Of a stretch of DNA of 53,356 nt, positions 1-53,356 are shown in pieces (within the stretch, counting starts at the first letter, position 1; each line of letters begins with the position of its first letter). The notes under the pieces were generated by a model. The model was given only the letters and a program-made list of their open reading frames with translations. It did not search any database and was not told the origin of the DNA. Source of the stretch: a virus (Duplodnaviria; Caudoviricetes); IMG/VR virus record IMGVR_UViG_3300038548_000358, positions 1 through 53,356 of that record; one strand, given 5' to 3'. Made by a program: the position numbers and the translations under genes.

Positions 1-127
1 TTTTAATTTTTAAGTAGTATTGTTTTATAAATTTAATTATTTTAGTTTTAAGAATATAAAAAGATGATTTTAATTCACGTAAGTCGCTCAGCATCTCGTA
101 GTAGGTTCGTTTAGCTGTATTTAATAT
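1..127. repeat. 127-bp direct terminal repeat, left copy (circular assembly overlap)
   Basis: 1-127 is identical to 53230-53356. An ORF reads through the junction. Confidence 0.95.
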
Positions 128-463
128 CTCGTGTCTATATTCGTACACCACAAAAGCCATAGCGATCCCAACCTTAGACATGCCAAAACCTTGATTTGCG
201 ACAAGTATCAAATGCAGAAAATCTAAAATAGTTATGATAAATATCAGCTTTGAAATCTTTTTATCGATACCTTTATTAAAATGAATGCAATAGGCTAATA
301 TTAAAAAGCTTATTGCATTCACATAATACATCGCAAAGAAATCAACCCTCGTGCTTCTCTCAACAAAGAGAGATAGGTTTAGTCGGTAAGTCATCCCGAA
401 AAATAAAGTCGGGAGCTGTCCAAGTATAAGGGTCGATAATAATATTTTGTTTTTATTCGTCAT
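1..463 (-). CDS. Multi-pass membrane protein (162 aa) spanning the genome junction, in the lysis cluster
   Basis: Not in the ORF track. ATG at 463 (MTNKNKILLSTLILGQ...) is open to position 1 and continues 53229-53204 to TGA. It has about 4 hydrophobic segments. Confidence 0.8.
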   Translation of the reverse strand, partial: MTNKNKILLSTLILGQLPTLFFGMTYRLNLSLFVERSTRVDFFAMYYVNAISFLILAYCIHFNKGIDKKISKLIFIITILDFLHLILVANQGFGMSKVGIAMAFVVYEYRHEILNTAKRTYYEMLSDLRELKSSFYILKTKIIKFIKQYYLKIK

Positions 464-893
464 CGGTCTTAGGTAATTCTCCAGCGATCAATTGCTTATT
501 GAAAGTACTCTCATCAATGTAGACATTATTCATAAGTTTATGAAGTAAGTACTGAAAAAGTACACCGAGTAAAAGCCCATAAAACATCTTATCTGAGAAG
601 TTTGGAACTGTGTCAGGGAAAAATCTATTTAAGAATGATAGCGCATCAGGGAAGAACCTGAATAAACTAAACGATACCATGTAAGCTAAAATAAAATCTA
701 TAAGGTTGTCGTTCAACCATATTTTAAAATCGAACTTTACACGGAAAGGTACCTGTTTCAATGCCATTTTTTTCTTTTTCAGGTCATACCTGACAATCTT
801 TACAATCAACATCCCAAAGATGGTGAAAAATGTGAAGGCTAGCACTTGTGCCAAACCTTGGTTTCCTATAATTAATTGGATAAATTCTTTCAT
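453..893 (-). CDS. Membrane protein (3 predicted TM segments), possible holin/lysis accessory
   Basis: Hydrophobic stretches. First gene after the tail fibre in the cluster containing the endolysin. Confidence 0.65.
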   Translation of the reverse strand: MKEFIQLIIGNQGLAQVLAFTFFTIFGMLIVKIVRYDLKKKKMALKQVPFRVKFDFKIWLNDNLIDFILAYMVSFSLFRFFPDALSFLNRFFPDTVPNFSDKMFYGLLLGVLFQYLLHKLMNNVYIDESTFNKQLIAGELPKTDDE

Positions 894-944
894 TTTAAAT
901 ATATTTAAGTTATTATTTTATGCTAATATACGTTTTATTTTCTA

Positions 945-3900
945 TTATAATTTTATTCGTAATTCTCCTGTCGAGGTTCTATATACATCGCCTTGGTTTA
1001 AACTTGCTGCTGCTGTATCATCTGCGAAAACAGGTAGGGTTGTTAGGTTTAAGTTTTGTATTAACACTCTTCCATCTACATCTAACGTCATTTTAATACT
1101 CCCGTCAATCCTCCATTTCATTTCAGAGTTAGGTACTAAATTATCCTTATCGGAATCAAAAAATAAGGTGTTACCCTTATATTCTAGTCCTCCGTCTCCT
1201 GTATCATCCATTATTTTAACCGTAGTACCTTCGTCTGTACTTTCAAAAACAGCAGCGGTATTTATAGTTCCGGAATTAACAGAAATTGATCCATTAGCCG
1301 TAATAGTTTTAGCCTCAAAATCAAAAGCTGCCCCGTTCAAATTACTAGCATCCCAAACCTGTGAGCCTCCGTTGGCTGTTAGGTTGCCTAGCCTATTAAT
1401 AAAAACAACTTCTGTACCTACTGCGTCTCTAAAAGAAAAACCTTCATTGTCTGCGTTCGCTCTTGTCTGAAATGTTAAATTACCAAACTGATTACCTATT
1501 ATACTCCCTGCCTCTTGAGTTAAATCACCTGTTACAGATAATGCTTTGGTTGCAAAATCAGTATCACTCCTATTCAAATTACTAGCATCCCAAACTTGAT
1601 TGCCTCCGTTGGCTGTTATGTTGCCTAGTGCCGTTATATTGTTCGCTGACCAGTCAAAACTAGGACCATTAGAGTTACCGGAATTATATATATCTAGCCA
1701 ACTACCCCAAACAGCCGACTCTAGGTTACGCAATGAAATACTATTATTTGCAAAAGCTAACTGAGCTTTATTATCTACTCCGCTTTTTCCTACTGTCATA
1801 ACTCCGTTTCCGTCGGTGCTAGAGGCTGGAGCGTTAGGTATTCCGTTATTATATCTATCATATCTTAGCTCGTTATTTGCTAACGTAGGGAATATATCTA
1901 AATCAACTAACTGACCTCCTGTTATACTACTGGCTCCAGCATTACCTTCTTTAACAGTTCCGGCAGTAGTACCAAAATTTTTATTAAACGCTGTATTTGT
2001 TGATATTATTCCTCCGTTTGCAGTAAACAATTGTGATGCTGTCCCTAATGATGTTTTAAAACCTGTACTAGTAACGGTTCCCCCATTTGCTATTATGTCG
2101 CTAGGGAATGTTGCATCACCTCCTGAAAAATTATGTGAACTAGCTAGGTAATTGATAGGCATCAGAGATGATAAAGTTCTATTAAAAGACTGTATTATAG
2201 ATTTTGATCCATCGTTCCCTATTTCTAACCCTACGCCACTAGCAGCAGCTCTGTTACTAAACCCTGTAAATACGGCAGCTCCTCCGTTTATTTCTAAAGG
2301 TAGATTGGAATTTGTAGCAACTCCCGTTACTATATTATTAGTGACAAATAAGTCAGCGAATGTAGGGCTATCTGTAGCCTCTAGTGCCAACTCTCCTGCA
2401 GCTACTTGGTATATCTTACCTGCATCACCTGTGTAGCTACTAGGTGTATCCGTTAGTTGAGTAAACTCAGTAACCCCTGCACCTCCAATACCTCCTCCTG
2501 CTGTATTATTTGGAACAGTATTTCTTAGGTCATGCGTATCAATCAGCACCCAAGCATTGTTTTTAAATGTATATGTAAACCTAGCAATCAAGAACCCAAC
2601 TCCCTCGAATGCTTTAGATATAGTATAGTCCGAAAACCCATTAGAGTCATCTATGGCAGCCTGTGGGTTAGCAAAGGCATAAGAGTCAGAGGGTAAATTT
2701 AACATGATATGAGACTGCTCACCATCACTGTTAATAACTCCCCACATCACAAAACTAAAACTCGTATTGTTTAAAGTGTTTCCTTGTGAGTCTAAAATCT
2801 GAGTGTTTAGGTTCGTTATAGTTACGTAAGGGTTGGCTAAGTTGTTAACCACGTGTATATCATCTCCTGTCTCAGTATCCAATGCAGGGAATGACTGTAG
2901 GTGTAATTGTCTTACAATACCTCCCGTAGTAGCCACGAAAACATCATCGGGAGTAGGTCCCGTGTTTATGGTTGTAGTTCCTGCAACACCTGATTCCCAT
3001 TTAGCGTCTAATGTCCTTAGCCTAGAGGTTATATGTGATAAGTGACCTTGAAAGGTACTGGTGTCCTCTATGTGGTCGTTAAAATTTTGATTCCTTAAAG
3101 CCCCATCTGTTTGGGTCGAGGTGGCTGAGCGTAAGAATAAACTAGCTATTTTTATATGTTGTGCCACAGGAAAACCTGCGGTAGACAAGGTCAGTACTTT
3201 AGTGCTTTGAGGTATATAAACGTAGTTAAGTTGAGGATTAGAGTCTGTACCCGCTGTCAAGGTGATTGTAGCTGCAGGTGAGGTGTCTAATGTTGTTAGC
3301 CCATCACTAAACCTCATGGTTAGGTCAGGATGCCCGTTGGCGGGTATTAAACTACCTGTAATTGTTGCCCCGTCGCTAGTCGCATTAAATATAAATGTTT
3401 GAGTAATTACACCGTTCCAAAATCCTATAAACACGTCATTTACATCGTCCCGAATGTCTACTGCTATTTTACCTGTTACCCCTACATCTGTAACAGTCCC
3501 CATCAAAATAGCGTAGTTCGGGAACTCAGGCTCGACATTGGTCAAATCTCCCGCTACAGTAGGTGAGATGTACACAAACCCCTCTGAATAAGTAGAGGTG
3601 TCGGTCTCTAAAATCCCTGAGATTGTAACTGTTCCATTTTCACCATCAAGAACATCCCCATCTAAAAGCCCTACTTGGTTCTCAATAGTCTCATGGGAGT
3701 TAGCTATCGCATACCCTATGTTGGTAACTCCTAAAGTAGATGTACCAAGAGGGTAAACAGCTTTACCTCCAAATAAAGTACCTCCTGAGTTATTATGTAC
3801 AGGGATACCTTTTATCCTAGCCCCTAGCTGAAACACAGTTAAGTGCGTGGCTTTCTTATTTTGGTTTACTAAAACTATACTATCGTTAACGCTCGCAACA

Positions 3901-3992
3901 TTTGGAGCTGAGATCGTAGTACTTATCTGGGCAAAACTGATTGAAGTAACCAGCATCACCATTGCTAAAAATATTTTTTTCATTGTTTTCAT
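945..3992 (-). CDS. Tail fibre/spike-like protein (1015 aa) with N-terminal signal-peptide-like sequence
   Basis: Gly/Thr/Asn-rich, internal GNxTANGGxQVWDASNLN repeat, last gene of the tail module. Confidence 0.65.
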   Translation of the reverse strand: MKTMKKIFLAMVMLVTSISFAQISTTISAPNVASVNDSIVLVNQNKKATHLTVFQLGARIKGIPVHNNSGGTLFGGKAVYPLGTSTLGVTNIGYAIANSHETIENQVGLLDGDVLDGENGTVTISGILETDTSTYSEGFVYISPTVAGDLTNVEPEFPNYAILMGTVTDVGVTGKIAVDIRDDVNDVFIGFWNGVITQTFIFNATSDGATITGSLIPANGHPDLTMRFSDGLTTLDTSPAATITLTAGTDSNPQLNYVYIPQSTKVLTLSTAGFPVAQHIKIASLFLRSATSTQTDGALRNQNFNDHIEDTSTFQGHLSHITSRLRTLDAKWESGVAGTTTINTGPTPDDVFVATTGGIVRQLHLQSFPALDTETGDDIHVVNNLANPYVTITNLNTQILDSQGNTLNNTSFSFVMWGVINSDGEQSHIMLNLPSDSYAFANPQAAIDDSNGFSDYTISKAFEGVGFLIARFTYTFKNNAWVLIDTHDLRNTVPNNTAGGGIGGAGVTEFTQLTDTPSSYTGDAGKIYQVAAGELALEATDSPTFADLFVTNNIVTGVATNSNLPLEINGGAAVFTGFSNRAAASGVGLEIGNDGSKSIIQSFNRTLSSLMPINYLASSHNFSGGDATFPSDIIANGGTVTSTGFKTSLGTASQLFTANGGIISTNTAFNKNFGTTAGTVKEGNAGASSITGGQLVDLDIFPTLANNELRYDRYNNGIPNAPASSTDGNGVMTVGKSGVDNKAQLAFANNSISLRNLESAVWGSWLDIYNSGNSNGPSFDWSANNITALGNITANGGNQVWDASNLNRSDTDFATKALSVTGDLTQEAGSIIGNQFGNLTFQTRANADNEGFSFRDAVGTEVVFINRLGNLTANGGSQVWDASNLNGAAFDFEAKTITANGSISVNSGTINTAAVFESTDEGTTVKIMDDTGDGGLEYKGNTLFFDSDKDNLVPNSEMKWRIDGSIKMTLDVDGRVLIQNLNLTTLPVFADDTAAASLNQGDVYRTSTGELRIKL
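1336..1628. repeat. 56-bp imperfect direct repeat within the tail fibre gene (1336-1391 and 1573-1628)
   Basis: 51/56 identical by manual alignment. Confidence 0.9.
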
Positions 3993-4004
3993 TTTATTTG
4001 TATT

Positions 4005-4400
4005 TTAAAATCCACTAAATTTCTCGTAAATCGCATCGTTTGTAAAGTCAGTTTGATCACCACCTCTATACACCGCCATAAGGAAGGTAACAGAATTGGA
4101 GTAGCCTATTATCACATCATTAACCTCAAGAGTGTTAAGGTTGACCGTATTAGCTACATCTTTATGTATTCTGAAAGGTTTACCGTCTATAATTATAAGC
4201 CTATCGGCTAAAGCTTGAGTTATTATTTTCTGTATCTCAAGTTTCTGAGTAACTCCATTTTCCCTAACAGGTAGATTAGCCGAGGTTACTATCCCCGCCA
4301 TCTCAGGTAGCTCATCGATATTTTTTGACTCGGTTATAACTCCGTTTATCCACACCACTATGGCGTTTATCGCATCTGTATTTTGTTGAGTTGTTGCCAT
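4005..4400 (-). CDS. Hypothetical tail-module protein
   Basis: Tightly packed ORF between tail genes. Confidence 0.6.
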   Translation of the reverse strand: MATTQQNTDAINAIVVWINGVITESKNIDELPEMAGIVTSANLPVRENGVTQKLEIQKIITQALADRLIIIDGKPFRIHKDVANTVNLNTLEVNDVIIGYSNSVTFLMAVYRGGDQTDFTNDAIYEKFSGF

Positions 4401-4403
4401 AAT

Positions 4404-6401
4404 TTATAGTTTAATGTAAGTATTATCATCTGTTAATAGTCCAATTATTGGAGCGATACTTTCGATCTCAGTTCCTTGACCGTCTACCTCTGAGTTATAA
4501 ACGTTACCATCTTTAGTAAATGTAGCGGTGACAGTTATCAAATTAGAGTTTCCCCAAGGTTCGGTCTCAGGATCGCCTGATATTACGTACTTAACCCCAT
4601 CCAAGTACAACTCCTTATGTAGTATCGCTTGTGTGATTTGTCGCATAATTCCGAAAGTCACAGGTGAGAACGTAAGGATTTTAGTCTCGTACATCTGAGA
4701 GTTTAAAAGTATAGTGTTGGTATCTGTGTTTAATGCGTCTATTTTTGGATCTATTCCAGGAATAAACGTCTCAAAGTTAACCCTTATTAGGTTCTGAATA
4801 CCCGTGGAGTAAAACACATCTGTATTAGTTGGGTTCCAATACCTGATCTCCATGGTGTCCTCAAACCTCTCAGCCACTTCTATTTTTTCGCTAAGTTCTC
4901 GAACGTCATCGAACACTGCATCGGTAGCCAAAACCTCAACTTGTATGATTTGGTCCTCGTATATTGAAAAATCTACCTCGAACTCATATACCTCAAAGTT
5001 CTCTATGTTGTAGATAGAACTGGCTATTATTGTTGCAGGAATACCTCCATACACCAAATTAATGACTAGGACATCAGCGTTTACTGAGGCGTTAAATATA
5101 ATATCAACGATATCAAACCAACCCGTCCCATCTAAGAAAATGGAGTTACCAATGATACCGAAATCAGGCAGAGCACCATTTAGTGCATACGTCCCATTTT
5201 GGATATCTGTATCGTAATCGTAGGTATTCCCTGAGGTAAAATACACCCCTGTCTGAGTTCCATTTATGTCGTAATAGGTAGAGTCTAATTTAGATTTTCT
5301 GCCTAAATTCGAGGAGTGTTTAGTTATTGCGAGGGTATCTTTTGTGCCATCTTCTTTTATCACGTTCACCTCTCGGGTGTCCCTGTTAGTTTTAAACTGT
5401 ATAGGCCTATCGGTGTCACAAGTTTGAAACTGTTGAATTGTTTGGTATGGCAGCAATACGTTGTTCTCACAGCTCAGTGTATTTTCTTCGTTCTTATAGT
5501 TGGAGCAATCACCCCAAACGATATCTCTTTTAAATCTTATCGACATTGACTTAGACAAGGAGAAAAAAGGTACTGTTGCGTCCACGCTAGGTGTGAAGTC
5601 ATCAACTACAAAGGCATCATTTACATTACATCCAAATTGATCCCGAACGTATGCCGTGTAATTACCTGGGAGTATTCCCGTGAATGTGTTGGAGACTTTG
5701 AAAGTTATATTGTCTAGTGAGTACTCCAAGGCTAAGCCGTCTACAGAGGACACATTTATAGTCACAGTGGCCCCAATAGGAGCACCTAAGATATTAACCG
5801 TTATATTCGAGGCTGATAATGTTTGAGGGGTTGTTACCGCCTCAGTGTCTTGCTCAGCCGTGGCACTCTCGCATATTATCGAGATATTATCACCTCTTAC
5901 CCATTCGAAAAAGAAAGGGTTAACGAGATTAGGGTCAATCACTAGGGGAGAGGTTACTTTCACAGCTAACTCACTCGTGTCCACTTGCACCTTAACATGA
6001 GAGCAAACAGGGTTAACTGTAGGAGCCAAAAAAGTCACATCGTCAATAGTAAAAGGAGGTGCCTCAACTTGATTATCTATAAAGGTGGTTACCTTACCTA
6101 GAGTAGTATTAAACTCCTCCACGAATACTACGTTTGGTTGGGTGGCTTCTATCGTCACAACATTCCCTATGCGGGTAACAACGTACAGCCCCGTAGTTGT
6201 GTAATCTGCGGTTACTGCAGCCGTGTAAAAGACTGCCGAGTTTACAGAACTAATGCCTATCGTAGATTGGAAAGAAGCCGTTCGAGACAGTTCAAAAGTT
6301 TCAAATATATCCACCCCCGACAAGTTGTTCGATATAAGGATAGTTTCTCCCACGATTAATGGGTGCGTGTTAAAGGTTAAAACTATTTTACTTTTTGCCA
6401 T
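4404..6401 (-). CDS. Putative minor tail/baseplate protein with Ig-like segment
   Basis: Beta-rich. The LEYSLDN...FTGILPGNYTAYVRDQFGC segment resembles SprB/Ig-like repeats. Lies downstream of the TMP. Confidence 0.6.
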   Translation of the reverse strand: MAKSKIVLTFNTHPLIVGETILISNNLSGVDIFETFELSRTASFQSTIGISSVNSAVFYTAAVTADYTTTGLYVVTRIGNVVTIEATQPNVVFVEEFNTTLGKVTTFIDNQVEAPPFTIDDVTFLAPTVNPVCSHVKVQVDTSELAVKVTSPLVIDPNLVNPFFFEWVRGDNISIICESATAEQDTEAVTTPQTLSASNITVNILGAPIGATVTINVSSVDGLALEYSLDNITFKVSNTFTGILPGNYTAYVRDQFGCNVNDAFVVDDFTPSVDATVPFFSLSKSMSIRFKRDIVWGDCSNYKNEENTLSCENNVLLPYQTIQQFQTCDTDRPIQFKTNRDTREVNVIKEDGTKDTLAITKHSSNLGRKSKLDSTYYDINGTQTGVYFTSGNTYDYDTDIQNGTYALNGALPDFGIIGNSIFLDGTGWFDIVDIIFNASVNADVLVINLVYGGIPATIIASSIYNIENFEVYEFEVDFSIYEDQIIQVEVLATDAVFDDVRELSEKIEVAERFEDTMEIRYWNPTNTDVFYSTGIQNLIRVNFETFIPGIDPKIDALNTDTNTILLNSQMYETKILTFSPVTFGIMRQITQAILHKELYLDGVKYVISGDPETEPWGNSNLITVTATFTKDGNVYNSEVDGQGTEIESIAPIIGLLTDDNTYIKL

Positions 6402-6405
6402 AATA

Positions 6406-8580
6406 TTAAGTTATTTTAGCCCTAGAGACTGGTTTATTTGCTCTTATCGCTTTCCATTTACCCTCCTTATTAGGTTTTAATTCAAGTAAATATACTGATT
6501 CTTTTCTGTTGTTCTCGTTTATAATTTCAATTTGACCGTAATAGTTCATGATTTCCGAGCCATTAACTACCGTTTTGCCTTGTACTTGTTTAAGTATTTC
6601 CGTGGTAACTTCATGCTCAAACTCCACAATCTCAGGAAGCAGGAAAGATTTTTCTAACTCTGAAACTTTAATGCTTCCGTTCTCAGCTATCTCATTTTGT
6701 CCAATTAATTGAGTTGATAGGTTGCTATTTCCTAGACTGCTCGAGAACTTAACATCCGAGTTTTGGTAAACGTTCAGCCCTGCACTTATCCACCACCCGA
6801 ACCTTTTTAAAATGTTCATCGGGCTAAATCTTAAATTCTGAGCTGTGTCAGGAGAAAATACACCTGTTGGTGCTTTTTGGAAATCATCTTGCCAAAGTCT
6901 CTGTTCAAAAATATCCGTAATCCCTCTTTTTAAATCCATTAAAAAAACATCATTATCGTATCTAGTATCCTCCTCGGGGTTGGTTAAAATACTTTTCCTT
7001 CTTGCGAACTCCATCCCATAGGAGTCAGCTCTATATACTGATATTTTACGAAATACTTTCTCAATTCGTTTTATTATCGTGGTGAAAGTGTTTTTTGTAT
7101 TGTACTCATCAAGTCCCATCGCCTCCTCGTAGAGGTTGTCTCCGCTAGGCTTTTTAAATCCGAACTCTAAACCACTGTAAAAATAATCTTTTGCGACTGA
7201 TCTTTTTATGTTCTTGACTTGGTTGGGTAGCTTTACAGTAACTACTTTTTGATAGAAGTATCTCAAGTCCTCAAACCTTACGAACTCCTTAAACCCTACT
7301 TTCTCAATCCCGTAGCCTGTATTCCAAACAGCGTTATAGCTAGCCTCGAAATCCTTAAAGGATGTCTGTATAAATTTATCCTGTAGTCTCCTAACCATTG
7401 CCCCTGAGGTCATCCCTGTTAAAGCACCAACCCCGTCCTGAGTATTCCCTAAATCAGTTCGACCTAGAAACTCGGATACTAGAGCGTCATCTTGTCCGGA
7501 TACTACTTGTATTATTTTCTGCAATGCCTCAAAAGGGAGGGTGAATTCTGCCTGAGAACTTTCTGCAAAACTGTTTTCCTCGATTAAAATACCCATAGGC
7601 TCCCAAGTATAGAACGTATCCCTTATGGAATTACTATGGGTTGCTAAGGCTAAGCTTTCCCCCGCCAATAGGTCGATGATTACCTCGCCACTAAAAGAGA
7701 TTTCACCGTTTGCAGCTGCTAAGGTATCCAATGTTTGAAAAGACTTAAAGTCATAATTGGTCCCGTTTTCGTAGATAACTAAATCCAACCTAATGTTGTT
7801 AGTTTGTGTACTTGTCCAACTGTAGTCAACGTCAATGGTTAGTTTTAAAGTCTTATTTTTATCAGCATCTGCATAGAACATGTTGCCCGTAACCCCGTTA
7901 TTATAGGAGGTGGTTATCTCATTTACGTGCAAATCTGTAATGGTTTGAACACTATCATCGCTAGAACTCAGGACTTTTAAAGGTAAAGCCCTTGCCTCAA
8001 AAGATTGGCCTATATTATGCTCTACTTTTAACGGGTTCTCCTGAGAGGTGTTTAGGTCTAGTTGAGATACTAAAAATATACTCCTGCCCTCTAAAGCCAC
8101 AGTATTGGTGATTATCTTCTGTATTGCGTTCCCGTCCATGTCATCCTCTCGGTTGAGTAGTAACTTCTCGTTTTGTCTTGCCTTTATGGCTGAGTATAAG
8201 CCACTCTCGTTAAACTTAACGCTCGCTTTGTTGTTTTGTACTGACAGCGTACTTAAGTCCAGAAAACCCCTGTAGGCTTCACCCCATTCATCTGTTTGAG
8301 GGTCTCGTTCCTCTTTGATGAGTACTATGTCGGCATTGATGCCCTGCTGAGCATAAACCCCAGTTATATAGTCAAGCCCTCCGTTATTGTTTTCGTCTCC
8401 TCGGTAGAACTTAAGATTGTTTGATAGGTTGATAAACACACCATGTACTTTTAAAGACCTCTTGAAAGTCTTTTCGTCATCGTTCCAACCCTCAGGCTCA
8501 GAGATAACCAGACTTTTAAAGACGGGATTTCTTAAGGTGTACCTTACTCGGTTGTCGTATGTAGGCTGAATTCTATTCAT
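6406..8580 (-). CDS. Putative distal tail/baseplate hub protein
   Basis: 724-aa ORF immediately after the tape measure gene. Confidence 0.6.
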   Translation of the reverse strand: MNRIQPTYDNRVRYTLRNPVFKSLVISEPEGWNDDEKTFKRSLKVHGVFINLSNNLKFYRGDENNNGGLDYITGVYAQQGINADIVLIKEERDPQTDEWGEAYRGFLDLSTLSVQNNKASVKFNESGLYSAIKARQNEKLLLNREDDMDGNAIQKIITNTVALEGRSIFLVSQLDLNTSQENPLKVEHNIGQSFEARALPLKVLSSSDDSVQTITDLHVNEITTSYNNGVTGNMFYADADKNKTLKLTIDVDYSWTSTQTNNIRLDLVIYENGTNYDFKSFQTLDTLAAANGEISFSGEVIIDLLAGESLALATHSNSIRDTFYTWEPMGILIEENSFAESSQAEFTLPFEALQKIIQVVSGQDDALVSEFLGRTDLGNTQDGVGALTGMTSGAMVRRLQDKFIQTSFKDFEASYNAVWNTGYGIEKVGFKEFVRFEDLRYFYQKVVTVKLPNQVKNIKRSVAKDYFYSGLEFGFKKPSGDNLYEEAMGLDEYNTKNTFTTIIKRIEKVFRKISVYRADSYGMEFARRKSILTNPEEDTRYDNDVFLMDLKRGITDIFEQRLWQDDFQKAPTGVFSPDTAQNLRFSPMNILKRFGWWISAGLNVYQNSDVKFSSSLGNSNLSTQLIGQNEIAENGSIKVSELEKSFLLPEIVEFEHEVTTEILKQVQGKTVVNGSEIMNYYGQIEIINENNRKESVYLLELKPNKEGKWKAIRANKPVSRAKIT

Positions 8581-11500
8581 TACAATGTATCGTTTTCAAA
8601 TCTTAAGTGTTCCGTGTTTATTGTTATGCTTGTGTTAGAGCTAAACTTTTTCAGTCCTTGTTTTATTTCTTTTTGGATGCCCCCATGGTATTTATCCAAG
8701 GCAATGTCAAACAAATTGGCTGACTGTACTGCGTTCAATTTAGCACTATCACTATATAGGGAAGTCATCACTGCAGCTCTATTAATCGCCTCTAGGTCGT
8801 AGTTGCTAGAGCTTGCCAAACTTTCAAAATCCTTGTGGACCTCAGCCCCCTTAGGTAGCATAGTCAACGTTGATGTGCTTGGAGATACCCCAATTAGTTG
8901 ACCTCCTAATGTTATAGGCTCATGTTTTCCACCGTCCCCAGTTATGGCCATTGTATCTCTTGAAAGAGGTGCTTTGGTCCCATCTTTAAACTTAGGTAAT
9001 GGAGCTGCTAAGGTTAAAGCCAACTGAGCTGCACCTAATACTCCAACCCCTACAGCTAAAGGTATCCCTGCAATAGGTCCCAGCCCTGTTGGTGGTGGGG
9101 CAAGTGCTCCAATTACAGCCGTAGCTGTGTTTAGTATTATACTAAGAGCTGCCACTGATCTTTGGAATATGGCCGCTTTTATCTGTTCTTTTTGTCCTTT
9201 TTTCCTAAGCTCAGCCTCTTTTTTAGCTTTCTCCTGCTCGAGTCTTTCTTGCTGAGCCTGATTCCCTTCTGCAGCTGCAATCTGTTCGTCAAAAAATGCA
9301 TTACTCGCATCGATGTCCTCTTGAATTCTAGCCAATCTGTTGTCAAAAAATGCGTTTGTGATATCTGTGGCTTGACCAAGTAAACTCCCGTATTCATCAA
9401 CAAAGATACCTACGTCATCCACAGCTGTCTCAAAAGCACTAGCCCCACCAACATCAAAGTTAAAAGGGTCTTGTCCAGGTAAGTCTTCTGCTGAGTCAGG
9501 GAAATCAGCCGTACCTCCTCCTGCTAAGGCCGTACCTCTATCAACTTTCGAGGCTTCCCTTTCAGCTAAACCCTCCTGAGTAACCACCCCAACAGATACA
9601 GCTTTTATCGCCTTAACTGCTTTTGGTATGGCTTGCATAAGTTTCAACTGCTTAGCTAAAAGTAGGTTTTCCCCTTGAAGCTTACGCCTTAAAGACTTGT
9701 CGTTCGTTTGCTCGATAATCTCACTATTGGCTTTTATCATCTCCTTAAGAGACTCGATTGACCCGTCCAATATGTCCTCTTGTCTTTTAAGCTCCTCGTT
9801 GTACCTGTTCAGCATCGCTGTCAACTCCTTGGTGGTCTTTTTATCCAATTCTTTTAGCTCCAGACTCTCGTCGATTACTAAAAGTAAATCTATCAAGACC
9901 TCTTTTTGCTCGAATAACTTATCCTCTAAATCTTGGTCTGTTTTAATTTGGGCTTTCTTTGCCATGACTAACTCCTCGATTTTTGTCAACATAAACTCAA
10001 GTGTTGCGGTGTGTATTTTATCGGATGCATCAGTGTCCAAGAGCACCTTTTCGTAAAATATGTAAGCGTCCGATAAGTCCTGTACGGTGACATCGCTGCC
10101 CCTTAAGTCTTTTAACTCCTGATTTAAAATCTTTAATGACCCCGTAGCCTTCCCCATATTAGATGCCACTTTGATGAAACCTAAGCCAACTAGGTCAAGC
10201 CAACCTCCGTCATTGATCAACTCTGGGCCTATCGCCTCAGTCGCTTCATTAATCTCCGTAAGGGAGTTAAACAGTTGGGTGAAACTCCCAACAGCACTCC
10301 TAACAGCTTTGGAGATGCTTCCTTCCCCATCTTCCACAGATAGGATGAACCCATCCCAAGCAGAGTTAGCTAGGGTAATTTCACCTGTTAGCGTGTCAAG
10401 TTGAACGGTTGCCATCTTCTCAGCTGTGCCAATTGCACCCTGTAGGGCTGTATCCAACTCTCTCACACCTTCGGCACTCTGAGCCACGATAAGGGCAGAA
10501 ACTGCTGCTCTTTTACCAAAAATCTCATTGGCAGTGGTTAGCTTGTCTTGGCTGAGTGTAATTTTCTGTAGTGCTTCCTCATAGTCAATCCCTAATCTAG
10601 CACTCTCGATAAATATATTTCTCAGGGAGGTTGCTGCAGTGGATGTCTCTATCCCCGCATCAGCTAATTTCCCCAATGTGGCCACTACTTTGGTAAATGG
10701 CACGTTTAAAGCGTTGGCTGCACCCAATACTATTGGCAGTCCGTTGCTTAGTTTTTCAAAGTTTAATGCACTCTTAGCAGTAGCTAAAGACATCGCATCA
10801 ATTATAGCAGGTGCATCAGTAGTGTTTAGCTCATCCATCGAGTTCACGATGGCACCAACTAGGTTGGCAGTCTCATCAAGTTCTGAGTTCATGGCAATCG
10901 ACCCCATTATAGTCGCCTCCGTAAGTTGTACGATCTCAGCCATTTCGAAGCCCAGACGGGCATAAGAAACCTGCAGCTTAACTACCTCATTCGCTGTCTT
11001 TGCCGTAGTCGCCCCAAGCTCCTTGGCACTTTTAATAAGTGGTTTTATTTCTTTTCTGGATTTCTGTAGCACTGATGCCAGTACTGCAGTTTCCTTATTG
11101 AATTCTTTTATAGTCTTGGCTGCGTTTTTTATGATTTGCACGGCTAAGAACGCCCCACCCATTAAACCTAAGGCACTCACCATTTGCTTAGTGAATCCGA
11201 TGGCTCCTTTTAAGGCACTGCCATAGTTCCCAACACTACGACCATATACTCCCGTAGCAGCATCGATCTGTTTTAGTTTATTATTTAAACGGTTGGCCTC
11301 AGCTGCAGCTATTTTGAATTGCTTGGAGGTTGTCCCAAATGTAGCCCCTAAATCCTGAGCGTTTTTTCTGGCTTTTACAGAGTCTTGGCTAAGCTTCTTA
11401 TATGCTCGACTAGTCTCAACCATAGATTTGCGCTGCTTGTCTAAAGCTAACTTATTCCTAGTGATTGCCTCTGACTCTTTTACTCTGGCTCTATTTGCTG

Positions 11501-11798
11501 ACTGTTGTGCTCTTTCAAATTTATCGAAGGCTGCCTCCCTGTCTTTAGCTAGTTTAACCTCGGCCAGCCTTGTTTTTTCGACTGCCTCAGCTACTTTCTT
11601 TTGAGAGTCCACGTTCTTTTTTAGTTGAGCATCTAAATCATTCGATGTCTTAATACTCGATAAGCTAGTGTTAAGCTCTCGGGCACTCTTAGAGGTCTCG
11701 ATAATTTTATCGTTCAGCATACTGACCGCCTTAACGCCTTTATCTACCTCAACTATCGCCTGTTTTGCTACGATTATATCTATTTGCCCCTTTGCCAT
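8580..11798 (-). CDS. Tail tape measure protein (TP901-type core)
   Basis: 1072 aa, helical and Ala-rich. Contains AKELGATT..TANEV...ARLGF and LADAGIETSTAATSLRN motifs typical of TMPs. Confidence 0.92.
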   Translation of the reverse strand: MAKGQIDIIVAKQAIVEVDKGVKAVSMLNDKIIETSKSARELNTSLSSIKTSNDLDAQLKKNVDSQKKVAEAVEKTRLAEVKLAKDREAAFDKFERAQQSANRARVKESEAITRNKLALDKQRKSMVETSRAYKKLSQDSVKARKNAQDLGATFGTTSKQFKIAAAEANRLNNKLKQIDAATGVYGRSVGNYGSALKGAIGFTKQMVSALGLMGGAFLAVQIIKNAAKTIKEFNKETAVLASVLQKSRKEIKPLIKSAKELGATTAKTANEVVKLQVSYARLGFEMAEIVQLTEATIMGSIAMNSELDETANLVGAIVNSMDELNTTDAPAIIDAMSLATAKSALNFEKLSNGLPIVLGAANALNVPFTKVVATLGKLADAGIETSTAATSLRNIFIESARLGIDYEEALQKITLSQDKLTTANEIFGKRAAVSALIVAQSAEGVRELDTALQGAIGTAEKMATVQLDTLTGEITLANSAWDGFILSVEDGEGSISKAVRSAVGSFTQLFNSLTEINEATEAIGPELINDGGWLDLVGLGFIKVASNMGKATGSLKILNQELKDLRGSDVTVQDLSDAYIFYEKVLLDTDASDKIHTATLEFMLTKIEELVMAKKAQIKTDQDLEDKLFEQKEVLIDLLLVIDESLELKELDKKTTKELTAMLNRYNEELKRQEDILDGSIESLKEMIKANSEIIEQTNDKSLRRKLQGENLLLAKQLKLMQAIPKAVKAIKAVSVGVVTQEGLAEREASKVDRGTALAGGGTADFPDSAEDLPGQDPFNFDVGGASAFETAVDDVGIFVDEYGSLLGQATDITNAFFDNRLARIQEDIDASNAFFDEQIAAAEGNQAQQERLEQEKAKKEAELRKKGQKEQIKAAIFQRSVAALSIILNTATAVIGALAPPPTGLGPIAGIPLAVGVGVLGAAQLALTLAAPLPKFKDGTKAPLSRDTMAITGDGGKHEPITLGGQLIGVSPSTSTLTMLPKGAEVHKDFESLASSSNYDLEAINRAAVMTSLYSDSAKLNAVQSANLFDIALDKYHGGIQKEIKQGLKKFSSNTSITINTEHLRFENDTL

Positions 11799-12406
11799 TA
11801 TGTTGTGGTTTTATTAGATTCTTTTGCTTTCCTTACCATTGCGACCCATTTTGACATCATGGTCCTCTCAGGGTCTATATTTTTGCCCCCACCTAGAGCT
11901 TGCTCAACATTTACGATGTCTCTGTCCAAGTCTAGTTTTTCCTCGTTTAATTCCTTCCTGTGGGTCTTTTCGAATTCTGCTTTTTTTATTAGGATGTTAG
12001 ATCTTAAAGATTTTAAACTCCTGAATACTCGGGCAATCTCAGCCTTTAAAGGCTTTCTCCTATCCATTGAATACCCCCAATTGGATATCTCCTTCATAAA
12101 CTTGAGTTGTTCAACTCTCAATACTTGGACCGATAGACGCTCCAAGAGCTTACTGGTGATATTTAGTTTTTTCTCTAGCTTACTAATTAAAGCTAGTTGT
12201 TTAAAGGATTGCTTAATCACCTTGTCATCCTTTAAATCTATATATTCTCTAAACAAAACATTCCAACACTCGGAAAGTTCGTTTTTTAATTTCTCATCAA
12301 TTTCAACACCTTCATACTGCTCAAGTAGATACTTGTACTCTTTCGTGTCTAAGATTTCGTAAAATCTAAACATTGAAACTGTCCTACATGTCGATAGTAT
12401 TCTCAT
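11798..12406 (-). CDS. Hypothetical protein upstream of TMP (possible tail assembly chaperone)
   Basis: Position. The probable start is ATG 12406, overlapping the upstream TGA (ATGA). Confidence 0.5.
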   Translation of the reverse strand: MRILSTCRTVSMFRFYEILDTKEYKYLLEQYEGVEIDEKLKNELSECWNVLFREYIDLKDDKVIKQSFKQLALISKLEKKLNITSKLLERLSVQVLRVEQLKFMKEISNWGYSMDRRKPLKAEIARVFRSLKSLRSNILIKKAEFEKTHRKELNEEKLDLDRDIVNVEQALGGGKNIDPERTMMSKWVAMVRKAKESNKTTT

Positions 12407-12858
12407 TTGTTGACTATGTTTTGTGCAAAGATTTGTAATTGTGGGCCTATGATGTCCCAATTTACAATCTCTTGGTTTTTTACCTGCATGAAGAAAATCG
12501 AGTCTCCATACTTTTTTATTAAATCTTCTCTTTTCTTGTCTGTTGGGAACACTTCTAAAATAAAGCTACCGTAATCGGTTGTAAATGATTTGTGCAAATC
12601 CCCCGAATCGAATAGGTTCACCTGTGTCCCTACTATTTTTGGATAACCTCTCTCGTTACTATGTTCAAAAGGTTTATCTCGAGTGATAGAATACACTCCT
12701 ATGATTTTACCCTGCCCATCCTCACCATCTTCAAATATTTGATCCTCTCTTATTAAATCAACTATTTGCTTTTCGAACTTTAGAATTATTTTTGCAGTCT
12801 CTTGATTTAGGCCATCTCTGACTTGTTTCAACCTGTTCAAATATTCTAGCGTGTTCAT
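12403..12858 (-). CDS. Putative neck/tail completion (virion morphogenesis) protein
   Basis: VNLFDSGDLHKS resembles the L.DTG.L motif of virion morphogenesis proteins. Position in the tail module. Confidence 0.5.
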   Translation of the reverse strand: MNTLEYLNRLKQVRDGLNQETAKIILKFEKQIVDLIREDQIFEDGEDGQGKIIGVYSITRDKPFEHSNERGYPKIVGTQVNLFDSGDLHKSFTTDYGSFILEVFPTDKKREDLIKKYGDSIFFMQVKNQEIVNWDIIGPQLQIFAQNIVNK

Positions 12859-12871
12859 TCTTAACTGTTTT

Positions 12872-12900
12872 AAAAAGGGTACGCCTTAATAACGTACCCT
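12872..12900 (-). terminator. Intrinsic terminator after major tail protein
   Basis: AGGGTACG/CGTACCCT 8-bp stem followed by TTTT on the minus strand. Confidence 0.75.
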
Positions 12901-12925
12901 AGTTTTAAATCAAAAGGGAAATATA

Positions 12926-13861
12926 CTAAACCACTGTGGCTTCTAATTCATTTGATCCGTAGATGTCATCACCTACTAAAATAGCATCAGTTTGAGGTAC
13001 GATCACCGCATCCCATAACTGAACTTTCACAACCTCGTTGGTCGCTATTGCTGCCAATGTTCCGGTGTATCTTCCTGGTACTGTCAAACTTTCCACGAAA
13101 GTAGTCACTGTAACAACACCTTCGACCAATACTCTGAAATTAGCCGTAGCCAATCCTTCTAAGGCTGTAACCTTGTCAGCTGTACTGATCACATCAATCT
13201 CGATGGTTGTGTCTGTATCCGATGGAGCAGCAACAAATGATAAGGTGATATCATTAACACCGTCAACCTCCTCAGGAGAGAACCCAGTCTCGTCAGCGTT
13301 CAAACCGATTAGCCTGTCATCTTGCTCAGCTCTGTCCAATAATTGGAATGTGATAGACTTGGTAGTCTCCACTGTTCCATCTGCCCATTTTCTTTTTTCA
13401 GGGTTCAGCATTCCTGCCTTGAATCCTTTACCTAGACCTGTTCGGCTCTCAGTAAGTAAGAAGTTGTCACTCTCATCAACTAGCAAGATGTCGTATGCCC
13501 CAAAACTGTCTAAACTAGACATCGCTTTGTTGAAATACTCACCCTTCTTGTACTCAAGAGTAAACTTGTATCTTCCCTTGTTGGCCTTAAGATCAACACC
13601 AGACTGCGTGGTCTGGATAGTGTCATCAGCTGAATTGTCGATGAATCCTATGGCGTTAATTAAAGGAATTGCTATTCCTTGTTGAACCCAACCTTGTAAA
13701 AAGGCTTTGTTAAAATCGTCCGAGTCCTCGATCACTGTGCCTTTTTTAATGGCATAGAAACCGTTGATAAGGTCGATATTAAATTTACAGTTTTTTGAGC
13801 CTGTACCTAAAGCTTTCAGGGTACAGTCTACTTTATTTTTAATGCTTCCGAAAAGTCCCAT
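12926..13861 (-). CDS. Major tail (tube) protein, putative
   Basis: 311 aa, between head-tail genes and TMP, followed by a terminator, with a beta-rich C-terminal extension. Confidence 0.65.
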   Translation of the reverse strand: MGLFGSIKNKVDCTLKALGTGSKNCKFNIDLINGFYAIKKGTVIEDSDDFNKAFLQGWVQQGIAIPLINAIGFIDNSADDTIQTTQSGVDLKANKGRYKFTLEYKKGEYFNKAMSSLDSFGAYDILLVDESDNFLLTESRTGLGKGFKAGMLNPEKRKWADGTVETTKSITFQLLDRAEQDDRLIGLNADETGFSPEEVDGVNDITLSFVAAPSDTDTTIEIDVISTADKVTALEGLATANFRVLVEGVVTVTTFVESLTVPGRYTGTLAAIATNEVVKVQLWDAVIVPQTDAILVGDDIYGSNELEATVV

Positions 13862-14020
13862 TTATTTTATCTTTTTAAGTTTTCGTAAATAAGCGGCACC
13901 CTCAACGGTAAGTTGAATAGTGTCACCAGTTTTGTACTTCTTATTTTTGGTAGGGAAATCACCGATTAATTTATAACCTGCTCTTTTCACCTCCTTTTTA
14001 GTGTCTGGTTTTTTAGACAT
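13862..14020 (-). CDS. Small basic protein (52 aa, MSKKPDTKKE...)
   Basis: Not in the ORF track. It exactly fills the gap and its stop abuts the tail protein ATG. Confidence 0.65.
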   Translation of the reverse strand: MSKKPDTKKEVKRAGYKLIGDFPTKNKKYKTGDTIQLTVEGAAYLRKLKKIK

Positions 14021-14516
14021 AATTAATAGTTTTTAGACATTCATTGTCGTTAAAATTTATCTCAATAGTTAGTTTTACAGCATCCCAAAGATCAATAGTG
14101 TAGTTCTCATCTGCTTCCGAGTAGTTTGGAAATTTAAAAATACCGTAATTGGTTCCCCCTACCAGTGTCGAAATACCTGATTTAGTTAATCCTTGTATAA
14201 GATTAGCTGTGGTCGGGTTCAGAATAACGTCAAAGGAATTTATGTACCTCTCATCGTTAAACATTTCTTTTCTAGTTTCTCTGGTTGCAATTATAAGCTC
14301 ACATGACTTATTTACCGTTTGACCTCGGTTGATATAGTTATCAATTGAAGGTAAGAGCCATATCAAAGGATATACGTCTGGCTTCAATTTCAAATACCTA
14401 CCTAATTCAGCTTTATCACCCCACCCGAAAAATGGCTTGTTAGATACAGAATCATTTAAGCGAACGATTGGCATTGTGCCAACTATATCTCTTATGCTAT
14501 GTTCTACAACTATCAT
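14013..14516 (-). CDS. Putative tail terminator/head-tail joining protein
   Basis: Size and synteny only. Confidence 0.5.
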   Translation of the reverse strand: MIVVEHSIRDIVGTMPIVRLNDSVSNKPFFGWGDKAELGRYLKLKPDVYPLIWLLPSIDNYINRGQTVNKSCELIIATRETRKEMFNDERYINSFDVILNPTTANLIQGLTKSGISTLVGGTNYGIFKFPNYSEADENYTIDLWDAVKLTIEINFNDNECLKTINYV

Positions 14517-15220
14517 ATACCAAATCTATTATAAGGTGCGTAAATCTTGAATTGGAAGTCTGGAAAAGCTGTAGGGTCTAATTCGTTAGAATCGTTCAAA
14601 TACTGCCACAGTGACGCTTGCACGTTTCGTGTGAATTGTTTGTATAATTCAATTGAATCAAGATACCCTAAGTAATCCTTTCCTGCACTGCATGTGTTCC
14701 CGTAACCTTTACCTGAATACATACTCGAGTAGTTTCTACGAAACTGATATAGGTCTCCTTGGTATTGTTCTAAGAAGCTCCCGAAGGATCTCACGTATTT
14801 AGCGGTGGAGTCTGCTGTCACTGCTGTGTCGGATTGGTTTTTAACCACTCCAACAGTCGCATAGGTTAACTCATCAAACACTAAGTATTGTGAGTACGCA
14901 TAGAAAGCAACTAAACTCTGTTTTAAGAATCCTCTTAACCCATCCCAAATATATGTTTTACCATCAATAACATAGGTACTGCCTGTAACTAACTTATCCC
15001 ATTTCGGGTCGGCTGCGCCTAGATCATCTAAGGCTACAACTAACTGAGCGTATAGAGTAACACCTAAGGCGTTAAGCAATAGTTCCCTCTCATACTTCTT
15101 CCTGATAGCGGTCAGATTAGTCTGAGCCGTTGGGCTTCCTTCTGGTTGTGCATTCAGGTCTTTGTTGTTCGGGATGAACAACTCGGCTGTTTCAAAATAT
15201 GTGTCATCTATTACATCCAT
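14513..15220 (-). CDS. Putative head-tail adaptor protein
   Basis: First gene after the capsid block. Helical. Confidence 0.5.
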   Translation of the reverse strand: MDVIDDTYFETAELFIPNNKDLNAQPEGSPTAQTNLTAIRKKYERELLLNALGVTLYAQLVVALDDLGAADPKWDKLVTGSTYVIDGKTYIWDGLRGFLKQSLVAFYAYSQYLVFDELTYATVGVVKNQSDTAVTADSTAKYVRSFGSFLEQYQGDLYQFRRNYSSMYSGKGYGNTCSAGKDYLGYLDSIELYKQFTRNVQASLWQYLNDSNELDPTAFPDFQFKIYAPYNRFGI

Positions 15221-15237
15221 TTGGCTCTATTTATTAA

Positions 15238-15265
15238 TAAAAAAGGAGGTTTTTAGTCTCCTTTT
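15238..15265 (-). terminator. Intrinsic terminator after capsid block
   Basis: AAAAGGAG/CTCCTTTT inverted repeat with T-tract. Confidence 0.6.
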
Positions 15266-15277
15266 TTAAATTGGTTC

Positions 15278-15559
15278 TTATGTTAGATCAAGCTCCTCTC
15301 TTTTAGCGTTAACCGCCTCAACCACAGTGACTCTTTTGTCAGACTCAAACGGCTTTAACCCTTCAAGGCTTTCAACCTTTTGGATTAATTCGATTAAGTC
15401 GGCTGCATGTTTAGGTAGCTCGTTTCCTGAATTAACAGGAGGCTTTGCCTTCTCTGACTTCTCTATCGTGATTTTAAGGTTTCCACGCCTTGCACGGATT
15501 TTTAACTCCCGTGCAATTTGTGAAATCTTTTTATCACTACCTTCTATTTTTAAAATCAT
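15278..15559 (-). CDS. Hypothetical protein downstream of capsid
   Basis: 93-aa ORF with a helical C-terminal motif (DKRVTVVEAV). Confidence 0.6.
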   Translation of the reverse strand: MILKIEGSDKKISQIARELKIRARRGNLKITIEKSEKAKPPVNSGNELPKHAADLIELIQKVESLEGLKPFESDKRVTVVEAVNAKREELDLT

Positions 15560-15591
15560 AATTTAAAGATTAAAAGTGTTAGTGGTTAATA

Positions 15592-17322
15592 TTAAGGAGT
15601 CTCTAATTGAGTCTTAGCAGTGCTAAATTTCCCAAAAGTAAACCAGAATGGGTTATAGATAGGGAAGATTATCTCTTCCTGGATAACTATAACGATCTCG
15701 TTTTTCTTAACACTTGCAACGTCCTCTACAAATTGGATGTTTAAAGGAGTAAACTCTTTTAATTCAACCCCATTTCTTGAGAAGTCACCTGCTAAGAATT
15801 TCCCGAAAGGCATCGCTGTTGTTGTTGCAACAGGTTTACCATTAACTCCAGTAATCTTACCATTTTGATCTTTTGCGATATTCAAGTAGTTACCCTGAGT
15901 GTCTTTCAACAATCCCATCTGAGTAGCTTGACTTGGGTGGATCACATAACCAGTATTTACAAATTCACCAGCTTCTAAGTTGGCATCTGCTACTGCTAAC
16001 ACGTCATACTCTTGAGCGTTATCAATTTGCTGATAGAAGTGAGACTGAGAACTTCCCGTCCATGCACTAGTATCTGCCTCAACAACGAAGGTAAGGTCGA
16101 TTAAAACCTGAGTGGTATTGATTACCTCAACAGATTTGTGAGTGGCGTTGTACGAAGCTTCCGAAGCATTCGCAATAATCAAATTATCTCCGTTCTGTAG
16201 CCCATGTACGGCTGCGAAAGTAATCAAGGCTTGGTCCCCACCATCATAAGTAGCAACACTTGCAAAAGCAGTAGCTACATAAGTATTTGGTGCTAAGTCA
16301 AAGGCTTGAGCCTCTTTAGTCAACCCTTTTACATTTTCACCTAAGCCATCACCGAACAACAACTGTACATCCTCAACGAATAAGGTTGCATCTGGTAATT
16401 TCGCCAATACTTTATTGATAACAAAAGCAAGCCCGTTTACTGCGATTTCTCTTTTTGAGATTCTCATAGAGTTTGCGATACGTTTCATTCCCCAAGTGTT
16501 TTCTTTTGATTTGAATACACTCTCAGGAGCTTCCCCATTCTCAGCTAACATCACAGCCCCTAAGGTCAATGCATCAGTGAAATCATAAACCTGACCGGCT
16601 ACGATCTGAGCTTGGTTGGTCATACTCACATTTAACAAGTCTCTAACGTGAGAGGTTCTTGTTGGGTTGTCATCAGCAACGATGTCAGACACCTCGCTAA
16701 TCATCACCACGCCTGTGTGGCTTGATGTATCTACTGTAGCTTTACCTACAATCCCCTCAGGAGATCCTTTTGCTGAGCCTAATTCTCTAAGCTCAATTTT
16801 GTCAGCTGCTTGGTCCAAGAACATTTTATTTGTCCCTCCAATGAATCCACGACTTTTAAAAGTTTCGAATTCTGTAGATGATAAACCTTGCTTGATCAAC
16901 TCTTGAATGTGAGTTTTTCTGCTTGATTTTCTACGTACATCAGGAACAACTGGCCCTCTGTTTTCTAACTTAAGGATTGCCTCCCCTTGTTTTTCTGCGA
17001 TCCCTTTGATGGTCTTAGCCAACTCCGTTACTGTTGTAACGTTTTCTTTAAGGGTGTCGATGGTCTTAACATATTTATTCAATGCCTCAACAGGCATATC
17101 CTTAATAGTTGAGTTGAAATCTTTCTTAACTTGTTCGATTTCATCTTTCGTAAGAAAGTCCTTAGTGGCTTTCTCTAATTTTGCATCAAAGCCAGCTAAT
17201 AGCTCTTTTCTTTGATGGTCTGCTTTGTCTGCGGTATATTGAGCTAACTCCTCAACAGATAATGCCGTTTTTTGTTCGGCAGTGATATCTTCAAAATTAC
17301 CGTCTTTCATCCAAATTTTCAT
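15592..17322 (-). CDS. Major capsid protein (HK97 fold) with N-terminal scaffold domain and internal insertion
   Basis: Follows the protease. Contains ENGEAPES, IHPSQ...LLKDTQGNYL, VNGKPV...MP.GKFLAGDFS motifs. Confidence 0.9.
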   Translation of the reverse strand: MKIWMKDGNFEDITAEQKTALSVEELAQYTADKADHQRKELLAGFDAKLEKATKDFLTKDEIEQVKKDFNSTIKDMPVEALNKYVKTIDTLKENVTTVTELAKTIKGIAEKQGEAILKLENRGPVVPDVRRKSSRKTHIQELIKQGLSSTEFETFKSRGFIGGTNKMFLDQAADKIELRELGSAKGSPEGIVGKATVDTSSHTGVVMISEVSDIVADDNPTRTSHVRDLLNVSMTNQAQIVAGQVYDFTDALTLGAVMLAENGEAPESVFKSKENTWGMKRIANSMRISKREIAVNGLAFVINKVLAKLPDATLFVEDVQLLFGDGLGENVKGLTKEAQAFDLAPNTYVATAFASVATYDGGDQALITFAAVHGLQNGDNLIIANASEASYNATHKSVEVINTTQVLIDLTFVVEADTSAWTGSSQSHFYQQIDNAQEYDVLAVADANLEAGEFVNTGYVIHPSQATQMGLLKDTQGNYLNIAKDQNGKITGVNGKPVATTTAMPFGKFLAGDFSRNGVELKEFTPLNIQFVEDVASVKKNEIVIVIQEEIIFPIYNPFWFTFGKFSTAKTQLETP

Positions 17323-17333
17323 AATTTGTGCTT

Positions 17334-18155
17334 TTAAAGGTGTAAATAAAATTCTCTTAACTTATCTTGAAGTGCTTTGGCAGCGGCTTCTTTTGGAGTG
17401 TCTGTGACGGCTCCCTTGGTTTCTATGTTTAGCGTTGGTGTAAACTTGTTACTTCCAACTGGTACGGCTGACCCCTCAACGATCTTGGCCTCATGCACTG
17501 CCCAGAAAAACCCCTGAACCTCTGCATCTTCTTTGTTCGCAATCTCATCGATATACTTGTCCCATACCTCTTTTTCATCTCTGTCCCACTTACTCTCAGA
17601 GTTTAAGGCTAACTCTAGTTTCACATATCTCATCCCAACGCTGTGGTTCTTAACGAATCCTTTTGCATACTGTTCGAACATGAAAGGGTTTCTGTCTTTG
17701 TTCGCCTCAACCATGAATATTAGTGCCTCAGTGTCTCCACTAAAAGTAGCCCCGACCTCGCTCCAACTCATTATCTGAGTACTTGCTTTCACATTGTCGG
17801 TTATGATGTTGGCGAAAGTCATTCTGTGCTCCTGTAAGAGTAACAAATCCTTTTTCTCCTTAACTGACTTTTTCCAGATACCTTTCAAATGTACATCTGA
17901 GTGGCTATCCATCACATTGGTGGTGTTGATAACCAAAGACATTTTTAAAACATTGATTTGAGAGATGTCTATGATGTCGGCTTTTATGACCTCGCCCTTG
18001 TCGTTTTCCCTAATTATTACGTTAAAAACTGTATCAGCTTCTTTGGTAATCATCTTTTTTTGGGCGATAAGAGTGTCTTTGTTTTCTCTCAGTGCCTTGA
18101 ACATATCCTCCTTAGTGGCGAATTGTTGTTTGGGAAACTCTTTTATGGTTATCAT
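17334..18155 (-). CDS. Prohead (capsid maturation) protease
   Basis: DSHSDVHLKG.WKKS, QEH, HSVG, EGSAVPVGSN..TP motifs. Lies between portal and capsid. Confidence 0.85.
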   Translation of the reverse strand: MITIKEFPKQQFATKEDMFKALRENKDTLIAQKKMITKEADTVFNVIIRENDKGEVIKADIIDISQINVLKMSLVINTTNVMDSHSDVHLKGIWKKSVKEKKDLLLLQEHRMTFANIITDNVKASTQIMSWSEVGATFSGDTEALIFMVEANKDRNPFMFEQYAKGFVKNHSVGMRYVKLELALNSESKWDRDEKEVWDKYIDEIANKEDAEVQGFFWAVHEAKIVEGSAVPVGSNKFTPTLNIETKGAVTDTPKEAAAKALQDKLREFYLHL

Positions 18156-18271
18156 TTCAAAACTGTTTTATTCCCTTTTAAAGCTGCCATCTTATTCTTG
18201 ATTGACTCCTTTAAGTTGAGGTTATTCGTATTCTTTTTAGTTTTTTCTAATTTCTCGATATTATTCTCCAT
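18152..18271 (-). CDS. Small basic protein (39 aa, MENNIEKLEK...GNKTVLK)
   Basis: Not in the ORF track. Overlaps the portal stop and is ATGA-coupled to the protease start. Confidence 0.55.
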   Translation of the reverse strand: MENNIEKLEKTKKNTNNLNLKESIKNKMAALKGNKTVLK

Positions 18272-19646
18272 CGCTTGGCGTGTTAATGGTTATACCTATC
18301 GTTTGCAACTCCTTATCGGTTAAATCGAATATCGTTTTAGTTCCGATGCTTGCGTTCTCAGGCTGACCAAATGAGGCCAAGTATGTATTATAGTTAATTG
18401 CTCCTATCTTAAATGCGTCTAGGGCTGTTTCTTGGTTCTTGTTGTTGACTTCTGCCTCCTCTTTTTGGTTTTTCTGCAATACCTTTAAGTGATCAAACGT
18501 CCCGAGCAACTCTATTCCGAGCGACTCAGTTTTAAAAAAGTTATTCAGGGATATCATGAAATCCTTAGACTCAGGTATGACAGTTGAGTCGTAAAGTCTC
18601 CTTTCGTCTACGTTGCTGTCTGTACCAAGTGTCCCTGTTTTGATATAATATCTTACCAGTGACTCAGGAACTCCGTAGCCATTACATACTGCGATAGCTG
18701 CATTAGCGACAGAACTGTCCAACATTAAATCCTTCATACTAAACCCTGTTTTTTGCCATTTTAATGGCTGAGGTGATATGATTTGTTGGTACTGACCCTC
18801 TAATGTTCCGTATTTCTTAAAAGCTTCCTGCACGTTATCTATTTCACTATCATTCAAGGGCAGTGATCCCAAGACGCTGTCTCCCCTATCCGAAGTCCAT
18901 GCTCCGTGAGGTCCACGTTGTTTTATGATAACGTTTTGACTTTCCAGTGCTCTGTCAACAATAGAAATAGGTTTTTGTAGTGCGATTAGCTTGGAGTTTC
19001 CCTCAGTAAAGTGTCTATCTAGTTTGATATTCACGTTGTTTGTGTGGAAAACTTTATTTGTGTGTAGTTCTTTATCTAATCCGTTGGCTGATCTTAGCCT
19101 GTAGCATTTTATAATTTCATCCTTCCTAGTAGCTTCAAGCCAATGTCCTGTAATTACAGGAGTCACCAAGTATGGAGGTAGGTTATTGATAACCCTAATC
19201 TCCTCATAAGTGAAAATATCCTCGAATCCAACAGGTAAAGAGGCGTAAGAGTATCCATTTCCAAAAACCTCGCTGTTTACCTTGAATTGCCTCAACCACT
19301 CGAAAGTGGACTGCAGTGGGTTAGGTTTAGCTAATAGGTCTTTAAGTTTACCCCCGTCATCCTTGTACTGGTTTATCGGGGTGACCTCATCTGTTTTTAA
19401 ATCCTTAACACTAAACCTCATATTTGAGAAAGCCAATGCTTTGACATCTATGACAGCCTGTACTACAGGATTTTCGCAATAACAATTAAGTAAATAGATT
19501 GACTCGGATAAGTTCCGGTATGAAGGAGTACCTCCTACAATAGTTAATGTGTTCAGCCCTATTAAGCCCGCATTTGAAGAGGTCGAGCCCCTTAAGCTCA
19601 AGCCGAGTTTAATGACATTATTCCCGATAAAAGAACCGATTCCCAT
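18261..19646 (-). CDS. Portal protein (HK97-like)
   Basis: LAKPNPLQS.FEW, VFGNGY, ICN/VCNGYGVP-type motifs. 461 aa. Confidence 0.92.
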   Translation of the reverse strand: MGIGSFIGNNVIKLGLSLRGSTSSNAGLIGLNTLTIVGGTPSYRNLSESIYLLNCYCENPVVQAVIDVKALAFSNMRFSVKDLKTDEVTPINQYKDDGGKLKDLLAKPNPLQSTFEWLRQFKVNSEVFGNGYSYASLPVGFEDIFTYEEIRVINNLPPYLVTPVITGHWLEATRKDEIIKCYRLRSANGLDKELHTNKVFHTNNVNIKLDRHFTEGNSKLIALQKPISIVDRALESQNVIIKQRGPHGAWTSDRGDSVLGSLPLNDSEIDNVQEAFKKYGTLEGQYQQIISPQPLKWQKTGFSMKDLMLDSSVANAAIAVCNGYGVPESLVRYYIKTGTLGTDSNVDERRLYDSTVIPESKDFMISLNNFFKTESLGIELLGTFDHLKVLQKNQKEEAEVNNKNQETALDAFKIGAINYNTYLASFGQPENASIGTKTIFDLTDKELQTIGITINTPSDGE

Positions 19647-19669
19647 ACTTGTAGTAGTTTAAACTATCA

Positions 19670-19677
19670 CAAATATA
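19670..19677 (-). promoter_or_regulatory. Bacteroidota -7 promoter box TATATTTG upstream of portal
   Basis: Matches the TAnnTTTG consensus in an AT-rich intergenic gap. Confidence 0.7.
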
Positions 19678-19709
19678 GGAAAATATATTTAATATAAGGT
19701 AAAATAGTA

Positions 19710-20240
19710 TCAATTTAGTTTTTTAAACAGCTGGATCGTGGCTTTTGTATCAGCTAAAGCTGAGTGCTCTTGCTCGTTTATTATGCCAAAATGCCTACAT
19801 AAATCACCTAATTTGCAACTTTTTAGGTTTAATCTACGCTTAGCCATCAGTAAAGTATCTTTTTGGTTTAAAGTCCTGATGGATGCATCAGCAAACCTAT
19901 TGAGCAGATGTTCTACTCTTGGCACATCGAATGCCTTAGAATTGTGGCCAATCAACGTAGTGATGTTATTCTTAAGTAGGAACTTGACAAGCCTGTCCAT
20001 GGCTACCTTAACAGGGGTCCCTTCTTTTTCCAAGAACTCAACAGTTAAACAGTTTACTTTCATAGCGTCCTCTTTGTAGGAGACCAACTCGTTTGAGTTT
20101 TCTCTAAGGTAGGGCTTTATAAAAACATGATAAGTATCAGTTATGTTGAGGTTGTTGTCCACTGCTATAAAAGCGATCTCACAGACTCCGTTCTTTGTCT
20201 TGGAGAATCCACCCGTTTCTATGTCTAGGAATGCTATCAT
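19710..20240 (-). CDS. DEDDh 3'-5' exonuclease (DnaQ-like)
   Basis: FLDIETGG, GHN..FD, HSALAD motifs. Confidence 0.92.
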   Translation of the reverse strand: MIAFLDIETGGFSKTKNGVCEIAFIAVDNNLNITDTYHVFIKPYLRENSNELVSYKEDAMKVNCLTVEFLEKEGTPVKVAMDRLVKFLLKNNITTLIGHNSKAFDVPRVEHLLNRFADASIRTLNQKDTLLMAKRRLNLKSCKLGDLCRHFGIINEQEHSALADTKATIQLFKKLN

Positions 20241-20659
20241 GATTGTCTGCTTGGTTGTAATATTAAAGTTAATCCTACTAAGAATTGCACAGCTGCCACC
20301 CCCACCATTACGTGGTGTAGATGTTCAATAGATTCAGCATAAGGTGTCGTCTGCTTCACAGGCATAAGCGAGATAGAGATGAAGGCAACCGCCAGAGCCA
20401 GTAATATGAGGCTTAACACTGCGAATATTTTATCTAGTCTCACCCCTGCGAATATTTTATCTAGTCTTTTCATAATAAGTTTTATTGCTTTTTTAACCTC
20501 AGCTTTGAGATTATTGGTTGCGGTGCTTAGGTCATCCAGTTCCCCCTGCAGGGTTTTCTTACTCCTGTTTAGCTTAATCAATAATTTTACTAGGAGGAGG
20601 ATTGCTCCCCAGCCTAGTAAAATTATACATAGTTGTGTTACTGCTTCCTGTGCTTCCAT
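20237..20659 (-). CDS. Hypothetical membrane protein
   Basis: 3 hydrophobic segments and an internal RLDKIFA duplication. Confidence 0.6.
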   Translation of the reverse strand: MEAQEAVTQLCIILLGWGAILLLVKLLIKLNRSKKTLQGELDDLSTATNNLKAEVKKAIKLIMKRLDKIFAGVRLDKIFAVLSLILLALAVAFISISLMPVKQTTPYAESIEHLHHVMVGVAAVQFLVGLTLILQPSRQS

Positions 20660-20662
20660 AGG

Positions 20663-21007
20663 TTATCTTAGTTTTTGACTACTTCTTTCTAAATTATTAC
20701 CCCAAAGAGCGAGGATCAACACAAACGGTAGTTTCCACCCGAACCAAATAAATGACAAGGCTAGTGCAGTTATGCCTATTATTAATCCTAAAAATGCTTT
20801 TTTGTTTTTAGGTGCGTTCAGGCGCATCCGTTCAGTGTAGTGGGTGTGGAACTCTTCGTAAGTCTCAAACAAGAAAGACTCGTTTTCCCCCGTCTCAAAT
20901 ATGTAAGGGAAACAACCTAATATAACAGTCATTTTTCCTTTTGTGCAAAACTCTCCTTGAGGGAAAGTAAAGCCAAGAGCTTCTAATTTCTCAGTTAGGT
21001 CTTTCAT
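20663..21007 (-). CDS. Hypothetical membrane protein
   Basis: C-terminal hydrophobic hairpin. Tiled ORF. Confidence 0.6.
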   Translation of the reverse strand: MKDLTEKLEALGFTFPQGEFCTKGKMTVILGCFPYIFETGENESFLFETYEEFHTHYTERMRLNAPKNKKAFLGLIIGITALALSFIWFGWKLPFVLILALWGNNLERSSQKLR

Positions 21008-21009
21008 AA

Positions 21010-21369
21010 TTATCTGTTTTTATAGTAATTGGTACACTCATCCTGAATACAGCCTATTGATTTTCCAAATATGAAAAACCTCTTAATGGTTGAGCTGTTG
21101 CATTTTCCACACGTTCCACTCAATGAGTCGTTTATGACTCTACTAAGTGGTGGCTTAGGTGGTGGAGGTATTCCTTTTGAGCCTATCTTGTTTGCCCTAT
21201 CCACGATTTCCAGTATTTTCACATTGTTTTCGTTTACCTCTTTGATCACCCTATCTTGATTCGTATCCGTAGGGCCTGCTATGATTACTAAAACTACACC
21301 GAGCAATACTATGGCCACTACCAATGAGCCTATTAATGCCTCTAATACATTAAATAAATCTACTGTCAT
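21010..21369 (-). CDS. Hypothetical protein, N-terminal TM and C-terminal Zn-ribbon-like Cys motif
   Basis: CGKC...CIQDEC and a Pro-rich linker. Confidence 0.6.
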   Translation of the reverse strand: MTVDLFNVLEALIGSLVVAIVLLGVVLVIIAGPTDTNQDRVIKEVNENNVKILEIVDRANKIGSKGIPPPPKPPLSRVINDSLSGTCGKCNSSTIKRFFIFGKSIGCIQDECTNYYKNR

Positions 21370-21371
21370 GC

Positions 21372-21971
21372 CTAAGAGTTTAATATTCTAATCGTATGCA
21401 ACACCTCACGGCTCGAGATACCTGCATCTCTTAATTTCATGCTTACGGCAGCATCTCGGGACAAATCCTTCGACCCTTCCAACAATAGGGCTGCCTCCGC
21501 TACACCTATGGCGCTTTTTACAATCACGAACCTGAGCGTGTCACAGTATTCCTTATTGAGAAAGTTCTCTTCTGAGATTTGGAATGGCTTAGGTTGAGGT
21601 GCTTGAGTCTCGGTATCCTCTTTTAGGTGTTTGCGGTTAATCTCTACTAATCTGAACCAACCAGGTCGCAGATGACCGAAACGAAGGTGGAGACCTAACT
21701 CCCCCGCCTGAGACATGAGTGGGCAGACTTCTCCTGCCTCGAATTTCCCGCTGCCTGTCGTCAACATGTCCATGAATTCATTTTGTTTGATACTTCTAGT
21801 ATCCTCGCTGTTGGCTTCCTCTTTTTCAGGCTTCCTGCTCTCAGAATACCCTCTCATTCTTAGGTCTGAGTATTTCACCAATAGCTTTGATAGGCACCCA
21901 TGCGCCATACCTCCTACTGTTACGTATTCATCCTTGATGCCTTTGTTTCTTAAATATTCGCTTGCATTCAT
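21372..21971 (-). CDS. Hypothetical protein
   Basis: Tiled minus-strand ORF. Confidence 0.6.
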   Translation of the reverse strand: MNASEYLRNKGIKDEYVTVGGMAHGCLSKLLVKYSDLRMRGYSESRKPEKEEANSEDTRSIKQNEFMDMLTTGSGKFEAGEVCPLMSQAGELGLHLRFGHLRPGWFRLVEINRKHLKEDTETQAPQPKPFQISEENFLNKEYCDTLRFVIVKSAIGVAEAALLLEGSKDLSRDAAVSMKLRDAGISSREVLHTIRILNS

Positions 21972-21973
21972 AA

Positions 21974-22618
21974 TTAATCCTTTTTTAGTCTTGTTTCAAC
22001 AATTCCGATTAGTTCAGCTGCTCCATCCCAGTCCTCGATCACTTCATAGTAGTCAAACCTTTTACCTGTGGTGTCCTCTTTTTCGTGAACAGGTACATAC
22101 TTGAAGTTTTTATCCTCTGCATAAGCACAGTTGTTTGAGATGTATAACTCATTTTCTTTTGCCCACTTTCTGAACGTTTCGATATTTTTTGCAATGATGG
22201 CGATCAAGGTCTCTTGCTTTTTAGTTGGCTGAGGTACCTCATCAAACTTACTCCCTTTTTCGAGGGCCACATCTCCTGATTTAACCCCCTCAAGTGAAAG
22301 CTCAGCCAAGGGTTGCCAAGATCCGTTATAAGATACAACGATCTTCCCCTTTTTAAAATCATAGGTATCAGCTCCATGTACTTCTCTGAGTAACTTTTTA
22401 AACTCATCCCTGTAAACCTCATCAATTCTAACGGGAACAGGCTTGAAGTCTTTCCTGACTTTAGCCTCTTTGTTCAGGACTGAATATACTTTGTTGCTGT
22501 CTCCTTCGATAAAGGCTAGAATTACCTCTAAATAGGTGCCTGGTGCAGTTTTATAAAGGTTTCTGAGTACCCCTTTGTGGTCTCTAACGTACAACTTGTG
22601 TTTTTTAGTAACTATCAT
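21974..22618 (-). CDS. Hypothetical protein
   Basis: Tiled minus-strand ORF. Confidence 0.6.
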   Translation of the reverse strand: MIVTKKHKLYVRDHKGVLRNLYKTAPGTYLEVILAFIEGDSNKVYSVLNKEAKVRKDFKPVPVRIDEVYRDEFKKLLREVHGADTYDFKKGKIVVSYNGSWQPLAELSLEGVKSGDVALEKGSKFDEVPQPTKKQETLIAIIAKNIETFRKWAKENELYISNNCAYAEDKNFKYVPVHEKEDTTGKRFDYYEVIEDWDGAAELIGIVETRLKKD

Positions 22619-22625
22619 GATTTAT

Positions 22626-22967
22626 TTAGTATTTGATTGTTCGAATTATGGTGATGGCTCTTAATTGTTCTAGATTATCCGAGATAAACTTATCGGACAA
22701 TTCTTGGATACACACCACTGCGTTAAAATCTATGGGGGCGCTACTGGATATCTTTTTTGCTGCCACAAGAACTCTTATCAGTTCCGCTTCTCCGCAGACT
22801 CCATCCACTAGGTAGTTTACTCGGCTCCCAAAATCTCTAATGTTAGATTTAAAAGTATCTAAGCACACCACCTCAACGAATGGTTTTTGTTCACCTTTTA
22901 GTATTTTGCGGGCTAGCATCGATTTTCCGGTACCTTGCCCTCCTGTAATGATAGTTGTTTTTCTCAT
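22626..22967 (-). CDS. Small P-loop NTPase-like protein
   Basis: Walker A IITGGQGTGKS and a possible Walker B YLVDG. Confidence 0.65.
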   Translation of the reverse strand: MRKTTIITGGQGTGKSMLARKILKGEQKPFVEVVCLDTFKSNIRDFGSRVNYLVDGVCGEAELIRVLVAAKKISSSAPIDFNAVVCIQELSDKFISDNLEQLRAITIIRTIKY

Positions 22968-22970
22968 GAT

Positions 22971-23426
22971 TTATTTGATTTGGTAAAATGTTTTTATTAA
23001 ATCTTCGTGGTTTGCTAGGAACTCCTCTAGTATCGCATCAGATTTTAGAGCGATGAACTCCTGCGTGTAAAGGTGCATTGGGCTCTCTAAAGTGTCCTCT
23101 TTAGCAACTAAGACATATTTAGCCTGATCCCCGTCTCTCCAATCAGCAACCCAGTCACCGTTTGCCTCTTTCATTAGTTGGGTGAGCATAGCGTAGGCTC
23201 GTGAGGACTCTGCTTGTTCTTTTGTGGCGAAAATGTTTCTATCCGTCATCATTGCTGAGCTTGAGGCTTCCTCTTGGATGTCGCTTAGATCGGTAAGATA
23301 GTATCCCTTGATGCCACCCAGATCAGTCCAGCTTTTCGATAAACCTTTTTTAATTTCTAGGTTTTGTAGTTCTTTGATTAGGTCCAACCTTTGCTGTTCC
23401 GTGGTAATTTCTTGATTGATTTTCAT
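22971..23426 (-). CDS. Hypothetical protein
   Basis: Tiled ORF with NGDWVADW and F..KEQAE motifs. Confidence 0.6.
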   Translation of the reverse strand: MKINQEITTEQQRLDLIKELQNLEIKKGLSKSWTDLGGIKGYYLTDLSDIQEEASSSAMMTDRNIFATKEQAESSRAYAMLTQLMKEANGDWVADWRDGDQAKYVLVAKEDTLESPMHLYTQEFIALKSDAILEEFLANHEDLIKTFYQIK

Positions 23427-23429
23427 GAC

Positions 23430-23681
23430 TTATTTAAGTTTAGAGTAGATTTTTGCTAATTGGTCGAAGGTGCGATCTGTGGTATCGCTGGACCAAAACT
23501 CGAAGAAAGTCCCTACCTTTTTGGTTTCGACCTCAGCACGGCTGTGCCTAGTCTTGTAGAGTTGTCTCAACTCCTTGGAGCTGTAGCCTCCTGAGCCGTC
23601 CTGCTTGCTTGCGTATCTTTTGGTGTACACCATCCTGAAATAATTCTCGAGCACCCAGTCAAAGTAGTCCTGTTTTTTCAT
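23430..23681 (-). CDS. Hypothetical protein
   Basis: First ORF after a promoter-like gap (TACTTTAG at 23703-23710). Confidence 0.6.
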   Translation of the reverse strand: MKKQDYFDWVLENYFRMVYTKRYASKQDGSGGYSSKELRQLYKTRHSRAEVETKKVGTFFEFWSSDTTDRTFDQLAKIYSKLK

Positions 23682-23773
23682 GATATTTTTGTTTTGATGG
23701 TGCTAAAGTATTCTTTTATTCTGACATACGAAAGTTTTTTATGTAAAATAAGTAAAAAAGTTTTATACAACAG

Positions 23774-23803
23774 AAAAGCTCTTTAAATGAATAAAGAGCT
23801 TTT
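23774..23803. terminator. Possibly bidirectional intrinsic terminator
   Basis: 12-bp inverted repeat AAAAGCTCTTTA/TAAAGAGCTTTT. Confidence 0.65.
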
Positions 23804-23826
23804 AATATATTTTATCAGTATGTAGT

Positions 23827-24216
23827 TTAACAATTTCGTAAATATGACATGTAGTATGTATTATTTTGATCTTGCAGCTTACTTAAGTTGATAGTTGTCA
23901 CTTTGCCCATGCTATCGGTCAAATAGGACTTAAAGTAAGAATTTCGGTCATCTTCGTGTTTTGTAGATTTGTATGTCGCTATGAACACGGTACCGAAATA
24001 GTTATCCTCACTGCCTAAAACCTCAACCTTTTTACTCGTGGCAAGTATCTCCTTAGCTTGGCTAAAAAGCGTGGCCTGAGTTGCAACTAAATCAATAGTT
24101 ACGCTTATACTTTCGATTGTTGTGACTCCGACATCATCATCGCAGGAGGCAGCTTGTACCTCTACGGTTGAGAACATCAAGAACACAAATGCAAATAAGA
24201 AAAATAGTCTCTTCAT
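23827..24216 (-). CDS. Exported protein with signal peptide (moron-like)
   Basis: MKRLFFLFAFVFLMFSTVEVQA-A signal, with its own promoter-like box and terminator. Confidence 0.65.
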   Translation of the reverse strand: MKRLFFLFAFVFLMFSTVEVQAASCDDDVGVTTIESISVTIDLVATQATLFSQAKEILATSKKVEVLGSEDNYFGTVFIATYKSTKHEDDRNSYFKSYLTDSMGKVTTINLSKLQDQNNTYYMSYLRNC

Positions 24217-24259
24217 AATTTAATTGGTTTTTAATATTAAAATGTAAATATAGTTAAAT

Positions 24260-24616
24260 TTATTTTAATCTTGGTGGGTTAAGCGCCCTAGCTAGAAAAT
24301 ACAAAGCTATTGACTGCATAAACGTTATCTCGTTTAGGTTTGCGATCTCAGGCAAGGTGAGGTTCCACATGAAATAAATCACGGTTGTGTGGATTACTAT
24401 CCTCGACAGTATTTTACTGAACTTAGATGTAGCTTTCTTTTTTGTCTCAATCAGCTTTAGGTCCTCATCTTTTTGCCAAGTGTGTGAACCTCCTGGCCAA
24501 TCCACTCTGTATGGGCATTTTAGTCCCTCAACGGCTTCGGTTATCTTGCCTTTAAGCCCTGTTTCGTCATGTGTACTCTCTACCTCATCGCCTTCTTTAA
24601 ATTTTAATGTTTTCAT
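24260..24616 (-). CDS. Hypothetical protein (SH3-like N-terminus, hydrophobic C-terminus)
   Basis: KFKEGDEV...YRVDW pattern and a TM segment. Confidence 0.55.
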   Translation of the reverse strand: MKTLKFKEGDEVESTHDETGLKGKITEAVEGLKCPYRVDWPGGSHTWQKDEDLKLIETKKKATSKFSKILSRIVIHTTVIYFMWNLTLPEIANLNEITFMQSIALYFLARALNPPRLK

Positions 24617-24873
24617 CGTTATATTTTTATTTTAGTATCCTAGATAGCTTTGATAAGGCTCCCACATTAACTCGTATTCCTCTCTTAGCGCCTTGAACGT
24701 TCCCTCTGCTATGTCAGCTATTGACTGGCATAACCCACTGATGTGCATAAGTGCATACCAGCTCAACTCTGCTGCCAATACCTTTTTTAAGGCCTCTACT
24801 TGATCCTCTGGCACTTTTGCTATATCTGTGCCCTGTTGTCCGAAATATGCCTCTGCTGAGGTTATTTTTAAGT

Positions 24874-25233
24874 TTAGGTGCATGACTCTTTGATTTCGGT
24901 GGCTTTCTTGTGCCCACAACACCCACACGTTATGACCAGGCACTGCTTGTTTATCTGATCGCTTGTGAATCGGTCATTGTTTATCGTGAACTCATGCAAA
25001 TTACTTATGCTGTCGTGATCACTCCAATTGATCTTTAGTCCCACCCGTTTGAAATCTGTTGCTCTTAAAACCCCTCCACACTTGGCACAGGGTTCCTTCT
25101 TTTCAGTTGAGGTTCCTAGCGAAGCTAAGTAGCCCAATTTGAAACCTACCGACCCGTCTAGGTTGGTGATTGTTCCCTCGGCTAGTTCTTTTTGATAGGC
25201 TGCCTCCATCTGTTTGTTTTGATCTTCTGTCAT
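24874..25233 (-). CDS. Hypothetical Cys-motif protein
   Basis: CAKCG...CGCCG. Confidence 0.55.
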   Translation of the reverse strand: MTEDQNKQMEAAYQKELAEGTITNLDGSVGFKLGYLASLGTSTEKKEPCAKCGGVLRATDFKRVGLKINWSDHDSISNLHEFTINNDRFTSDQINKQCLVITCGCCGHKKATEIKESCT

Positions 25234-25236
25234 GGT

Positions 25237-25575
25237 TTATGCTTTTTGCAAATCACGGGCTATGCCCGCCAATTCGTAATCCTCGTTTTCTACTGCCTCA
25301 GATTCTATCGCTTCTAAGCTGTCGTTTGTTAGTTTCCTAAACTCTGTGGAAATTGTCCACCAAAGCCCTCCACTAGGGGCGACATGCATACACATGCACT
25401 GCGATTCTATACCGATATCAGTTGTTGGACCAATATTTAACACTTGTATCCCACACTTTGTGCAGTATCTGATAGCCTGTACTTCATATATCTTGCCTTT
25501 AGTTCTTACTTGGGCGTAACTGTCTGGGTTGGATGATAATGCGATAACACTATCACCGATTTCAATTTTTTCCAT
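25237..25575 (-). CDS. Hypothetical protein with Zn-ribbon and C-terminal UVR-like motif
   Basis: CTKCG, CMC and EAVENEDYELAGIARD (UvrB/C interaction motif-like). Confidence 0.6.
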   Translation of the reverse strand: MEKIEIGDSVIALSSNPDSYAQVRTKGKIYEVQAIRYCTKCGIQVLNIGPTTDIGIESQCMCMHVAPSGGLWWTISTEFRKLTNDSLEAIESEAVENEDYELAGIARDLQKA

Positions 25576-25581
25576 AATGCT

Positions 25582-25839
25582 TTATCTTTGTAATGTTGGT
25601 GAAATATATTGCTTATTAGTCTTTACTGGGTTTCTAAAATTAGAGCCTGTGTAGCAGTGCAAGGCTGCACGTCGCAGTGCTTGGTCTGCATCGTTAGCTC
25701 TTACCATGATGACCGCATCCTCTTCAATGGCTTTGATGTATGTCACCTCGTAGGTGTAGACTTTGTATGTAGGTCTTTTGGGCGTTGCAGGTCTTGCATT
25801 AGGTGGACCTGCTATATTTAGTACGTTTAGTATGCTCAT
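25582..25839 (-). CDS. Hypothetical protein
   Basis: Tiled ORF with overlap to the upstream gene. Confidence 0.55.
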   Translation of the reverse strand: MSILNVLNIAGPPNARPATPKRPTYKVYTYEVTYIKAIEEDAVIMVRANDADQALRRAALHCYTGSNFRNPVKTNKQYISPTLQR

Positions 25840-26219
25840 AATTGAGATTGTTTATACACTAAGTGATCCAACAAGGCAGAACAGGCGCATAGCGATATCA
25901 CTATCTTTAGTCCGCTGTCGAACCCATCAAAAAAGTTACATTGCCCAGTTAGCGCAAGCGCACCCATCTGTATTAGGAAGATAAATGCGTACCCTACTGT
26001 GATAATCTCTACCCCAGTACGTATGTTTTCAAATACTCGTAGTTGCTTTTTGGTTAACTTTTTCATGCTTATGTCTATTAGCCTTTTATCCAAGAGTAAC
26101 TGCTGAGTCCTAACCATTGATAGCTTACACTCTTTAATCCTGCCGACTGTTTGCTGCGTCTGCTCAACACTTTTTAAGTACTCCAGCCTACTCTCGAGTT
26201 CTTTTAGTAATACTTTCAT
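25836..26219 (-). CDS. Hypothetical membrane protein
   Basis: Two C-terminal hydrophobic segments. Confidence 0.55.
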   Translation of the reverse strand: MKVLLKELESRLEYLKSVEQTQQTVGRIKECKLSMVRTQQLLLDKRLIDISMKKLTKKQLRVFENIRTGVEIITVGYAFIFLIQMGALALTGQCNFFDGFDSGLKIVISLCACSALLDHLVYKQSQL

Positions 26220-26401
26220 AATTGAGATTCTTTGATTATTTTCCTGATTTTAATCTTTGCGGTGGCATCATCGTAGTTATACAACACTTTCTCGATCTTT
26301 AGGATATCCTCATCGGATAGCTTGATTGCCACATCCGTTGGGTTTAAATAGCGCCCAGAGGAGATGCATGCTTCTATGATATACTCTTGTTGAGGTGTCA
26401 T
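26216..26401 (-). CDS. Hypothetical protein
   Basis: Tiled ORF. Confidence 0.5.
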   Translation of the reverse strand: MTPQQEYIIEACISSGRYLNPTDVAIKLSDEDILKIEKVLYNYDDATAKIKIRKIIKESQL

Positions 26402-26412
26402 GGTTTAGTGGT

Positions 26413-26619
26413 TTAGAAAAATTGTAGGTCCTCAGGACTCTCCCCGTTCTCAAATGCATCTAATATGTCATCGGAGTGGACCTCTACGTCATCTATAGCG
26501 CACCCTACGTAGTAACTGTGAGACTCTAGATCTTGTTGCTTAAGCCAATTAACTGCCTCCTTTAGTGAGTTAAAACTAGCGACCTCGTTATCGTCTTCTG
26601 TGACTTTAAATCTTTTCAT
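26413..26619 (-). CDS. Hypothetical acidic protein
   Basis: Tiled ORF. Confidence 0.55.
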   Translation of the reverse strand: MKRFKVTEDDNEVASFNSLKEAVNWLKQQDLESHSYYVGCAIDDVEVHSDDILDAFENGESPEDLQFF

Positions 26620-26661
26620 GGTATTGATTTTAAAGGGGGTTTTTATTCCCCCTGTTTATTT

Positions 26662-26901
26662 TTAGTTTTCTAAATCGAATTCTCTATCTGAAACTTGTTG
26701 GTTTATCATTCGCTTAGCATTTAAAATCGCTTCCTTTTTACTCGTGAAAAATATACCGTCACAGTTTTCTATCTCGTAGTAAGTTGTTCCATCGAAAGTA
26801 TTTGTTCCTAAGTTTAGAGATATGTCTGTGAATTTCACTGAAGAGATTATGGCTGTAAAGTCTTGTTTAGTGTTGTTTAGTATTTGAGTTGAAGTTGTCA
26901 T
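26662..26901 (-). CDS. Hypothetical promoter-proximal (early-type) protein
   Basis: Directly downstream of a TATCTTTG promoter box. Confidence 0.6.
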   Translation of the reverse strand: MTTSTQILNNTKQDFTAIISSVKFTDISLNLGTNTFDGTTYYEIENCDGIFFTSKKEAILNAKRMINQQVSDREFDLEN

Positions 26902-26923
26902 GGCTATATCGTTTTGATTACAT

Positions 26924-26955
26924 CAAAGATAATCTTTTATTTCAATATACCAAAC
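26924..26955 (-). promoter_or_regulatory. Bacteroidota sigma-A-type promoter (-7 TATCTTTG at 26924-26931, upstream TTTG)
   Basis: Consensus match with an AT-rich upstream element. Same layout as 31537, 34948, 36944, 39369 and 51256. Confidence 0.75.
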
Positions 26956-26988
26956 ATTATTTTAATAAAAAGCGAAAATAATTTTATT

Positions 26989-28287
26989 CTACCAAACCTC
27001 TTTGGCAAACATGACGTACCTAGCAGCTGCCAAAGTATCGGGCTCGTGGCCTTGTGGCTCAGGTACGATCTTACCATTCTTGTCTACTTTCCAGAACCAG
27101 CTCTCTAGCCCTTTCTTAAGGTTGGTGCTTCGCTTAGTTATGAAGATATTATAACTCTTAAGTCGTTTGATCCCTATGGCTTGACTGCCTGCAGGTTTAC
27201 TCACTCCTCGAACATTGAAACCGTGTTTATACATGTCCCTGAGCTCAGTTGCTCCTGAGCTGTCCCCGATAACCATCCAGTTCTTGTATTGGCTAACATA
27301 GGTTAAGACCCTAAGCTCCAAGTCGGTGTAATTATAGTCTTTGATTTTGTCGTAATAGAAATCATCCGAATTAGGTAGGACCTCTTCCATGAGTTGGCTC
27401 TTGGCAAATTTAACAGCTAACTCATTCATTCGATCCACAATGGAGTCACGCTCAGCCCCTTTGATCTTCTCAGGCATAAGGTTGTTTTCACAGAACTCCT
27501 CATCAATGTAAACGTTTGGACCATCCACGTACATGTCAACTTTACAAGTAGGATCTGGGCTTTGCCCGAAATCCATCCCTGAGGGGATTCTTTTTGCCTG
27601 TTGAGGTATGGCATCATCTTCAATGATTGTAAACGATGAGTACACACGCCTGTCGGAGTACGTACCTGTTTTACCCTCACCATAAACTCTGAACCATTCA
27701 ACATTATCACGCCTACTCTCGATGTAGTCGACCTCAGCATCCGGACATTTCTCGTTGTCGATGTAGGTAACGATTATCTGTTCGTATATCTGTTCACCTT
27801 GTCTGTTCCTCAACTTAGGTATCTCAACATGTGCCCAGAATTCGAAATCAGGGTTATAGTCGATATAGACATCCCCATGTGTACGCCCAATGTATGTGGA
27901 TGCAACCGCCCAGCCAATCTTATTTCCCTCATTGATGTAGAGAATATCACGCCTTTTGGACTTACCTGCGCCCTCTTTATTATCTGAAATATAACGGAAT
28001 TGGATGGTTGACTCCCCGACAATTAGTTCACTGTCTGTTTTATTGTATGCTGATTTCCAGTCCAAGCCTGATGCCTCAAATTGGTTTTTAAAGTCATTAA
28101 TTGCACCATCCTTAAGGTTGGCATAAGTGTCAGTCATCACTGTAATTAGCTGCTTTTTCTCGTGTCCTTTTTCAATAAGTATCTGAGCCATGGTTACGTT
28201 TTTACCCGCACCTTGGCCTCCTTGGATGAGCTTGATCTTCTTTGTCATCCTCTTGACTAGGTAGTATGTGGAGGTACGAAAAATCAT
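26989..28287 (-). CDS. terL: Terminase large subunit (PBSX/Terminase_3-like)
   Basis: Walker A QGGQGAGKN, Walker B ILYINE, DYNP, nuclease GMDFGQSPDP, DTLAAARY. Confidence 0.93.
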   Translation of the reverse strand: MIFRTSTYYLVKRMTKKIKLIQGGQGAGKNVTMAQILIEKGHEKKQLITVMTDTYANLKDGAINDFKNQFEASGLDWKSAYNKTDSELIVGESTIQFRYISDNKEGAGKSKRRDILYINEGNKIGWAVASTYIGRTHGDVYIDYNPDFEFWAHVEIPKLRNRQGEQIYEQIIVTYIDNEKCPDAEVDYIESRRDNVEWFRVYGEGKTGTYSDRRVYSSFTIIEDDAIPQQAKRIPSGMDFGQSPDPTCKVDMYVDGPNVYIDEEFCENNLMPEKIKGAERDSIVDRMNELAVKFAKSQLMEEVLPNSDDFYYDKIKDYNYTDLELRVLTYVSQYKNWMVIGDSSGATELRDMYKHGFNVRGVSKPAGSQAIGIKRLKSYNIFITKRSTNLKKGLESWFWKVDKNGKIVPEPQGHEPDTLAAARYVMFAKEVW

Positions 28288-28863
28288 CTATTCGTCTGGG
28301 AATCGCTTGGATACGTTCTTGTATTCGATAGGAGCTACTTTTTGCTTATTGTCTTTTTCGTAGAAACCTGTGTGTTTGGCTATCTTCTCGATGGTCCAAT
28401 CTTTGCCATGCAGTTTCAACTCGATGCCATACTTTGTCTCCTTGATTGACTCAATACACATTGTTTGCTCCTCTGTCAACCTGGAGAAAGGTTTCCACCT
28501 AAGTTCCAAGTTTGTTGCATAAATATCTTGCATCTCCTCATCATCAAAACCAACATTTATTTTATTTTCAACGATTTCCACGTATTCTTTTATATTGCTT
28601 TTTCGTAGGATATCGAGGTGCCTCAGCAATTCCCCTGCGTCAACTTTGAACCTCTCTGTGGCTACAGCAGCCACTAAGTTCTTCAATTGCTTTATTCTAG
28701 CCGCCACTTTTGGAGTCTGTAAAACTTCGATGGCTCTCCTGTTCACAGTTGCTTTTTTCATGTTCTTGTAAGAGTATGACGCTCTATACGCATCAGATGC
28801 ACAAAGATGCCTAGCATAGCTTTGTGCAAAATTCTCCTGTCTATGTGTTAAGTCACCTTTCAT
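28288..28863 (-). CDS. terS: Terminase small subunit
   Basis: LTHRQENFAQSY...ASDAYRASYS N-terminal HTH and GIELKLHGK motif. Abuts terL. Confidence 0.88.
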   Translation of the reverse strand: MKGDLTHRQENFAQSYARHLCASDAYRASYSYKNMKKATVNRRAIEVLQTPKVAARIKQLKNLVAAVATERFKVDAGELLRHLDILRKSNIKEYVEIVENKINVGFDDEEMQDIYATNLELRWKPFSRLTEEQTMCIESIKETKYGIELKLHGKDWTIEKIAKHTGFYEKDNKQKVAPIEYKNVSKRFPDE

Positions 28864-28867
28864 GCAC

Positions 28868-28875
28868 CAAATATA
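28868..28875 (-). promoter_or_regulatory. -7 promoter box TATATTTG 4 nt upstream of the terS ATG
   Basis: Sequence reads TATATTTG-GTGC-ATG. Confidence 0.65.
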
Positions 28876-28961
28876 CTAAATTTATATTTGACCAAGAAAC
28901 GACCAAGATTTAGGTCACCTCTAAAAAGTACCTAAAATCACCTAAAACAAGAAAAAGGGAG

Positions 28962-29255
28962 GGAAACAAAGAGAAACAATAAGAAACAATCATTGTTTCC
29001 GCTACAGCCCGTGCCACCACTAGGTTTTTGGGCAAAGGAAACAAAGAAACAATAAAAAAGCCTCTGTAACCTTATAGCGCGTTTTATGCGTTTACCCGTT
29101 TTATATACCGTTAGTAGTTATATTTCTATATTTACTAATTAAAGTCTTTTACTATATTTATTGTTTCTTTGTTTCCCCACCCTGCCAAACCTCGCCACCA
29201 CTGAGTTTTTGGTGGAAACAATCATTGTTTCTTATTGTTTCTCTTTGTTTCCTTT
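28962..29255. repeat. Nested inverted-repeat element of GAAACAA units, copy 1 (origin candidate)
   Basis: 39-bp outer arms 28962-29000/29214-29252 (1 mismatch), perfect 20-bp inner arms 29037-29056/29157-29176, AT-rich core. Confidence 0.9.
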
Positions 29256-29632
29256 TTTAAAACTTAAAATGTGCCCTCCGACCAGTGGCATAGGTATGTA
29301 CAGACGTTTTACGGCATGAGTTGTTTTTTATTGGGTTTCCTAAAATATCGTGATTTCTCACTTTTTCAAAAAGTTGTGATTTTTAAAATCCCCAAAAATG
29401 TTTTTAAGGAAAAATAAGTATTTTGGAAATCATTGTTTCCCTTTTCAGTCAAAAATGACATAAAAAAGAGGTAAAAATAAAAGTGAAATAAATTGAAATT
29501 AGTACTAAATTACCCTAAAAGTGATACTTTTTTACCTCAACTTAGGTCACCTTTTGACCAAGATAAGCCCTAAAACGACCTAAATATGTACTAAAGTGAC
29601 CAAGATATGACCTAAAACGACCAAAGAAAAAC

Positions 29633-29806
29633 CTACTTAAAAGGCTTTATTTTCAGTTTAATCCCTCTTTTGTGCCCGAAATTCACCTCGGTAACGCTGC
29701 CCCACACCTTTTTGCCTGTCTCTCCATTTATATAAAACATCTTACTTCCTAGATCAGGTTGGCCTATTTTTCGCCATGTTTTACTATCAAAAATTCTAGT
29801 TGCCAT
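29633..29806 (-). CDS. Small hypothetical protein (57 aa, MATRIFDSK...)
   Basis: Not in the ORF track. Overlaps the stop of 29796..30116. Confidence 0.5.
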   Translation of the reverse strand: MATRIFDSKTWRKIGQPDLGSKMFYINGETGKKVWGSVTEVNFGHKRGIKLKIKPFK

Positions 29807-30116
29807 CTTTGCTCCATTTTTGTGATGGGTGATTTCTCGCCATGATCCGATTTTGGATATTATGTATATCCCTTTTGTGCTCAGTCATGTCATCAGGGTG
29901 TACCTCCTTGAGTAGGATCAAGATGTTCCACAGCGTTGCGGTTGCCTCTAGGGCTTGCTTTTCTAGGTCTACATCGGGCTGCTCCTTTTTATCAATACCT
30001 AAAAAGTCCCTAGTCTTTTTAACCTCAGCTAAAAATCCCCTAACCTCTTCGGCCCTTTCACTCGGTACGGTCCCACCATGCAGGGCTGCGTCTTTTATAA
30101 GTTCTAAAGTATTCAT
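29796..30116 (-). CDS. Hypothetical protein
   Basis: Tiled ORF. Confidence 0.6.
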   Translation of the reverse strand: MNTLELIKDAALHGGTVPSERAEEVRGFLAEVKKTRDFLGIDKKEQPDVDLEKQALEATATLWNILILLKEVHPDDMTEHKRDIHNIQNRIMARNHPSQKWSKDGN

Positions 30117-30263
30117 ACTATTGCCATTTATCAGGATTGTACATACCCTCGCCTGGTTTAGCCAGTCGGGCTTTCTTACCTGATTGTTTCTCTTGCTTTT
30201 TCGCCTTGTCTAAGGCCTTTTGTGCCAACTCTCTGGCTGTTTGTTTTACCATAACTCAGTTAT

Positions 30264-30554
30264 TTAGATTTGTAATATGTAAGTTTCATACATATAATTT
30301 ATGTACTCACAATCATCTGCGTTCACTTCGGAGTAACTGCCCCTATCTTGGTATCTGTAGACCCCGTCACCGTGTTGAAAACCATACTCAATAATACTAA
30401 GCACTGCTCTTGCGCAAGCTGTTTTGGTGCCTTTTTCTACCGCCTCCATTAAGTGCTCCTCAATCACCATCCCTCCTGTCAGATCCTCGGGCACTTCGTA
30501 CATAGCTATAAGTTTGTTGTAGTCCTGCACTATCTTCTTATGGTTTAGTCTCAT
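30264..30554 (-). CDS. Hypothetical protein
   Basis: Tiled ORF. Confidence 0.6.
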   Translation of the reverse strand: MRLNHKKIVQDYNKLIAMYEVPEDLTGGMVIEEHLMEAVEKGTKTACARAVLSIIEYGFQHGDGVYRYQDRGSYSEVNADDCEYINYMYETYILQI

Positions 30555-30937
30555 TATTTCTTAGCTTTAACTATTAGAATTGAGTGTTTAGATGAGCCAA
30601 ACCCTGTTGGCTGGTGCATCACATCGGCCAAGGACGTTTGTCGCTTCCCGTTGCATAGATACCACCCACAGTGTAGCTTTTGCCTACCATTTCGAGATGG
30701 GTTCTGTTGGTTATACTCTCCAAATTTCACAGTGAACTTACCAAAATGGGGGTTTGCACTTATCTTTAAAAGTGTCCCCCCAGAAATATCCTGATCGTTG
30801 TCATCCTTATAAGGAGTCTTTTTACTCTCAAAGAAATCAGCGATTTGCTGTTTGCACGCATCCTCGTTGTTAAGGAATGCAGCGGGGTCACATATCCATG
30901 CGAATATGAGATCGTTCAATTTGTCTTGCTTAGCCAT
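30554..30937 (-). CDS. Hypothetical protein
   Basis: Tiled ORF. Confidence 0.6.
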   Translation of the reverse strand: MAKQDKLNDLIFAWICDPAAFLNNEDACKQQIADFFESKKTPYKDDNDQDISGGTLLKISANPHFGKFTVKFGEYNQQNPSRNGRQKLHCGWYLCNGKRQTSLADVMHQPTGFGSSKHSILIVKAKK

Positions 30938-30939
30938 AG

Positions 30940-31149
30940 TTATTTTTTAGATTTACGATTGACATGAGCAGTTATCTCCTCATGCGTTGCCTCCTTTATA
31001 TACGTATTTTTTAAGGCAAACATATATGTTTTATCATGGTTGTCTATTCTCCATGAGTTAGGGTTCGACGTATTATCCAATACTCTTGCGATAAAAGGTT
31101 CGGGGGCATTGCCTTTGAACCATGCGTAAAATACAAATGCTTGTTTCAT
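30940..31149 (-). CDS. Hypothetical protein
   Basis: Tiled ORF. Confidence 0.55.
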   Translation of the reverse strand: MKQAFVFYAWFKGNAPEPFIARVLDNTSNPNSWRIDNHDKTYMFALKNTYIKEATHEEITAHVNRKSKK

Positions 31150-31536
31150 ATCGTTTAAAGATTTTTTAGTTTATGTGAGTTACTGAAACAATACCCCTGA
31201 GGTCTCCATTATCCTCGACAAATTGCCCAATGGCTAATAGTATGCTTGGGCAATCATACGTCACCTCGCAGGCTATGCCTCGCTCCAAATAGTGTATTCC
31301 GTATGTTCTCATTAGTTCACGTTGTTTAAAATTATTGCTATGCAAAGTACAGCCAACACAGTTGCTAGGAGTGCGGTCACTACGATGTAGGTTTTACCAA
31401 ATACATTGGTCTTGTTGAATGTTGCTCTTAAAATTGTTAATTTTGCTTTCATAATACATAAATTTAGATAGTGTTTCGGGGACTTAAATCTGGTACCCTA
31501 CTCCTTATAAGCTAAAATCGTACCGTTTTAGTATTC

Positions 31537-31544
31537 CAAAGATA
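31537..31544 (-). promoter_or_regulatory. -7 promoter box TATCTTTG
   Basis: Consensus match in an intergenic gap. Confidence 0.7.
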
Positions 31545-31603
31545 TACTATTTTTATTTAATATGAAAGTTTTTATATAAAATATGTGAAATAAAGTTTTT
31601 ATG

Positions 31604-32308
31604 TTAATAAAGCTCATCGTTTTTAAAATCGAATATCCTGTCCTGAGCTATTCCAAAATACTTATCATCCATCTCGATCCCTATAAAATTACGATTAGTG
31701 TTTACACAAGCTACTCCAGTCGACCCACTGCCCATAGTAAAATCTAAAACAGTTTCGTTCTCGTTGGTGTATGTTTTAATTAAATACTCCATCAAAGCAG
31801 TTGGTTTTTGTGTGGGGTGTAGGCCTCTCTCACCTATGAACTCAAGGACATCCGTAGGGTAGTTTGTGTAATGGGATATGTTCTCCTTTCCGTGAGCTCC
31901 ATTCGTTTCTGTCGAGTTGCTACGCTTGTTTATCCTTGTCTTTTTAATTAGCCCCTGCGGGTTGTAGGCTTTTACATTAAAAACGCTTATTCTCTCAGTT
32001 TTCCGTAAGGGCTGCCTCTTTGCATTGAGGAAGTTTACGGGTCTTTTCATCCACACCCAATCATATTTATAATTCTTAATATTGCTCATCCTTAAAGCAC
32101 TACTAAACGGCTCAGAGCCAAACAAAACGATTGCACCGTTTGGTTTTATGATCCTGTTCAGCTGTTCCCACATTAAGTCAAAAGGAATAACACTGTCCCA
32201 CTTACAGGCTGTTGTGCCGTAGGGTGGGTCTGCTATGATGGCATCAATGCTGCCACTTTCTATTTTGTCGCTCTCTACGAGGCAGTCCCCTTTATATAAC
32301 TGTATCAT
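31604..32308 (-). CDS. Orphan amino-DNA methyltransferase (N6/N4, beta class)
   Basis: DPPY, HPTQKP, LDFTMGSGSTG motifs. Confidence 0.95.
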   Translation of the reverse strand: MIQLYKGDCLVESDKIESGSIDAIIADPPYGTTACKWDSVIPFDLMWEQLNRIIKPNGAIVLFGSEPFSSALRMSNIKNYKYDWVWMKRPVNFLNAKRQPLRKTERISVFNVKAYNPQGLIKKTRINKRSNSTETNGAHGKENISHYTNYPTDVLEFIGERGLHPTQKPTALMEYLIKTYTNENETVLDFTMGSGSTGVACVNTNRNFIGIEMDDKYFGIAQDRIFDFKNDELY

Positions 32309-32322
32309 ATTTTCTCTTTATT

Positions 32323-33108
32323 TTAGTAAAGTTCGTCACTCGGTTCCATCTCTAAGTGTGTCACGATCCTGTATATTTTCCTAGTAAGGTAAACATCATA
32401 CGAGGAGTCGTGCAGCTTAGTCTCATCAACCTCGATGCCTAGCTCCTTGGCTACGCTCATAAGTTTAAAGTTTGGCATCTTGGCTCTCCTTTTCAGTAAA
32501 TACTGAGAGGCCAAGACAATCACGTCAAGCGAGTCGGACCAGAACCAAGAGCCAAAAAAGTCATCTCCATTCTGAATAAACCAAGCTCTGAAAAACTGAT
32601 CGTCAAAAGATCGGTTATTGAACCCAACTAGCCACATCTTATCCTTTTTCTCATATCTATTGACGTGTCTACCTAGTAGATCCAACATGTCTCTGTATAT
32701 CGCACCCATTGCTGGGTAGGCTAAGATCTGCTGCTCAGTTACTCCACCAATGTCCATGGCTTCCTGTTCGATCTTCGCCTTAGGGTTTGGGCGTACTCGA
32801 AAGTCAAATCGCTCGACTATGATGTCATCCACTTCGATGTATCCAGAAATCTGGTGTACTCCATGTTTATTCGTCTTAAGTCCGGTAGTCTCTAAATCAA
32901 AGAACATCTTAACAATGCTGTCCTTGGTGCTCTCTGGGATCACGTTGAACAAAGCTGTACTCTGAGCAAGGTATCGGTTCAGGTAGTTAACTTGGCTCAT
33001 GTCCATGGATCTCAGGTCAGGTTTACTGCCGTGCATATATAGGATAGGCGTGCCATTCTTATAGATGACATTGTTCATCCTGCTGTAGTTATCTTCGTGG
33101 TTAAGCAT
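32323..33108 (-). CDS. DEDDh 3'-5' exonuclease (DnaQ-like) with N-terminal extension
   Basis: FFDLETTG, GFNN.SFD, LHDSSYD motifs. Confidence 0.9.
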   Translation of the reverse strand: MLNHEDNYSRMNNVIYKNGTPILYMHGSKPDLRSMDMSQVNYLNRYLAQSTALFNVIPESTKDSIVKMFFDLETTGLKTNKHGVHQISGYIEVDDIIVERFDFRVRPNPKAKIEQEAMDIGGVTEQQILAYPAMGAIYRDMLDLLGRHVNRYEKKDKMWLVGFNNRSFDDQFFRAWFIQNGDDFFGSWFWSDSLDVIVLASQYLLKRRAKMPNFKLMSVAKELGIEVDETKLHDSSYDVYLTRKIYRIVTHLEMEPSDELY

Positions 33109-33392
33109 CTGTGTTGATTATTTTAAAGATTTGTATGGCTATGCCGTAGCTGATTGCTAGCACTGCGATTATAGATGTAATGATAGTGATTGCGTTTCTC
33201 CATAAGAAACTCTTGAAGGCTTTTATAGTCATAGGTTCTAAAGGTTACCCCCGTACAGGGAATTAATTTCTTTCTGTTTCTGGTCAGCTTCTAGGGCTGC
33301 CTCTAATTCTATGTAGTCATTCACCCATTTTTCATAGGCTGGCTCTCTTTTTTGACGTGCTGACTTTTTTAAGTTGTTTGAGCTCATAAGTT

Positions 33393-34127
33393 CTAAAATT
33401 TAAAATCTTTAGGTGGTTTGGCTTCGTAAAGCTCATTTAGTTCCTTTTTAATCACGGCCATCCTCTCGTAGTTCTCGACAGGTAGGCACTCTTGCATTTC
33501 CCTATGTAATCGGTTTATCTTGTCTAAGATGTGCTCTTCTGCATACATGTCCTTGACCCAAGTGGCTGCTTTTGGGTTGAAATCTAAATGTACGTGACCT
33601 TCTCGGTGACTTTTCCAATCTCCTGGAGGGTTTATTCTGTGTTTATCTCCTTCTCTAGATATGTAGTACTCAAATGAATCCCTGCTGTGGTCTTCGAGGC
33701 GTGGGCTTATTCGTTTACGTAGCTCTCTATCCTCTTCGGTCAATCCATCGACATCCCTTATGGGGCTGTCTGCCTCATCTTTGTAACCCTGGTTTACTTC
33801 AAGCGAAGTCAGTTCCTCTCGTAGTTTCTGAATATCACATCCAATAGACCATTCTTTATCGAAATCCTTATCCTCAGTAGCTCGCATCTGTTTAGTCTCT
33901 AAAAATCTAATACTTTTACGGATTTCAGCCATGGTTCCGTATTTACTTTTTGGTTTATCAACCTCATCCATATACTCCTTAACATCCTCAGCAGCCTCCT
34001 TGGCTAGTCTTTTATTGTTGCCTGTGATAATCCATAGGAACAAACCCGCAAAAACAACACTCATTGCAAAAAACACCACTATTTCTGGGAGTCTTGCATT
34101 TTCGGTTAACATCGGTATATTTTCCAT
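33393..34127 (-). CDS. Hypothetical protein with N-terminal TM and UVR-like motifs
   Basis: TM segment, ATEDKDFD and VENYERMAVIKKEL motifs. Confidence 0.6.
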   Translation of the reverse strand: MENIPMLTENARLPEIVVFFAMSVVFAGLFLWIITGNNKRLAKEAAEDVKEYMDEVDKPKSKYGTMAEIRKSIRFLETKQMRATEDKDFDKEWSIGCDIQKLREELTSLEVNQGYKDEADSPIRDVDGLTEEDRELRKRISPRLEDHSRDSFEYYISREGDKHRINPPGDWKSHREGHVHLDFNPKAATWVKDMYAEEHILDKINRLHREMQECLPVENYERMAVIKKELNELYEAKPPKDFKF

Positions 34128-34140
34128 AGTTTCTAGGTTT

Positions 34141-34218
34141 TAACCCTTACCACGATCACTGCTAATCAATTCAAACAATTATAAGTGCAGCGTCGTGGGT
34201 TTTTCGTGGGTTGTTATT
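34141..34218 (-). ncRNA. Structured RNA motif, copy A (unnamed)
   Basis: Covarying with the copy at 36604-36683. See findings. Confidence 0.6.
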
Positions 34219-34224
34219 AACTTA

Positions 34225-34926
34225 TTATATTACCCCCATCATTCTTGGAAAGTGGGATTTGTTATAGTTCTTTTTAAAATCTTCAAATTTTGTTTTACAT
34301 ACCTTAAATGCTGTTTCGTTTTGGCACATCGGTTGCCCTATGTAGTAAAAATCTTTATCCTCAAACAACCAGTGTGCCGCCGTTAAGTGTGACTCATTTT
34401 TTAGACTCCTAACCTTAGTAAGCCCCTTAAAGCTCGGTTGGTCTTTATGTTCTCTAAATTCTCTAATTAATTCCGCAGGGCTAAGCTTTTTGTTTATTTC
34501 AACAGAAACCTCTAAAGAGGTGAATCCAGAACCTAAACAGTCAAAGCAAACACCCTGAGCATACCAAGCAAACTGAGGCAAATACCCTGTACCGTTACAC
34601 TTTGCACATTTAACAGGCATCTTAATTTCTGCTTTCGATAACTCTTTTACGTCATCCCTAGAAAGGAACCTGCCGACCGTAGTCAAAACGTCGATTGGCT
34701 CAACCGTAGAACCGTTGGGCATTTTAAACTGTGTAGCTTTACCGAAACCAGATACCCTAATATTCCATTTAAAACCGTTTTTGGTTTGTCTTATAAAACC
34801 AGTAGGCACTAATATAATCTTAACCGTATTATTCTTTAAAAGAGCGTTTAATTGCTTAACTGCACGGTTTCTGTTGTCATACTGCCCGCTGTGTCCTGCT
34901 TCTGTTAAAATGTCTTGGATTGTCAT
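34225..34926 (-). CDS. Hypothetical protein with DnaJ-type CxxCxGxG zinc finger
   Basis: CAKCNGTG...CFDCLGSG. Confidence 0.7.
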   Translation of the reverse strand: MTIQDILTEAGHSGQYDNRNRAVKQLNALLKNNTVKIILVPTGFIRQTKNGFKWNIRVSGFGKATQFKMPNGSTVEPIDVLTTVGRFLSRDDVKELSKAEIKMPVKCAKCNGTGYLPQFAWYAQGVCFDCLGSGFTSLEVSVEINKKLSPAELIREFREHKDQPSFKGLTKVRSLKNESHLTAAHWLFEDKDFYYIGQPMCQNETAFKVCKTKFEDFKKNYNKSHFPRMMGVI

Positions 34927-34947
34927 AATATATCTGTTTTGATACTG

Positions 34948-34955
34948 TAAAGATA
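34948..34955 (-). promoter_or_regulatory. -7 promoter box variant TATCTTTA
   Basis: Same flanks and leader as the 36944 promoter. Confidence 0.65.
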
Positions 34956-35007
34956 CACAATTATATTGAATACGAAAGTTTTTATATAAAAAATATGAAA
35001 AAATGTT

Positions 35008-35346
35008 TTATTCTAGTTCAACCCCTTTTAAGAATTCGTCCACGCCGCCCCCAAAAGTCAGTACCTCTAAAGGCAAGTGTGCCTCTCCTGGGTTTGACAT
35101 ATTGCATCTCTCGCAGGCCCTAACGCACCATTTATTTGGTATGTCTAATTTGTCTACGGGTTTAAAGTCCCCGCCCTCAGATGTCCCTGGGTTCACCTGA
35201 GCGATACCTAGCTCAGAGTCGGCAAAGTACTCCCAGTCATCGAGATTACCTCGTTTAAGTCTTGCCCCTGAACCGAAGGCTTTGTAGCAGTTCTCGTCAC
35301 AGTTGACTTTTGCGTCTTGTCCGAAAAATTTGATTATTGCTTCCAT
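35008..35346 (-). CDS. Hypothetical Cys-containing protein
   Basis: CDENC...WCVRACERC, PGTSEGGD. Confidence 0.6.
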   Translation of the reverse strand: MEAIIKFFGQDAKVNCDENCYKAFGSGARLKRGNLDDWEYFADSELGIAQVNPGTSEGGDFKPVDKLDIPNKWCVRACERCNMSNPGEAHLPLEVLTFGGGVDEFLKGVELE

Positions 35347-35591
35347 TATATTAATGAGTTTAAAATTTCAACTGTTATTTTTGCCTTCTCTTTAGGCGTA
35401 GGCGCTTGGCTAGGAGGTTGCCTCCTTCTTGAGTAAGAAAACTGATGCTTGCATAAGTAGTGGCCATTTAAGGTCTCAGTAAACATCTGAGTTATGCACC
35501 CGAACCAATTCCTTTTAATTATTTTGGCTTGGACCAAGTACTGCTTTTTACCTACTTTTTTCAAAGTGTATTTTTCGATGGTGTGTGACAT
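35346..35591 (-). CDS. Hypothetical protein
   Basis: Tiled ORF. Confidence 0.5.
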   Translation of the reverse strand: MSHTIEKYTLKKVGKKQYLVQAKIIKRNWFGCITQMFTETLNGHYLCKHQFSYSRRRQPPSQAPTPKEKAKITVEILNSLI

Positions 35592-35596
35592 AGTTT

Positions 35597-35821
35597 TTAA
35601 GGTTTAACCGAGGTAATAGATACAAACGCCTCGTTGTATGAGTCAGCAAAATACCCGCAATGTTGAATAGGGGCCGTACAGGATGAGTGCCTAGTTAAAG
35701 GTATTACTGAGCCAAGTACTTTTATGGTGTGCTCAGCCGCTTCTAGTGCCTCCTTAAATCCTTCGAATTTCGAGGTTACTTTTGCTTTTGTGCTGTATAT
35801 TTCAGTTTTCAGTACGTACAT
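35597..35821 (-). CDS. Hypothetical protein
   Basis: Tiled ORF. Confidence 0.5.
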   Translation of the reverse strand: MYVLKTEIYSTKAKVTSKFEGFKEALEAAEHTIKVLGSVIPLTRHSSCTAPIQHCGYFADSYNEAFVSITSVKP

Positions 35822-35826
35822 GGTTT

Positions 35827-36246
35827 CTAATCTTTCCAGTTAACGATATACCCTCCTCGGGACGGGTCGTACTCAGCCTTGGTGACTCCTACTTGTTTAC
35901 CCCCTACGGTGATCTTGAAATCCTCAGCTTTTAGCTCCTTTATATCTATTGCATGCCTTTGTAAAATTCTCAAACTAGACCCCGACCTAGCTGCGTACTC
36001 TTGGATAGGGGCATCAACTTGAACAGTTCTCAGCTTAGCCACCACCAATGCATCTGCAGGAGTAAGTCTCAGGTTGGCCTGATGGGTTTCCATCTTTTTG
36101 CCTGACTTGGTGGTCTCTAGGTAGGCGAATGGCCACACCATCTTTTTAAGCACCCACGTGCTGTAGTGGTTATATCCTCCGATTGTATAAGTTTGACCGA
36201 TAAGGAAATCCTCAGGTATTCGGTCTGCCTCTGTTATTTTAGTCAT
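35827..36246 (-). CDS. Hypothetical protein
   Basis: Tiled ORF. Confidence 0.55.
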   Translation of the reverse strand: MTKITEADRIPEDFLIGQTYTIGGYNHYSTWVLKKMVWPFAYLETTKSGKKMETHQANLRLTPADALVVAKLRTVQVDAPIQEYAARSGSSLRILQRHAIDIKELKAEDFKITVGGKQVGVTKAEYDPSRGGYIVNWKD

Positions 36247-36592
36247 GGTGTAGGTTTTTCATTTCAGCAAAAAACATGTTTAAGAACCTAAGCTCAAGGC
36301 TTGACAGGTTGTCCGTGGTCTTATCATTTACTAGCCACTTACCGTTTTCAAGGGTTACTTTGAGGGTGATTTCCGTTAGCGTTTTCTCAGGGATAGACTT
36401 CATAGAATAAACACCCCAATTATTCACTATCTCGAACTTTTTCCAAGAGTAGGTCGTTACGTCTCTTTTTGATGTGAGTAAGACCATCTCTTTTTCAACA
36501 GTGTCGAAAGGGGTTCCTATTTGTTTTAAAACTTCTTCCTCGAACTGTTCGAAACCATCTGGGTCGTTTCCGATCTCTAAAATATGTATCAT
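36239..36592 (-). CDS. Hypothetical protein
   Basis: Probable start is ATG 36592 (MIHILEIG), downstream of RNA motif copy B. Confidence 0.55.
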   Translation of the reverse strand: MIHILEIGNDPDGFEQFEEEVLKQIGTPFDTVEKEMVLLTSKRDVTTYSWKKFEIVNNWGVYSMKSIPEKTLTEITLKVTLENGKWLVNDKTTDNLSSLELRFLNMFFAEMKNLHHD

Positions 36593-36603
36593 AATTTCTT
36601 TTT

Positions 36604-36683
36604 TAATCCCATTACCGCAATCTCTGTGTGGAAAATTCACTTTGAATAAGTACAGAGCTGCGGGCTTGTCGTGGGTTGTTATT
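36604..36683 (-). ncRNA. Structured RNA motif, copy B (unnamed)
   Basis: Covarying with the copy at 34141-34218. Confidence 0.6.
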
Positions 36684-36685
36684 GT

Positions 36686-36922
36686 TTAGTAGCCTAAAGA
36701 CTTAACCATCCCTTGCGTCAAGTGGTTAAGATAGTGAAATACATCACCGTTTAAAAAATCTATTTTTACTAAGGTTGCTCTTATTTGTGCGTGGTACTGA
36801 GGTGCAGCCTCTATGAAATCAACTAACATGCTATAGGTTAATCCAAAATGCCCATCTATCTGGATCTCTTGGTCTAAGCTTGTTCCTTTTTCTGTTATTA
36901 AGTTGATTAAGTAAGTTTTCAT
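36686..36922 (-). CDS. Hypothetical promoter-proximal (early-type) protein
   Basis: Start ATG 36922 (MKTYLINL) after the shared leader. Contains TLVKIDFLNGDVFHYL. Confidence 0.65.
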   Translation of the reverse strand: MKTYLINLITEKGTSLDQEIQIDGHFGLTYSMLVDFIEAAPQYHAQIRATLVKIDFLNGDVFHYLNHLTQGMVKSLGY

Positions 36923-36943
36923 AATATATCTGTTTTGATATTT

Positions 36944-36951
36944 CAAAGATA
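36944..36951 (-). promoter_or_regulatory. -7 promoter box TATCTTTG
   Basis: Consensus match, with TTG about 20 nt upstream. Confidence 0.75.
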
Positions 36952-37004
36952 CACCTTTATTCCAATAAACAATACTTTATTTTAAAAATAAGTGAAAAAA
37001 AGTT

Positions 37005-37439
37005 TTAATCGTCTGTGGAACCAAAGCTCCCAGCTCCTCTTTTTGTCCTTCCTGCGAATAACTGAGTGTTGTCAACTACGCATATATTCTCGTAGGACAC
37101 AGGCACGAGGATAAACTGTACCACCTTCTCACCTGGTGCAACTGATACGATTGTATCACCTACGTTAATTAAGTGCAGGTGGATCTCTCCTTGGTAGTCC
37201 TCATCGGACACCTGAGCACCTACGATCAAACTTTTATTTACGCTGATTCCTGACTTGTTGGCTGCCATGAGCATCATATCTCTCGGTATCCTTGCACGTA
37301 TTCCCGAAGGGATCAGGACAGACTCTCCAGGATGGATCTCCTCAGGGATGTAGTTATTTGGGATAAAGAAGTCAATACCAGCCGATTTCTCAGTGGCTCT
37401 ACTTGGTGTTTTTACGTCTCTTATTATTGCTATGTTCAT
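37005..37439 (-). CDS. dut: dUTPase (trimeric)
   Basis: SAGIDF, KSG, DEDYQGEI, RGAGSFGST motifs. Confidence 0.95.
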   Translation of the reverse strand: MNIAIIRDVKTPSRATEKSAGIDFFIPNNYIPEEIHPGESVLIPSGIRARIPRDMMLMAANKSGISVNKSLIVGAQVSDEDYQGEIHLHLINVGDTIVSVAPGEKVVQFILVPVSYENICVVDNTQLFAGRTKRGAGSFGSTDD

Positions 37440-37461
37440 TTTATTGGGTTGGGTTGGGTTT

Positions 37462-37689
37462 TTATTGGTTGATAATCTCCACGTTGCACCTATATTCGTT
37501 CACGAGAGGATCTAAGTCTGAGCAGTCACAATGTTGTTTAGCTAATTTTTTAAAACTACTTGGGTCTACCTGATATAGCAGGGTGACTTTAGCACTATCG
37601 TAAATATATGCTTTTGCCTTGTAAAACTCCCCGACGTTAGGGAATACGCACCCGTGTTCTGAGTCATCTTTTATTATCTTTACTATCAT
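37462..37689 (-). CDS. Hypothetical protein
   Basis: Tiled ORF. Confidence 0.5.
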   Translation of the reverse strand: MIVKIIKDDSEHGCVFPNVGEFYKAKAYIYDSAKVTLLYQVDPSSFKKLAKQHCDCSDLDPLVNEYRCNVEIINQ

Positions 37690-37708
37690 AGTTTCTAATG
37701 TTTATAGT

Positions 37709-37957
37709 CTAATTGTTTCGCCAAACCTTAATACTGTGTCCAGCTATTATCTTCATCTTAGATCCATCTAACCATATAAAAGCCTCTTTATTGGTTATGA
37801 ATTGAATGCTATCACAGTCAAAATGAGACATGTTTCTGTCCCAAGTAGAGTAGGTGTTATACATAACCACTTGAAATCTGGGTCTTTTTGTTTTTTCTAC
37901 ATCATTACATGATACGAATCCAATAAACATTAATATTAATAAAATAAATTTCTTCAT
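37709..37957 (-). CDS. Lipoprotein
   Basis: MKKFILLILMFIGFVS-C lipobox followed by NDVE. Confidence 0.7.
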   Translation of the reverse strand: MKKFILLILMFIGFVSCNDVEKTKRPRFQVVMYNTYSTWDRNMSHFDCDSIQFITNKEAFIWLDGSKMKIIAGHSIKVWRNN

Positions 37958-37981
37958 AATTCCTATTTTTTATGTTGGTTT

Positions 37982-38356
37982 TTAAAATGGTACTGCGTTA
38001 TCCTTATGCATCTTAGCTGAGTTTTCAGCTAGTGACATTATTTGTATATTATCGTAGGAGTAACCTTTTAATGGGTCGACCCTATCTATGGAGGCTGAGC
38101 CAGCCTTTTTGCCTCTGAGGTTTAAATAGTTGGTCTCTTTACAGAACAGCTTAAACTCATCCAACGTAAGGGTAAACAATATTTTTCGCCTACCTGCGTT
38201 CGATTTAGCGTTGTTGTACACATAGGATACCTCGTTCTTTTCCTTCTGGTATCGCTTGCTATGCTTGGAGCAAAACCTGTCCTTTTTGGAGTGGTCGTTC
38301 GTGCACCTGTATGCCTTGCATAGCCTTGCCTTTTTAGTCTCTATGATTTTAAACAC
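37982..38356 (-). CDS. HNH-like endonuclease
   Basis: SIDRVDPLKGYSYDNIQIMSLAEN motif and an N-terminal C..C..CxxH cluster. Start uncertain (GTG 38356). Confidence 0.7.
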   Translation of the reverse strand: MFKIIETKKARLCKAYRCTNDHSKKDRFCSKHSKRYQKEKNEVSYVYNNAKSNAGRRKILFTLTLDEFKLFCKETNYLNLRGKKAGSASIDRVDPLKGYSYDNIQIMSLAENSAKMHKDNAVPF

Positions 38357-38669
38357 GGAGTTTCCTTTCTTCGGTGGGTATGTTGTTTTCTGTGGCGTAT
38401 TGCCTAGCGTACTCCATGCCTCTGCTGTATCCGTAATCGATATAAAATACATGTAGTTCAGCCACTTCCTTCCAAGCTAACCCTGCATCGATACCCCACT
38501 TTCTCTCTTCTGGTATGCTATCCTGCAATATGCCTAGTTGAGTATAAAGTAAATGACTAGCAATAGGGGCCTCTCCTCGTGTGAGGCTGTCTCGTACACA
38601 TGCTCTAGCATATTCTATGTTTCGATCTACGTCACCCGCATAGGGGCTCTCTAAAATTACTCGTTTCAT
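38349..38669 (-). CDS. DUF4406-like / nucleoside deoxyribosyltransferase-fold phage protein
   Basis: ILESPYAGD, PIASHLLY, SRGM motifs. Confidence 0.7.
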   Translation of the reverse strand: MKRVILESPYAGDVDRNIEYARACVRDSLTRGEAPIASHLLYTQLGILQDSIPEERKWGIDAGLAWKEVAELHVFYIDYGYSRGMEYARQYATENNIPTEERKLRV

Positions 38670-38791
38670 TTTGATTCAGTTATTAAGCTCAAGAGTATTT
38701 CTAGCTTCTCTTCGCTGTTGATTTTAAGTTGGTCAACCCTCAGTACTTCTTTTCCTTTAGGGTCGTGTATGATGATTGAGTGCATTGTTAT

Positions 38792-53356: not shown

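Follow-up and report, generated by a model that had tools for sequence, protein, structure and literature searches.

Bacteroidota initiate translation without a Shine-Dalgarno sequence and use unusual promoters with the -7 consensus TAnnTTTG, and the way in which their phages handle polycistronic mRNAs is, to our knowledge, almost uncharted. Intergenic RNA signals of other phages are better described. Lambda-type nut sites combine a boxA related to the host rrn boxA with a short boxB hairpin, the conserved loop of which binds N; N proteins are small and diverse. Lambda nutR is located behind cro, and the put sites of HK022, similarly placed, consist of two adjacent stem-loops (~70 nt) that act on RNA polymerase without a protein. 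RNase III sites of the T7 type are imperfect helices of roughly two turns that are cleaved by RNase III within an internal loop. In T4-type phages, PeSL (promoter-early stem-loop) cassettes join a sigma-70 promoter and a terminator stem-loop in one unit (PMC2839356; PMC4122927).

Here we analysed a window of 53,356 bp that is a complete phage genome with every gene on the minus strand; the phage is marine and of flavobacterial type. Gaps between ORFs are mostly -11 to +24 nt, which makes the genome tightly packed, and the larger ones are occupied by promoters or terminators. Two gaps of 93 and 97 nt, the only ones holding a hairpin without a T-run, each harbor a copy of the same element (Table 1). 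Both copies were located at the positions and on the minus (coding) strand given by an earlier sequence-only reading of this DNA, and its claim that each one lies between the stop codon of a first gene and the next ATG holds in both cases: the elements start 2-6 nt past the stop codon, and the hairpin base is 14-15 nt before the ATG. The proteins encoded downstream of copies A and B are unrelated.

Table 1. Positions of the two elements, their structural parts and the promoter modules in the window
Feature	Position	Strand	Description
Element A, 91-nt intercistronic module	34128..34218	-	Stop of the 233-aa ORF (34225-34926) to ATG of the 244-aa ORF (33393-34127)
Element B, 91-nt intercistronic module	36593..36683	-	Stop of the 78-aa ORF (36686-36922) to ATG of the 117-aa ORF (36590-36592)
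Invariant 15-mer AATAACAACCCACGA, copy A	34204..34218	-	Bases 7-11 (AACCC) form the P1 5' arm
Invariant 15-mer AATAACAACCCACGA, copy B	36669..36683	-	Bases 9-12 (CCCA) form the P1 5' arm
Core hairpin, copy A	34150..34198	-	P2, 34193-34198 with 34150-34155; P3, 34187-34192 with 34157-34162
Bulged A and 24-nt loop, copy A	34156; 34163-34186	-	Small helix P4 inside the loop
UAA and P1 3' arm, copy A	34142..34149	-	UAA, 34147-34149; GGGUU, 34142-34146
Core hairpin, copy B	36615..36663	-	P2, 36658-36663 with 36615-36620; P3, 36652-36657 with 36622-36627
Bulged A and 24-nt loop, copy B	36621; 36628-36651	-	Small helix P4 inside the loop
UAA and P1 3' arm, copy B	36608..36614	-	UAA, 36612-36614; UGGG, 36608-36611
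Promoter and short-leader module P_A	34924..35007	-	-7 box TATCTTTA; leader ATATC-N6-GATAT; extends to the ATG of the 233-aa cargo ORF
Promoter and short-leader module P_B	36920..37004	-	-7 box TATCTTTG; extends to the ATG of the 78-aa cargo ORF
Promoter and leader module P_C, third copy	51226..51320	-	72% to P_B; element absent after the first gene

The 15-mer opening each element occurs exactly twice in the genome, both times on the minus strand, and a control search with its letters read backwards yielded 0 matches. Alignment of the two spacers gave 85 ungapped columns, 33 of which differ; these differences spare the 15-mer (0/15) and affect 9/24 stem positions and 14/24 loop positions; all 33 fall within the 70 columns outside the 15-mer. 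Spacing is fixed: in both copies, the stretch that opens with the 15-mer and closes just before the ATG measures exactly 91 nt, and 22 nt separate the end of P2 from the ATG. The common layout is the 15-mer, a 5-nt spacer, a 12-bp helix with one bulged A and a 24-nt loop, and an A-rich start region, besides an outer helix. In the 5' half of the element, C is abundant and G is scarce.

The sequence-only reading had pointed out two 6-bp stems that differ between the copies yet pair fully. Indeed, P2 and P3 retain 12/12 pairs in both copies, with four pairs double-changed and one single-changed. Sliding the partner strand by 1-3 columns left pairing at only 21-50%. When nine substitutions were scattered at random over the 24 stem positions, the full set of 12 pairs survived in 30 of 200,000 trials. 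The shuffle control of the covariation tool gave 39/500, a test with a floor of ~1/16 when, as here, covariation is known from a single sequence pair (copies A and B). With stem divergence at 9/24 positions that was always compensated, the hairpin shows selection on its pairing. The outer helix P1 (AACCC/GGGUU in copy A, CCCA/UGGG in copy B) and the small apical helix P4 are present in both copies, and together P1, P2, P3 and P4 comprise ~22 bp, broken up by one bulge and by internal loops of 9/3 and 6/5. The conserved unpaired bases are ACUUAU, UGAAUU, the bulged A and UAA, the loop UGAAUU being shared but shifted by one base. Compared with their own shuffles, the folds reached z = -2.69 and -2.85. 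One G-U pair per copy corresponds to an A-C mismatch on the opposite strand, and fold energies for sense versus antisense were -22.6 versus -20.2 in copy A and -20.5 versus -20.8 in copy B; since these energies are similar, the strand assignment rests on gene direction and the two G-U pairs. Neither a junction of several helices nor a pseudoknot common to both copies was supported.

Terminators of the window are canonical hairpins followed by a T-run (26620-26661, 23774-23803, 15221-15277, and 12859-12925), and at least three of them (26620-26661, 15221-15277, and 12859-12925) lead directly into promoterless genes. A canonical intrinsic terminator, in which a U-tract adjoins a stable G+C-rich hairpin, was rejected for the elements: past P2, the RNA sequence is UAAGGGUUAAAACC (copy A) or UAAUGGGAUUAAAAAAG (copy B), with no U-tract, and a terminator scan that called 26634-26653 and 23774-23803 called neither element on the minus strand.

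A scan of the whole window against Rfam at gathering thresholds returned no match, nor did a permissively filtered Rfam 15 search of the elements themselves at E values as high as 10, curated ribozyme classes and riboswitches included, which agrees with the earlier statement that the motif matched no family recognised in that reading. The covariance-model search proposed at the same time as a route to relatives found no further homologue in the collections covered; the two copies themselves scored, by construction, 114.7 bits (Element A) and 103.8 bits (Element B). Among 40 ORFs compared with PHROGs, ten of them also with Pfam, none fell into an antiterminator or RNA-binding regulator family. 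The neighboring genes have no metabolic theme, and none of the RNA runs searched contained this phage.

The promoter modules preceding the two elements are near-identical, and one gene separates module from element. By eye, no -7 box of the TAnnTTTG type was evident in or just upstream of either element, and the five genes past copy B and the five ORFs past copy A have no promoter of their own. The promoter-unit context proposed from the sequence stands for both copies, with one restriction: the first gene of P_C has no element behind it, so that the link between module and element is limited to two of the three modules.

A MAFFT alignment placed both elements alongside six promoter-proximal leaders from related phages (L051, three times, L058, and L052), anchored at AATAACAA(C/T) and (T)AGAAATTATG, with the hairpin as a ~55-60-nt insertion between these anchors; in the same alignment, a 25-nt stretch just upstream of copy B is similar to the relatives' promoters around the -7 box. 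The leader motif, in which AATAACAA(C/T) closely follows the -7 box and (T)AGAAATTATG coincides with the start codon, was found in 5 of 6 listed leaders of L051, L052 and L058. Both elements carry it too, differing from those leaders by the added hairpin and by having no intact -7 box upstream. Judged by alignment, the element ends are homologous to the relatives' leaders, and the element is best regarded as a structured leader module. Hairpins at related positions were observed in other phages. Relative L055 has two promoter modules with a leader hairpin directly behind each. In relative L050, a promoter unit has, behind its first gene, a 93-nt spacer with a 12-bp hairpin and a U-run, and homologues of the 117-aa and 139-aa ORFs lie downstream. 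In L181/L182 the order is stop codon, AATAACAACCC, hairpin, U6, A-rich leader, and ATG.

The environmental sequences compared with the locus are all contigs from a single study. A 1,212-nt contig (run X4, record 22) retains 36584-36683 with 3 letters changed and 1 gap (~96% identity), while its upstream 231 letters are unlike the window and the downstream 335 nt are replaced by 256 others, likeness to the window returning at 36027-36248. Because this contig keeps that span while its flanks are exchanged, the conserved unit extends from the 15-mer to just beyond the ATG. Environmental contigs also have one additional base at the copy B bulge. Joints and loose ends map to the 5' edge of the elements (34207 and 36683) and to the promoter modules (34947 to 36942, 36953 or 36957), including a joint from 34207 to 34947 and several loose ends at 34207; in most joints the sides are short, 24-35 letters with 80% likeness, for which the tool gives a warning of unreliability. 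Together, the compensatory changes, the G-U pairs, the 15-mer, and the environmental retention sustain the earlier proposal of a functional cis-RNA as far as a selected sense-strand element is concerned, and both copies are best read as a selected, sense-strand, cis-acting element of RNA type.

Our tentative explanation, to which we assign a probability of roughly 0.3, is a portable structured leader, a kind of punctuation between cistrons, that would act post-transcriptionally on the downstream block through mRNA processing or stability. Its outer parts would be the ordinary promoter-proximal leader of the group, AAUAACAAC at the 5' side and UAGAAA(U/C)UAUG at the 3' side, with a ~62-nt hairpin of three to four helices seated between them. 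Because a variable cargo ORF with its own short leader separates promoter from element, the element is at once the cargo gene's 3' UTR and the 5' UTR of its downstream neighbor. The hairpin would form within the polycistronic minus-sense RNA, and a host or phage factor may read the single-stranded A/C-rich 15-mer together with the conserved loop and bulge bases. The RNA would then be cut, or its decay arrested, at the element, leaving the downstream message with a stable stem-loop near its 5' end, so that its lifetime and translation would be uncoupled from the identity of the upstream cargo gene. In this scheme we infer that the RNA is cut or its decay halted, which factor is involved, and that expression downstream is affected. 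A passive insulator gained no support from an accessibility test, in which opening positions -18 to +12 costs 7.28 (A) and 5.85 (B) kcal/mol, against means of 6.20 (A) and 4.81 (B) kcal/mol for shuffled hairpins, 75/100 and 81/100 shuffles being at least as open. A simple stabilizer needs neither an invariant 15-mer nor conserved unpaired bases, which points to a specific partner; these same features fit a protein operator or an antiterminator equally well.

Processive antitermination of the nut/put type, by which polymerase that has passed the element would resist the canonical terminators downstream, is in our view unlikely. It would proceed either by RNA alone, as in put, or through a factor reading the 15-mer and the hairpin, as in nut, and it would account for the architecture, in which a single-stranded conserved motif is set off by 5 nt from a hairpin that has covarying stems but invariable unpaired bases, as well as for the placement of both copies one short gene behind near-identical promoters. 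The joint from 34207 to 34947 and the loose ends at 34207 would further suggest that the element can also lie nearer a promoter in environmental forms. Read-through is indeed needed somewhere, because at least three terminators lead straight into promoterless genes. Nonetheless, the elements are separated from the terminators by several ordinary promoters, the third promoter copy lacks an element, the conserved unit takes in a downstream start region that is superfluous for an antiterminator, the fold is a single extended hairpin rather than two adjacent stem-loops, and the scanned ORFs provided no antiterminator family. The 15-mer had no match at up to 4 mismatches in 12 Flavobacteriaceae rrn leaders (10 of the 12 at least 207 nt long), and because it is unlike their boxA-like motif, which is our own reading of these leaders, one specific route to a nut-like mechanism would be removed. 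Transcription could instead be lowered at the element, which would act as an attenuator ending a moron-like or PeSL-like cassette and, by non-canonical or Rho-assisted termination or by pausing, restrain transcription running from a strongly expressed first gene into the genes behind it. The element does close a unit in which promoter and hairpin are conserved while the cargo ORF between them varies; the hairpins with U-runs at comparable spacers of L050 and L181/L182 would, by analogy, favor an attenuator at that position; and Rho loading sites are C-rich and G-poor, much as the 5' half of the element. We consider this unlikely, given that a U-tract is missing after both hairpins but present in all four window terminators read, that strong termination would silence the five promoterless genes past copy B and the five ORFs past copy A, and that a terminator needs no invariant 15-mer 5' of its hairpin and no conserved loop bases.

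The identical ATG spacing, with zero indels over 91 nt despite 33 substitutions, and the extension of the conserved unit through the ATG in the environmental contig would suit a translational operator, at which an RNA-binding protein of phage or host on the 15-mer and hairpin would repress or activate initiation 22 nt past P2 and thereby time the downstream block. Bulged A and loop bases are typical protein contacts in coat-protein operators, and both are conserved here. Yet the hairpin base, 14-15 nt from the ATG, is at the edge of the ribosome footprint, the two downstream proteins are unrelated, and no RNA-binding regulator was found among the scanned ORFs, so that an operator seems quite unlikely. 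We regard as improbable that the element has no RNA function and is a recombination linker or selfish palindromic insertion kept as homology for gene swapping in a hyperplastic region. The contig joints and loose ends at the element 5' edge and the promoter modules, the resemblance of the hairpin to an insertion into a standard leader, and the about equal stability of sense and antisense folds are consistent with it; most of those joints are, however, of the unreliable short-sided kind, and homology-driven exchange requires conserved sequence, yet the stems diverged with compensation. Moreover, the G-U pairs are strand-specific, there are two copies only, and the terminal-repeat conservation of MITEs is absent. 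Very improbable is a new self-cleaving ribozyme or ligand-binding RNA (riboswitch) that would process or gate the polycistronic mRNA. Several small ribozyme classes are common between phage genes, the setting found here, and an extended hairpin with two internal loops, in which unpaired bases are conserved while stems covary, is compatible with such an RNA. Against it stand the lack of any Rfam match even at E up to 10, the lack of support in both copies for a multi-helix junction or pseudoknot, and neighbor genes without a metabolic theme. More broadly, a new protein-independent RNA class in marine Flavobacteriia phages, be it a put-like RNA that would reprogram host RNA polymerase or a new self-cleaving motif, travelling as a portable cassette that marks where exchangeable cargo genes give way to conserved downstream ones, is a quite doubtful prospect.

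The element is probably a new RNA control signal. Selected RNA pairing, an invariant recognition box and retention across gene swaps make it a clonable reporter handle on Bacteroidota phage mRNA. Were it shown to act in antitermination, in RNA processing or as a ribozyme, no comparable element would have been described before from this phage group, and it would be a candidate insulating part for Flavobacteriia genetics; should it be without effect, it would still document leader modules as gene-exchange junctions, like the PeSLs of T4-type phages.

Among known systems, nutR/nutL and putL/putR resemble the element in that there are two per genome, placed after similar early promoters, in the leader or after a first short gene, with a conserved single-stranded box followed by a hairpin; those sites act in cis on the transcript, as the element may by analogy. 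There is no likeness to nut or put in sequence or in Rfam. The hairpin is ~4x the length of boxB, an N-like protein was not found in the 40 scanned ORFs, and the 15-mer is unlike the rrn boxA-like motif; the architecture of HK022 put RNA is not reproduced either, as both copies fold as one extended hairpin. T7 RNase III sites and stabilizers of the gene 10 leader type are, like the element, irregular hairpins of ~20 bp with internal loops, located between genes or at a 5' end and followed by an unstructured leader and a start codon. T7 has about ten RNase III sites, compared with two elements here, and the invariant 15-mer outside the helix has no T7 counterpart. Integron attC sites share with the element imperfect hairpins conserved in structure and variable in sequence, with extrahelical bases, 3' of exchangeable cargo. 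In contrast to attC, no integrase was found and, by eye, no correctly oriented RYYYAAC/GTTRRRY core sites; each cargo gene is served by a promoter of its own, and G-U pairing indicates RNA rather than folded single-stranded DNA.

PeSLs are defined by promoter boxes and a stem-loop in one intergenic cassette (PMC2839356); here the nearest promoter is one gene upstream. A PeSL is thus a single composite, whereas the promoter and hairpin modules of this phage lie a gene apart, and the element further departs from PeSLs in having no promoter box, no U-tract, an invariant single-stranded 15-mer, and covarying stems. Like PeSLs, the element is nonetheless a short conserved intergenic module, probably regulatory, that is flanked by small, variable ORFs without assigned function and stops where the following gene begins; as PeSLs do, it may lie in a hyperplastic region and mark points of exchange among related phages.

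Both copies of the intercistronic hairpin element, A and B, were located where the sequence-only reading had placed them. The invariant single-stranded 15-mer at the 5' end of the element (AATAACAACCCACGA) occurs exactly twice genome-wide, each time on the coding strand, and the copies align gap-free. Counted from the first nucleotide of the 15-mer up to, but not including, the ATG, each of them spans exactly 91 nt, and helix P2 ends 22 nt from the ATG. Folding energies were better than those of shuffled sequences for both copies (z = -2.69 and -2.85). The unpaired parts claimed to be conserved, that is, ACUUAU, UGAAUU and UAA, indeed recur in both, and a nexus-like hairpin, as in a tracrRNA, is present in copy A only.

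Coordinates and structural parts of the element and of the associated promoter modules
Feature	Position	Strand	Description
Element copy A	34128-34218	minus	91-nt intercistronic hairpin spacer
Element copy B	36593-36683	minus	91-nt intercistronic hairpin spacer
P_A	34924-35007	minus	promoter and leader module, near-identical to P_B
P_B	36920-37004	minus	promoter and leader module, near-identical to P_A
P_C	51226-51320		third copy of the module; first gene of 88 aa, beginning MKT like the 78-aa ORF; no element after it
Helix P1			AACCC/GGGUU in copy A; CCCA/UGGG in copy B
Internal loop between P1 and P2			9/3, with the conserved UAA
P2, bulge and P3			6 bp, bulged A and 6 bp in both copies
Apical loop			24 nt, with ACUUAU and UGAAUU common to the copies; small apical helix

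The two copies differ at 33 of 85 aligned columns, of which none falls in the 15-mer (0/15), nine in the stems (9/24) and 14 in the loop (14/24). The internal covariation proposed from sequence was borne out, since the stems differ between copies, yet every one of the 12 P2/P3 positions forms a standard pair in A as well as in B; four pairs carry changes in both partners and one in a single partner. As a control, sliding the partner strand left 21-50% pairing, and nine random stem substitutions kept all pairs in just 30 of 200,000 trials; a covariation shuffle control, whose floor is ~1 in 16 with two sequences, gave 39/500. The selection signal on the element is real, though read from two copies only. 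Stability differs little between the sense and antisense folds, and the sense-strand, RNA-level reading is taken because of the gene direction and the two G-U pairs, one per copy.

Behind each of two promoter and short-leader modules, the first gene ends with its stop codon 2-6 nt ahead of the element. This agrees with the proposed context, in which each copy follows the first gene of a near-identical module (P_A, P_B) and precedes the next ATG. Given that P_C lacks the element, the association holds in two of the three modules. No sequence relationship connects the first genes of the modules (78, 233, and 88 aa), nor the genes downstream of the two elements. Protein scans retrieved no close relatives of the 233-, 139- and 244-aa ORFs; for the last, the database contains only two entries, its own and one of 33% identity. 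The 233-aa cargo ORF (34225-34926) contains two CxxCxGxG motifs, which we take to resemble a DnaJ-type zinc finger, and its PHROG matches are weak and to families devoid of assigned function. In all three leaders (34927-34947, 36923-36943, and 51235-51257) the stretch from the -7 box to the ATG contains an inverted repeat, ATATC-N6/8-GATAT, a possible operator or small 5' hairpin. An unrelated IMG/VR phage (L179, 3371-3395; L180, near 5693-5711) has 25 bases in common with the P_A leader, ATG included, where they form the terminal part of an apparent ORF; this match is too long for chance.

No Rfam family matched (Rfam 15, gathering thresholds; elements at E up to 10), in keeping with the earlier failure to recognise one. 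The proposed search for further homologues, with a covariance model (R1) built from copies A and B, found zero beyond these founders. R1 recovered only A and B in the window, the other 10 matches scoring at most 13 bits, and nothing in 16 related loci, 12 whole related records, 151 Flavobacteriaceae genomes, the unrelated phage with the P_A-like stretch, or the stretches that five DNA patterns retrieved from collections of viral, metagenome and genome contigs. The exact 15-mer retrieved 44 stretches from viral_contigs, none with the hairpin, while the 15-mer followed by NNNNCC retrieved 22 from metagenome_contigs and 27 from genome_contigs, all attributable to chance; 24 of these 27 lie inside open frames of at least 141 aa, and the top model score of 25 bits was driven by the search motif itself. 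Likewise, AACCCACGA-N46-58-GGTAAKGG yielded 55 stretches in viral_contigs, a single one of which scored (20.1 bits), with 11 nt in place of the hairpin. Comparison of both copies with 50,697 records of cultured phages by blastn gave best E values of 0.9-3 at coverage of at most 30%. This absence of homologues applies to moderately distant relatives only, and the element is, as far as seen, confined to one narrow marine phage lineage. None of the sequencing runs found to hold the region was an RNA run containing the phage.

Kinship was instead evident with ordinary phage leaders. Three relatives (L051, L052, and L058) have, within about 5-11 nt of the -7 box, AATAACAA(C/T), and their leaders end in (T)AGAAATTATG. 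In a MAFFT alignment of these leaders and the two elements, the hairpin appears as a ~55-60-nt insertion, and the 25 nt 5' of copy B line up with the -7 box region of the relatives' promoters. Searching for AATAACAACCC-N58-88-AGAAAYTATG returned 12 stretches, read as six distinct sequences, two of which (L181/L182 and L185/L188) lie between genes, as leaders or spacers, and bear different hairpins. In both (L181, minus strand, 882-976; L182, 12495-12589; L185/L188, minus strand), AATAACAACCC comes directly past a stop codon or promoter-like stretch and is followed by the hairpin, one with a terminator-like U6 tract, and then by AGAAATTATG. The available parts of the six sequences have no proteins in common with the window, and these two could be analogues of the leader module only. 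Elsewhere, the related phage L055 repeats one leader hairpin (GAGCGA...UCGCU), followed by a start region rich in A, directly behind each of two promoter modules (14769-14854 and 18340-18490). In L050, at a roughly syntenic place (20770-20862), the first gene of a promoter unit is succeeded by a 93-nt spacer with a 12-bp A/U-flanked hairpin and a U-run that look terminator-like. The shared leader ends and the relatives' arrangements mark the element as a structured version of the common leader module; in this genome it is parted from its promoter by a cargo ORF that has a short leader of its own.

The phage genome, 53,356 bp long, makes up an entire IMG/VR virus record; it has direct terminal repeats (127-nt repeat) and 77 retained ORFs, tightly packed and all on the minus strand. 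Its gene set is that of a tailed phage, with small and large terminases and a portal protein for packaging, and a primase-helicase, a DNA polymerase, two helicase or exonuclease genes, a Gp2.5-like SSB, a dUTPase and two DNA methyltransferases. Likeness to cultured phages at the DNA level is weak and limited to Tenacibaculum and Croceibacter phages, while 16 IMG/VR contigs encode a 36-72% identical primase-helicase. The recurring promoter modules bear TATCTTTG-type boxes, which presumably fit the Bacteroidota -7 consensus. Several other repeats were noted. The methyltransferase genes (phrog_67; 31604-32308 and 40805-41725) are a paralogous pair with DNA repeats of 71-78% identity, and a 170-aa ORF (49809-50321) contains six tandem 18-nt repeats at 49970-50125. 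Two large ORF-poor gaps share a 137-nt repeat, 83% identical (29119-29255 and 51530-51666) and rich in GAAACAA(T) iterons, including the palindrome GAAACAAT-g-ATTGTTTC; the relative L047 (8198-8732) has similar iterons (GTAAACAAT). These arrays could be origins or regulator-binding sites.

Parts of the element region were present as contigs in four marine metagenome runs of one study, for which depth values are contig depths; stretches without coverage there were given no weight. Record 22 of run X4 is a 1,212-nt mosaic contig whose first 231 letters are unlike the window; it then keeps 36683-36584, from the 15-mer through the ATG and two codons, with three changed letters and one gap, has 256 other letters in place of 335 nt, and resumes likeness at 36248-36027, where 15 letters are changed. 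Its single gap reflects an additional base at the bulge (36621), where contigs of runs X3 and X5 also have one. In other contigs likeness stops at the 5' edge of the element, with loose ends at 34207 and 36683, and joints connect 34207 to 34947, 36683 to 36915, and 34947 to 36942, 36953 or 36957; we take these joints as hints only because their sides are short (24-35 letters) at 80% likeness. Taken together, the contigs indicate that the 15-mer-to-ATG unit is retained while genes on either side are swapped.

These comparisons establish the element as a selected hairpin with an invariant flanking box, fixed start-codon spacing and a leader ancestry, retained across gene exchange. For its function we tentatively favor a post-transcriptional role (probability of about 0.3), in which RNA would be cleaved, or its decay arrested, at the element. 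The downstream gene block would be left with a protective stem-loop and would thereby be uncoupled from the variable cargo gene. Conservation of the unpaired bases points to a specific partner, and hence keeps antitermination, a protein operator and attenuation under consideration. An antitermination site, a rather doubtful reading, would be in line with the three window terminators that have promoter-less genes directly after them, but the 15-mer does not resemble the boxA-like motif in the 12 rrn leaders of Flavobacteriaceae compared. Most of those leaders that are long enough (among L167-L178) conserve AAGTTCATTGACATATTG upstream of 16S, which we read as a putative boxA-like element. Attenuation is unlikely, given that the window terminators are canonical hairpins with T-runs, whereas the elements have no T-run and were not called terminator-like on the coding strand. 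An operator bound by a protein, to which the same unpaired bases would be suited, is decidedly unlikely too. Improbable as well is a site serving recombination only, with no RNA function, an explanation weakened by the compensatory stem changes, and a new ribozyme or riboswitch is very improbable indeed.

Other candidates were rejected. Passive insulation of the start region was dismissed because the native hairpin leaves the start no more open than shuffled ones. The longest complement of the 15-mer to 16S rRNA is 6 nt, equalled by 407 of 500 shuffles. As for stop-codon read-through or frameshifting, the frame stays open as far as the next ATG in copy B, but copy A has a double stop and another 17 codons on. 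The search for a promoter in or just 5' of the element found one sigma-70-like match (34224-34251) and no counterpart at copy B, in a scan that was at chance overall (42 found vs 42.5 expected). Alternative pairing of the 3' arm with CCACGA inside the 15-mer is feasible in copy A only, and a pseudoknot joining the 15-mer (AUAA) to the loop (UUAU) would comprise four A-U pairs devoid of covariation.

Compared with known systems, the element fails the test for a canonical terminator, as it has no T-run. Antiterminating put sites have a two-stem architecture, which the element lacks. Among described systems, the closest appear to be the promoter-early stem-loop (PeSL) cassettes of T4-type phages, which two reports present as conserved intergenic regulatory modules at exchange points in hyperplastic regions (PMC2839356, PMC4122927). 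The element resembles them as a conserved intergenic, putatively regulatory module at what may be exchange points, but lacks the feature that defines PeSLs, promoter and stem-loop in one unit (PMC2839356), since here a gene lies between the two. We read the element as a structured leader or punctuation cassette of a phage.
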